A stretch of 64,000 nucleotides of DNA, from contig OX597817.1 in assembly GCA_951406725.2 (NCBI GenBank), forward strand, positions 45,074,001 to 45,138,000, read 5' to 3'. The translations under genes were made by a program, and so were the position numbers. Numbering within the stretch: the stretch's first letter is position 1; each line of letters begins with the position of its first letter. Below, in pieces: positions 1 through 64,000 of the stretch. Below the pieces are notes generated by a model. That model had not been told where the DNA came from. It was given only the letters and a program-made list of their open reading frames with translations, and searched no databases. This DNA comes from Octopus vulgaris. Taxonomy: Eukaryota.

Positions 1-129
1 TACTAATATGCAAAATTGATTGCTACGTGCTTCTTTGGGATTTACGGAAAACCATTGAGGAAGCTTCAATTGATTGACTTACAGCACCTTCAATAGATGG
101 ACCCTGGTATATTTAGTATGGACGGCAGA

Positions 130-560
130 AGGTTGCTAGTATTGATACGGGTTGTTTCTTAATCATTTAAGAAGTATGTTTGAGTTCTAATGGTAGTTGG
201 TTTAAATGCAAATTCCAATATTAATATTGTTAAGTGAAATTTGTTGATATTAAAATTTGAGATTTCAGATCCATGCAATCAATTTCAAGTGCAGGCTTTG
301 CTTATTAGAAAAAATGCATATATTATTCAAAGACAATAATTCTTTGAATCAAAGAAGTGAATTAATGAACTTATGTAGGCACAAGGCTAAATTTAAAATG
401 TCGAATATAAATATACCATATGGATAGAGTATATATTTTGTATTTTGATTTTTTGATTTTGATTTTGACTCTTGAGCGCTACAACGGACCTATAGCAAAG
501 TCTTATTGTTTCTACATATATATTAGGAAAAACCTACAAACTTTGTTTTCATGTTATTGT
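130..560 (-). pseudogene. Possible highly decayed Penelope-like GIY-YIG endonuclease region
   Basis: Minus-strand translation gives only weak remnants (WDLKSQ-like) and many stops. Tentative. Confidence 0.2.
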
Positions 561-1433
561 ATTGCATAAGATTACCTTGATTATTTATATTACCTTGATT
601 ATTTATAAATGACCCAAAATAGGATGTTATATTTTATTTTATAGGTCTTTCGTATATATTTTTATTAATGCACCCATTTTTTAAAAGCAATGTTTTTTTA
701 TAAAAAAAGCAATGTTGTCAAATTTAGAATGTTTATATAAGTTTGTGTATAGCAAAGCATATGTATTTGTAAGCATGCGTATCTGTGTATGTGTGAGTGA
801 AAGTATGCTTGTGCTTAAGCACACATATACACGACGGTATGTATATGTATCAATTCAAACTTGTGTATGTATACAGGCCTCTATAGATGCCAAATAACAT
901 CGCTACAAATTTTTTTCCCCACCCCTCCTCCGTTCCTTTTTCTCTCTTTCCCTTTCTTTCGTTCCCCCTCCTTGCTCAGTATATGAGAATTGCTACATAG
1001 ATGAATTTTAGCTTGCGTGCGAGACGGTTTGCGTGAATATATGTACACATGCTTTTATGTGTATAATTTAGATTCATATTCATACGTCTGTATATGTATG
1101 TATGGCGTTTACGCGCATCCTTTTGTGTATGTTGATATATATATGTGGATTTTAATATAAATATGTATTGCAGTATTCATAACAGGTTTAATTTCTATGC
1201 ATTAATTTGTACTGTCTTCATTAACGGCAACAGGTTTTTTCCTCGGTATTTTCCTCGGATTTTATAATTTTTATAAGTTTTTATATATATATACATATAT
1301 TTTTGACCTTTTTGTTTATCGCTCGAAGATTGACCGTTTTTTCTAAAGGGCCAATCAAACAAGTCCATTTCTTTTTAAAGGTGTAGCGTTTGTAAGAGTA
1401 TAGATTGAATTAATATATATGTTCCATTCTAGC

Positions 1434-1481
1434 AAAAACTGTCTGATGAACGGCAACGAGAAACTCAGAGTAACAGATTTT
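1434..1481 (+). ncRNA. Type-I hammerhead ribozyme motif (Penelope-type, minimal stem III)
   Basis: aaaaactgt-CTGATGA(1443-1449)-acggcaacga-GAAA(1460-1463)-ctcagag-TA-acagatttt. Stem I pairs with one mismatch. Homologous to 17696-17749. Its tail runs into (TA)n at 1581. Confidence 0.75.
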
Positions 1482-1578
1482 GTTGATTTTTCTGCTGCTT
1501 AAAATAAAGCATATTACTCTACCACTGGTATTTGAGTACTCTTTTTTCCACCTTGTTTCACATTTATGTGTTTACTCC

Positions 1579-1664
<86 letters not shown>

Positions 1665-3180
1665 TGTGTGTGTGTGTGTGTGTTTATTTATTATGCTTGT
1701 ATATATGTGTGTATTAGGATCACCGAAAACTAATTCCGCATTTTGTATAATGACTTAATGTCAGCATAAATATATTTATTCTTCCCAAAAATAATCGGCG
1801 TCTTTAGCAATAGCATTTTTCAACAACGAAACCAGTTTTCAGATTCCTCGATAAACAAACAAACAACCAGCAAGTAAAAGAAAAAAAACTGTTTCTTTCG
1901 AAGAAGAATTTATTTTGGGAAGTTGTTACGTTATTTTTCATGCTTTTGAATGTTTTTCCACTCACAAAGTGAACAAGTGACCTGAATAAGCGAGTATCTG
2001 AACATGTTGTCTAGTGAGCAGATATAGTAAGACATAGCTCCGTTCTGCAGCCTAAGGGATTTAGCCTTTCTTGGCTTATCTTCACCGAATGTGGTCTTGC
2101 ATTAACATGTCTTTGTGTAACACCGTTTCTCTTGAGTAAAGCTGGTTCTTTACTTTTTTTGTTTTTAGTAAAACTTGATTGACGCGTTCAAGTTGTTGAT
2201 CATAAAATTCCGCGGTCATACTTTTCCATTGATCCAAGGAGTCCAAGTGAACAATACCTATTAATTTTTACACCTAATTCAGAATAAAAATCTCCAGAGG
2301 GGTTTTGATTTGAATTGGGTGTTGCAACTTCTTACGATTCTTGCAGACTAGATTATCCATCTCTCATCATCTATTTCTGACTTGGGCATGGACTGGCGAA
2401 TAAAGTGATCGTCGAAATGGATACGTTGCAGAATTTACTCCAGTTTCTTTGCATACATAGTTCATATCCCACCTATCCTGATTGATGTTGAGAGTACTAT
2501 ATAAATCACCTTTTCGTTGTTGGTAGATTAGCGGAGACTGTTCTGTCGCAACCATTTAGAATATGTCTCCAGTTCGTGATTATCTTCTTTTCTTCCTCTT
2601 ACTAGTCTTCGAGATGCTAAAATGTGTTAGAAGTACCACTCTTCTCTCCTGAGTACACCGTAACAAAATGTGTTCTAGCCATAAGCATAAATGTGTTTCT
2701 AGATTGTGTTTGTATGTATGGGTTGTGTTTCTTTGTGTTTTCTTTATGCGTGTTCAACAAATTTCGCACAGGGAGATCGCAACACAAATTATACATCTAT
2801 ATATACATCAGTTTTACCTTTGTGTCTACATCCATGTTAGGAAACACACGAACGTTAGACAATCGTGTAATCCAATTTTCTTTATGCAAGATCGTGTGTT
2901 GTTCATTTGAAACGATTCATAAAATCTATATACGCACATGAATCCATATATGTAACAGAAAAATGTTTTGTCTTTGGAACAATGGAATATATTTCCAGTT
3001 GTTTTCTATGCTTTCCTTCATTACAATTCAAAACTCTCTCTCCAATCTAACTTCAAAATTTACCATTGCTTAACCAATTACAGGCATTAGTGATGTTGTT
3101 GCTGATGACGCTGTTCCTGTTTGTTTTTCGCAATACAGGTATACATATTCATACTCAGACACACTCAAATACAACCATAG

Positions 3181-3211
<31 letters not shown>

Positions 3212-3244
3212 CATACATACATATATATACGTATACATATATAC

Positions 3245-3315
<71 letters not shown>

Positions 3316-4103
3316 TGCAAACTTAGGCATGTAAATATATGTGTGTGTGTGTGTTTGCGTGCGTCTGTGTGATTTTCATGTTGTTAAAATACTTTTATTT
3401 TGTATCCTTTAGAAATAAAACCTCTTACTGACACCCTCACCAATTCATATATGTTCTCATTACATTCACCCGTTTTCCGATTCGCCCGATGAAATGACGA
3501 CTCTATGAGCAGTGGGTGTTTTATTAATTTCCTGCCGCTATTGTTTGATTGTGAATGTGAACTGGCTGTAAAACTGACTGAATAGGTGGAGATATAGAAA
3601 GACAGTGTGCAATGCAAGAGAAGCAGATAGAGAATGAGAGAGAGAGAGAAAGAGAGAGAGAGGGAAGAAGTGAGAGAAGGAGAGAGAAATGTGGGTTATA
3701 GACATGTCGGTAGTGAGAAAAATATAGCGCGAAAAACAATGACAATAATAAAATTATTAGTTTGAAGTTTAAGCACAAATGGAATCGTATATTAGGAACG
3801 AATGCAAAACGGGGTTAGAGGGATAGTTATGTGTATGTGTGTTTGTGTGTGTTTGTGTGCGTGCGTGTGCAGGTGTATATATATAAATGCATATATCCAT
3901 CTATGTGTATGTATACATATACATACATATATATACATATATATAATGTATATATATATTTATATACACATAACCATCTATCTATCTATCTATCTATCTA
4001 TATATATAGATAGATTATATATATTATATTATTATATATATATCTATCATTATATATCATACATATTAATATATACATATATATATATGTATATATATAT
4101 GCA

Positions 4104-4135
<32 letters not shown>

Positions 4136-4244
4136 CATTAATATATATAATATATAATAATATACATATATAATAATATAATATATATAATCTCTCTCTT
4201 TCTCTCTCTCTCTCTGTATATATATATAAATAAATATATATTAT

Positions 4245-4469
4245 ATCTTTATTGCCCGCAAGGGGTTAAACATAGAGGAGACAAACAAAGACAGACAAAG
4301 GGATTAAGTCGATTACATCGACTCCAGTGCGTAACTGGTACTTAATTTATCGACCCCGAAAGGATGAAAGGCAAAGTCGACCTCGGCGGAATTTGAACTC
4401 GGAACGTAACGACAAGCGAAATACGGCTACGCATATCGCCCGGCGTGCTAACGTTTCTGCCAGCTCGCC
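4245..4469 (-). mobile_element. tRNA-derived SINE, family A (Nin-domain-like)
   Basis: Reverse complement matches 56515-56747, including tttcatcctttcggggtcgataaattaagtaccag. Confidence 0.85.
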
Positions 4470-4484
4470 ATATATATATATATA

Positions 4485-4989
4485 CTAGCAGTATCGCCCG
4501 GCGTTGCTCGGGTTTGTAAGGGAAATAACTATATAAGCATTTTTAGAGAGTTACTTCCTTTATAGATGCCAATTCGGGCTTTCTTAGCCATTTCTGTTTT
4601 GGTGTCTTCAAGACATGAAGTCGTTGTTCTAAAAGAACGCTGGTCTCCTTGACAACGCATTACGACGTTGATTTCCTCAAACTCCCTTCCTCACAGCTTC
4701 ACAAGGGAGGGAAGAACGGGGAGAAGCAAACACAGGTGCAGGTGTTTGAGCGTGGACGCCAACTCCGCCGCCATCGACACACGAAAAATTATGCATTAAA
4801 ATGGAATAAAAAATGATGTTAAATTATTTTTAAAATCGTAGACTCATCGTAGACGCGCGCTAATAGCCAGACGGGCTCGATATTAATCACGACTATACGA
4901 TACTTGAATTTGGTTAAACTGCACCGCAAAATGTGAGAGGATTTAGGAATCTAAATCGTAGGAGACAGACACTCACACAACTACATTTT

Positions 4990-5000
<11 letters not shown>
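4485..5000 (-). mobile_element. Non-autonomous Helitron
   Basis: Minus-strand 3' end cccgagcaacgccgggcgatactgCTAG|t (hairpin plus CTAG), near-identical to the end of 9755-10136. The 5' end merges into (TA)n. Confidence 0.7.
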
Positions 5001-5022
<22 letters not shown>

Positions 5023-5447
5023 TGGCAGGGCTTACTGCTAGGAAGTCGGCCGCATGCTAGAAATAGATCATCGACGATCAAACTACAAGGAAATTCTCTA
5101 GAAGAAAAATTCAGCGAACACCAGAACCAAATTTGGCGGGCAGGACAGATGAAAATTTATATAAAATAACAGAATTAAATGCATACCTCGGTTTCGGCCT
5201 TTAACAAAAGAATTACTTACATAATTCAAATGTCCGTGCTTCATCAGTGCATTCGTTCATTGTAAATGTAAACTGAAAAACTAACCCCAGCTTTCTGTGC
5301 CAGGACAGACACATGCTTAGTTTTACCGATTACATCAGGGATAAAATTTCAAATGTCTTGGTTCTGGCGCGCTAAGAAATTCTTGAAGCGAAGGGCTGCA
5401 GTAAATAATTCACTGCGGTTGGTGCTTACTACTAGAGAACGTATTTA

Positions 5448-5513
<66 letters not shown>

Positions 5514-5681
5514 GTATGTATTTATGTATGTATGTATATATATTAGAAAGAAAAATAAGGAGATTACTGAAGTGACATAAGCAGAAATATAGAAAGTAGC
5601 AGAAGGATTACTTTAGCAAAGACAACAATACAACTCATATTCATAGTATCATAGTAATAATAGTAGATAATGAAGATGATA

Positions 5682-5707
5682 TAATAATAATAATAATGAT
5701 AATAATG

Positions 5708-5762
<55 letters not shown>

Positions 5763-5775
5763 TAATAATAATAAT
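5682..5775. repeat. (TAA)n microsatellite
   Basis: Seen directly. Confidence 0.95.
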
Positions 5776-6217
5776 TGATTAAAATAATTATGAGAGATAT
5801 ATTAATAATTATTATTATCCATATGATATAAAAATCGATATAATTAAAGTAGTGAAAAATGAGGAAAAAATATGTGAAATGAAATAAAAAGAGGAATTAA
5901 AAAAATGGAATCCAAGATGAATGTCGAAAGAAAGCGAGACGAGTAACGTGAAGGATTGGAACAAAAACGGAGAAAACGTGTGGGTGTGAAAGTATAAAGA
6001 GAAGAAATGTTAGCAGCAGGAGCAGCAGGAGTGGTAGTAGTAGCAGCAGCAATAGTAGTAGTAATGGTAGTACTAGTAGTATTATTTGAAGTAGTTGTAG
6101 TAGTTGAATCAGCAGTATTTTTTGCAGCAGTAGTATCATCGGCAGTAGTAATCGTCGTAGTTAAAGTATTAGGATGTGAAGTATTCGTAGTAGGTGAATA
6201 ACACGTACTAGTAAGTA

Positions 6218-6218
<1 letters not shown>

Positions 6219-6276
<58 letters not shown>

Positions 6277-6296
6277 ATAGTAGTAGTAGTAGTAGA
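6219..6296. repeat. (TAG)n microsatellite, possibly the tail of an old minus-strand LINE at ~6310-6650
   Basis: Repeat seen directly; the LINE assignment is tentative. Confidence 0.85.
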
Positions 6297-7170
6297 TTAT
6301 ATAATATAATCAATCTCAGCTTTCCAGCATGTTTTGTGAATGCATTTTCTCCGGATCGACTCCGCACCAAACTAGCAAATTGGTGGTGGATTTACTACAA
6401 AGTCCGGCAGTATTGTTGCATGCATATATTCTGGCGTTCAGTGTGCTTAATTTCTAATTCCATCAAAGACTTATTGGGCATTGATGTTCTGTTTTCCATT
6501 CTCTTTCTCAATCTTTTCTCGTTCTGTCTTGACATTGATCGCACATATATTTCCAAAACCCATCCTTGTACAATTTTAATGCCAACAACTTGATTCAACG
6601 TCACAATTGCTTTCTAGGTCCTCAGAAATTTATCATCACGAATAGGGAAACGGATCGTCGGATAACGGAACGCCGATAACAAAAATAATACAACACAACT
6701 ACTTTCATTTTCAGACACGCTGTGTAGTATTTGCCAATATTAATACCTATCTATCTATCTATCTATCGATATAGAAAGACAGATAGGTTGATATTTAGGG
6801 GTGTAAATCGAAAGCAATTACAAAGTATATGGCGGCTGGCATATCTTCAAATTTGGCAGTTAATTTAGTTAATTATATCGTATAATTATTTAGCCAAACA
6901 TTTTAACTAATTATGTTAAATTGAAGAAAAATTTGAAGATGTATCAGTCTCCGTATTCTTTATAATTGTTTCGCATTAATACTCCCAAAAATATTCACAG
7001 ACCAGCTAAGCGAACACAGATTTACTCATCAATATAATTGCAGTGGGATTGCCCACTCAAAACGATCCTTGTTGCTTCTTACTACTTGATGTGGTTAGTC
7101 AGAACCTCTTACACTACCCACCTAGATAGTTTATCCGTATATAATCATCGTATATCAATGTGTGCATTTA

Positions 7171-7374
7171 TTAGATTGGTGCAAACTCTTGCGTCTTTTC
7201 TTTTCAATAAATTTTATCCAACAAACAATTTTAACAAACGCCAAGCAGTAATTATAGTAGATGGTGAATATGAACCGGAATAATCATTTAATGATATTTT
7301 TGTTAAATGTTGTTATTGTTTTTCTTGAATAAAATTTGTTGAAAAAAAACCGCTATAATTATGCACCAACATAA
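7171..7374. mobile_element. mariner-type MITE
   Basis: Imperfect TIRs ttagattggtgcaaa ... tatgcaccaacataa, with TA on the left flank. Confidence 0.55.
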
Positions 7375-7824
7375 CATATCTAATGCACTCTGGGTATCTA
7401 CCTTACGACGTGCTTTCCTCTTCACAGATATCGGTTTCTATATGCTTTCATACCGGCAGGGATTCTCCTTTTGCTATTTATGCTCGTAGAAATCCGTTAA
7501 TATCCGAATAATACAAACAAAAATATTATATTACAAGAAAATGGAATAAACAAGCTCCTGTGCATTAGTATCAGCTGGTAATTGATGCGTTTGTTTTTTC
7601 ACATATTATACACACTGTTGCATCAATATGGGACAACAGTATCTGTGTATGCGCGTCTTCACGGGAATGGGTTCGTGATCACTTATAGTTTCCCATTGTT
7701 TTATACTAATATTCTAGTTTTAGAATTCCGTTGCCAAAGAAAAACAAGATAAATATAGCACATTATTTACATTATTTACAATATTTACATATGACGGATA
7801 TTTGTCCTCATACTGTTTGTTGTT

Positions 7825-7870
7825 AACACAACCTTTCGGCTGATATACCCTCCTGCCTTCATCAGGTGTC
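7825..7870 (-). ncRNA. Type-I hammerhead motif (degenerate stem III)
   Basis: Minus strand: gacac-CTGATGA-aggc..gcc-GAAA-gg-TT-gtgtt. The inverted partial copy at 8096-8111 keeps the palindromic GAAACGTT. Confidence 0.7.
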
Positions 7871-7941
7871 TTGGGAAAAGTTCGAACCTGAGTTCTCATT
7901 CCTAAGTTATTTTTGTATGCTATTATACACCATGTGCCCGT

Positions 7942-8031
7942 GGGCATATGGCGTAGTAGTTAAGAGCGCGGGCTACTAACCCCAAGTTCTCGAGTTTGAT
8001 CCCAGGCAGTGACCTGAATAATTACAACAAC

Positions 8032-8084
<53 letters not shown>

Positions 8085-8093
8085 CAACAACAA
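7942..8093 (+). mobile_element. Short tRNA-derived SINE with (TAA/CAA)n tail
   Basis: A-box-like tggcgtagtagtt, B-box-like gagtttgatccc, then a simple-repeat tail. Confidence 0.55.
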
Positions 8094-8221
8094 CGGCCGA
8101 AACGTTGTGTTAACAACAATCAAGATGAGGACAAATATCCGTCAAATGTAAATAATTGTAAAAATGTAAAAAAAATCTACATAATTCCTCATCTATTAAA
8201 TATAAAAGTGTAAGATAATAT

Positions 8222-8428
8222 AGGTTTTGGCACTAGGTCGGTAATTTCGGAGGTTGAGTGGCATAATTGATTACATCAACTCCAGTGATTAACTGGTACT
8301 TAATTTATCGACCCCTGAAAGGGCAAAATGCAAAGTTGACCTCAGCGGAATTTGAACTCGGAACGTGAAGAGGAAATGCCGCTAAAAATTTTTAACCGGT
8401 TTCTAACAATTCTATTAGCTCGCTACCC
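8222..8428 (-). mobile_element. SINE family A, diverged copy
   Basis: Core aactggtacttaatttatcgacccc...gcggaatttgaactc is shared with other copies. Confidence 0.75.
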
Positions 8429-9218
8429 TAAGCAATATGCTAATATAATGAGATACACATATCAAAATCTACAGAAAATATATTAATAGAAATAAAACTT
8501 AGAAATATGAATTTAACAAATTAAACCGCCCCAAAACAAATTAATGGAAAATAAGAAAAAAAAGATATATAACAATATAATAATATATAATAATAAACAA
8601 ACCACTTATTCAGTTCATTTTTTAGCACAGACAAGTCTCGACTTTTATGAAAATAGATGAACAGCCTAAGATTACACTGTTGTAAATATATAGACTGGAA
8701 AATGCCTTATCTCTTGAGACTGTGAGCGTTCTATTTCAAAGGAAATCATTAGCGATTGGTGAAATTGTTACCACAGGCATATGCCAATATGTCTGTCAGC
8801 TAACTTAAATTTTTCTTTCCATTAATTTATTTTTGGCATTTTTTTTTAATCATTTGTATCTCTTCATATTTCCGTGTTACTTTTTGTCAGTAGATTACTA
8901 AATATAGAATATGGATATAAATAATAGGTAACTATATGTGATCCATCAGTGTCCTCGAATCCGCTCACCTGAGGACATGCAAGAACATTGCTGCTATTCG
9001 ATCATATTAATCCAATAACGTGTATAATATGCAAAAACTCAGCAACCAATAATATCAGCAAACTGATATTAATGCACAGAAACAGTTGTAGAGATTTTGA
9101 TTTACGCCGATTCATTCTACCTTCTTGTATTATAATTAGGATTACACACAGACACATAAACACACACACAAACACGCACAAACATCCACACGCACGTATA
9201 TATGTATGTGTATGTATA

Positions 9219-9285
<67 letters not shown>

Positions 9286-9754
9286 CTAGTTGAGTATCCA
9301 GATGTTGCCTCGTGATTTACACAATGGAATTCATTGACGAACCTTCAAAATAGTGCTCCCAATTAACTTGGATTTTCCCCATTTTGACGGGGATTTTTCA
9401 AATTTTTCTTTCTCAAACCCTTTCAAGTGATGGGAGTGTAATGAAAATAAAATCTTTTCGAAAATTTATGAATAAGCCTATTTTTGGGGTGGCGGGTGGG
9501 GGACCGATTTTTCCAAATGTTTTTGCACTGCATATCTAAACACAATGGGGGGGGGGGCATCTTTGCAGTAAAAAAGTTTAGGTAATTTACGAATTTTTTG
9601 AAACCTCCTTCACCACTCAGTACCGATTTTAGCCAATAATGTTTTCGTTCTACACACGATGGGAGATGACTTAAATGTTACAAAGCAAATGGTAATCGTC
9701 CGTTCACATTACAATCACCACTTCCTTTATTTTCAAACAGAAAATGAAGCGTAA

Positions 9755-10136
9755 TCTCTCTATATATAAACGGCAGTTTGTCTGTGCGTTTTCTGTGTGT
9801 CTGTTTGCTTGTACCCTCACCCTGACCACGGCTTTCAACCGATTCTGATGAAACTTGACACACACATAGCCCAATGTCATAATTCAAAACTAACGCAGCG
9901 AAAATTTTGAAAAGTCCCCCCAGTTCTGAAAAAAATCGATAAATTCGACATGGGGTCGAGAATCAGAAACACAAACCGCAAACTTTCTAGGGGACGCAAC
10001 TCCACCTTTTTTAACTAAAAAAAAAATTTACCATCATTTTTTTCCATTTTTTTGCTATTTTTTGGCTATAACTCTCTAAAAATGCTTTATAGTTATTTCC
10101 CTTACAAACCTGAGCAACGCCGGGCGATACTGCTAG
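9755..10136 (+). mobile_element. Non-autonomous Helitron (complete)
   Basis: Starts a|TCtctctatatataa and ends hairpin plus CTAG|t. Inserted in an AT dinucleotide with no TSD. Confidence 0.8.
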
Positions 10137-11104
10137 TTTAAAATAATAGTGAAAAAAAAAAAAAAAAAAATTTCTTTAAACCTGCCACACCCCATAAATT
10201 CTAAAATTCTGGCATTTTTTCAAAATATTTTTAAGCATATACGGACAATTTGAATTTGCAATTTCTTTCGGTTTATAATTTCAAAATAACTTTCAGTTGA
10301 AAATGTGTGTGATTGAAGGGACATTTAGCTGTTATTTCTAGCACATCGCACAACTATTTAATGCTTTCCTCGTTTGTTTGTTACATATACTGATGTTTTT
10401 AAATATTTTTTCCGATAAGCACATTTTATGGAATGATCCATTTCTAGGATTTAAACAAGAACAACAAAAACTAACAAAAATGTTTAAGCCCACCGTGCAT
10501 TAAGAAAGTGTACATGTTTGTTTGTCTACGATGGTGTATGTGTGTGTAAGTGATAAAAATTACTTAGGTAAAGCATGCTATTAAAATGAATTATCCTTTA
10601 CCCACTTTTAAAAAATCACTGTATCACCCCAATAAAATGCCTTTCACACATGCATACACACTAACAAATACACAAACACACTTCAGAGTGAGCTATATAT
10701 TCTTGGAGATGGTGAGAGTGAGTGTGGTAGATATTTAAAGAGACGAGAAAAGTTTACCATGCGAAGAACAAAAAAATGAAAAAAGATAGAAAATTTAGTT
10801 GCTGTCACATATTTTGATATTTTAAAATTAAGTGAAAATTTTGGAATTTGGTTTTTTTTTGTAACTCTTCACGATGGATTCGAATTTTTGATTTGTTCAT
10901 TCCAGAAATAAAGAACGTTACAAAAAATGCCATAGATGCTTAAATCATTAAAAAAATGTGCGTAATAACTTTGATAAAATGAAAGTAAGCGTTACAATAA
11001 GTTATAAACAAAATAAACGTAATGCGTGAGAGATTATATATTAAAAGAGAGACGGAGAGACAGAGTGGAGGGGAAAGAAAATGTGATAGAAAGTGTGGTA
11101 ACAA

Positions 11105-11148
<44 letters not shown>

Positions 11149-11891
11149 ATGGTGGCAAATAGACAGGGGGCGAGTTGCCGATCTAAAGGTTGAGTTATTT
11201 TTGGTAGCAAATTACATATCTATTTATTATTATATACAAACGGCATTTTATCTGGAAAGCAGATTTCGTAAACCAAATTCATTTTTCCCCATGGACGCCT
11301 CGTTCCAGGCCCTTTTCAAAGCTACACACGCATACATAACCACATACACTTGCATTTATATTGTGGATATAGATAGATATACAGATAAACAGATTGCTAC
11401 ATAGATTGGTATACTTCTGTACACGTGACTACCCAGATTAAAACTATAAATATTAATAATTAATTCTAAAATCAGAACGACGTTAATAATATTGAAATGT
11501 GGTTCTGGAAGTTCAGAACAATTAAACACGAGAAATAGTGTCATGGCACGCAAAATGCTTTTCCGCCTTCGCTTGCTTTGATTACAGAGGAAATCACATG
11601 GGTGTTACATAATTATTTATGTCATTGCCGCTGAAAGGCTGAGGTGAAATTTATATGTTTAAATATATATGTGTGTTTGTGTGTGTGCATGTATATACAT
11701 GCATATATATGTATGCGTGTATGCATACATATATACATACACACAAACACACACATACAGGTATGTATACACATTCACACATATAAATCGAAGTATGCAG
11801 CATTAAATATGCATTACAGTCGAGTGTAGCAATTGGTTTTGCACCAGATACTAAAACCAGTTGTTACATAATAGCACGGTTAAGTAATACC

Positions 11892-12102
11892 TATTTCTTT
11901 ACTACCCACAAGGGGCTAAACATAGAGTGGACAAACAAGAACAGACAAACGGGTTAAGTCGATTACATCGACATCAGTGCGTAACTGGTACTTAATTTAT
12001 CGACCCCGAAAGGATGAAAGGCAAAGTTGACCTCGACGGAATTTGAACTCAGAACGTAACGGCAGACGAAATACGGCGTGCTAACGATTCTTCCAGCTCG
12101 CC
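11892..12102 (-). mobile_element. SINE family A with 13-bp TSD
   Basis: TSD gttaagtaatacc at 11879-11891 and 12103-12115. Confidence 0.9.
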
Positions 12103-12849
12103 GTTAAGTAATACCATTTACTCTTCAGAAATAGCAGGTAATAAATATAACACTAGCTACTCTATTTCGTATACCCACTCTTTTGATAAATATACGAGTG
12201 CATCATTGTTTACATGACTGAGTGTGACTTTTTTGGAAATACCGCTGAATAACAAATACACATATGAGAATAGATTATCCTGTATACTTAATATTGTTCA
12301 TGCTGCTTACGATAGCAAATTGCAAACATCCCTTGTTTGTTGGAAAGTGTTTCTTACGTTATCAGTTATACTTCCATCCATTTTGTTTTGCAAAAAAAAA
12401 AAATGAAAAATCCAAATCGAAATGTTGTGTTGGCGGAATCACTAGAGAATTTGAAGGTGAAGCTTTCCGTTGTTTTATCCGGTCATTTATTTCAGTGTGT
12501 CGAGATAGGTGTGAAGAAATTTTCAGTTGGTAGTCAACAATGTATATGCGGTTTCCACGGCATGTTTTATTTTCACATGGCAATTTCATGACAGACGTTG
12601 TGTACTTGTCAATGAATTAATCAGAAAAGTGAACAACGACCTGATAACCAGAAAATGTCTTTGTGTATGTGGGTAATTACAGCCTACTCAGTTTTCTGTT
12701 CTTTCGAGATACACATTAAAATATATGTATAATAGAAAGAAATGGAAAAAGGCAAACGACTGGTATCAGGTTAGATTATAACATTTATATATTTAAATAT
12801 GGGGCTTTAGTTGTTACTACTGTATAGATCATAGCTAAGAAGGGAGTAA

Positions 12850-13950
12850 GCTGTGCAGATAATCTCTTCCAGCACTTTGAAGAATACATGAGCGGATGAT
12901 GCAATTCCTTGCAAACGAAGAGTAACTAGACATAATAGCGATGAATTCCATCGTCGACGATCGAATGAAGTAGAGCTTTAGTAGAAAGCTTCGGTCTACT
13001 ATGAGTGTGATGTATACAGCAAAGTTGAAAGAAAAAAGCTGCAGAAAAAAGAAACAAGCTTATTGTAATAGGAGAATAGATAGCAAGGGATAGAGGATAG
13101 AGATATAAATTAATTGAGTTAGGGGGATATATAAAAGAAGGAATGGCTGGTGAAAATATCGTTTGGGAAAACGGAAGGAAAAGTATATACTGTGAAGAAG
13201 TACATGTGAATAAAGGCGACAGAATGTGGGAAGCTGCATTATAATTATCTGTTAGTTATGCTAGACACCGGGGCTGGGGGTTACGTACAAGATAAAGAAT
13301 GACTGCTATTTGCAGCAGTTTGGTATGGTTGTCAAGTCATGTGTGTAAAGAAAGGGTTATGCTAATAATAGGGGGATTCCTAGAAGTTTAAGAAATAATT
13401 ATCTCTAAAATGAGGCTATGATGAGAGTGAGTACATTTTAGATGTATAAGTTTGTGTGATTGTTACTAAAATGAAGAAATTATTGATTATAGAAATAAGG
13501 AAATATTTAAAACTGTAACGTCAGTGAAAAGTATTCGTATGGTCAAGTATGAGCATAGGAGTGGTAAAAGAGTAAGAAGAGAAAGATCATAAAGTTAGTA
13601 CATTAGCAGGGAATATCTAAATTGGTTGCCAAAAAAAAAAGTTTAGTAGACTCTAGAGAAAATATTTACTTAAATGGTTTAATGTAATTACAATAAAAAA
13701 ATGAACGGTGGAATCAAAAATTATGTCATCGTACAGATTTTGAGTACGAATAGAATTGGGAAAGTGAATAAAGATGTCGGATAAATATATAGAATAATAG
13801 TCAAGTAAAACATGATGAATAAAGTGATACGTTACGAAGTAAAATCAGTTAAATAAATTTCAGTAGAATAATCAGCGTTAAGCGGTGATTAGGAATAAAC
13901 AAACTTCAGGTTAGTTAAAATACGACACAAACAGCTATGATATCGGTATC
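12850..13950 (-). pseudogene. Ancient CR1/L2-like LINE RT 3' fragment
   Basis: Minus-strand remnants resemble YADD (~13725-13740), LILY..RP, ASHIW and YYNKL, in collinear order. Many stops. Confidence 0.4.
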
Positions 13951-14020
13951 TTTTTTATTCTTTAATACTTGATGCCAAATCATCTTGAGGTACTTCCAAT
14001 ATTCAGATGGTTTCCTGTCC

Positions 14021-14411
14021 GGATCTTTTCGGTTTGAGCGGCAACTTTTCTGGCGGTATCATATGAAATTGTCACCCATAATTATGACCCTAGAATCGAT
14101 CTATTGCATTTCAATCTCTTTTAGGGTTAGGGTTAAGGTTTCTTAAACGAGGGACATATTCATACGGTACAGAATGCTTTTTAACTCAATAAACGTCACT
14201 GATTGGTTGAAATTGCAGAAATTGAAAAAAACAACAACAAATATCTTACAAACTATAAAATTTTCTCAATAAAGCCAAGAGAAAAATATGTTTTATAAAA
14301 ACGTTCTACCAGTATACTAGTATACTGTTCTAAAAACGTTCTATCAGTATACTAAAAATTTTTAGTTACCTAGAAATTATGGTTGAACTGCCGTTCAAAC
14401 CGAAAAGATCC
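14021..14411 (+). mobile_element. MITE with GG-terminal TIRs and 8-bp TSD (Merlin-like), copy 1
   Basis: TIRs ggatcttttcggtttgagcggca / tgccgttcaaaccgaaaagatcc. Flanks tcctgtcc / tcttgtcc. Internal ttagggttaggg. Confidence 0.75.
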
Positions 14412-15259
14412 TCTTGTCCTTCAGGTATTTTATAACATATAACAAAATACAATACAACGCGCTATTTTTCAGGGAAGAACTGAAATATTTGAAACCATTA
14501 ACCTATTTTAACATCGTGTTTGCTAGTATATTTTGGTCTACTGTAATGTTTGAGTTCTCATGTGTATACACATGAATATAAAGACTTAAACATGTTTAAT
14601 AATGACGAATTACGATTAAATGGATGAAGCAATTTTCAAATACTATTTCAAGTATACAGCATATCTAAAAGTATCATTTGATTTTATGCTTACTATCACA
14701 GAATTTTACGTCTCATCGATGGGAATAACTAATTAAAGCAATGTATTTGACACAGTTGGAAATTTTATGCATCAGTGCATTTTGAATATATGATGACCGG
14801 TAATTTTTGGTAAATGCAAATTTCGAGTTTCTTTAATTTGTTAAAGGTACGCGATTTTAATCGGTATACCAGGCTTCTCATGAAACGATGGAAGGCGAAA
14901 TATTTAGAAACATCACAAAATGCTTAATCAATATTTCAAATTATCATCATTTTGTAACCGAATTCCCATCTAAGCAAATTTCTCCACTTCATATTTACAC
15001 CAATTCGGAGACATATATATATATATAAGAGCATACACACAGAATCAAATACGATCATACATACAGCACTCAAGCAAAAGGAAATGCAGAAACACTAACA
15101 TAGACACACACTCACACACACTGGAATAGAGAGCAAAACAGTTTTCTCCTAAGAGGTTTATCATATTACTTGTGCGCTCTATCATGGCTACGACTTCTCA
15201 GTTACATACATGCAGAGACAGACCGTCAGACAGGTACACATATTAATATATATATATAT

Positions 15260-15444
15260 AGGGAGAATTCACCAAAAAAAAAAAGCAAAAATCGAAGACA
15301 GGTGCTATAGAGAACAAACAGATGTATTAGTATAACGCCCGTGAAGAGAAAAAAGTCTTTAACGTTTCGAGCCTACGGTCTTCCACAGGAAGGAACACAG
15401 AAATAAACAAGGAGAGACAATAAAGAGAGAAAATGAAGAAAATA

Positions 15445-15450
<6 letters not shown>
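15260..15450 (-). mobile_element. Penelope-like terminal fragment with degenerate HHR
   Basis: Minus strand CTGTGGA-agaccgtaggctc-GAAACGTT (15361-15388). Related diverged + copy at ~18150-18305. Flanked by (TA)n. Confidence 0.5.
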
Positions 15451-15515
<65 letters not shown>

Positions 15516-15652
15516 AATAAAAAAATAAAATCAATAATATATATATATATAATATTAAAGAATAATAACATGACAACAAAAGAATGACTGAGATCTCGAT
15601 ATTATGTAACATAGAGGAATTTATCTATAGATATATGTGACAATTAGTTGGT

Positions 15653-15725
15653 TGTCATAATAAAATTGAGAATTTCGGATACAGGGGCTAACGTCTGCTC
15701 CGGCATCTCATCAGTTATTAAGACA
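15653..15725 (-). ncRNA. Type-I hammerhead motif with extended stem II
   Basis: Minus strand: tgtcttaataa-CTGATGA-gatgc...gtatcc-GAAA-ttctcaa-TT-ttattatgaca. Stem I has 10 bp plus one mismatch. Confidence 0.7.
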
Positions 15726-15903
15726 AAACGCTCTGAAAAAAAGTTGAATAAAAGGAAATTACTCTAATACTTCATTCAGAGAATCCGCATATACACACAT
15801 ATACACACATATACATGTACGCACACACACATGTATGTGTATATATATATACACATACATGTGTGTGTGCGTATCTATATATATATATATTTACACATAT
15901 ATG

Positions 15904-15962
<59 letters not shown>

Positions 15963-16109
15963 CTATTAGAGAAAATAAGGTACTCAGAAATCTGGATGGT
16001 TTTACATTTACATATTTTTTATTAATATGTCACATGTTTTTATAAATCATATATTAGCGCTTGCATCTACTCTAGTAGAATCTCCATGTGTATATATATA
16101 TATAGATAG

Positions 16110-16429
<320 letters not shown>

Positions 16430-17225
16430 ATATAATATCTACACATATATATTTATATATATATATATATATACCCATATCTACACATATATATTTGTTG
16501 ATATATATATAAATATACTTATATCTACACATATATTTGTGTATATAGATATACTAATGTTGTAAGAATATCACCATATATGAGTAAGCCTATTCCCGTT
16601 TTACATAAACTTTTTACAATTTTTTCCTTCTTTCTGTTATTCCGTTTTTATTGATTATGTGGACTATAACGTTATTGCAAGAATCAAACATAGTCATTGA
16701 CTTTCCAGTTCTGATATTTTTTTTATTCTTGTATAAAGTACCTCATTCTATGAATACAAGATTTTTTTTCTTAATTTAATGCTTTTATATATTTTTGAAA
16801 TTTGTGAACAAACCATTTCAGATATTTACTAGAAGAACACAACACGCTATACGGAAATCATTGGTGACAGATTTTTTCTAAACAAAATGTTCTCTTGGAA
16901 ATTTGCCACGTAAACATGAATTCAATATGCTGCTCTAGTAACACAAATATAAATCTCAGATATATCAGAAAGTGTAATTTCCTCAAAAGAACATATTTTA
17001 GAAGTTTATATAGCATTTTTTGAAGAAATTCCTATATAGTAAGCTTCACACCATACATAAAATATTTTAGCGTAAATTATTTCCATATATGTAGTTTACA
17101 ATTTAACGTCACGTTTAGTCTGCCACGATAAATAACTATAGATATCGTATGTTTAATATATTATACTTGAAACTTATATTTATATTTAAAAAAGATGTGG
17201 AACACGAGTTGTGATATATAAAAAA

Positions 17226-17567
17226 AGGAAATGAAGAAAATGCTGACAAAATAATTTAAGTAAGGGAGAGTGTATTTAATTAGGTGAAAGTTTGTTTTAC
17301 CGGTTGCGCATTTGTTATGCTTATCAAAAGATATTTTTTAAGAGAGATAGAGTTCCTTTCTGATAGATTTTTTTTTCTCTTTTCTGAAAAAAATCTATCA
17401 GAGAAAAACATCTATAAGAGAAAAAAATCTATCAGAAAGGAACTCTATCTCTCTTAAAAAATATCTTTTGATAAGCATAACAAATGCGCAACCGGTAAAA
17501 AGAACTTTCACCTAATTAAATTCACTCTCCCTTACTTAAAATTATTTTGTCAGCATTTTCTACATTT

Positions 17568-17570
<3 letters not shown>
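17226..17570. repeat. Inverted repeat (~155-bp arms) with an HHR-variant motif in each arm
   Basis: Arms ~17226-17381 and 17416-17570 with a few mismatches. The right arm has TTGATAA-gcat-aacaa-atgc-GCAA-ccgg-TA (17468-17497). Confidence 0.9.
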
Positions 17571-17611
<41 letters not shown>

Positions 17612-17695
17612 GTAGTAAACACATAAATGTGAAACAAGGTGCAAAAAAGAGTACTCAAATACCAGGGGTAGAGTAATATGCTTTATTACTCAGTT

Positions 17696-17749
17696 AACAA
17701 AACCTGTCCGACGAACGGGAACGTGAAACTCCGAGTAACAGGTTTTGTT
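17696..17749 (+). ncRNA. Type-I hammerhead motif (same family as 1434-1481)
   Basis: aacaaaacctgt-CCGACGA-acg(ggaa)cgt-GAAA-ctccgag-TA-acaggttttgtt. Perfect 12-bp stem I, GNRA-capped stem II, U4C core change. Confidence 0.8.
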
Positions 17750-17885
17750 GAATTTCTGCTGCTTATAAATAAAGTATATATATATAAATAAATAAATATA
17801 AATATATATACATGCATATGCATGTGTGTGGGTGTGCCTGTGTGTATTCAACTTATATATATACATATATATATAAGTATCTTAA

Positions 17886-18150
17886 GGCGCATAGCTTAGT
17901 GGTTAGAGCGTTGAGCTTACGAGCGTGAGGTTGTGAGTTCGAATCCTGGACCGGGCTGTGTGTTGTGTTCTTGAGCAAGACACATTATTTCACGTTGATC
18001 CAGGGACGTCAATGATACCAAGCTGTATCGGCCTTTGCCTTTCCCTTGGATGACATCGGTGGCGTGGGGAGGGGAAGCTGGTATGCATGGGTGACTGCTG
18101 GTCTTCCATAAACAACATTGCCCGGACTTGTGCCAGGAAGGGTAACTTTC
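17886..18150 (+). mobile_element. tRNA-derived SINE, family B
   Basis: A box tagcttagtggttag, B box gagttcgaatcc, then ttgtgttcttgagcaagacac. Confidence 0.8.
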
Positions 18151-18314
18151 TCTCTGTTTATTTCCTCGAGTTCCTTTGTGTTGAAGAGCGTAGGCTCGTG
18201 ACGTAACAGACGTCCTCAGTTTGCCGAGCGGCAAACTACTACACCAGCTTTTTGTTTATGCACATGCCTTCGTCTTCTGTCTTTCTTTAAATTTCAACTC
18301 TCTCTCGCTCTCTC

Positions 18315-18354
<40 letters not shown>

Positions 18355-18675
18355 AACTTACTTGGAGGATAAGAAGCGACGCGAAGCGTTCAGTCATATA
18401 TTAACAATTTAACAAATAAAACATATGCATACATACATATATGTACATACCTACATCTATATGTATATATAAAGGCATATATATATATATATATATGAGT
18501 ACAGGACACCATAAATAAACGTAGAACTCAACGCGAAACTAAAACATAAAAACAAACAAGGAAACGGACTTTTTTAACAACGAAAAACAGAGTACAAGAC
18601 AAACAATACAAGGAATATTCCCCTTCACCAGCTGCCCCTGGTTCGACTCAATGCGCGTTTCGGAGGTAAGGGCAG

Positions 18676-18735
<60 letters not shown>

Positions 18736-19782
18736 CTTTTGTCTGCATCTATTTACTTAAGTTCGCACTATTTGCGATATTTTCCCTTATCTGATTTTTG
18801 ATTATATATGAAGGCGGTTTCAGATGATATTGATCCAAATATCCGTAACTATTTGCTATATATTAAAATTTGTTAAATCATCACGAACCTTTGTTAGACT
18901 ATACTATGTCGAGGAGATCTAATATACTGACAGACGTACACACATATTCCCATCCTGTAAACGAAAATGAATTTTCTTCCCACTAAGCAATCAAATAAGC
19001 TTAAAAAGAATTTTGAAATTGTCTTTTGGTTTTATTTTGTTCAGACAGGAAAATTTCAATTAATTTATATATCAATATTTTGAGGACCGTTTTTCTCTAT
19101 ATCACATCATAAATTGATTATAGAAATTCGTTCGTTACCTCATTTGAGTTATTTCCCTTAGTTGATTATATTTTTAATTATGTATGTCTGTTGCTATGTC
19201 CCGAAGTTATCTGGTTTATCGGTTTCTGTCGCATTCATTTCTTGAATTAATGTGTTGTATTCATAAGATTATGTACGGGCCAATGTAGTCACACACGTAT
19301 TCTCACAAACTCACGTTCTTGCCCACAGATATATGCATACATATAGATGCATACACACACTCATATATGCATATCTATACACAGAGAGCAATCCATTTGA
19401 TAAATGAAGCAGAAAGCGAATTGGAAGTAATTAAAAACTATGACTAGTCAAGCATATATCATCAATAATTATCAAAGGAAATCAATATTTTCCGCTTGAT
19501 ATATTTTTCATTTATCAAAACATTTGCAATATGCTGAAATAATGGACACTGATAAATGTGCTCTTATATGGCTGTGTGGTTAATGAAAACGACCGCAATC
19601 TAAGGCAATACACCTTCGACGTCGGAGAAATTGCACCTCAAATGATATTCCATAATAATTAATTTTCTACTTGTTGATCTAAGCTTCACAGCAGACCGCT
19701 CTACAACTTCAGAAAGAACCCAAAGCGAAAGTTTCTGCGCGGACACACGACCTGCAAGAAATATATGCTGCCTCAAGTGGGA

Positions 19783-19848
<66 letters not shown>

Positions 19849-19914
19849 GGTCCCGGGTTGATTCGGGGTTAACCACAGTAAATAAGGTACTCAATACATA
19901 GCAGAGTAAAATTA

Positions 19915-20046
19915 ATTTATTATATAGAAGGAGCTTCTACAGGACTAGAACTGTTTCATTCAAGAGAAATCATCAGGAAGCTTCCTGATGATTTCTCTTG
20001 AATGAAACAGTTCTAGTCCTGTAGAAGCTCCTTCTATATAATAAAT
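19915..20046. repeat. Perfect 132-bp palindrome (no spacer) containing an HHR core in each arm
   Basis: Centre ggaag|cttcc at 19980/19981. The right arm has CTGATGA-tttctcttgaat-GAAA-cag-TT. Confidence 0.92.
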
Positions 20047-20099
20047 ATATATATTATATATATATATATATATGTGTGTGTATATATATATAAATATAT

Positions 20100-21308
20100 T
20101 GTTACGGTTGGCTAAGTGCATTTCGGGTTTAATTAGTGTAGTGTTTCTGGTGACCCACATCGTGGATATGGTTCCAGTATGTCTGGTGAAAATGTGACAG
20201 TCTTTTGTCTAATGGAGGACTAATGGGTTTTGGAATGACCTGTGACCTCGTGCGGTTGAGAAGAGGGTCAGGAGAATGTGAAAGAAAAGGGACAGATTAA
20301 GGGCTGAGAGCAAATAGAGATAGAGTATAAGCAGTAAGGGACGGATGGAGAGGCTAAGAGTCTGGCAGGCGATAGCGATAGAGTAAGAGCAGAAGGCAAA
20401 TAGAAAGGATAAGCAGTAAGGGACAGATAGAGAGGCTAAGGGATTGAGGCGATATAGATAGAGTAAGTAATCAGAGAGCAGTTAGAAAGGGTAGGAGCGA
20501 TATAGACAGAGGGAGATGAGGGAGTGGAAGTCAGGACAAGGAAGTGAGGTTCTGGGCAGTCGTTGAGCGGTCGTCGAGGAACATAGACGGATCTTGGAGT
20601 CGCTGGCTGGTCCTCGAAGAAGACAGTCGGATCCTGGAAGTCAGAGCGAGTAGATGGAATCTTAGAGGCGTTGGAATCTTAGGAGCAAGTTGGATGCGAG
20701 AAAGCTTGGCGGCACAGAAGGGAATTAGCAGTATTCAGAGGAATTAGCAGTATTGAGAGGAATGGGACACTGGCAGATTCAATTAGGAATTGAGGTATGT
20801 GTTTGTGCATTGATATGTGTCACGGTGTATTGAACAGTGAAAAGAACAGTCAAGGACTCTGTCGATGTGGTCGATAAAGGACATTGTGAATTGAAGAGTA
20901 AAGGACTTGTTGATTGTGATGTTTAGGAAGAGACTTTAAAAGAACTGTTGTCTTGGGACGTGTACTCTTGGATTGTTACATGATGTTGTATTATGCTTTG
21001 AGTTGTACTCTTGAAATGCTGTTGTATTATGTATTGAGTAGTTACGTGCATGCTTTGATGTATCTTGATGTTGTAACAATTGTAATTGTCGTATAAACTG
21101 TTGTTTGAATATAAGCCAGTGTTGCCATTTGTTGCCTTGCCTCTTTGGGTTGTATCTCGGGTTGTGCCTCTGTATCTCTGTGCTGCTGGGGTTGTGGTAG
21201 TTGTTGTATCTCTCTCCTCTCTCCTCCTCTTTGGGTTCCGTGGCGGAACTTGTGTGAGCCGTTCGGGACGAGCGACGACGGTGGGCGATTCCAGTCCGTT
21301 CCGTAACA
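20100..21308 (+). repeat. 5' LTR (1209 bp)
   Basis: Begins tgttacgg and ends ccgtaaca. Matches 23303-24504. Confidence 0.95.
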
Positions 21309-21310
21309 AC

Positions 21311-21328
21311 TGGTGTCAGAAGTGGGAT
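21311..21328 (+). promoter_or_regulatory. Primer-binding site, tRNA-Leu(CAA)-type
   Basis: TGGTGTCAGAAGTGGGAT, 2 nt after the LTR. Complementary to the tRNA-Leu 3' end ATCCCACTTCTGACACCA. Confidence 0.88.
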
Positions 21329-21366
21329 TGTCCTGATTGCTGCGTTTCGATCGGTTCTTTTTCGCT

Positions 21367-23295
21367 ATGGATTTGTCTGGCTGTCAGACCGGAGACGAGG
21401 GGATTTCGCTTGCCCTGATTGTGGAGATGTTAGGGGGCCAGATGGCGCAGACGGATGCGTTCATGGAAAGGATGGACGAGAGGCGACAGGGCCTGTGGGC
21501 AGATCAGCGGGAGCTTGAGGTTGCGGATGGGTCAGCTTTGAATGATCGGTGTTGGGCCGAGGATAGCGACGGTCCTGTGGACAGAGATTGCCCGTCGAAC
21601 GAAGCATCGAGGGAAACAGATAGTGAAGGAAGTGTTGCCGAAATCTGTGATGCTGGACCGGCTGTGTTTGCGGAACCTGGGCTGGTTGCCGAAATTTGTG
21701 ACGCTGTACCCAAGAATTCTTGTGATTTGGAACCCGTAGAGGGTGAAGTAACCAAAAGGCCTGTGGAAGGTGTTATGGCTGATGCTGTTGTTCCGTGTCT
21801 GGAGCCCTTGGCATCTCGACCCCTGTCTCTCGGAGCTCAGGACAAAGAGCTGGCGAGGTCTGGGGCGAATGTCGCCGAGTCCGAGGTTCCGGCTCTGTGT
21901 GTGATGGTCGCGGCAGGTGCTATGCCGTGTGCGGGTCCTTTGGTGTCTGGACCCCTGTCTCTTGGGGCCCAGAAGGACTGTATGGTTCCCACTGTGGAGA
22001 GGCCACAGGCGTGGATGGACTGGCGGCCGAGCGTGCGTGTTGTGAGGCCTGCGGTACGGAAGCTGGTGAGGAAAAGGACCAGGCCCGTTGACGAGGCGAG
22101 ACGGCTGCGAACGGTGGTGGGTCCACCGAGTCCAGGAAGACTGCTTCAGCGTTGGGTGAGCTTTGTGGTTGATGGTTGCTTGGGGCCGGTGGAGCCCGAC
22201 AGGCAGTGCCTAGTGAAAGCTCGATTGAGGGTCGGGTGGACCCTAGTGGAAGCAGAAGCTGGTGGAGCGCTAGCTGGGTCGGCCGATCTTTTGGAAGTGG
22301 CACAGGCGATTTGCAGAAGGCAAATTGAGGAATCGTGCCAGATGGCGAACCAGTGGTGGGGCCAGCTCTGCCGATACGGCAACGCAGTTGAAGGAGGTGG
22401 TGGCCCACGGATGCAGTTGAGGAAGCAGTCCGCAAGGAGTCGCTGGTGCTTTCTTGGCACTTGGGGGAGCTCTGTGTTCGATGGTTGCGTGGGGCTGGTG
22501 GAGCCCGACATGCAGTGCGGAGTAAGAGCTCAGTTGAGGGTCGGCTGGACCCTGGTGGAGGCAGAGTCTGACAGAGCGCTGGTTGGGTCGGCCGAGTTAT
22601 TGAAGGCTGCGCAGGCGATTTGCAGAGGGCAAATCGTGGAACTGCGCCGGACGGTAAACCAGCGGCGGGGTCAGTTCTGCCGGTGCAGAGATGAAGTTAA
22701 GGGAGTTCGTGGTCCGCTGATGCAGTTGCGGAAGAGGCAACTGTTGGTGAAAAGCGCAGGACGTTGGTCGCGAGGGTTGTTGGATGCTGGTCGCACGGAC
22801 CGGGCAGAACGTTTCGTCGACCAAGGCGGTTGTCGCTTGAGGAGGCAGCGAGGCCGGAAAAAGGTCTCAGTACAGCAGCGCAAGAGGAGATATCGGCGAC
22901 AGGTAACAGTGAAAGGACAGAATGGTCCCTGGTCGTCAGCGATAATTGCGCGGAATGGGGATGGTACAGCAAGGTGCTACGTGGGCTATAGAGCCCTGAG
23001 GAAGGTGGCCACTGTGAAGGATTGGCCGGACCCTGCCTGTGGAAGGGATTTGAGGAACTTCCTCGGACGGTGCGCCTATTGTGGGCGGCTAGTGGGAAGC
23101 CTGGCGGCGTTGGCGGAGGTGTTACCCAAGCCGCAGAGGGAAGGTGCCAACCTGTGGCTGGTGCTGAAGTGGTGGCCGTGGGAGGGAGACCCCCGGAGGA
23201 GAAACCACCCAAGGGGACCCCCAGCCCCTGGAGAGTCTGAGGCTCGGAGGTGCGAGTTTTGTTATGCTTTGTCGGGTCGACAGAAGCTTAGGTAG
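21367..23295 (+). CDS. Single uninterrupted ORF (642 aa from ATG 21367): collapsed gag/protease/RT-derived protein lacking the RT catalytic core
   Basis: Pol remnants DAGRTDRAERFVDQG, GPWSSAIIARNGDGTARCYVGYRAL, fused directly to KVATVKDWPDP..DLRNFLGRCAYCGRLV. No YxDD, RNase H or integrase core. Internal in-frame repeats. Confidence 0.75.
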   Translation: MDLSGCQTGDEGISLALIVEMLGGQMAQTDAFMERMDERRQGLWADQRELEVADGSALNDRCWAEDSDGPVDRDCPSNEASRETDSEGSVAEICDAGPAVFAEPGLVAEICDAVPKNSCDLEPVEGEVTKRPVEGVMADAVVPCLEPLASRPLSLGAQDKELARSGANVAESEVPALCVMVAAGAMPCAGPLVSGPLSLGAQKDCMVPTVERPQAWMDWRPSVRVVRPAVRKLVRKRTRPVDEARRLRTVVGPPSPGRLLQRWVSFVVDGCLGPVEPDRQCLVKARLRVGWTLVEAEAGGALAGSADLLEVAQAICRRQIEESCQMANQWWGQLCRYGNAVEGGGGPRMQLRKQSARSRWCFLGTWGSSVFDGCVGLVEPDMQCGVRAQLRVGWTLVEAESDRALVGSAELLKAAQAICRGQIVELRRTVNQRRGQFCRCRDEVKGVRGPLMQLRKRQLLVKSAGRWSRGLLDAGRTDRAERFVDQGGCRLRRQRGRKKVSVQQRKRRYRRQVTVKGQNGPWSSAIIARNGDGTARCYVGYRALRKVATVKDWPDPACGRDLRNFLGRCAYCGRLVGSLAALAEVLPKPQREGANLWLVLKWWPWEGDPRRRNHPRGPPAPGESEARRCEFCYALSGRQKLR

Positions 23296-23302
23296 GGGGT
23301 AG
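23290..23302 (+). promoter_or_regulatory. Polypurine tract
   Basis: aggtagggggtag immediately 5' of the 3' LTR; overlaps the ORF stop. Confidence 0.8.
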
Positions 23303-24504
23303 TGTTACGGTTGGCTAAGTGCATTTCGGGTTTAATTGGTGTAGTGTTTCTGGTGACCCACATCGTGGATATGGTTCCAGTATGTCTGGTGAAAATGTGA
23401 CAGTCTTTTGTCTAATGGAGGACTAATGGGTTTTGGAATGACCTGTGACCTCGTGCGGTTGAGAAGAGGGTCAGGAGAATGTGAAAGAAAAGGGACAGAT
23501 TAAGGGCTGAGAGCAAATAGAGATAGAGTATACGCAGTAAGGGACGGATGGAGAGGCTAAGAGTCTGGCAGGCGATAGTGATAGAGTAAGAGCAGAAGGC
23601 AAATAGAAAGGATAAGCAGTAAGGGACAGATAGAGAGGCTAAGGGATTGAGGCGATATAGATAGAGTAAGGAATCAGAGAGCAGTTAGAAAGGGTAGGAG
23701 CGATATAGACAGAGGGAGATGAGGGAGTGGAAGTCAGGACAAGGAAGTGAGGTTCTGGGCAGTCGTTGAGCGGTCGTCGAGGAACACAGACGGATCTTGG
23801 AGTCGCTGGCTGGTCCTCGAAGAAGACAGTCGGATCCTGGAAGTCAGAGCGAGTAGATGGAATCTTAGAGGCGTTGGAATCTTAGGAGCAAGTTGGATGC
23901 GAGAAAGCTTGGCGGCACAGAAGGGAATTAGCAGTATTCAGAGGAATTAGCAGTATTGAGAGGAATGGGACACTGGCAGATTCAATTAGGAATTGAGGTA
24001 TGTGTTTGTGCATTGATATGTGTCACGGTGTATTGAACAGTGAAAAGAACAGTCAAGGACTCTGTCGATGTGGTCGATAAAGGACATTGTGAATTGAAGA
24101 GTAAAGGACTTGTTGATTGTGATGTTTAGGAAGAGACTTTAAAAGAACTGTTGTCTTGGGACGTGTACTCTTGGATTGTTACATGATGTTGTATTATGCT
24201 TTGAGTTGTACTCTTGAAATGCTGTTGTATTATGTATTGAGTAGTTACGTGCATGCTTTGATGTATCTTGATGTTGTAACAATTGTAATTGTCGTATAAA
24301 CTGTTGTTTGAATATAAGCCAGTGTTGCCATTTGTTGCCTTGCCTCTTTGGGTTGTATCTCGGGTTGTGCCTCTGTATCTCTGTGCTGCTGGGGTTGTGG
24401 TAGTTGTTGTATCTCTCTCCTCTCTCCTCCTCTTTGGGTTCCGTGGCGAACTGGTGGGCCGTTCGGGGCGAGCGACGACGGGCGATCCAGTCCGTTCCGT
24501 AACA
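23303..24504 (+). repeat. 3' LTR (1202 bp)
   Basis: About 5 substitutions versus the 5' LTR over the first ~1140 bp, plus a cluster of small differences in the last ~60 bp. Confidence 0.95.
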
Positions 24505-24524
24505 ATATATATATATATATATAT

Positions 24525-24773
24525 GATAAATGTGCCCTTTTAAAGCCTAGCCAGGCTCATGGGCAGGTTTCTCGGTTTCACTGACGTATGCGTTCCCCAG
24601 CTGGACGGGACGCCATTCCATCGCAGCGTTACTCATCTTTGCCAGGTGAGTTGACTGGAGTACGTGAAATGAAGTGTTTTGCTCAAGAACACAACGCATC
24701 GCCCGGTCCAGGAATCGAAGCCACAATCTTATGAACATGATGCTGACACCCTAACCACTAAGCTACGCGCCTC
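24525..24773 (-). mobile_element. SINE family B
   Basis: Reverse complement of the 42410-42650 type; head ggcgcgtagcttagtggttaggg. Confidence 0.85.
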
Positions 24774-24819
24774 CACACACACACACACACACACATACAC
24801 ACACATGTATATGTATATA

Positions 24820-24857
<38 letters not shown>

Positions 24858-24932
24858 GACGGAAATCCTGCCGTTCTGTATGTTCATCTGGAGCAATATA
24901 ACGTCTACCAATATGAAACCTGTCCAGCCAGC

Positions 24933-24984
<52 letters not shown>

Positions 24985-25238
24985 AGCGAGAAGGGGGCTA
25001 GAAAATGAGAGTAAGTGACAGAGAAACAGAAACATTGAGCATCGAACTACTAGAATTATCAGCGAAATTCACCTAGCCTAAGACTGTATTATAGATATGC
25101 ATTACAAAACGCTCCTCAGTGATGAAGGATATAAACAGCTCACTTTTATTTGAAGGGAAGCTACACAATTTGGGGATAGGGAAGTTAAGCCAAAAACGAG
25201 CAGATAAAACCTCTGAAGGAAAAGACAAATAGAATATA

Positions 25239-25793
25239 TTGGATTGTCCAGAAGGTTCGTGCCGATTTTTTAAAAGAAAGAAGAAGATCAATAAATACTT
25301 GCCATTACATTTTTAATCAACCAAATATCAACCGATGTGTTACACAATGCGTCTCCATCTTTCTTTTAACTTGAAAATACCCTCTTCCCAGAATTGAGGT
25401 GGTTTCATGGCAACGTATCTTTTTACGTCATCCAAGGAATTGAAGTTTTTACCATTAAGCCTATTCTGCAGAGACCTGAATAAGTGGAAGTCCGAAATAG
25501 CAATATCTGGTGAATATGGAGAGTGGGGTAACACAGCTCAGCCGAGCTGCAGCAATTTTTGTCTGGTTCCCAAAGCATCAAGTGCCGAAAATGAACTTTC
25601 TTATCTTCTCATTTAAAGGGTTACAGAATTAACATGGGTTATACGAACATAAACCTACTTCCACGAAAAGACAGCTTAAACTGTGCTCTAACTGGAGGTG
25701 TAGTCAAATCCTATTTTCTGGACTCAACCATTTTCTAAAATAAGTCGAAATGTAAACTACTGTAAATCGGCACAAACTTTCCGGACGACCTAA
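25239..25793 (-). mobile_element. Internally deleted mariner transposon
   Basis: TIRs ttggattgtccagaaggttcgtgccgattt / aaatcggcacaaactttccggacgacctaa with TA on both sides. Minus ORF LPHSPYSPDIAISDFHLFRSLQN matches the mariner HPPYSPDLAPSD C-terminus. Confidence 0.9.
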
Positions 25794-25799
25794 TAAAAA

Positions 25800-27850
25800 G
25801 AGTAACTTGAGATCGAAAATGAGCTAACTACAGCGTCTTCAAGAATGAGCTCGAAAGGGAGTGTAAACAAACACAAGAATGAAAGTGCAATGTTAAAGCT
25901 GAAGAGCATCTAATTGTATAACTGAACCAACAACAGACACCAAAGATAGCTAAGGTAAAGCGGTAAGTGAATCATTTAGTAAAGTTCCAGCAGAACAAGC
26001 CAACTTCAAATGATTAGAAAATATGGTTTAAAAATTGAAAGGCGACGGTGGAGATATAAATAAGACACAATACTCCGGTACTATATCCAGGGAGATGGAA
26101 CTAATTTGGAATGGTATAAACAGTAAGAATGGCTGTCAAGATGGTGAAGCATAATTAAAAAGAGCAGAAACAGCAGGCCAATCATTGTAAAACAATGTTC
26201 TAAATTGCTTAGCAGGAAGGTCTTTGCAAAGGGTCGTAATGTTTTCTTGCTGGAAAACATTAAAACACCCAGGATAATTTATCGGACAAATTACTGACAA
26301 TCTTCAGAGATTTACGTCCACAGGCAGATGTTGACAGGTTATATTTCAACCGGGGAAAATTGAACAGAAAGCCTGATATAATGTAGAAACTGTGTTGGGA
26401 ATAAATAATAAGGTATTTTCGTTTGCAGTATTATGATAGTTGTTAGCTGAAGCAATGGGAAACAAGTGAAGTGATGGAAGCTAGAGTGTGACAGTGCAAA
26501 TAGAAGAAATTAAATGTAACGTTGTTTCGAAATATTGAAAAAATCATTTCAGTGACTGAAGTTAGGTTAGGTTTTTCTTTGTTAGATGACTGTTAAGACA
26601 AACCTAATGAAATAACAAGGAAAACGTGTTGCCCCCTCCCAATATAACTTAATGGTTTCACTGTTGTTATGGAAAATGATATACCGGACTTGCTGATATC
26701 TTCTATGCAGAATAGACATGTAGGAGTATAATGCACTTAATGAACAGAAAAGTTATCGGACTAATTCAAGGGGGATAACTCCAGTTGCTGATCAAAGAGA
26801 TGGTCATAAAAAAACAGGATTTTTTTGAAATGGGATGAATCGATTACCATGAAGCCTTCGATTTCGTAGACACTAAAAATATTCAAAATGACAGAAAACA
26901 TCGTTCAACAGAAAATAAAGAGCATGGAAAACTGGACGATAGAGTTAAATATCCAAGTGATTGCTTATCATCCTTATTTGTTATTGCTCTTCCAGTTTCC
27001 TAAGAATCGAGAAAAGAAAAACCCGAATTTTGTCTAGAAAAAAATTAAATAGTTAACCAGTGGCTAGTCATTGATTCTCCAGTCAGAAGTGCTTAGTTAT
27101 GACATCAGATTACAATTTGATATTTCTTTCTGGTGGATAATTTTTATTAAGGAATAGAGACACTATAAAACTTTATGAAATGAATCCACCGGCCAAAGAT
27201 ACGAGAGATGAATAGAAATTGTGGATATAAGTGTTTGCGTATCGTGAAAGATATTGGTATAAATGATAGTACAATAAAAGACAAATTCAGCTGTGAATAT
27301 TTCCGAAAAGTACGGAGGATAATATAACTTGAACTCAATGGAATAAATATTTCCACTGATGTAATTTCCATAGAATTATTCATCTTCAGATATAACGAAA
27401 TTTTAATAACCAATCAGAGATCTTGAAAGATAGGAAAAGACGGAAATTACTGACAATCTTCAGAGATTTACGTCCACAGGCAGATGCTGAGAGGAAAAAT
27501 TGAACAGAAAGCTTGATATAATGTAGAAACTATGTTGGGAATAAATAATAAGGTATTTTCGTTTGCAGTATTATGATAGTTGTTAGCTGAAGCAATGGGA
27601 AACAAGTGAAATGGTGAGAGCTAGAGTGTGACAATGCAAATAGAAGAGATTAACTGTAATGTTGTTTCGAAATATTAGAAATCATTTCAGGGAGTAAAGA
27701 AGAGGATCTTGAAGAAAGGGACATATGGCTTGATTGTAGCTGCTCAGTTTCGAGCCCTCTGAATAAGATATATCGAGAGGTTTATTGATTGATAAAGAAC
27801 ATATCTCTATTGAGCCTTGACTAAATTCTTAAAGCAATGAGAATCCTGCG
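25800..27850 (+). pseudogene. Old R4/Dong-clade non-LTR retrotransposon fragment
   Basis: Remnants IDY..AFD (~26840), HPQADVDRLY (26318), GLIVAAQ..AL (~27728). Heavily disrupted. Confidence 0.55.
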
Positions 27851-27924
27851 TATGTATCCTTTCAAAGTATGATGCTTTCTCAGTTGGTATATAATAACTT
27901 GAAACATTATTGAATATGATTCCT

Positions 27925-28407
27925 GGTGTGGCTGTGTGGTAAGAATCTTTCTTCCCAACCACATTATGTTACGGAGGCGAGCTGATAGAAAGTTTAGCAT
28001 GTCGGGCGAAATACTTAGCGGTATTTGGTCTGTCGATCAAATCGACAAAATTTCGCCAAGGTGACGTTTCCTTTCATCCTTTCGGGATCGATAAATTAAG
28101 TACCAGTTGCGTACTGGGGTCGATCTAATCGCTTGGTACCCTGCCCCAAAATTTTGTGCCTTGTGCCTAGAGTGGAAAAGAATATTTTAAGGCCGCGAGC
28201 TGTCAGAATCGTTAACACACCGGGCGAAATGCATAGCGTTATTTCATCTGTCTTTATGTTCTGTCTTCAAACTGTGCTGGGGTTGACTTTATATTTCATC
28301 CTTTCGAGATCGATAAATTAAGTACCAGTTGTGTACTAGGGTCGATCTAATCGCCTGGCACCCTGCCCTATAATTTTGTAATTGTGCCTAGCGCAGAAAA
28401 GAATATT
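27925..28407 (+). mobile_element. SINE cluster: family C head followed by two tandem family-A SINEs
   Basis: gtggctgtgtggtaag head, then two copies of ttcatcctttcg.gatcgataaattaagtaccagttg (~28073 and ~28296), followed by (TAA)n. Confidence 0.8.
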
Positions 28408-28438
28408 GGATTTATCAGATTTCAGTGATACAAATACG

Positions 28439-28496
<58 letters not shown>

Positions 28497-28525
28497 TGAT
28501 AATAATTATGATAATAATAATAATG

Positions 28526-28568
<43 letters not shown>

Positions 28569-28632
28569 TAATAATAATAATAATGATGATAATAATGATA
28601 ATAACGATGATAATAATAATAACAACAACAAC

Positions 28633-28673
<41 letters not shown>
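28439..28673. repeat. (TAA)n microsatellite
   Basis: Seen directly. Confidence 0.95.
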
Positions 28674-28674
<1 letters not shown>

Positions 28675-29109
28675 CTTCTGTATTGTAGTGCGTAAATATG
28701 TTTGCATTCTCGGTCGAAAGTTCGCGTACTTTCTATGTTGATTCAATATCTTTTTACCTAGCATCTCTTTGTGTTCAGCTGAATACAGGTGACAGATAGC
28801 ACCTGCTTAGTTTCATCTAATATTTATTCCGCATATATATTTAATTATATCATAGTTTTCATAAATCCACTTTCATTTCGTTCAAATAATTAAAGAGAAA
28901 TATTTTTACGATATATTAGGGTAATTAATTTTTCACAATCTTTCCATACACAATCTTATTATAATAGTTATCTATACGAGGATATATTTATATATGTATA
29001 TCCCAAATATCTAGTATATTTCTCTCACTATCAATTTATCTATCTGTCTATCTATATATATATATGTATATAGCTATATATATATACAAACACACACATA
29101 TATATATAT

Positions 29110-29168
<59 letters not shown>

Positions 29169-29326
29169 CAACTTGAGATAGGGTTGTAAATGCAACCCTC
29201 CATGGGATAACATACATCCAATATACTGCTACCCAAAGTTAATACATAAATGTTAATGATTGCGATGCAATCAATTCATCTACTGTATTATATGTGCAAA
29301 GGTAAAATGATTTACCACAAATTATT

Positions 29327-29962
29327 AATACAAGATAAGAAAATGGAGAAATGCATCTAAATCAAATATCAATTACCAGATTATACTCAATCACATACTT
29401 TATTAAACCACCACATAAGAGACCCTAGGGTTAAATATAAAAAGCAGAACAAATCAGTGTACATAAAGGAATGTACATAAAAAAGTGTACATAAAAGAGT
29501 AATGTTGTATAATAAGTAGAATATATATAAAAGAGAATATAAATATAAGTAAATATAAATATAAGTATAGATTACATGTTACAGCTGTTTTGGCCATGTA
29601 GATAAGTATGTCTCATTTTACCAATATTAGCCTTTATCTATATATTGACCTACCATAAATGGCTAATATTGGTAAAATGAGGCATACTTATCTACATGGC
29701 CGAAACAGCTGTAAGATGTAATCTATACTTATATTAATATTTACTTATATTTATATTCTCTTTTATATATATTCTCCTTATTATACAACATTACTCTTTT
29801 ATGTACACTTTTTTATGTACATTCCTTTACGTACACTGATTTGTTCTGCTTTTTATATTTAATCCTAGAGTCTCTTATGTGGTGGTTTAATAAAGTATGT
29901 GATTGAGTATTATCTGGCAATTGACATTTGATGTAGATGTATTTCTCCATTTTCTTATCTTG

Positions 29963-29966
<4 letters not shown>
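29327..29966. repeat. Inverted repeat with ~310-bp arms and 17-bp spacer, in a (TA)n-flanked Penelope-like insert
   Basis: Arms 29327-29637 and 29655-29966 with scattered mismatches. Contains an HHR 3' half, GAAACAGCTGTA (29702-29713). Confidence 0.92.
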
Positions 29967-30023
<57 letters not shown>

Positions 30024-30132
30024 TTTTTTCCTTAGGTTTGTATATGTGTGCAGGGTTTATTTCATAAATATATTAATGTCTCGCAATGTTTTAAAAAAGC
30101 AGTTTTATCGTTCGACTATAGAACTCGCTTCC

Positions 30133-30179
<47 letters not shown>

Positions 30180-30183
<4 letters not shown>

Positions 30184-30313
30184 ACGGGCTTCTTTCACTT
30201 TCCGTTTACCAATCCATTCACAATGCTTTGGTCGGCTCAAGGATATACAGTGGAATTGAACCCGAAAACATGTTGGTGAAAAGAAACCATCTTACCGCAC
30301 AGCGACTCCTGCG
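30180..30313 (-). mobile_element. SINE family C, 5' part
   Basis: Matches the head region of 62160-62559. Confidence 0.7.
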
Positions 30314-31022
30314 TGATAAGAGATTTTTGTTTCCAAATGTGATAATACCGGCCGTGATGAAAAGATTCTAAAATTGATGGACATTTTGATGAATAAATAG
30401 AAGATATATACAATGTCTTATATGATATGGAACATTTGTGCAACAAGATCTAACGATGTACAAACAAGTATATCTAGTTTAACATAATATATTAACGTTT
30501 ATATTTAAGATTACAAATGACAAGTAAATATACTTAGTTATGCGTTTAAAGCTAAGATTTATTTGACATATATTGAGCATCCTTATATCTGATATTATGC
30601 ATAAATATAGAATTCTTCCATAATCAATAATTGCTAATGATTAAATCAGAGCAGGGAACAAATTGAATGTAAATATTACACAGAATAAATACAAAATTAA
30701 GAGATGAAAATGAAAAATCGACAAACCAAAATATTAAGAAAGTGTTTTAACTGCTAGTTGAATCTACGTAGGTATTTACAGAGCGGTGAATATCACCGTG
30801 AACTTCAATTCATATGCAAGATGGCCTCCAAAACGGAATTGACTGAACGAGTATGTAAATGCAGAAACAGCCAAACGGCATAAATATAAATGTTCATATC
30901 TGACATCATTTGCAGTCCTATTCTCATATATATGCATACTTTTATTTCATATATAACTATCTCTGTATCGATATATGAAATGATACAAAATATATGACTA
31001 TATGTGTGTGCGTGTGTGCTGC

Positions 31023-31082
<60 letters not shown>

Positions 31083-31225
31083 ATCTTATATGTATACAAT
31101 TTTCCCTAAAAGACGGATCTACAAATTCAATATTCCTACATATCTCACATCTGTTTTCTTTCCTCGACCTCACTTTATTTTGTATCATATCTAAATTAAT
31201 TATTACTTAACTATTCTCTCACACC

Positions 31226-31278
31226 GTCCCTGATGAAGGGATATAATTAATAAATATCCTGGAAAAAGCTGTAAGATT
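31226..31278 (+). ncRNA. Type-I hammerhead motif (degenerate) in a ~270-bp (TA)n-flanked insert
   Basis: CTGATGA(31230-31236)-agggatat..atatcctg-GAAA-aagctg-TA-agat, which is GAAACAGCTGTA with one substitution. Confidence 0.6.
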
Positions 31279-34039
31279 TTCTATCTATAAATTTTCTAAA
31301 ATCTACCCAGCCTTGGTTTTTTGTCTCATTACGAAAAAAGAAATATATATATATAAATGTTTTTAAGACAATTGTAAGGCAAGGCAAGTAGAGAGAGGAG
31401 ATAGATAGAGAAAAAATAGAGATAGAACTAGAGACAGAGAAAAAGAGAAAGAGTTAGAGAGAAAGAGCTGGAGAGAGAGAGAGAGAGAGTGATAGAGGGA
31501 AGAAAGAAAGAGAGAGAAAGGGAAAGAGATGGCTGCTTAGAAGAATACAGTGTAAAATGAAAAAGCAAGTTATTTGTACTCTTGTGGTTCAATGTTTTTG
31601 CGCGCTATTTGATACACGATTTCAGCCGTGGAATTCTTCGGTGGGTGTGGTTCTAGTCTAGTATGTGCCTATAATGACAATGTCATCGCAGATATATGCG
31701 CAAGCTTCTAATGTTACATGCGTACTTTAAAGAGGTCAGCAACCGATCTCTTTTAGAATATATACCTGTTCAGCTTGGAGTGCGAATCGTTGGGAAGAAT
31801 TTTCTTGTTGGTATAACAGCGTTGGCTATCATGAAATATTAAGAAATTGTGAAGTATTGCATTTTAAATGAGCTTGAATTTTTTTATCGTGTAATTATTC
31901 AATGAAGTATCGTTGTAATATTGTTTCAATATTTGAGTGAGATCGTGTGCCATTTCTGGCAAATTGAACAACAACATACCGGTTGATGGCACAAGTGTTT
32001 TCACGAGGATGTGCATTTTTGTAAAAGTAAACATAATGTGTACAGTTTTCATTTTTGGTACATTGTTGTTTGTGGTGAGGAAGTTACAGAAGACAGAGCT
32101 GAAATATTCTCTGCTGAGATTTATGTACTGAGAGAAATGACAGTGAGACAAGACGTTTATAAATGTTACGAAGAATATAGTTCCTATACTGTATATTTGG
32201 ATATATATGCTACATAGAGTAAAGTAACTTGAAACTTACAGTTTGGCAATTAAGTTTCATGGCTCTCTTTTCAAAAACGGTGTAATGTTTTGCGAATATC
32301 AATGATGATAATCTCTATGGCTATAGAGAAAATCTTCATTAAATCTGACACGGAAAAATATTATTTATACTTAAAGAGAAGGATCGGAAATTGAAATTAT
32401 TAAAATTAATGGCTGCTGGCATATTATATGCTTGCAAGTTATAGGAAAAGGGGAGGTGATGGATACATTTGATAAGGGGAGCATCTGTATCTTGAATATG
32501 TACAATTCCATTCATTGGAGTAATTGGAGAAGGGCAATATATGTGGTGTTAGCTGAGTTGATATTGAGCTGTAATTAACAGTGTTTGATAAGGCCTCAAA
32601 AGACGATAAAAGACCAGAAAAATTGACAGATTTGTCTGATGAGGCAGCATTATTTATCTTGTAGAGCAACAGAAAGAGGATTTCGTGCATTCGCTAGGCA
32701 TAGTCGTTACAAAATACAGATGGATTCAGCAAAAAAATAGTAATCGAGGAGAGCTTAAAGCTACGTGATGAATAACTTCGTGTTTAATTTTCCAACAGTA
32801 AATTAATATCCCTCGCTGAATGTTGATGAATAAATGCATGCTGGTAATGTAGGAAACGTTTTCCCACTGGATACGAACCTGTTGGAAACGTTGTAGGGAA
32901 ACAATTCGCTGTATAGGTGGTGGTAAATGTATTTGACAGCGGTTACATAATTCAGCCTAATCAGACGCAGTGCTCTATATTTGTCCTCAGGGTTATATAG
33001 AACCGGCTGTGCACCTCAACACTAGCACATCACAGATCTTGCTTTAGGTCATCGACACCTATACAACTGACTCCAGTATCCACCGACACAGATAGTGTGA
33101 ATACATTTAATCATGATGTTGAAATCTCAAAGTGCAAAAACTACACTCGCATTTTCAGTAATTATACATTAATTATAAAATCAGTCAAGTTTTAAGAATG
33201 GTGCAATGAATATAGAGTAAGAAGAAAAGAAAAAGAAATGAAAAACATTTTTTTCAGTTAGAGGAATTCAGCTTGGAATAGAAACCTTGCTAGAGATTTC
33301 ACAATCTAAATTTTTTTCACGCAATTTTTTTTTCGGCGCAACTCAAGTTAAGTAAATGACATAATAGAAAAAAAAAATGCCTGTAAAATGTCGCACGCAA
33401 TTTCAGCTATCAATTGATTTTCAAAGAAATTAAGTTTTCTATGTGGCATTAAAGTAAGTATAATACAATTATTTTACCGATTCCTGAAGACGTAGCACAA
33501 TACTTAAATTCCCGCTAATGAATCAGCATTTATCATGACGTCATAGGACTGTTTTTTTTTGAAATTCATTTTCCATGCTAATAAGTCTCGTAAGAAAATG
33601 CATTGGTACCGTCATGCGTAACAACATGATGTCTCACCTACAAAACAAGGATTATGGAATTTTATGCGTATCACGGTTTCTTACTTTTAGTTTTATCATC
33701 TTTGAAAAGCTGCTAATTCGTCAACGTCATTGCACATCACTTCCGAAACATATTATTTATTTTTTGCTCATTAACTCGGGATTTCATTACAGATTTATAG
33801 AATTAGTTCTCAACCGCTCGGATGCTATTATTTCCCATTAGTTATCGCATACATGTTTAAAATCAAAACACACGTAGAAATGCATAAAGACAAAGTGGAT
33901 TAATACAAATTAGCGTACAATATTTGTAGAAATATTTCACACGGTGTATCTTATGCAAACCACAGAAACAGGCAAATGCCAGTTACATGTAATTTCTGTT
34001 ACTCATCAGGTTATATGAGAGCACATAAATGAGGATTTG

Positions 34040-34090
<51 letters not shown>

Positions 34091-34103
34091 ACAAGCACAC
34101 ACA

Positions 34104-34188
<85 letters not shown>

Positions 34189-34236
34189 GGAAAAAAGTCA
34201 AGGTAGATAATGCTAAAATGATTTTATAAAAAAACA

Positions 34237-34277
34237 TTTCAGTACCAGTTTGGTCATTGAGACTTTTTCAACTGAAA
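34237..34277 (-). ncRNA. Hammerhead variant with U3-A8 core (degenerate)
   Basis: Minus strand: tttcag-TTGAAAA-agtc-tcaat-gacc-AAA-ctgg-TA-ctgaaa. Perfect 6-bp stem I; G12 is lost or substituted. Confidence 0.5.
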
Positions 34278-34437
34278 GTATGTAAAGCAATTACATTTTG
34301 GAAAAAGTAAATGAAAATAATTTTAAAAGAATATTTGCATGGTATTCAAAAACAAGGGGCATTTTCCTTGTTTCTGCTTGTCTTTGTCTCCATTGTTTAC
34401 TGTCCTCGATTCGCGATCGTTGAGAATTCTTGGCATA

Positions 34438-34441
34438 GAAG

Positions 34442-34473
<32 letters not shown>

Positions 34474-34525
34474 GAAGAAGAAGAAGAAGAAGAGAAGAAG
34501 AAGAAAGAAAAAGAAGAAGAAGAAA
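34438..34525. repeat. (GAA)n microsatellite
   Basis: Seen directly. Confidence 0.93.
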
Positions 34526-34989
34526 AGGAAGTAAAAAAAGAACGAGAAAATAATGTTGGAATGGGATATTAGTAGGATATTAAATGGTCAAGTGCCCTAA
34601 AGGTGACTTGTTGTGGATGGTAATAATGATTGAATTCTTGAGATATCCCTTTTGAATGTATTGTTTATAATAATTGCGTAGGTGTTATTCTAGACTGCAG
34701 TTGTGGTAAAGTAAGGAAAGAGGTTGTAGAGATGAAGAAGAAGACGAAGAAGGAGACAGAGAATAAGAGAGAAAATAATAAGATAAAGCAGGATGGTAGG
34801 ATAGTAGTAGGATGTTAAATGGTCAAGTGACCTTAAAGTGACTCGTTGTTGATTACAGCAGTGATTGGGACTGTTTTTAATGAATTCTTGGGTATCTCTT
34901 ATGAATGTATCATTTTTAATATTTGATTGTGTGATATTCTAAGGTCGTGGTGGAAATGTCATTTGTTGTAGATACATTTAGAAGGGGTC

Positions 34990-35530
34990 TCTACATAGAA
35001 AATAACTGGAAGAGACACCTGGATGACTGTTTCATTATTTGGCATGAAAGTATAGAGAGACTTAAAAAATGTCAATCACTTATGGAATATAGCCATCAAC
35101 AACTTCCCTTCCTCGACATCCTCATTAAGAAATCTAACAACGTAAAAGAAACAGATATATACTATAAGCCCACGGACATCAAGGAATATGTAATGTTCAT
35201 CTTATGCCACCCCAGACACACCATATTGAATATCCCCTTCAACCTAGCAAAAAGGATATGTACTATATATTTCTTTACTCTCATCAGCAGGAACTACCCA
35301 CCTTCACTAATTGACCTATGCTCTCAACCTGCCCTACAACTCAACATCCACGAACTCACACATCCCAAATTAAAGAAGGATTTACAACCAAAAGCCCTAC
35401 CATACATCTCCATTCACAACCCTCTTAACAATGAAGCCTTCGACACCATCCCTCAAAACATTCCCCTGCTAAAAAAGGACCACAGAATGAACTTAATCCT
35501 CTAAACACACACCATCATAAAAAGCAAGAG
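34990..35530 (+). pseudogene. Penelope-like element reverse transcriptase fragment
   Basis: WKRHLDDCFIIW, LPFLDILI, TDIYYKPTD and CHPRH..NIPFNLAKRI are PLE RT and thumb motifs. Internal deletions; YxDD changed to HLDD. Confidence 0.88.
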
Positions 35531-35744
35531 TAGTCCAACTGCTATTCTAAATTTCGGTATGTGGTGAAGCAAATTTTGCAGAGCCCTAATTATAATTATG
35601 CTCATAATTATAGAATTTTTGTATACGTTTACCGATAATGGTTCTTTTAACATAACGAACTACTTGGTAAAATTATCTGTTATTAATTGTTTAATTAATT
35701 TTACCATTTATTATTATTGATACACACACACATATATGCATATA

Positions 35745-35813
<69 letters not shown>

Positions 35814-36013
35814 TATCATATATATAAAACAGTAATGATCCCCTTCAGTCATGTATGACCATAGGATTGGTCCTAGAAAGTCCACCGAGGTATAAGGACG
35901 AGCAAGGCAGTCGCGTATGCATACCAGATGCATACCGATACAGCTTTGTACCAGTGACGTATCTCATTTCTACAGGTTATCGAACTGGAGCTTTAAACAC
36001 TGAGCCATGCGAC

Positions 36014-36052
<39 letters not shown>

Positions 36053-36094
36053 AGACATATATATATATATTAATCATTGTTGAAATTATTGTAA

Positions 36095-36312
36095 AGCGGC
36101 TCTGCTGGTAGAATCGTTAACACGGCATGCGAAATCATTAACGGTCTTACGCCTGCCGCTATATTCAGATTTGAAATTATGTCGAGGTCGACATTGCATT
36201 TCATCGTTTCGTAATCGATAAATTAAGTATTAGTAAAACAGTAAGGTCGATGTAATCGACTGTATCCCTCCCCTCAAAATTTCAGTTCTTGTACCTATAG
36301 TAGAAAGGATTA
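36095..36312 (+). mobile_element. SINE family A, old copy
   Basis: gaggtcgacattgcatttcatcgtttcgtaatcgataaattaagta. Confidence 0.7.
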
Positions 36313-36995
36313 TCGTAATTATTCTTATCGAATGAAGACATTTCACGACCTATTGATGCTTGAGTACTACATGTGCTCAACTCAGTTAATAAAAAAAAAG
36401 TGATCTACATACTGATATCTCTTCCCGTTCTTCCCTCTTTCTCTTGCACTACCTTTACTTCTCTCGGTCTCTCGCTCGATAACTTTTTATCTTTCTAACT
36501 ATTTACACAGACATTTTGAGCGTATATGTCTACGTGTTTTTGGTTTTGTGATTCTGTGCATTTGCCTATGGGTATATTTTAGAGTTTTCATACATAGATA
36601 TACCGCAACATGCCTTCTGTGCCCGTGCAAACGTCTGAAATTGCATAAGAGCATAAAGGATTTCTTGCGGAAATAATATATGATTTGCCTTTGGCTATGA
36701 TAACACTCTCAATATTGCGCTAACTTTCTCAAGACATCATATAAAGCTATATGAATTAATTTATCACTTCAATTCAAACTCATCAGGAGGTTGTCTGAAG
36801 TCAAGTCATAGAATTCTATAAAAAAAATTCAATTCGATTTTTATATACTTCAGATTTATCAAGTAAGATTCATTTTCAACTTCTTGCATGAAAGGTGATA
36901 CTGCTAGACATAATCTGGATATGTACATACATATATATACATTTCTATCTATCTATCAATCTATCTATCTGTGTATCTCTCTCTCTCTCTCTCTG

Positions 36996-37068
<73 letters not shown>

Positions 37069-37126
37069 GTATATATACATATATGTATATATATGTATAT
37101 GTATATATATGTATATGTACATGTGG

Positions 37127-37192
<66 letters not shown>

Positions 37193-37695
37193 GTAAGTGT
37201 AGAACGATGAAATGATTGGTCAACTTTGCATTGGTGGATATATTATTTCTTTATTTGTGAATTAAATCTGCTGTTGGTTTCATGTCAAGAAAAGTAGGAA
37301 AATAACAGAAAGCGTTAATAAATTTTCAAGCCGATTACTTGGAGAAAGGTTTTTGCCTCTCTATCCTTTTGTTTCCTTACCTACTTTCTTTTATAAAAAC
37401 TTAACGTCTGAACTTTCAAGAATGTACATTTGTTATGATATTCATCGGACATTTACACTTATATTACTTTCTATTGCTGTGAAACACATTGAAATTTATG
37501 TGAGCATTGGAACATTTGATCGATTAACCTGTTTTTTGTCAAAATTTTTACCTTATAAATTTACACACCTTGAAATACTTTATCTATATAGTTGTACCAT
37601 TGATTAGCAAAAATATTGACGAATGTGGTTTGGTATTTGCATAAACCTATTGTAAAATTTTAAAACGACTACACGTCTACTAGCGGTTTGTCTGT

Positions 37696-37785
<90 letters not shown>

Positions 37786-37864
37786 ATATAATGTGAATTT
37801 TGATTTAGTGTGCTAAATAGAATTTTTTCCCCTGATACGTTGGAATTATTACAATCCCTATCTA

Positions 37865-37915
<51 letters not shown>

Positions 37916-37939
37916 ATGTATGTGTGTGTGTGTGTGTGT

Positions 37940-38103
37940 GTGTACGACGGGCTGGTTTCAGCTTCTGTCTAACAAATCCACTCACATGGCTTTGGTCGGA
38001 CCGAAGCTACAATACACACTTACGGAAGGTGCCAGGCAGTGGGACTGAACCCAGAACCATATGGTTTGTAAGCAAGCTACTTGCCACACAACCACGCTCG
38101 CGT
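37940..38103 (-). mobile_element. SINE family C, 5' part
   Basis: gggactgaacccagaaccat...agcaagctacttgccacacaaccac. Confidence 0.75.
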
Positions 38104-38122
38104 CTGCATATGTGTGTGTGTG

Positions 38123-38198
<76 letters not shown>

Positions 38199-38215
38199 TA
38201 TTATATATCTATCTT

Positions 38216-38308
<93 letters not shown>

Positions 38309-39783
38309 GCATACATACACATTTTCGTATATGTATTCTACAATTTGCAAACCTAATGGATGATGAGTCCCATATATTATAGCGGCTAATCCAAAATGTA
38401 GAATGCCGTTCCACCAATTTATACGATACGCTTTTGAAATTTGTAAATATTAGCGCACTAAACCTAAGATAATGAAGAAATTCAGAAATAAAAATGCGTT
38501 TACCCTGCAGTAAACTTTGGAGTCACCATTCTTCCAGCTCGTCATATGCGAGTCTCTGCGTGCTTGTACATGCTGCAAGAGTGTTTTAATCTCTATTTTG
38601 AATATACCTCACTAAGGAGAAATAACGGCTTCTGGAATAGCTTTAATCCAATTGTTCTGAGAGGGAGATGTTAGTCGGTACTATCAACTGCTGATCTCTT
38701 ACTATACCTTATCAATCCTAGATGGATGATAGTCTATGTTAATGTTGGCGGGATATGTACTTGAAAAGGGCCTAAAACTAATGTCCCAAGTTGACGTAAC
38801 GTGCTTATTTCTATCAGCCGTTGCTTTAAAGACAAAAACCATTCCAATCTAGCTTATCTATAATTTCCCAAATTCCAATACGCTATTAGTATAAGAGGTA
38901 TCCACCGCGACAGCTGCTTTTGGATTGCTGACGCACTTGAATTTTTTTTTCAATTAATTGCTTGGATAATCTAAATTGACTGAATATTTCCAAGAGATTT
39001 GATTACATATTTGACGCTCTATCATACGCATTGGAAGGCATGCTTAATTTAATCTTCACTCCCCACTTCAGTAAATTGTAATTTATTTTGTTACATAATA
39101 ATCCATCTTGTTATTGATTGCGTGAAATCCTCTCGTGTTTTTAAGATGATGCAGCGGTATTGCAAGTATGATTCTTAGATTCTCTTCCATTAGTATTTGC
39201 ATAAAAAAAAATTATCTTTCTTTTAATGTAATATGATGTGTAAAGCCTATTATTATTTTTTATTCTATTCTAATACTATTAGTTACACATATCGCTGTCT
39301 TCAATTGCAGAATTTTATTAGTTTAGAATTTTAAACATTTCCACCTAGATCAGATTTTTATATGACGGAATCGAATGGCTATATTTTGTACCAGATGTTT
39401 TGTTGAAGCCTCAAGTAAATCAATAGGGTGCCTATATTGCAGTACGGTGAAATTAAACTTCCCTTAGATTTTTATTACAAAATACATGCAATCGTACATG
39501 GTATTTTTCCTTTTTATTTATACATAAACAATTCGTTTCTATAAAAGCAAATTTCGTTCCTTTTTTCTAGTTAAATATTGTCAATTTAATGTATCATGAA
39601 TTTCAAATTTAATTACAGATATTACATTATTAGTAAATACAAAATTATGTGCATTCATATCGTAGAATACTAAGAGATATTTGTAACTATCAGAAGCATA
39701 GCTAGTTACAACCTATGATGGCGATAATCAGTGAGTATAAAATCTCTTCACGAGCTTTTGTATAATTCTGTGGGAAACGTTAT

Positions 39784-40209
39784 GGATCTTGTCGGCTTGA
39801 ACGGCAGTTTTTTAATATAATTTCCACTTACCTAATCACTTTTCAACTTCGTATACTGGTAAAATGTGTTTATAAAACATCTCTTTCTCTTGGCTTTATT
39901 GAGAAAATTCTATAGTTTGTAAGATATTTGTTGTTTTTTCTCTCTAATTTCTACAATTTCAACCAATCAATGACGTATATTGAGGTGAAAACATTCTGTG
40001 CCGTATGAATATGTCCCTCGTTTAAGAAACAGATTGGATTTATTTACATTTCTGAAGAAAAAAAGATACCCTTCCCCCATCCCTAACCCTAACTAACACT
40101 AACCCTGAAACAGATTGAAATGCAATAGATCGATACTAGGGTCATAATTATGGGTGACAATTTCATATGACACCGCTAGTAAAAACTGCCGTTCAAACCG
40201 AAAGGATCC
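39784..40209 (-). mobile_element. Merlin-like MITE, copy 2 (opposite orientation)
   Basis: Perfect 8-bp TSD aacgttat at 39776-39783 and 40210-40217. Same TIRs and body as 14021-14411. Internal ccctaaccctaa. Confidence 0.85.
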
Positions 40210-42409
40210 AACGTTATTTCTTAAATCCTAACAGATTCGCACAAAAGGGAAAGTTAATTTATGTAAGAATTTGCGCACGGTACAGTTAAATGTTCAGAAC
40301 CAAAATGCTGGAGTTATGCTTTGCTAGATTATTATTTTGTGTGTTATTTGATCAAAAAATCGGTGGATTTTTTTGTAATGGGGTAAGTTTTTACTCCTAA
40401 AACGATTCATGCTTTATAAAACTGTATTAAGTACGGTGATGTATATTTATAAAATTTGTGAGTTAATATTAGGCTATAGCATTCCAAATGTTTCTACTTT
40501 TTGACAATAATCTCGTGTATCATGCATTTAAAATCAGCCCTTTACATTTTAAATTCGTTTTTCCCATCTTAGTAACATACTTTCACATTATGAACTCTTT
40601 TTGTCATATAATTGTAAACTATTAACGATGTCTGGAAATATATAACGTTGAGTTCATTGCTTCAATGGACTTTACAAATCACAATTTCACCAATATTAAA
40701 TTCGATATTAATGTAGCCTGTAAATAAAGTATAATCATTTACTTTAAATGAAATCGAAAAAAAAAAAAGAGCCAAAAAATTGAAATAACGAAATAAATGG
40801 CATTTAAGAAACCTATTAAAATATACACATTACGATTATAAAAAAAAAGCTATTACGCTGTTCTTGAAAGACGATGGATCTAAAATAAAGATCTTTCTGA
40901 AATTGGACAATTTCAGTTAGCGACCATTTATTTAAAATTGATTCATTTATATTCGGAGATGCTATAAAACTGATTCCTAACAGTATGAATTAATTGGATA
41001 GATGCTATAACTAATGTCAGCTTCTTGCATCCATTATCAATGTTAAATAGGAAAGAATTTGAATCTTTTTCTAGTAGCAAGCAAGAAAGATTTTAGAAAG
41101 TTAATCTTAATTTTTATTTTTCCATGACAGAATATAACATTTGATTGATTATTCTCGACGAAGTTTATATGATTTAATATTCTTCAACCTGGAAGCAAAG
41201 AAAAATGCTTCGAATTTAACTCCTCTCCAATTCACTTATATAAACCTTAATCACATATCAACCATTTAAAAAGAAGAAAAATTTCAAATTCAACTTCAAA
41301 CAAGAGAAAATGCTTTAGTGGGGGGTAAATCAATTCAGAGAAAAATGTAGGGTCGAAAGTTTAATCGAATATAACTGTGATTAATAGGCAACTTTGGGAA
41401 ATATGGTTTATTATTAGCTGTTATCGTTAATATTTCTCTTTTCTCCAAAAGCTAAAATACAAACAAAGCACAAAACAAGATTTCTCATCATAATTTTCTT
41501 CTCATTAAACCACAATATGTCTTCAATTATATAATGCTTCGATCTCGAACCGAATTAATTCCTGTTAGTGAGTTCAATACAATTTTTATTGAATAGTCTT
41601 TAAGAACAGGATTATTTCGTAACTAATGTATTCATGTGATTATTTCTTCAGATATTCTTTTACTAATCTGCTCAAAATTGCTGCCATTGGTAGGATATGG
41701 AATCAAATTTGTAATATAAGTTTATGTAGTAAGTAAACTCTGCATTAAAGAATCGATCGATGGTTTGAATCAGAAACCATTAGAATTGAGATGATATTAA
41801 AAATTGAACTCCCATTAAAAAAGTCATTCAGAATGTTCGCTCGCTTTGCTATGTGAAATTGCGTATAAATGATTTTAAAATTCTCTTTATTCACCATTTT
41901 ATACTGGCATGAAAATTTGAATAACAACTATATTCTCATATATTCAAGGTAAATAATCGATCCAGCATACGCATTCAGACATTTCCACACACAATATCAA
42001 TACTGAGGGAAGAAGTTGAACAACGCATCTTCCTTATTCGGCATCCATGTAAACCCGTAACCTTGGGCAAGTAAGTTATTGCTGAAAAAGAAACCTGGAA
42101 TGAACATTTTGATTTATTGCCAATTGCAATTAATTTTAATTACGGTACAATTAAAAGGGTTGAACGTATAGAATTTATGAAATCCCATTCGATTTCTCTT
42201 TAAATCTGCAATCGTTTGTGGGAATATAAAATCAGCAATATACATTCTGATGTAGCAAATGAAGCAGTAAACGAAACATGTGCACATCGCATCAATCCCA
42301 TAGCACAGAGATTCAGTTGAAAGTATTTCCCTCCTCTAATGATAATGTTCCTGTAGAAGAGCGTATAGCTTCCACGTCGCACGTGTTTCTCGATCTCCTT
42401 TAACTGTGG

Positions 42410-42650
42410 AGGCGCGTGGCTTAGTGGTTAGGGTGTTGAACTCATGATCGTAAGGTTGTGGTTTCGATTCCTGGACCGGCCGATGCGTTGTGTTCTTGAG
42501 TAAAGCACTTCATTTCCCGTTGCTCCAGTCCTCTCAGCTGGCAAAAATGAGCAATCTTGCAACGGACCGGCGGCCCGTCCAGGTGGGGAATTTCTAAGCC
42601 ACCGAAACAGGAAAACCGGCCCTTATGAGCCTGGCATGGCTCGAGAAGGA
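42410..42650 (+). mobile_element. SINE family B
   Basis: ggcgcgtggcttagtggttagg (A box) and ggtttcgattcc (B box). Confidence 0.85.
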
Positions 42651-42720
42651 AGAAGGACCCTCCTCTAACTAAGGATGTCTGCGATCAAATTCATTCAAGC
42701 AATTATGAACTGCTTGTTAA

Positions 42721-42959
42721 CCTCTTGACAACGGTTAATGCAAATATGCGATTACTCTTTTGCTTGCCTAACCGCGGTTAACGTAAATATACGAAGGCAG
42801 AGCTGCCCTACATCTATCACGGTCTTTTTAGCGGCTGACGTATGTTTACGTTCGCTATCGTGTACTTTATCTTTTGAGGTACGTGCGCTAGTCCTATGAC
42901 TGAAACAAGTAAAAGAGTAAAAGAGTAAAGAGTATACAAATGCACACATGTTCACACGC

Positions 42960-42994
<35 letters not shown>

Positions 42995-43395
42995 CGCACA
43001 TAGATACTACACACAACTACGTGTTCCAGGATTTATTTAGATGAATATATTATTTATTATTTAGCTATTTTAGGTTACCTTCAAGTCATGAGACTAGGAG
43101 CAGACCAATGACATGCGGATACTTTACATGCATAATACCGGGTTTTGGGTTGTACCACACGGAAGCTGTTTTTTGAACTTAAGCAGAATATCTCTTGCAT
43201 ATCATATCATGATAAATAGTTTCACATAGTTCGTTTTCATAAACCGATAGACGTAAATGTACGACGCTATGTTATTGTAACGGTGAACGTAAATAGACGC
43301 GCGCTCGTTGGCCCTTGTGTGTTTGTGTGGCCTCATTAGATAAAAAGAAACGGAGTAGTGCCCCGCATGCTTCGCGTAATACCGGCGTCAAGGGG
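42721..43395. mobile_element. piggyBac-like MITE
   Basis: TTAA|cctcttgacaacgg ... ccggcgtcaagggg|CTAA: imperfect TIRs and a TTAA-like TSD. Confidence 0.6.
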
Positions 43396-43687
43396 CTAAG
43401 ATGGAGGTTTTCAGATATATTTAATTTCATAAAAGTAATCAGTAAATGTTCATGTTTCAGCATCCATCCCCCGTTTATCTAAAGCGTATGTGTTCCTCAT
43501 AGAAACAATTCTCAACTGCAAAACATAACAGGTGTAACATAATGTCCCACGCTGTTTGGAACAGGTAATAAAATTACACCCTACTTGTTATTGCTAAGAT
43601 AACACTTTAAACAATGTAACCTTATTAGATGAATCGCAGAAAACATACAGGTTAATATATGAGAAATTAGTGACATATATAGATATA

Positions 43688-43856
43688 GGTGTAGGAGTGT
43701 CTGTGTGGTAAGTAGGTTCCGGGTTCACTCCCACTGGGTGGCACCTTGGGCAAGTCTCTTCTACTATAGCCTCGGGCCGACCAAAGCCTTGTAAGAGGAC
43801 TTGGTAGACGGAAACTGGAAAGAAATCCGTCGTATATATGTATATGTATATGTATT

Positions 43857-43890
<34 letters not shown>

Positions 43891-44160
43891 GGTGTGGGTG
43901 TGTGCGTGTGTGTGTGTGCGTGTGTGTGTGTATGTGTGTGTGTGTTTGTGTGTCTGTGTTTGTCCCCCCAACATCGCTTGACAACCGATGCTGGTGTATT
44001 TACGCCCTTGTAACTTAGCGGTTCGGCAAAAGAGACGGTTGAATAAGTACTAAGCTTACAAAGAAGAAGAACTGGGGTCGATTTACTCGAGTAAAGGCGG
44101 TGCTCCAGCATGAGCACAGTCCTATGACTGAAACAAGTAAAAGAGTAAAAGAGTAAAGAG
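43688..44160 (+). mobile_element. SINE family C (internal TA/TG microsatellite, gtaaaaga tail)
   Basis: ccttgggcaagt CORE-like motif; multi-copy in the window. Confidence 0.88.
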
Positions 44161-44749
44161 TATACAAATGCATACATGTTCACACACACACACACACACA
44201 CGCACAAACACGCACATAGATACTACACACGCACATACACACAACTACGTGTTCCAGCATTTATTTAGATGAATATATTATTTATTATTTCAAAGCGATA
44301 CCATAGCAATGTATTTTGCATTGCAAATGTTTTCATAATGAATGCAGTTTGCATTCATAAGCATGCAGGAGATATAATACGAACAGAGAAGATGCTTCGT
44401 TTCTTCGCCGGAGTGATTTACAGTAAGTTCATGGAAATACTACGTATAAAAGTGGAAGAGATGCATAATACAAATTTGGAGACACACTTACCAATGAGGA
44501 TGCTAAAATAAACATCTCGAATGAAGAGAAGAGTAGAGAATAAACTCCTTTCGTAAAAATAAAGGCAGAACAACTGGCTACAAATTAGGAGTCGTCAGAA
44601 ACTGCTGAGCGACTTATATGTGAGGGGTTACCTTTTATTCAATGCATTCGTTTGTAAAATCCTCCAAGTTTAAAAAAGAGAGCGATGTCTTCCATTTGTT
44701 ACAGAGGAGAACCTGGATTCCTTTTTTTCTTTCTGATCTTCTTCTTTAT

Positions 44750-45060
44750 GCCTTTAACCCTCCAACGCGGAATATAGGCCACTTATAGTTGAATTCCATG
44801 TCGCAAAATGTTTGGCTTCTGTACTTATACTCTGCCATGACTGTCTCCCTTTCTCTAGTTCCTTTTGTATTGATCTATGCCACAAGTTCTTAGGCCTATC
44901 TCTCCTTCTATATCCACCCGGAATCCACTGTAAAGCACTTTTCGCTACATTTGGTGTGTCTTTTCTAATTGCGCTACCAATCCACTTCCACTTTTTCTTA
45001 AATATTTGCTCCCTAATCGAAACTTCATTTGTTCTTTACTATAGCTCCATATTGCTTAAG
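44750..45060 (-). pseudogene. RTE-type LINE 3' end
   Basis: Minus translation KSALQWIPGGYRRRDRPKNLW matches the RTE motif ALxWxPxGxRxRGRPKxTW. Confidence 0.65.
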
Positions 45061-46029
45061 TTTGTTTTTTTTTTCTGAGGAAAAAGTAAAATAATGTATT
45101 TCAGAAAGATTTCGGTAGCTCTAATTGCATCGGATGGATCGGTGCTAAATCACATTTGCTGCAAAGAATAATAAAATAGACGAATTTCTGCTCTCTTTAT
45201 TGATTTGAAATAGCAGAAACTTCATAGGATGTTGTGCGTTGTAGAGAAGGAAGATGTCTTTTGTAGGAAGATGCCTCCATTATATTTCCCTATATGTATA
45301 TATTCGCTGATAGATGGATGGAGATTGTTGGGATTTACGACGAAAATCTGAAAGGTTAAGAGAAAATAAGCATTGAATTTATCGGTGGGGCTGATAACTT
45401 CAAAGAGTAAAACGAGTGAAATAACATAAATTGGAAGTATGAACAGTAAAAGAAGTAAAGAAGGGGAGTTATGGAGAAGGAAAGGACTACAGCAATATGA
45501 TGCTAAAGCCAAAAGAAGGTCTATTTCGTTTCTGTAATATGACTTAGTTTGGTTGAACTCGCACAATATTATTTTTTCTTCGGTTTTTATCTTTCTGTTG
45601 TCGTTGTTGTTGTTGTTGTTCTACTTCTTTTTCTTCAGCCCCTCCTCCTCCTGCGCCCCTTAAATAAACACGGTTGTTTACAGAGCAGCAGGAAGTCAAA
45701 TATAACACGTTTTCTGTGCAAACATTGTACATCGGAAAAGTTGGCTACAAAGATGAACAGAATACCCTTTTTGCGCTAGTTCTTTAGAGACCCTTAATAG
45801 GAAACTGAGTAACAAGCTGACAACAATATTACAAGAGTGCTCTCATCCTCGAAAACCAAACGATAAGAGCCACATCCGTTTGCATATACATCTAAAGATC
45901 CAACAAAAGATCTTTGTCTCGTATTCTCCGATCACAATTACCTATTCTTAGAATTATTGCTCAAACTTCAATACACAGATTCCTCATTCTGCAACATTCA
46001 TTATTATGGACAAATTCTTTATCAATCCA

Positions 46030-46427
46030 AACGGCTGTGTGGTATGTAGCCTGCTTATAAACCACATGGTCCAGGGTTCAATCCCATTGCGTGGAACCTT
46101 AGGCATGAGTCTTCTACTATAACCTCGGGCCGATCAAAGCCTTGAGTGGATTTGGTAGACGGAAACTGAAAGAAGCCCGTAGTATATATATATATACATA
46201 CATACATATATGTATCTGTGCGTGTGTTTTGTATGTCTGTGGTTGTCCCACCAAAATCACTTGACATCCGATACGAGTGTGTTTACGGCTCTATAACTTA
46301 GTGGTTTAGCAAAACAGAATGATAGAATAAGTACTAGGCTTACAAAGAATAAATCCTGGGACCGATTTGCTTGACTAAAAGTGGTACTCTAGCATGACCA
46401 CAGTCAAATGACTGAAACAGGTAAAAG
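46030..46427 (+). mobile_element. SINE family C
   Basis: Collinear with 43688-44160. Confidence 0.85.
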
Positions 46428-47344
46428 CGTATTACATATAAGGTAACTAAATAACCTCTATGTTTTACGTTCTAGAATCTTCGTTTCTTATATGTCACAA
46501 ACTGCATGTTTGTAAAAAATGATCATACCTTATTCATTATACCTCATAAAGCCACAATATTAGAGACCCACTCCAAATTTTTTTTTGACCTGGTTGAGAT
46601 TAAATAATATAAATGTTTTCCTATTGTCTTTACGCGAGGCAAAAGACTATTCGTGAAACGGAGTCGTTTTTACTGTACAGCAACCACAGCGGTTAGCATT
46701 CATTTTAATCCATTTCGATTTGAGCATCATGAAACGAAGTGACCTGCTCACGAACGAAACGTCCCCCTCATCCTGTATTCAGCTTCATGGCATTGCTCTC
46801 GTGCGTCCGTGAGAAGAATATTAATTATAAAACGCTCTTGGGCCACTATTCCACAATAATTATTTCACTAAGTTTATACCACCAGTAGTTTTCAAACTTT
46901 TACAATTATTTTATTAATCGTATCTTTCTCTTCGTTCTTTTATTGATTTCTATAAATATATTTAGATATTAGTTTTTATGTAATCACCTACCGATTTTTC
47001 CCTTAATTACTGTTTTTATTTATCTTATATATATTGTCGTGTTTATTTATTTTGATAATTTCGTATTTCTATTGTCAAGATTTCTTCTTATTTTTCTAAA
47101 ATTCTTAACTTTTTAAAACGTCTATAATGACATAATGACTACATTTATACTTTATCCATTTAGTACAAAATTCCGCCGATTGCTAAACAAACGTTAAATT
47201 ATTGCTTAGCAATTATTCTCCAATTTAACTTGTTTGTTTCTTAATTTCTGTGATTTTCTTATTTGTCTGAGTATTTGTTTAAGATACACCCCCTGATTGC
47301 ACTCATGTACATACAATACACAGACAGAAATATACGTAAATGCG

Positions 47345-47575
47345 TGTGTATATGTGTGTGCGTTTATGTATGTGTACAGGACGTCACCAGGTGTGCAAAC
47401 AACATGAAATTGGTTGACAAACGAGTTGAGTACATAAACAACGAGAGAAACTATGGAAAACAAGACAAGATACATACATATATATGTATATGTATTATAT
47501 ATATGTACGTATGCGTGTATATTTATATGTATGTAACTGTGCTTATATGTATATGCATATATATCTATATCTATC

Positions 47576-47623
<48 letters not shown>

Positions 47624-47854
47624 GATAGATATAGATATATATGCATATACATATAAGCACAGTTACATACATATAAATATACACGCATACGTACATATAT
47701 ATAATACATATACATATATATGTATGTATCTTGTCTTGTTTTCCATAGTTTCTCTCGTTGTTTATGTACTCAACTCGTTTGTCAACCAATTTCATGTTGT
47801 TTGCACACCTGGTGACGTCCTGTACACATACATAAACGCACACACATATACACA
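47345..47854. repeat. Perfect 510-bp palindrome centred on (TA)18
   Basis: The arms are exact reverse complements; the ORF track gives the same peptide on both strands (47263+ and 47571-). Confidence 0.92.
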
Positions 47855-48117
47855 TACATATTATTTATTATCATTATTTAATTGAACGCCACGCATACAT
47901 TTCCTAGTAAATTTATCTTCACCTTTATCATGCGATTCTACTCTATACTCTTTTCTTCCTGCATCCCTCTCTACCTTCACAAGCCCTTATTCCGATTTTC
48001 CCATAAAATTATAGCAACAATTTTAAAATTCTTTGTGATCCAAAACACCGTTATATATTTACTTTTCTCTTTGGAGTTCTTGTACTACTCCTTCCACTTG
48101 GCACTCCGCTGGTTAAT

Positions 48118-48405
48118 TGTCTAGGGTTATAATAGGTGCGATCTACGGAATAGCCTGGTGGTGAAATTAACGTGCAAGTGGCTGAGCACACCACAGACAC
48201 GCGTTTCCTTAACGCAGTTCTCAAAGGAGATTCAGCATGATACACTGTGGCAAAGCTAACCTTTAGAAATACGGGTGCTACTCACGTTTTGCTAGCTAAA
48301 AGGACTTCAGCAACGTGAAATAAAAGACACAACGCCGCCGCTGGATATCGATCTCACGACCTTATGATTGTGAGTCAAATACGTTAACAGCTAAGCAAGG
48401 CACAT
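48118..48405 (-). mobile_element. SINE family B-related, diverged
   Basis: Degenerate tRNA-like head at ~48340-48405 and a body resembling family B. Confidence 0.5.
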
Positions 48406-48689
48406 TGACATTTTCTCCACCATGCTTTACTTATATGTATTCACAACTGTCTATGTCTTTTTCTCTATAAAGGATCTGTACATATGTACCTCATTCATAA
48501 CCAAGCTCACATACACACTCACACCCGCACAAACATATACATCTTGAACTCTCAACGCGTAGCAATTAACATCAAAATGCCGACGAATTTAGGGTATTAG
48601 TCCAATTATACAACTTGCAAGCAGCTATATATTTACATCACAGCAATCTTTAATTCCATAATTAATTGTAATTTTATCTCCTTATATTA

Positions 48690-49099
48690 TAGGTACAGGA
48701 GTGGATGTGTGGTAAGCATAGGCGCTGGAGTGGCTGTGTGGTAAGTAGCTTGCTTACCAACCACATGATTCTGGGTCCAGTCCCACTGCGTGGCACCTTG
48801 TGCAAGTAGCACCTCGGGCCGACCAAAGCTTTGTGACTGGATTTTGTAGACGGAAACTGAAATAATCCCTTCGTATATATGTATATGTATAGGTATGTGT
48901 GTTTGTGTGTCTATGCTTGTCCCTCCCAACATCGCTTGACAACCGATGCTGGTGTGTTTACGTCCCCGTAACTTAGTGGTTCGGCCAAAGAAACTGATAG
49001 AAGTACTAGGCTTAGAAAGAATACGTCCTGGGGTTGAGTTGCTCGACTATAAAGTGCTCCAGCATGGCCGCAGTCAAATGACTGAAATAAGTAAAAGAG
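48690..49099 (+). mobile_element. SINE family C with duplicated 5' head
   Basis: ggagtggatgtgtggtaag followed by ggagtggctgtgtggtaag, then the full body. Confidence 0.85.
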
Positions 49100-50288
49100 T
49101 TATATTATTTTATGTTTTCTATCATGATCTGATGTACGTCAACTTGGATGAACTTGTATCGGTGCAAACAGGAATTCAATTGCACATAATTCATCAGTCA
49201 TCTACTATACGATAACACTGTATAGTATATACATATATATAAAGTAAACGACATTTCCCTACATTCAAAATAAGCCCCGTGAGAAAACAGAGGAATATAG
49301 GTAATGGAACGTGTGTATATTTACATATATGTCTGTATTTGTTTCTATGTATGTATGCTTTTATGTATGTATGTATGTATGTATGTATGCATGTATGTAT
49401 GTATGTATGCATATATGTATGTATGTATGCGTGTATGCATGAACATGTGTATGTGTGTGTGTGTGTGTGTTACGGAAGATATGTAAACACAGCAATTGAA
49501 ACAAACACAAAGAACTTGCTAATGGTTGCCTATGATGAAAAGTAAAACCGTATGTCCAAAACATCAAACCTCTTCGACAAAGCACCAAGAAAGAGCAAAG
49601 GTACGCCCCTGAGGCATATACAAAATTAGCAGTAACTGATTTTCAATAATTTCTGTAGAATTTCATAGTGACCTAGTTGTAGAAGTACTGCCAAACTTTC
49701 AGAACTTCAAGGAATAAATTAAACACATGTATAACGTTAGTATGTGTTTTCTTAAAAGAAAACATTATCTCTAACACAATGTAATTACTAAAGAAAACCC
49801 TTTGTAGAAAACGCTGGAAGAAATCCTAGTTAGTTTTTCTGCTTTAAGTTTCTCTCATAGAGAACCGTTAAAGTAAGTCTGCAATGTATAGCGACGGGTT
49901 AATTTTTTTGCTTTCGGCATTGGAATAGTTTTTAGGTAGAGTTAATGTTATTTAGAGAAATATATTCAATCATGATAATTTTTCACGAAATCAGAATGAA
50001 TTATAGGAAATATGGTTTCTAGGTTTTATGTATCTACATTTTCGTTGGTGACTGTTGCATTCTCTACCATATTAACAGAATTGTTATTACTGTTTTATTG
50101 ATTCTGGAGAATATTTTATATTTATTGATTTTGCAATAAATTTTAGTTACTTCGACGTTAACATTATTTACGAATATAATTTAACCAATATATATTTATA
50201 TGTATGTATGTATATGCAAGCATGCATATATACATACCTACATTCACACATACATATATAAGTGACTGTCTGTCTGTCTCTATGTATC

Positions 50289-50385
<97 letters not shown>

Positions 50386-51032
50386 GTACAATGAAGCTAG
50401 CAGAGACTTTCACTAAAAGTAGTTGAGTTTTAATATTGGTCATTTTATATCATATCCTTGTTGTAAATGGAAAACGTAATTGCACGGTGTTGTGGTATAC
50501 TTCGCTTTGTGTATATCTGTGTTGGGTTTTTATGTGTCTGTATATGAGTTTGCGTGTAGGTTGTTCATTTTTCTCCCTCTAATTGTCTGGGTTATCCTGA
50601 ATTTCCAGGATAGCTAACAATACGGAATATAAATCCTCAGTGATATTTTTTATATATCGTGGTGAAGTAAACCTACTTGGAATCTGAGGGCAAATATGCT
50701 TGATAAGGTTCCCTTTGCATATTTAGTGAGGGATATTGCGTTAATCTCCATGAATTAGATACCATTCAACAAAGCTATTCTCTCTCTCTCTTCATTCATC
50801 CTTCTCTATCACTGATTCTCTTTCTCTCTCTCTGTCGTACGCACACAGACACACAAAGTATCATATACACCCTCATAAAAAAACATACGCACACAAACAC
50901 ACTTTCGAATAATGGTTTGCCATGTTTTCAGATATGAAGAAGCAACTTGAAGAGATTGGAATCACATGCCCAGCTTTAGACCTTTTACTTCCAAGGGGGT
51001 TTTTAACTCGATATATACACGCAATTATTTAG

Positions 51033-51100
51033 AGGCGCGTGGTTTAGTGGGTAAAGCTACTGCACACTTGATCATAATATAGCGGTTTCGATTCCTGGAA
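51033..51100 (+). mobile_element. SINE family B head fragment
   Basis: ggcgcgtggtttagtgggt...ggtttcgattcctgga. Confidence 0.6.
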
Positions 51101-52446
51101 TGCGTACCGATCAGGAAAATTTGGGAAAGCTCCCTAATGACCTTATGGTTCTCTAAGTATATTCAAATCCCTAGATATATACCTTAATGCAGTTCCTGTT
51201 CTTTTAAAAGTGAATGTATACATATAAAATGAGGTATAAATAATGGTCATTTTGTTAAAGAGTATATCTAACTTACGAAAATTTTGTCACGGAATTTCTT
51301 TAGTTTATTCAGTTGTGAAACAATGAAGAATTTTCTTTATTTTTATGCTATGGAAACGAAACCACATTTACATATCCTATACCAGATAAACGATACTGCA
51401 AAATGAATGAATAAAGATAACATATGATAAAATGACAAAATTCGTTATAGCTGTTGATATAACAGTGTGCTAATAACCTGAGTACAATAATGCATGGTGT
51501 TACATAATCACATACCCAGTTAACTCATTTCAATCGTCCGAGTTCATAATGTATTACTTCGACTGAGCGATAGAAACATTTGTACCCCAAACTAAATACA
51601 TTGAGTGTTATAGAGTTGCGTACCTTTACGTTGTCTTTAAATGCCACCGATCATTCTCCTTACATTTCAGTAGAAACATAACTAGGCCTTGAAATATTGT
51701 CGATGCATTCGCTCGAGAAACCAGGCAACTGTGAACTATTTAAGTAAAAAAGAAAATCCGTTGCATCATATTGTAAGACAACATGGTTTCAATCAACGTC
51801 ATTTCCGTGACTTAAAACCGTTTACGTTCCATGAATCACATATCTCATTTACATTACCCGTGTATATGAGCCGTTGAGAGAGCATCTCTAGACGTTGACT
51901 GCTTAGAAACAGTAACAAAAGCACCTTCAAATCAATTCCATTGCCTCATAAAATACCACTTTCTTATACGAAAATTATGAAAAGGGTAGAGATGGAATGC
52001 TTTTGATCATAGACCTTGCTCAGTGAAGCTGAATTATTTTTAAAGGGTGAAATTACAAGAGCAATTTTCCATATAAACGAGAATAATAGGGCCCAATGTT
52101 GAAATGGAGGAAAAATCAAAGAAAGCAAATAACCCATGGAAACGAGGCTTAATAATGTAATGCCTTTTTTAAACGATACGCTGAGTGCGAGTGATTTCAA
52201 TGATATCACTATCAACAGACTACTTAGGAGGAAATAACGTCTTAATATAATGTGATTTGCATCCGCTTTGCCCTCCATGTTACGTATGACAAAGGCAAAG
52301 CCGTTCTCCTGAAAATTGATAAGCATAACAGCGCTCATGTTATTACATCTACAAATAGAAGCCATCTGATTTGAAGTTGAAGTCAGTCTTTCGAAATGAA
52401 CCGAGACAGAACTCTAGAGATATATATCTTAATGATAGAAAAGGTA

Positions 52447-52917
52447 GCTCTTTACTCTCTTTTACTCTTTTAGCTGTTTCAGTCATTTGACCGCAGCCAT
52501 GCTGGAGCACCGCTTTTAGTCGAGCAAATCGACCCCCAGGACTTATTATTTGTAAGCCTAGTACTTATTCTATCGGTCTCCTTTTGCCGAGCTGCTAAAT
52601 TACGGGGACGTAAACACACCAGAATCGGTTGTCAAGCGATGTTGGGGTGGGCAAACAAAGACACACAAACACACAAACACACATACACACACACACACAC
52701 ACACACGCACGCACACACACACATATATATATATATATATGCATATACATATATACGACGGGTTTTTTCCAGTTTCCGTGAACCAAATCCACTTACAAGT
52801 CTTTGGTTGGCCCGAGGCTATAGTAGAAGACAATTGCCCAAGGTGCCATGCAGTGGGACTGAACCCGGAACCATGTGGTTCTTAAGCAAGCTACTTACCA
52901 CACAGCCACTCCGGCGC
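52447..52917 (-). mobile_element. SINE family C, full length
   Basis: Reverse complement of the 43688 and 48720 copies. Confidence 0.9.
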
Positions 52918-53609
52918 GTATACGTATGTTTATAAATATTTCATAACCACAACTTTAGATTTAGCAAAAATAGGGCAACACAACGAGCAAAATAAATCTT
53001 GTCATCCAGGGAAAACGCTGTGAGCTACAACATATCTTTCTAACGTTTTCATATTGTTTACACATTATCAAAATGTTCGAAAAATGTGTTTTTTTCCACG
53101 ACCGACAAAAAAGGTATTCCTCCAAATCTCATAAACTTTTGAAGACACGCTCGGGAGATTCCAATTTTGGGAATATCACAATTCTGTTCCCTAGTCTCTT
53201 GTTTGTTAGTGAAACTAACCACGATTATGTAACAAGAATTCCTCTAGATCCGGGCGCGGTTGGCTTGGATGCAGAAATCCATTTAATAATTTATGAATAT
53301 TTTCTCTTAATGATATAATTTTTCCACAAACTCCCTGGTGTTTTCTTGCAAACATTTCTGTGATAAGCTCCAACAACATTCTTCTTTCAAGTTTCTTAAA
53401 GGAAGTTAAGTTTAATGCATTTCATGTTAAATTTATATTTTTGGAAAAATATAATTTTGATCATATATCAGGAAACTAAAATCTTTATGCTTATAACTAA
53501 CAGACACTGCACAAGACTTACTGTATGAATTAGAAATGTGATTTTGTATACACACACATACACAGAAACACACATTCACACATATATATATATATATATG
53601 TATATATCG

Positions 53610-53655
<46 letters not shown>

Positions 53656-53869
53656 CTGTGTGTGAGTCTGTTTTGTTTCACAATAATCAAAACGAAATGG
53701 TTGAAATGAATAATGCAAAAAACTGACAAAATTGATATAATCCAACATTTACCGAGTTGAAATTGCTAGTAATATAGAATCTTCTATGATTGAATGTATG
53801 TATGTATATAAGTATGAATATGTATGTATATATGTATATATATACATATACACAAATACACGCAAAACC

Positions 53870-54330
53870 ACGCTGATAGCTTAGGAGTAAAATTTAGGAT
53901 TTCTCGTTTTTCTGTTAATCGATTTTGATAAAACTTTTCTCAGCTGGTTTGCACACTATGGCAACACTATTGTTATGCTTTTATTATTCTATGTAACGTC
54001 ATTTCTTTTTTATTTCAAATTCATGTTTTTGGGTGAACCGCGCTAACTGTCTCTCTCCCCCTTAATAGCAGTAGGTCATGGAAAAGACAACAATGAAGAA
54101 AAGTCTGTTATCATCAAGGTAAGTTCTAAAGGCACCACTCTTCATGTTATTGCGGAGAAATTAGGACGCCGTGTGGACACTGCTAAACGGTTTCTGAAGG
54201 ACCCTTCGCCAAGGAGGAGACGATCCGATTGTGGGACCTCGAAGACTGCGACAGCAAGAAATTTAAGTAATATTAGCTGTAAGTTCCGTGAGAAACCTGG
54301 ACAAACCAGCAAAGCCATTTTACCGCATCC
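53870..54330 (+). mobile_element. Tc1-like transposon 5' fragment (HTH region)
   Basis: IAEKLGRRVDTAKRFLKDPSPRRRRSDCG..TARNL..I..KFREKPGQTSKAI resembles the Tc1 paired-like DNA-binding region. Confidence 0.55.
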
Positions 54331-54749
54331 GGACTTCCTCGTTTTCCCCAAACCAACAGAAATTGCATCCTCAGGACCATGCTATAACCCCTTACACTGC
54401 CTCCTTTAACGCACCCTCACAGGCGTTTGAGATTTCAATGGGCCGAAAAGTACATGACGTTAGACCCTTCACGGACGTGACGGTTAGGAAAATGGTTGGG
54501 TTTGTGTTGAAGATGAGTGTCACCAACGTTGAGTACATCAACACTAGGGTGGAGAAATCGTGTTGTAGGCTGATATCATTGAGTACAGACATGTAGGCCC
54601 AATCAGGGTGTCTGAAGGGTTAAAGAAGTGACAGAGCAGGTACCTACTACAATCTCCCAAAGTAGGTCTTGGATTCCTGGGTAGATGGTATACCGCTGTC
54701 ACTTCTAAGGAGTCTCGTATTGATGCATGACAACACTTTCCACCCCCAA

Positions 54750-54781
<32 letters not shown>

Positions 54782-56514
54782 ATTGGTGCATTGTTGTACC
54801 ACATTTCTATATATATGCGTTGCCTACAGAAATCGGGTGATATTCTATAGCCACTGTTCAACGTTCGCTGAGTTACAGCAATATAAAGTTGACAAGTTAC
54901 ATGTTCACGTATAATGATGACTAAAATGTTTTCATTTTAATTTCCAGTTTTGTAGAAAAATATAGGAGCAATATACGCGCACCACTTTAGAGCCGGATTT
55001 TCTGTTTGCTCTTCTTTTGTTTTGTATTTTATTTTGGCTTCTCTTTTCCGCTCCTATGTTTTTGTTAAAAATATTGATCGACAATAGTTATGAAATTTCA
55101 CAGAAAATAAAAATCCCTAGCTTCAAATAATTTATTTTATGAGATACTAAAATACATCGGTAGGTCCATAACCTACTGGATTATAGTAGCAATATTGGAA
55201 ACACAATAAATGTATATATGATGCCAGCCACATAATGATTAAATTGTGAAGTAGTAAGAGACGCATATTTGCTGAATGGAATATTAAAAAGCTCATGTAT
55301 ATTGGGCATATGTCGTAAAATAAAAACACCATTGTAGGATACTGCAGACGTGTCATGTCATAGGACATGATGCTCAGCAAAGATAATCACTTAGCAAATG
55401 CACCGAAGCGTACTTCGCTGGCGAATCGAAAGCGAAATACTGACAAAATAAATTCATATTCGAAAAGGCGATCCGCATAATAAATAGACAACAATGTATT
55501 TGAATGCATATTTCATGAATAAAACATAGCATATGGTGGATAAAAAAGAACAATAAAATCGATTACTCTAGTATGCAAAGCACAATAACTTTTGGAGGGA
55601 GAGCAGTCGATTAGATCGATCCGAATATTTGACCGGTCCTTTTGTTATCGACCACGTAAATTTGAAAAGAAGATCCCGAGAAAATTTAAATTCCAAATGT
55701 AAATATTAGTTTTTAAACATTGCATGCCTCTTTGTCTATTGCGTTTTAGATTCAACGGTCATTAATATAAAAAGAAAATTCAGCGGATATTTCCCGTTTT
55801 CTACTTGTTTTTAAATGTAAGTTCCATTTAAAAATAAAATGTAAGCGAATATATCTTCTGACAAATCAACGAATTCTTAACTCATTAAGCATTCTTTCAC
55901 CTAAGGACCTGCATTATATATAGAGTGGGGGGCATACATTTTCGTATCTCATTAAGTCTATACACAGAGAAATACATGAATACAGATCTGTCATAGAAAA
56001 GGTAATGATTCTGACATTCGATTTTTCAAAGTTGTATTCAATCCTAAGATTTTAACAAAAACTAATTAGAACCTGTTTACTTGTACAATAATAGTGACTT
56101 CGAATCAAGGTGTTATATATTCTAATGTATCTATATGACTACTATACGCAAGTCAAAAATATATTTCGGTGAAAGTGGGAGAGAACAATTAGACTTGCGT
56201 TCTTTGAAACTGGAGTTCTGGAACTGTTTACAGATGTGTGGGGTGTGTTTATGTACATATATACATGCATACGAACATACATGCTTACATACAAACATAC
56301 ATATATACATACATACATACATACTGTTATACCGCAATACTACACAGTCGCTGTGTGAGCTACGAAATCCTCGTCGCCACTGTTGTGTCGCACGTTCAGA
56401 TGACACTACTCAAACTTCTCCTACACTCTAGTCTACTACTCAACTCGACTCTCTACTCTGCTCGACTCTACTCTGTTCTCGACTAGGCTCCTCCCTTTAT
56501 ATCTACGTATTGGG

Positions 56515-56747
56515 AAGGCGGCGTGCTGGCAGAACCGTTAGTACGCCGGGCGAAATGCGTAGCCGTATTTCGTCCGCCGCTACGTTCTGAGTTCAAATTC
56601 CGCCGAGGTCGACTTTGCCTTTTATCCTTTCGGGGTCGATAAATTAAGTACCAGTTACGCACTGGGGTCAATGTAATCGACTTAATCCGTTTGTCTGTCC
56701 TTGTTTGTCCCGTCTGTGTTTAGCCCCTTGTGGGTAGTAAAGAAATA
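56515..56747 (+). mobile_element. SINE family A, young, 17-bp TSD
   Basis: TSD tatatctacgtattggg at 56498-56514 and 56748-56764. Confidence 0.92.
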
Positions 56748-57809
56748 TATATCTACGTATTGGGTTAGCCTACTTCATCATCATCTGAGGGCTGCCACAC
56801 AACACATACATACATTCATACACACATGAATGTATATATGTACGTATGTAGGTATGTATTTACATAAAGATCAAAATGCTTCTGCACATCTCTATCGATT
56901 TCTTTCCTGTTTACCACCTTAAGCACATTAGACACCACTTGCCTACATATAATTATTATAGAAAATGCAATGACTAGGACACGGTAATTGAAACAAACCC
57001 ATGCTCCAAATCATTCAGGAAAGTACCGCTTGTCCTACAGAAAGTGTCACCAACCTATTTCCTATTTGCAATGTTTTGTCTTCTCTAGAAACAGTAGATG
57101 TTTTAATAGTTATAGATTGTGTTTCAGGAAACACATTAGTGAGAAATACGTTAGAATGTTTCTTTCTCAGCTTTTTTTCCAGCTATAATCTTATTATATT
57201 GCTCTAGGGAAAAGTTTAATTATGAACTTGACAATATAATTGCATTCTACTATAGTCTTTCAAAATATTTAATCTAATTGATATATTTGGATTGACAAAA
57301 CCGAGTAAACAGCCCTAGGATATTGAAAATAATCGAACGATTCCCGGGAAATTTTGGCGATAATTCATCTAAATAAGACATAAATGTAAATACGGAAAAT
57401 GTCAACACCAGTCGCTATCATCATCACCTTACTTATTCCATATATTCTCCACTTCAATATCTAAATCATTATTATTATCATTATTATTTTTAATATTATT
57501 GTTGTTGTAAGTGTTGCTATTGCTGCCGTTGTTGTTTTAGTTCTTGTTCTTGTTCTTTTGCTTCATTTTCTCGATGTTTCTTAATAACCTGGTCACTTTT
57601 CAGCTTCTAGCAGGTTACGGCTGTTTAATAGCCCCAGGTATCAAGTAGCCTCTACCTGTTTTTTTCATTTTTTCATTCCAGTACTTTTAGTCAATCTAAT
57701 CATCGCCTGCCCTGCGTAATATTTCTGCTCTATATGCAAACTCATTACTGTACCTTTCAACCTACATACTTCGCTTTTTGCTTGGCCTTCTCCTGCTGCT
57801 GCTCCTTCT

Positions 57810-57900
57810 TCTACTTCTTCTTCTTCTTCTTCTTCTTCGTCTTCTTCTTCTTCTTCTTCTTCTTCTTCTTCTTCTTCTTCTTCTTCTCTTTCTTCTTCTC

Positions 57901-57962
<62 letters not shown>

Positions 57963-57972
57963 CATTATTATT
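57810..57972. repeat. (CTT)n plus (TTA)n compound microsatellite abutting the R4 element 3' end
   Basis: Seen directly. Confidence 0.93.
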
Positions 57973-57974
57973 TC

Positions 57975-58545
57975 TATGATTTTTTCTTCATCACGAGTTT
58001 TGTTTGAGATCCTGGAGTCTTGCAAGCATAATCGACTCACTACCTGCAGCCTACGGTACCATGCTATTCGTTCTTTTCATCTATCTGTTACTTTCTTGAT
58101 TATTCTGGCCGTGCAATAAGGTAAATGTTTCGTAACAGTTCTACTGGGCATCCTATTCCCATTCATATTATATTCACCTTGATACCTTCTGATACTGTTC
58201 ACGAGGACCCAAAATAATTGGCACTATCTTCACCGTCTTCATTTTTCAAAGCCGGGCTATTTCGTACTTAAGAGGGTTGTATCTCTCTAGCTTTTCGCCT
58301 TCCTTCTTGATTATTCATGGGTAAAATTGTCATGCAACATGAACTAAATAACATATGCTGTTCACCTTGTCCACTAATACTAGGTTCGCTCTGTTATACT
58401 CTAGCACCTGATCTCTTTGGATTGGGAAATTCCAGAGGATTTTGCTAGTCTCCGACTCCGCCACACTCTCCGGTTTGTGCATATACCATGTATTGCCTCT
58501 CTCTCTAGACGCCCACTTTTCGCACAGATAGTAATGTAGCAAGAA
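57975..58545 (-). pseudogene. R4/Dong-clade 3' end: restriction-like endonuclease domain plus 3' UTR
   Basis: LHYYLCEKW..WYMHKPESV.ESETSKILWNFPIQRD..LEYNRANLVLVDK..., then EKLERY..LKYEIARL..IVPII. Confidence 0.85.
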
Positions 58546-58547
58546 TT

Positions 58548-60252
58548 TAGGACAGTAATAGAAGAGTTGAACCAGCGTATCATATCAGCAGCTGGTAAGC
58601 TCTGCAGATATAAGAAAAGAATTCATCAATCTCAACAGAATTGATTATTTGAGAGAAGACCAGATAAGACCAAAAAAATAATGGGGAATGATATACTGTA
58701 GATGAGAAACCAATTGCAGAAGAAGATAGAAAGTTCTGGAGTAATATTTGGGATAATCAATCAATCATAGTGGAGATGCAGTATGGTTAAAGTAAGTGAG
58801 GGAAAAAATAGTGGGAAACATCCAGATCTAAGACTAACGGATACATTAATGAGTAAAGTCCTGGACCTAAGACCAGATTTAGTTCAAGGGTACTGGCTAA
58901 AAAAAATTAGTAGTTTACATGGAAGGCTGAGGGAACAACTTGAGGATTGCCTTAATGGAGGAATGATACTAGATTGGATGACCTGAGGGAGGACAATACT
59001 CATTATGAAAGATAAGAGCAAGGGTAATACAGCTAGCAGCTATAGAAAAATCACTTGCTTACAATTACGGTGGAAGCTGTTTACATGAATGCTTTCAGAA
59101 AGCATTTACGAGGACCTGGACTATCACAATTTACTGCCAGAAGAACAAAAAGGCTGCAGGAAGAAGGCTAGAAGAACGCATGAACAATTATACATAGACA
59201 AAGCAGATCTAAATGAAGTAAAGGCTAGAAACAAAAATCTAGCAACAACATGGATAGGATTATAAGAAAACCTACGAAATGATCCACTAAATCATGGATA
59301 AGTGAGTGATTGCGTATATTCAGAATAGCAGACAACATAGTGGAATTAATTAGCTTTAGCATGAAAAAATGGAAAATAGATCTCTACTCAGGTGACACAG
59401 ACTTAGGGTAAGTTAATATCAAGAGGGGAATTTTTCAAGGGGACTAGTTATCCCCGTTGGATTTTGTCTTTTGTTTTATCCCTCTCAGTATAGTATTAAA
59501 GAAGACAAAAGCAGGGTGTCAGTTCAGACAAAGTAAGCAAAATATTAACCATTTGCTCTACATGGATGATCTGAAGCTTTTTAATAAGAATGAGAAAGAA
59601 ATACATTCCTTAATGGAATCTGTAAAACTATTTAGCAAAGATATAGGCATGGAATTTGGCATATATAAGTGTGCAATAATAGGCATGAGAAGGTGACAGG
59701 TAGTAAACAGCGAAGGCATCCAATTACCAGATGGCCAGGCATTAATATCATTGAAAAGAGGAAATAATTATAACTATGTAGGGGTACTAGAACCTGACAG
59801 AGAACTAACTATAGAAATGAAAACAAAAATTGAGAGGGAATGCATCAGAAGGGTGAGGTAGTCAATGAATGGTTATAATTTAGTGAAAACTGTAAACGCT
59901 GGGGGAGTATCATTACTTAGATACACAACAACGTTTGGAGATTAGACAAAAAACTGAATTAACAAAGCTAGACAGAAGAACTAGGAAAGAATTCAGGACT
60001 CCACCAAAGGGCATGAGTAGCACGATTATACCTATCTAGAAAGGAAGGCAGAAGAGGGTTAATATCAGTAGAAGTGGAGTTAGCTAGAGTAGACACAGAC
60101 TCCTATGTTGGTAATAGTGAAGAAAGTTTATCAAAAGCTGCTAGAATCACAGGAAGACATAGGGAAACCAGAAACCCAAACGAAGTTAAAAACCAGAAAA
60201 AAGAACAGAAATTATCCGACTGGCAGGAGGTGTTGCATAGTAGATTCCCAAG
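58548..60252 (+). pseudogene. R4/Dong-clade RT region, inverted relative to its 3' end
   Basis: YRKITCL, LLPEEQKGCRK, RGIFQGD*LSP, INHLLYMDDLKLF, DIGMEFGIYKCA, LYLSRKEGRRGL. Contains stops and frameshifts. Confidence 0.9.
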
Positions 60253-62159
60253 ACACGATTTACAGTCCAAGAATTATCGTAAATCGTGTCTTTCCAAGAA
60301 GCAATGACAGCGTTGAACGTTTACGATTCTTGAATGTTCTGTGTTCCGGAAGGTCGGTTAATAATCGTTTATTGGTTCAAAATCAGAAACTGAGATGTAA
60401 GCAACCAAAAATATTCATGTGGCGTGTACAATTGAGGAAACCTCATTTGGTGTTTTTTAAATGCTCGAAAACTGTTGAATTTACAAGTTCTTTCCATTTC
60501 TTTGGGTTAGAAATTCAGACGCACATACTGACCAAAGATTAACAGAAGCCGGCTGGAGTTGTATGATACGGGCTCTCTTTGGGAAATGGTATAAGAAACC
60601 TAAGATTACATGAATAGAAAAATATAATTCTATACGCAAAAATAAATGAAGTCATAGACTTTGTAATTCAGAACAATTTTTCTTGCGTACCAATTACGTT
60701 GATATTATTTTTATGTTTTGTAGAGTTGTGTATTACATGGTTATTCTAAATTCTAATTTACATCAATCAACCTTCCGTAAAAAGTGGATTTCCAAATTGA
60801 AAATCATATTTCAGTGACAACATTGCGAGAGAACGTTAGCGTAACCAAGATTAAACTACCGATACTATAACAAAAAGTGTTAAGGCATGGTGTATGTATA
60901 AAAAATGAAGTAATATTAGTAGGTATTCGGTATATTGTGTTACGATATTTACACTCTTTCCCGAGAAGATTATATCGGTTTCACTAAAAAAATCGTGAAA
61001 ATAAACCAGATAGGAAAAAAATGTAACGAACTAAACAACCATAAATTTCGAAGATCTTCCTAGGACACGAATTGATGTTTTATTTTTATATTTCTTTTTA
61101 TTTGTTAAATTTCGATAAACGTTCAATTCTGAAGGTGGATGCGAAGGCAGCGTGGCAGTCTAAGCACCAGTTAGATATTTTAGTTATTTTTTTATTCTTT
61201 GAAATTTCCTTATCACGTTCTGGAACGTATCAAGGTATAGATATACCATATTTCTATATTATTTTGGTTATGTTTGTGTTTCGGTGTCGATACTGTTTTA
61301 CTGCTGAAATAAAATAATACTTCAATGATTCTAATACACGGTTTCTTTAAAGCGAGTTGGTCATGATTCTCCTATTCTGAAAATATATCTCTGAAGAAAG
61401 TTATATGTTTCAATAACTACAACTGCTGATTTATCAATACCTCTTTTTCTCTATTTTATTGCTTTCTAATGTTTCTCATTTTATAGTTGTTATATAATAC
61501 TTGTACTCTTTAAACTTTGTAGTAATAAGATTGTAACAAAATTCATCTGAAGACATATATTTAACATATTTTTAATAATCTTTCTTACTATTTCTCGAAT
61601 TTTAGACTCAAACCTTCATCGTAGTAAATTTACCTGTATCCTTGTGATCGGTAGCTAGATTCAAAGTAAATGACAGTTGTTATGGAAGCACCTCTATCCA
61701 CGATCTCATTTTATGTAATCAAATCTTCACTTATTCGAATCCTCGGCTTCATGTGAAAGTTTTTTAATTATCTGTATTCCAATTTCAACACATTTACTTT
61801 ACTTGCAAATAAATGCCTCACTTTCTTTGTAAATATTATCAGCTTCAATATATTATGATTAAATAAACAAAATAGAAATGTTGTGGCGTATTTTATGCAC
61901 ATAATAAATACTGTAGCTTAATGATAACATGCATCATGTAATAAAATATTTAAATAGCATTGTTTCTGATCGCAAATGTGTTGTGCGTTGAAAAAATTCT
62001 TCCTGTCAAGAACATTTGTTTTTAAGTGTTTGGAATTATGTTTTTTGCATTATTAATTTTATCTTCTCAGATTCGTCGCGGGTTTGAAGAGAATTGAGAT
62101 AAGATAAATGTAACAATATATTTGTGCGAGAAAGTTGTTTCGCTCAATACGCAGGTCAC

Positions 62160-62559
62160 GTTTACTCTTTTATTTGTTTCAGTCATATGACTGTGGCCAT
62201 GCTGGAGCACTGCCTTTTAGTCGAGCAAATCGACCCCGGAACATATTTTTTGTAAACCTAGTACTTATTCTATCAGTTTCTTTTACCGAACCGCTAAGTT
62301 ACGGTGACATAAACACACCAGCATCGGTTGTCAAGCGATGTTGGGGGGTGGGGGACAAGCACAGACACACAAACACACACACATATAAATACATATATAC
62401 GACGGGCTTCTTTCAGTTTCCGTCTACCAAATCCACTCACAAGGCTCTGGTTGGACCGAGGCTATAGTACAAGACACTTGCCCAAGGTGTCACGCAGTGG
62501 GACTGAACCCGGGACTATGTGGTTGGTAAGCAATATACTTACCGCACAGCCACTCCTAC
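62160..62559 (-). mobile_element. SINE family C
   Basis: Collinear with 52447-52917. Confidence 0.88.
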
Positions 62560-63242
62560 GTCAACGTTTGCATAAACATGCATATACACACACAAGCATA
62601 TCCATGCCTGCGTGGCATAACGGTATTCTTATATCAACAACTTGGTTTCGAATGCATATAATACGAAATGCCTTCCTATGAGCAATAGTCCTTCTACATA
62701 TATACTGTTTCTTTTCATAGAAAAGATCAATGTATGAATATATTTTAAGTAGGAAATCTGAAGATTGCAAAGAAGAATATCTCTTGTGGCTTATTTTCTG
62801 CTTAGCATTTTTCAAGTTTTCCTGTGTGAAGCAAATCCTTGAGAAAAATTGAAAATACACATAGTCTCAGACTCGAGAGATGGATCTCATTAGAGATATA
62901 GAAGAGGCAGCATGTTCAAGGACCCTAGAGATTTTTTGTTAAGAACTTGGTTGTGATGGCCAAGCTGTTCATGCATGAATTCCAGTACAATGATGTAATT
63001 CCAGGGATTTCTATTAATGACCAGAAGGGACACCGTATTACTTTATGCATAATATACTACAAAGTATATTAAGCCTGGAATTTGAAACGGAAATGATACG
63101 ATATGAAAGTTCTCAATTATCAGAGCTGGAGCGACGTTTACGGATTTAGTAACATAGCAAAACTGGAAATTCAAAATCCAGCTTCCTCACTGTTTTCAAA
63201 AAGCTAACTACCATTCAGGAGCGTGTTTGTAAATTTTGTCGT

Positions 63243-63313
<71 letters not shown>

Positions 63314-63320
<7 letters not shown>

Positions 63321-63405
63321 AAATATAAGAGAGTTAACGTTAAATAGGTTAACTCTAGCACTAGAGTTAACCTATTTAACGTTAACTCTCTTATATTTAC
63401 GGATA
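63314..63405. repeat. Perfect hairpin, 45-bp arms and 2-bp spacer, next to (TA)n
   Basis: Arms 63314-63358 and 63361-63405. Confidence 0.92.
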
Positions 63406-64000
63406 AATATGTATTGTCTCCCTGGTTTATTGTGCTAGGTCGCTTGGTGTTAACATAAGGGTATTATTAAATTAATATCTAATTTTTCACCCTCATTTTT
63501 GAATTTATGAATTTGATACGCTGCAGTAAATATTACATGCGGTATTCGCTTCCACTAAGTCTTAGCATATGCTTTTGGCGGGGAACTTGTAACTACAACC
63601 CTGAATGTAATCGATCAGACCGCATGGGTAATCGTCGCCCGTGTAGGTCTGATAAATTGCACCGATGACAAATGTTGCTGATGATCTATAGAGATATATG
63701 TGAGTATAATGTGCATATTATATTGATAAAGAAACAATTGTACAACATTAATCCACTTTTTAGTTGTATTTCACTTTCCTTACGTTGAGAGTAGTGCTAT
63801 TTCTATGTGGAGGTATCGTCAGCGATTATACCGGAGGAGCTATTTCTAGCACTAGAGTTAACCTATTTAACGTTAACTCTCTTATATATATACGGATAAA
63901 TATGTATTGTCTCCCTGGTTTATTGTGCTAGGTCGCTTGGTGTTAAAATAAGGGTATTATTAAATTAATATCTAATTTTTCACCCTCATTTTTGAATTTA
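63354..64000 (+). mobile_element. ~491-bp tandem unit carrying an HHR (Penelope pLTR or retrozyme-like); runs off the window
   Basis: The sequence from tctagcactagag at 63354 recurs at 63845 and continues near-identically to the window end. Confidence 0.75.
63671..63749 (+). ncRNA. Type-I hammerhead ribozyme with intact core
   Basis: aatgttg-CTGATGA(63678-63684)-long stem II-GAAA(63731-63734)-caattg-TA-caacatt. Perfect 7-bp stem I, palindromic stem III, GUA cleavage site. Confidence 0.85.

Follow-up and report, generated by a model that had tools for sequence, protein, structure and literature searches.

Why should an LTR retrotransposon that has lost its enzyme cores keep one long reading frame open across nearly its whole interior? 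The question is raised by an element of 4,405 bp (20100-24504) seated within a TA microsatellite of the 64,000-nucleotide stretch of Octopus vulgaris DNA analysed here (the window). Its features, in window coordinates, are the following.

20094..20099, unstranded: left flank, (AT)3, a possible target site duplication (TSD) that looks no different from the microsatellite itself
20100..21308, + strand: 5' LTR, 1,209 bp, TG...CA, with 82-, 17- and 19-nt tandem repeats inside
21311..21328, + strand: primer-binding site (PBS), 18 nt, complement ending in CCA
21367..23295, + strand: single ORF, 642 codons from ATG
21409..21525, + strand: N-terminal long helix, residues 25-63, the sole confidently predicted part (pLDDT 81-95)
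21550..21594, + strand: probable remnant of a CCHC zinc knuckle, lacking its second Cys and its His
21595..22002, + strand: acidic segment of low complexity that contains an in-frame 132-nt duplication (21793-21840 / 21925-21972)
22093..22425, + strand: protease-RT linker domain, relic 1
22462..22734, + strand: protease-RT linker domain, relic 2 (309-nt tandem duplication)
22735..22998, + strand: N-terminus of RT and first part of the fingers
22999..23124, + strand: RT thumb, fused in frame, with ~150 codons including YxDD gone
23185..23295, + strand: tail in a copy-specific frame, one base fewer near 23185 than in most copies
23290..23302, + strand: polypurine tract (PPT)
23303..24504, + strand: 3' LTR, 1,202 bp
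24505..24510, unstranded: right flank, (AT)3

Direct LTRs with TG...CA ends, a PBS, which we take to be a tRNA-Leu complement, and a PPT are all in place, as in Ty3/Gypsy elements. The two LTRs differ by 7 substitutions and 7 gap columns, every gap falling within the last 65 bp, and because this divergence is just 0.6% the copy must be young; the sequence-only reading was right that the divergence is low, but its 5 substitutions over ~1,140 bp covered only the first part and become 7 over 1,209/1,202 bp. It had also called PBS, PPT and TSD intact, which stands for the first two. Where a TSD of 4-6 bp was sought, both flanks show (AT)n alone, of at most 6 bases, and since a TA microsatellite yields (AT)n on its own, the TSD is uninformative. 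An Rfam search of 19800-24800 gave 0 matches and a tRNA scan of the whole window found 0 tRNAs; the remaining TGTTACGG/CCGTAACA sites inside the window are unrelated to the element.

As first described, the interior is nearly all one frame, from an ATG at 21367, 39 nt past the PBS, to a stop at 23293-23295 within the PPT. The frame covers ~95% of the interior without a break, the remaining two forward frames holding 20 and 31 stops. The stop within the PPT, however, is no feature of the element: it is private to this copy, which is itself frameshifted near 23185. The extra base at this point is carried by most of the contig depth (74-100%) in four of four runs, and an O. sinensis copy (XP_036354368.1) continues past it in the other frame, ending ~45 nt before the LTR.

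What this frame descends from can be read from its 3' half. ORF residues 483-562 align with residues 745-829 of a full polyprotein (E 7e-7) and residues 556-596 with 977-1017 of the same protein (E 3e-5), and the ~150 polyprotein residues skipped between the two RT matches include YIDD at 915. This two-part match bears out the earlier proposal that the RT start is joined in frame to the thumb, with palm and YxDD gone; Ty3 RT (4ol8) aligns with both stretches, weakly (E 1.6). The absence of RNase H and of the integrase core was likewise read correctly, a Pfam search of the ORF returning 0 families at E<=10, and CCHC, DTG and YxDD motifs are all missing from it. As none of the four enzymes (protease, RT, RNase H, integrase) is complete, the element is non-autonomous. 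On the gag side, no capsid or other gag match was found for residues 11-255 among 78 non-octopus relatives or in Pfam, a search that a very remote fold might escape, and the acidic stretch has no match beyond octopus. The residue loss at 21550..21594 likely marks a zinc-knuckle remnant, as judged from spacing (the E value of 8.5 alone is not significant), and one or both lost residues are still present in more diverged octopus copies. By these alignments we take the ORF to be a relic of gag/pol, its gag side read from the eroded knuckle alone. The closest matches to the pol relics are elements of PR-RT-RH-IN order, an order carried by P0003 and P0019, and the element as a whole is, as far as its sequence tells, a Ty3/Gypsy derivative whose RT remainder is too small to assign a clade.

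The linker between protease and RT has a predicted identity of its own in these relatives. The modelled linker of an intact crustacean relative, P0032 (pLDDT 83.8), is predicted to have a dUTPase-like fold: Foldseek gives E 2e-4 against a Drosophila dUTPase (VIA Z 8.9, rmsd 3.6-4.4, 92-103 aligned), and the top 22 rows all belong to dUTPases, to dCTP deaminases or to dUTPase-related proteins of viruses. No Pfam dUTPase match at E<=1 was found for P0032, P0010, P0004 or P0102, so that a predicted dUTPase-like fold between protease and RT of invertebrate Gypsy relatives appears to have been overlooked by Pfam. The linker relics in the octopus ORF are mostly below pLDDT 60 and gave no fold match.

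The RT deletion is not peculiar to this copy. Four contig pieces from four runs bridge the junction, three of them ~80% identical and one 98% identical, and XP_036354368.1 has it as well; no joint or loose end falls on the junction among those listed (383 loose ends lie beyond these). Because it is common to copies ~20% diverged, the deletion must be old, and bridging pieces and O. sinensis copy together indicate amplification in the deleted form. The element is thus one copy of a multi-copy non-autonomous Ty3/Gypsy family of Octopus, dispersed over at least 13 chromosome-scale contigs, and the sequence-only reading of a young, non-autonomous, multi-copy element is supported by LTR divergence, lost enzymes and dispersed copies alike. 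Its subfamilies are 49-94% identical in protein (P0010, 60%). Public protein sets hold at least 26 related partial gene models, and the 19 looked up are all named Octopus; none of the 26 is full-length and five end at a stop or frameshift within homologous sequence. Single-contig depth reaches ~20-45 times that of rare diverged pieces, which hints at a copy number in the tens, depth being a poor measure of it. One run that might be RNA was discarded as expression evidence, since its coverage (30 of 30 bins, depth 2-13) is what low-coverage repeat DNA would give. We met no earlier description of the family in the literature; Repbase and Dfam lay outside the search and may catalogue it.

No octopus helper appeared among the 20 of 68 non-family matches looked up (7 named), and the autonomous invertebrate Ty3/Gypsy matches, at 33-44% identity, are too distant for that role. 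The same identity range made us set aside horizontal transfer from crustacean prey, an idea prompted by the nearest named linkers being decapod. In some O. vulgaris models the first ~150-190 ORF codons run on into domains of host proteins, a RING and a Death domain in P0002 and choline transporter-like 1 in P0093, as would be expected if the host kept the ORF as a domesticated gene or exon. We regard such domestication as very remote, considering the youth of this copy, the spread of the family, the many different downstream partners, the lack of purifying selection, and the fact that the models are predictions. Gene models of the family, some of them fused to host genes, are therefore a source of either annotation error or real chimeric transcripts.

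Could the frame have stayed open by itself? Let us suppose that descent from pol, a G-rich and stop-poor strand and constraints at the RNA level left the ORF open, with no selection on translation at all. Amino-acid change is near neutral (see below), one antisense frame has just 6 stops, and several annotated copies are broken, all as such passivity would have it. Against it, when the bases of the interior were shuffled 2,000 times, the longest ORF had a median of 161 and a maximum of 371 aa, compared with the actual 652. When neutral evolution of the ORF was simulated with its own base frequencies until residue identity had fallen to 82% or 78%, roughly what a single lineage would contribute to the 60% identity with P0010, the frame was still stop-free in 11 and 2 of 3,000 runs, respectively. 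Compared with relatives, at least five changes of length keep the sequence on either side in register: the 309-nt and 132-nt duplications, the loss of ~15 codons from relic 2, a small deletion where RT begins and the ~150-codon palm loss. The 309-nt duplication, overlooked in the earlier reading, consists of copies 78% identical and free of indels and stops, and across the two internal repeats 60 substitutions brought 0 stops (an outcome of ~5% of neutral trials) and 0 indels.

The distribution of indels points the same way. Of the 12 best-supported among 70 indels, a single one lies in the ORF and the other 11 in the LTR, and among the contig pieces listed (32 of 3,138, some being one piece found in two runs) gaps occur in 3 of 23 ORF pieces, which carry 520 substitutions, versus 7 of 9 LTR pieces, which carry 83. 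At low depth, four ORF joints have a known sequence between their ends; three of them are net in frame and one is out of frame. Directional A-to-G drift of the ADAR type, considered as a common cause of G richness and missing stops, was dropped, since residue changes of the A>G and of the G>A type are roughly equal against the closest relatives (15 versus 18 for P0010, 7 versus 7 for P0050); A>G type changes are in excess against three other relatives, and neighbour context does not discriminate. The frame has been kept well beyond chance expectation under neutrality, and we consider purely passive survival quite improbable.

The residues inside this frame tell a different story from the frame itself. 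From 91 codon pairs of the duplicated unit, in which redundancy may relax selection, omega is 0.58-0.61, with a 95% range of 0.35-1.1, a value that does not differ from 1 (p 0.12-0.14) and exceeds 0.2 (p<=0.0013). Among 33 differences from other copies, the best-supported of 331 listed places, which may contain post-insertion changes or assembly errors, 11 are synonymous where 9.6 are expected. The amino acids thus appear to evolve nearly neutrally. The sequence-only reading had set a dN/dS near 1 and broken copies against a maintained ORF; omega is indeed indistinguishable from 1 and the five truncated models are broken, yet the replicating lineage has kept its frame. The point value below 1 still allows some protein constraint, and one may ask whether the protein itself acts, in cis or in trans, with its helix tethering a helper's Gag and the Arg-rich residues ~450-550 binding its own RNA, so that the product steers the RNA to helper particles or competes with the helper. 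Besides omega, such a protein could account for the confidently modelled helix, for the first part of that helix being unchanged in subfamilies 64-70% identical overall, and for a net charge of +11 to +12 per 50 residues at residues 451-550. The Arg richness, however, is explained by base composition, G making up 39% of the strand at every codon position. RNA packaging signals usually sit just past the PBS, and since the conserved 5' stretch directly follows the PBS, the N-terminal constraint may be on the RNA. The AlphaFold model of the whole product has pLDDT 44.6; a fold search with this poor model gave no match at E<=0.001, and ESM Atlas none usable for residues 260-475. Taken with the missing capsid match and the eroded knuckle, we find a working protein of either kind rather unlikely, even considering that the mouse IAP 1-delta-1 fusion protein is reported as cis-acting in two reviews (PMC6466679, PMC7411935).

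We therefore prefer, as probable in our cautious estimate, that the long gag/pol-derived frame is kept since end-to-end translation favours the RNA in cis, the protein sequence mattering little. The element would be transcribed by Pol II from the 5' LTR, its RNA translated end to end, primed by a host tRNA at the PBS, and packaged and reverse-transcribed by the Gag and Pol of a helper, the element itself encoding no replication enzyme. A premature stop might then make the genomic RNA a target of nonsense-mediated decay, or might take it out of the pool of RNAs under translation, in which helper Gag would find it; Ty1 Gag has been proposed to bind translating RNA (PMC3945221). Master copies bearing stops or frameshifts would leave fewer descendants, whereas duplications and deletions that keep the frame, and the majority of missense changes, would be tolerated. 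Of the two explanations offered at the outset, selection on translation agrees with a kept frame, near-neutral residues and vanished functional motifs, and the gag/pol-mosaic competitor fits poorly; on sequence grounds cis selection for translation is likely the best reading.

Stated more boldly, and held only tentatively, this would be a 'translation-only' ORF in a long-lived animal lineage that has lost capsid, nucleocapsid and every enzyme, with stops and frameshifts selected against over millions of generations as the protein decays and translation serves as the parasite RNA's cis-acting licence to persist and to get into a helper particle. If true, the lineage would provide a natural, evolution-scale test of an effect that in IAP 1-delta-1 is known from experiment alone, and a class of seemingly meaningless long ORFs should be expected in non-autonomous LTR elements. 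Frame maintenance and protein conservation, usually coupled, come apart here, which makes the element a clean case for asking whether LTR-element RNA must be translated for packaging or for escape from decay.

How does this family compare with known systems? In mouse IAP 1-delta-1, gag remains fused in frame to pol and the fusion acts in cis, an effect that the reviews credit to the fusion protein rather than to translation alone (PMC6466679, PMC7411935). Both are internally deleted LTR elements that need Gag and Pol in trans and amplify well. IAP 1-delta-1 is a class II ERV in which a single deletion fuses gag and pol, whereas the octopus element, an invertebrate Ty3/Gypsy by its relatives, has several deletions and duplications and no recognisable capsid; its lineage is long-lived, with residues drifting almost neutrally, and its putative cis effect is suggested, indirectly, by frame conservation.

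The LARD interior is non-coding, so that our element reaches the LARD size and fails on its interior. TR-GAG requires a gag ORF with capsid and nucleocapsid, and the octopus ORF has no Pfam match, no CCHC and no match of that kind among relatives. The LARD threshold is >4 kb (PMC13570524), reached here at 4,405 bp, and TRIM elements are non-coding and under ~1 kb, which excludes an element of this size with a 642-codon ORF. With plant TRIM, LARD, TR-GAG and pol-remnant families it shares kept LTRs, PBS and PPT and lost enzymes, and in the plant elements too the partner is often untraceable and short internal duplications are common (PMC13570524, PMC10886601). It differs from them in being 4.4 kb long with one unbroken ORF along ~95% of its interior, where TRIM and LARD are non-coding and a gag ORF is what TR-GAG retains. 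The starting premise, loss of coding capacity as the usual fate of non-autonomous LTR elements, was too strong: besides IAP 1-delta-1, 43 of 115 non-autonomous sugar-beet families keep coding remnants, described as fragmented and patchy (PMC13570524).

The autonomous Ty3/Gypsy elements of Petrolisthes, Homarus, Branchiostoma, Cordylochernes and Mercenaria have linker, RT N-terminus and thumb in the same order, the aligned stretches being 33-44% identical; they retain the CCHC, protease, RT palm, RNase H and integrase that the octopus element is without. The internal ORF of MaLR is gag-derived and MaLR is ERV-L related, whereas the traceable half of the octopus ORF is pol-derived. MaLR of mammals is likewise a non-autonomous LTR family with a retroelement-derived, heavily eroded interior, in which homology to retroviruses survives only in traces (PMC6466679). 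In LTR retrotransposons of fungi and bdelloids, dUTPase domains lie between PR and RT (PMC2864245, PMC5408684), the same position as the octopus linker, which is duplicated, eroded and not confidently folded.

As the sequence-only reading had it, the interior of the element is one long open frame: from the ATG at 21367 it runs for 642 codons, with 20 and 31 stops in the remaining two forward frames, and the longest ORF in 2,000 shuffles reached at most 371 aa. The element itself is a real feature, with an 18-nt PBS beginning two bases past the 5′ LTR and a PPT abutting the 3′ LTR.

20100-24504, LTR element
20100-21308, 5′ LTR, 1,209 bp
21337 to the stop at 23293-23295, + strand, open frame
23303-24504, 3′ LTR, 1,202 bp

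The LTRs are near-identical, as claimed, but the proposed count of ~5 substitutions over ~1140 bp becomes 7 substitutions (0.58%) plus 7 gap columns over 1,209/1,202 bp, every gap lying inside the last 65 bp. An intact target duplication cannot be upheld: with TA microsatellite on both flanks, the apparent duplication of 6 bases at most carries no weight. A strong splice-donor-like site lies within the LTR at 20793-20801; its counterpart in the 3′ LTR comes after the stop.

Nor does the stop inside the PPT stand as the end of the element's ORF. In each of four runs (one contig each), most depth near 23185 carries one base more than the window (5.28/5.28, 2,545/3,424, 1,826/2,015 and 172/208), and the O. 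sinensis protein XP_036354368.1 continues in another window frame from ~23185 onward. Thus the last 36 codons and the PPT stop are peculiar to the window copy or its assembly; typical copies end the ORF some 45-65 nt short of the LTR. The sense strand of 21367-23185 is 39% G and 20% A, all codon positions alike, and its four-fold sites are 41% G, although the host genome has ~33% GC. A test for A-to-G drift caused by editing gave no support for it.

A Pfam search of the ORF gave no match, and a motif search found no CCHC, DTG or YxDD left in it, in agreement with the reported absence of the enzymatic cores. Compared one by one with 78 non-octopus relatives, the ORF segments gave the following matches, residues 11-255 and the C-terminus having no significant match in this set.

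Residues 253-365, linker between protease and RT, first relic (E 7e-10)
Residues 372-462, linker between protease and RT, second relic (E 8e-10)
Residues 463-554, RT N-terminus (E 1e-12)
Residues 555-600, RT thumb (E 7e-11)

The two RT segments of the ORF align ~150 residues apart on a complete polyprotein, with YIDD inside that gap, confirming that the RT start is joined to the thumb without the palm. Residues 72-86 are probably the remains of a CCHC knuckle: more diverged octopus copies retain its second Cys or its His, and in a crab relative the motif is complete. The ORF protein model (pLDDT 44.6) has a single confident helix, residues 25-63, and a fold search with it found no match.

The linker of a crustacean relative (P0032) has a confident predicted fold (pLDDT 83.8) matching dUTPases (Foldseek E 2e-4; VIA Z 8.9). 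In the protein alignment of relatives (A3), this fold, undetected by Pfam, is predicted for the linkers of invertebrate Gypsy proteins P0032, P0102, P0029, P0050, P0025 and others. A dUTPase at the same position, between protease and RT, is known from fungal and bdelloid elements (PMC2864245, PMC5408684). The domain is described in the literature as rare in retrotransposons. On these models, the invertebrate Gypsy linker may be a widespread pseudo-dUTPase.

The closest proteins to the ORF are Octopus gene models, one O. vulgaris model having 92% identity across 148 residues and XP_036354368.1 89-90% across ORF residues 336-632. Altogether 26 related models aligned at 49-94% identity, 19 of them named: 18 from O. 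vulgaris and one from O. sinensis. The named O. vulgaris models sit on 13 contigs that differ in length, all of chromosome scale. Part of the interior is present in 20 of 24 listed runs (9 studies, 3 organisms), and all 30 bins of LTR plus interior are covered, with many variants, in each of 4 runs examined. By these sequence comparisons the element belongs to a dispersed family whose subfamilies differ in age. The first ~150-190 codons (21367-21920) form the first exon of many O. vulgaris gene models (e.g. P0002, P0093), and among the fused partners are RING plus Death domains and choline transporter-like 1; such models are either errors of annotation or genuine chimeric transcripts driven by the LTR. 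P0009 and P0010 (CAI9717477.1, CAI9717476.1) are adjacent gene models that belong to different subfamilies, and one of them has just one linker unit; they are possibly nested or adjacent copies.

Within this family the frame is kept. Three contig pieces from sequencing runs, ~80% identical to the window, and one 98% identical, span the RT junction gap-free, so the deletion is older than the subfamilies. The units of the 309-nt duplication differ by 60 substitutions with 0 indels and 0 stops (stop-free in ~5% of neutral trials), and the frame is preserved on both sides of a 132-nt duplication, of the loss of ~15 codons from the second repeat, of a small deletion at the RT start and of the palm loss. 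After neutral substitution the ORF was stop-free in 11/3,000 runs at 82% identity and 2/3,000 at 78%, with substitutions only and lineage rates taken as equal. Among the best 12 of 70 indels, 11 fall in the LTR, and gaps occur in 3 of 23 ORF pieces versus 7 of 9 LTR pieces (32 of 3,138 pieces shown, several recurring across runs). Counting against a kept frame, none of the 26 models is full-length, five (P0007, P0010, P0017, P0018, P0106) terminate at a stop or frameshift within homologous sequence, and most of the others switch to unrelated sequence at residue ~135-200, in many cases close to a donor-like site at 21914. Low-depth joints in the ORF whose intervening letters are known number 4, and 1 of them breaks the frame. 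Post-insertion decay accounts for the five broken models, yet they are also compatible with weaker selection; that the ORF is a passive relic we consider improbable.

The protein sequence, on the other hand, is barely kept. The proposed test of ORF conservation has a split outcome: the replicating lineage keeps the frame, the residues change nearly neutrally, and 5 of the 26 models are broken. Of the 60 differences that separate the repeats, 23 are synonymous where 18 would be expected (p 0.09), and maximum-likelihood omega is 0.58-0.61 (range 0.35-1.1); of 33 listed differences that set the window apart from other copies, 11 are synonymous (9.6 expected) and 0 create a stop. Beside this drift, an ORF product acting as a functional tether or competitor seems doubtful, and host domestication very improbable.

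Elements without their own Gag and Pol must borrow them, and the present one would take both from another element. New insertions inherit master-copy changes only, so the persistence of an open frame despite residue drift suggests that translatability of the RNA is under selection in cis, and we lean, if only slightly, toward this putative explanation of the open ORF. Translatability in cis might be favoured by escape from nonsense-mediated decay; alternatively, the RNA might stay in the translating pool, where Gag has been proposed to bind RNA in Ty1 (PMC3945221). The unusual feature is a frame long uncoupled from protein sequence.

Elsewhere in the window, long palindromes lie at 19915-20046, 47345-47854, 29323-29970, 17214-17582, 38115-38321 and 63305-63414, of which the 132- and 510-bp ones are perfect and one is just left of the element; they are possibly Penelope-type ends, or possibly assembly fold-backs. 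A 189-codon frame at 34935-35504, for which Pfam gives only DUF2982 (E 0.005), is similar to the C-terminal region of the RT in Penelope-like elements. Short interspersed repeats form one family at 4231-4469, 11892-12102, 27965-28407, 36093-36322 and 56515-56755, and a second, with a central microsatellite, at 43715-44160, 46033-46431, 48718-49100, 52448-52929 and 62161-62556.

A literature search, with Repbase and Dfam outside its scope, found no account of this octopus family. Mollusc Gypsy clades have been described (PMC6238403); the element keeps too little RT to be assigned to one. Its coding content excludes it from TRIM, LARD and TR-GAG. In plants, non-autonomous families with coding remnants are common, 43 of 115 in beet (PMC13570524). 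Most similar in working, although the octopus element is not a member, is mouse IAP 1-delta-1, in which a 1.9-kb deletion reportedly fuses gag to pol, and the fusion helps the element to retrotranspose in cis (PMC6466679, PMC7411935).

Follow-up and report, generated by a model that had tools for sequence, protein, structure and literature searches.

According to the papers concerned, ADAR-type A>G changes have been fixed as dense hyper-editing in avian retroviruses, namely Rous-associated virus as well as avian leukosis virus (PMC12925331), and APOBEC leaves clusters of G-to-A changes in the LTR elements of vertebrates, which are reported to be absent from 19 invertebrate genomes (PMC4866542). 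The text of the latter study mentions A-to-G once, as a filter, and does not mention ADAR. Vertebrate non-LTR elements differ in composition within one host while their resident copies decay toward AT, and that work favours selection (10.1101/788562). An exceptionally high hyper-editing signal has been described in octopus (PMC5625713), and in squid the edits cluster and favour certain neighbours (PMC4384741). Across metazoans a 5' G is unfavourable to ADARs, whereas their 3' preference is weaker and varies (PMC5625713, PMC9989829). Our literature search, which covered mainly openly available papers at the level of titles and abstracts, found no report of an ADAR-like drift passed down within any LTR family of an invertebrate, and none of a frame that is kept open without constraint on its protein. 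Here we describe an LTR element in a 64,000-nucleotide stretch of Octopus vulgaris DNA (the window) together with its family. The class of this element is ordinary, its substitution signature is real and unusual, and the cause of the signature is not settled.

The element spans 20100-24504 and is a young, non-autonomous member of Ty3/Gypsy, with a (TA)n tract on both flanks and 5' and 3' LTRs that are 98.7% identical, differing by 7 substitutions and 7 gap columns (Table 1). Its class is given by paired TG...CA LTRs, a primer binding site (PBS), a polypurine tract (PPT) and the pol order of a long relative, L032, and its non-autonomous state by the lack of any intact enzyme domain, recent spread to multiple loci and cis signals that are those of the long element. 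The PBS presumably pairs with tRNA-Leu. A pattern for the complementary tRNA 3' end matched 67 places in the genome, and three of four tested were Rfam tRNAs; ARAGORN called none of four such candidates (0/4). Matches to this pattern also form arrays at G000:C29:8.82 Mb and C4:81.21 Mb, with spacings of about 110 bp and exactly 542 bp. A Pfam search with the 642-residue ORF protein gave no match, and its best ESM Atlas matches (0.76 and 0.75) were RT clusters, which is a lead only. Comparison of the ORF with L032 using tblastn gave 40-59% amino-acid identity, and residues 372-552 and 546-586 match L032 3253-3861 and 4303-4425, respectively. Both units of the internal duplication align to a single L032 stretch, and several family copies lack one unit through in-frame deletions of 258, 276 and 309 nt. 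One of the two units (together window 22152-22737) is absent in L041, L037, L040, L043, L048 and L055; L041 sits within the clade of the long form, therefore loss happened repeatedly, likely via template switching. Elsewhere in the window there are two long, near-perfect inverted repeats, at 47340-47859 (260-nt arms, 99%, no spacer) and at 29323-29970 (313-nt arms, 95%), which are possibly assembly artefacts or fold-back elements. We take 34935-35504, 54047-54409 and about 25300-25700 to be decayed mobile-element remnants, comprising a frame that resembles RT and stretches that resemble transposase; a weak match of the first of these to DUF2982 was all that Pfam returned.

Table 1. Features of the LTR element in window coordinates.
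Feature	Position	Strand	Details
5' LTR	20100..21308	+	1209 bp; TGT...ACA; G 0.32 / C 0.13
Purine-rich tandem unit	20294..20490	+	82-bp unit, 2.4 copies; inside LTR
PBS	21311..21328	+	complementary to 3' end of host tRNA
ORF	21367..23295	+	642 aa, ATG to TAG; patchwork of gag/pol remnants
gag N-terminus remnant	21385..21531	+	residues 7-55; 41% identity to L032 gag ORF, E 8e-6
Internal duplication, first unit	22152..22428	+	309-bp spacing; from pol between protease and RT
Internal duplication, second unit	22461..22737	+	79% identical to first unit
RT N-terminus and pre-RNase H remnants	22807..23124	+	RT catalytic core between absent
PPT	23290..23302	+	contains ORF stop codon
3' LTR	23303..24504	+	1202 bp

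Searching the genome (2.8 Gb, 227 contigs) with the internal region returned 115 candidates, and nearly all of the 40 that were scored were full length, with 88-97% identity. Exact patterns identified 65 LTR-PBS and 50 PPT-LTR junctions, one of the latter being that of L032, and the LTR pairs of family copies were up to 99.9% identical. L032, which was found as a PBS match, measures 6.7 kb and has LTRs of 98% identity. Its coding order is gag with a zinc knuckle followed by protease-RT-RNase H-integrase, and a single in-frame stop interrupts the integrase part. It is only about 69% identical to the window element over 1051 aligned bases and is therefore a relative and not its direct parent. 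The PBS, the PPT and the LTR ends are common to the short members and to L032 and, judging from sequence, the short element was probably copied in trans by long gag-pol members with these same signals. Flanks of the 29 copies with a clear 3' end, L032 included, revealed that ATAT/(TA)n microsatellites are strongly preferred as insertion targets. Between copies the LTRs are 70-90% alike, as against 88-97% for the internal regions, and LTR and internal neighbours differ, which suggests fast LTR turnover or recombination. Two further arrangements were seen: L015/L016 (G000:C1:22.48 Mb) is a tandem pair of internal regions with the middle LTR in common, and a MITE-like repeat of ~780 bp with ~300-bp inverted arms, for which there are 4884 candidates, was observed at L043 (G000:C4:58.31 Mb) as well as at the other places scored, about 40 in number.

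The preliminary description of this locus proposed ADAR hyper-editing of the ORF, fixed in DNA by reverse transcription. The composition from which it argued was confirmed: G outnumbers C by 27 to 12 in 22021-22080, the + strand of the ORF is G-skewed throughout (G 0.388, C 0.208; G above C in 31/32 sixty-base bins) and the window outside it is unskewed (G 10081, C 9673). The residue counts of 1 His, 6 Tyr and 18 Trp were also correct, with Trp at the expectation from base composition (20.8 +/- 4.3, 2000 shuffles) and His below it (11.4 +/- 3.4). Conserved pol motifs had been read as altered by A>G, and codon comparison with L032 bore this out for VDYR>VGYR, SPW>GPW, YYRR>YCGR and KK>NG but not for the overall direction, with G>A nearly equal (four motif blocks, 43 differences, 11 A>G, 9 G>A). 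The reading of TRF>ARC as A>G failed, with ARC already present in L032 and F>C a change that A>G cannot produce; among homologs TRF is present in 54/111 and ARC in 0/111. Likewise, the LTR repeat said to differ only by A/G does so in a core of ~35 nt, where the differences run both ways (G against A in the second unit at two sites, the reverse at one), but the full 82-bp units also contain other changes and gaps. An equally G-rich autonomous parent had been named as evidence against the proposal, and the young long relative L032 is nearly as G-rich (0.35 vs 0.39). Nor was the pairwise spectrum against it dominated by A>G (72 changes each for A>G and G>A, with 49 T>C and 36 C>T); from these two results we conclude that the window copy is not specially edited. 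A burst of hyper-editing in the window copy was rejected, since its 76 derived bases include fewer A>G (15) than G>A (19), along with 11 T>C, 9 T>G and 8 C>T.

G-richness is a trait of the whole lineage and not of the window copy. Fourfold sites of L032 contain G 212, C 104, A 101 and T 99, and this twofold excess of G over C requires a strand-asymmetric process. In the pol/RT region its share of G/V/R/C/W residues is the highest, above 120/120 homologs, and the sense strand of the short members is far more G-rich than that of other Gypsy families in the genome. Old long copies of the family are more A-rich. In five other young Gypsy groups (L107-L133, L172-L211), many with long open pol frames, fourfold bias was A 0.50, A 0.45, T 0.41 and, in two, balanced, so that fourfold composition is family-specific within one host (A 0.50, T 0.41 or G 0.42). 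Beyond this genome, 38 metagenome relatives were found, and a clear fourfold G-over-C skew in 3 of the 34 with a scorable frame means that such a skew is uncommon but not unique.

Changes passed on through copying were separated from those made after insertion, and this showed that the family has gained inherited, strand-asymmetric A>G on the sense strand, whereas post-insertion changes lack the asymmetry. For the non-coding LTRs we used unique sites in 686 well-aligned columns of 28 elements, with ten pairs excluded by name (too divergent, short, long-element, tandem duplicates) besides those failing the length and identity filters. Before insertion A>G was 23/171 and T>C 9/189 (p=0.005), and after insertion 6/171 and 8/189, when G>A (22) and C>T (13) were the main changes; the A>G:G>A ratio moved from 23:13 to 5:20 (p=0.0015). 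For the internal region (58 copies, three near-duplicates excluded), dropping 84 of 334 branch events whose direction was ambiguous left 250 on internal branches, including 71 A>G against 28 T>C (p=5e-7) as well as 54 G>A and 27 C>T, as compared with A>G 46, T>C 53, G>A 131 and C>T 81 among 496 private changes. The preliminary description had named a symmetric A>G/T>C spectrum as evidence against editing, and in the inherited changes A>G instead exceeded T>C. At unique outgroup-polarised sites of 36 crown copies the excess was smaller (36/332 vs 24/385, p=0.03) and it was lost once bases also seen in the outgroup were removed (13 vs 17), therefore recombination or mis-polarising may contribute.

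The long element gave the same direction. On the L032 branch, polarised by older long copies, A>G was 191/1018 (18.8%), T>C 93/865 (10.8%; p=1e-6), G>A 66/1166 (5.7%) and C>T 43/776 (5.5%), and with distant outgroups A>G was 142/830 against T>C 66/735. The window copy compared with older long copies likewise showed more A>G (77/216) than T>C (33/175; p=3e-4), while private changes of old long copies were symmetric (A>G 65/4766 vs T>C 61/4507; G>A 215/6414 vs C>T 159/4330). In the short family T>G also exceeded A>C (24 vs 4 on internal branches, 13 vs 2 at unique sites), as against 19 vs 17 on the L032 branch. No APOBEC-type sense G>A excess was present, the per-base G>A/C>T ratio being 1.07 on internal branches and the two rates 5.7% and 5.5% on the L032 branch, and A>G that arose in parallel at identical sites of the two lineages was not significant (21/63 vs 23/107, p=0.10). 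Substitution models put the A>G rate at about 2.5 times T>C, to which we give little weight because they assume stationarity.

A test of neighbour context, in which a lack of ADAR bias had been expected to speak against editing, revealed that inherited A>G avoids a 5' G, as ADAR does. Pooled over three data sets the odds ratio for A>G after G was 0.30 (p=6e-7), composed of 5/69 after G vs 18/102 after other bases in LTRs, 8/171 vs 28/161 in the internal region and, on the L032 branch at third codon positions, 12/61 vs 67/161, while the strand mirror (T>C before C) had a pooled odds ratio of 1.04 and T>C after G one of 0.72 (p=0.26). Taking all A>G on the L032 branch, the rate was 0.10 after G and 0.19-0.30 after other bases (p=2e-7); it was also higher before G (0.26 vs 0.14-0.16 otherwise, p=5e-5), and at codon position 2, with identical amino-acid changes, NAG changed in 32/120 and NAA in 6/63. 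This 3' G enrichment was seen on the L032 branch only and was absent in the LTR and both internal-region data sets. Post-insertion A>G among private changes of old long copies did not avoid a 5' G, nor was there an effect on the long branch of the window copy itself (29/86 vs 48/130, p=0.67), where 36% of adenosines are altered and the rule may be missing through change of the neighbours too. Some other changes were also lower after G, namely T>C at third codon positions on the L032 branch (9/61 vs 49/171, p=0.04) and inherited G>A in the short-family internal branches and in the data from other Gypsy families.

Other features of ADAR hyper-editing were looked for in the family. No copy tested contained dense A>G clusters, none having a run above 6 A>G, which removes the hyper-editing part of the original claim. 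An initial clustering test had been significant for most change types, and we used label shuffling, under which close A>G pairs were at expectation (12 vs 8.2, p=0.16; 19 vs 18.8; and, on the L032 branch, 236 vs 228). The element has no inverted repeat above 27 nt, and pairing of the changed adenosines was not raised (0.69 vs 0.64 unpaired, p=0.08); fold z-scores were -0.26 and -2.48, from 20 shuffles only. A_deamin matches were found at four places in the genome.

Sparse ADAR editing of the element RNA, fixed by reverse transcription, is the explanation of the family's A>G gain that we favour, although tentatively and with slightly less than even confidence. Host ADAR would edit scattered adenosines in the RNA, a few sites at a time, and RT would then fix each inosine as G in DNA, so that the changes would arise at the RNA or reverse-transcription step and ADAR would account for the surplus of A>G relative to T>C, against a background of ordinary RT error; the two may both be acting. 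The predicted duplex substrate would most likely be sense-antisense pairing because no long internal hairpin exists. Against ADAR stand the absence of clustering and of a long duplex, together with the T>G excess and, on the L032 branch, a T>C that is twice C>T, neither of which ADAR explains. Further points against it are the loss of the internal excess without recurrent sites, the missing 5' G effect on the window copy's own long branch, the dips of T>C and G>A after G, the restriction of 3' G enrichment to L032 and the lack of asymmetry in four other Gypsy families, one of them well powered. What survives of the earlier proposal that RNA edits accumulated over cycles of retrotransposition is a sense A>G gain that is family-wide and includes long elements, without hyper-editing, and for which ADAR is a plausible cause not separated from RT error.

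The second account is that the family's own RT wrongly places dG opposite dT while making the plus strand (sense A>G) and opposite rU while making the minus strand (sense T>C), which would push the sense strand toward G with no host enzyme involved. We consider it a serious competitor, somewhat less likely than ADAR. It accommodates several results directly, as the L032 branch has A>G and T>C at higher rates than either G>A or C>T, T>G is in excess in the short family, composition differs by family within one host and A>G clusters are absent. Furthermore, among the second-strand errors of RTs tested in vitro, those of the dA>dG type form the largest class (PMC6009661). However, the same study describes second-strand errors in vitro, made by three or four RTs and by Bst polymerases, as having no context bias (PMC6009661), so that these errors fit the A>G direction found here but not the neighbour rule, with its odds ratio of 0.30 against 1.04 for the mirror. 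A test for plus-strand errors in young LTR pairs gave 0 A>G among just 20 differences. Other Gypsy families in the host also bear on this account: no A>G asymmetry was seen in four of them, of which only F4 is well powered (146 shared events, compared with 33, 15 and 0 in F1, F2 and F3), and F4, which has its own RT, showed A>G equal to T>C (38/1180 vs 20/596).

Selection among copies for a G- or GC-rich, A-poor transcript, through transcription, export or escape from silencing, is unlikely as the cause. It would agree with an asymmetry confined to changes passed via active lineages and with the rise of all A/T>G/C classes on the L032 branch relative to private decay; a similar argument has been made for non-LTR elements (10.1101/788562), and selection does act on the element RNA, the frame being conserved. 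However, C>G was not favoured (1/776 on the L032 branch), and selection on G content would not be expected to produce a neighbour rule under which an A that follows G is spared, whether the sequence is coding or not. A polarising artefact, in which old copies decay by G>A and recombination spreads alleles such that A>G only looks derived, is very improbable, since despite the loss of the internal excess without recurrent sites (13 vs 17), the 84/334 direction-ambiguous events and the greater A-richness of old long copies, decay affects the two strands alike (215/6414 for G>A, 159/4330 for C>T) and is centred on CpG, not after A, the L032 result survives distant outgroups (142/830 vs 66/735), and fourfold G at twice C requires a strand-asymmetric process.

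The short members hold one frame of 620-650 codons open from PBS to PPT, and the preliminary description suggested that editing, by converting stops to TGG, could help to keep it open. At none of the 18 Trp codons is a stop the common state or the basal one, and stops at these codons occur in 1-2 copies; the one exception lies at residue 632, a frameshift-prone codon in the tail. As no Trp derives from a stop, the frame is kept open by selection on the frame and not by editing. Of 53 copies longer than 1.5 kb, 25 keep an ORF that covers 90% or more of the span. Shuffled versions of the window ORF contain 25 stops on average. Shared indels are multiples of three in 27/32 cases, four of the remaining five pairing to in-frame sums, compared with 27/57 for private indels, and inherited stops number 1 vs 6.5 expected (p=0.024). 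Inherited dN/dS is about 0.87 and not different from 1, so the reading frame is under selection but the protein sequence is not detectably so. A domesticated gag/pol gene was also considered and was ruled out by this dN/dS value, the multi-copy state and the position within paired LTRs. An open but unconstrained frame is a second oddity of the family, in which something selects for translation itself, and our guess at the reason is that translation stabilises the RNA.

A broader statement is that host ADAR has been a standing heritable mutagen of this Gypsy lineage, turning approximately one fifth to one third of adenosines into G and recoding its polymerase toward Arg, Gly and Val beyond 120 homologs, such that the family would be a fossil record of germline editing; we regard this as possible but less probable than the sparse editing described above. 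RNA edits are normally not inherited, and if ADAR is responsible then DNA copies that record edits would mean that editing acts in the germline and steers the evolution of an element, as a mirror of vertebrate APOBEC G-to-A editing. If RT is the cause, the family would be a clear example from nature of strand composition driven by a polymerase. The split of LTR pairs into changes before and after insertion makes the question testable in any genome.

Compared with known systems, the window element is like other non-autonomous Ty3/Gypsy derivatives in its TG...CA LTRs, tRNA PBS and PPT, but its family differs from ordinary ones in a conserved open frame at dN/dS near 1 and a far G-richer sense strand. 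With vertebrate non-LTR elements it shares a family-specific composition (10.1101/788562), to which it adds a direction and a neighbour rule. APOBEC editing is likewise strand-biased, tied to reverse transcription and tested against the complementary change; however, it runs in the opposite direction and is defined by at least 10 clustered changes per pair (PMC4866542). As is proposed for the window family, sense A>G in avian retroviruses is carried into DNA by reverse transcription, and nearly 50% of adenosines are reported as changed in U3 or an inverted-repeat region (PMC12925331), whereas in the window family the changes are dispersed and unclustered, come without a long duplex and have accumulated along an endogenous lineage.
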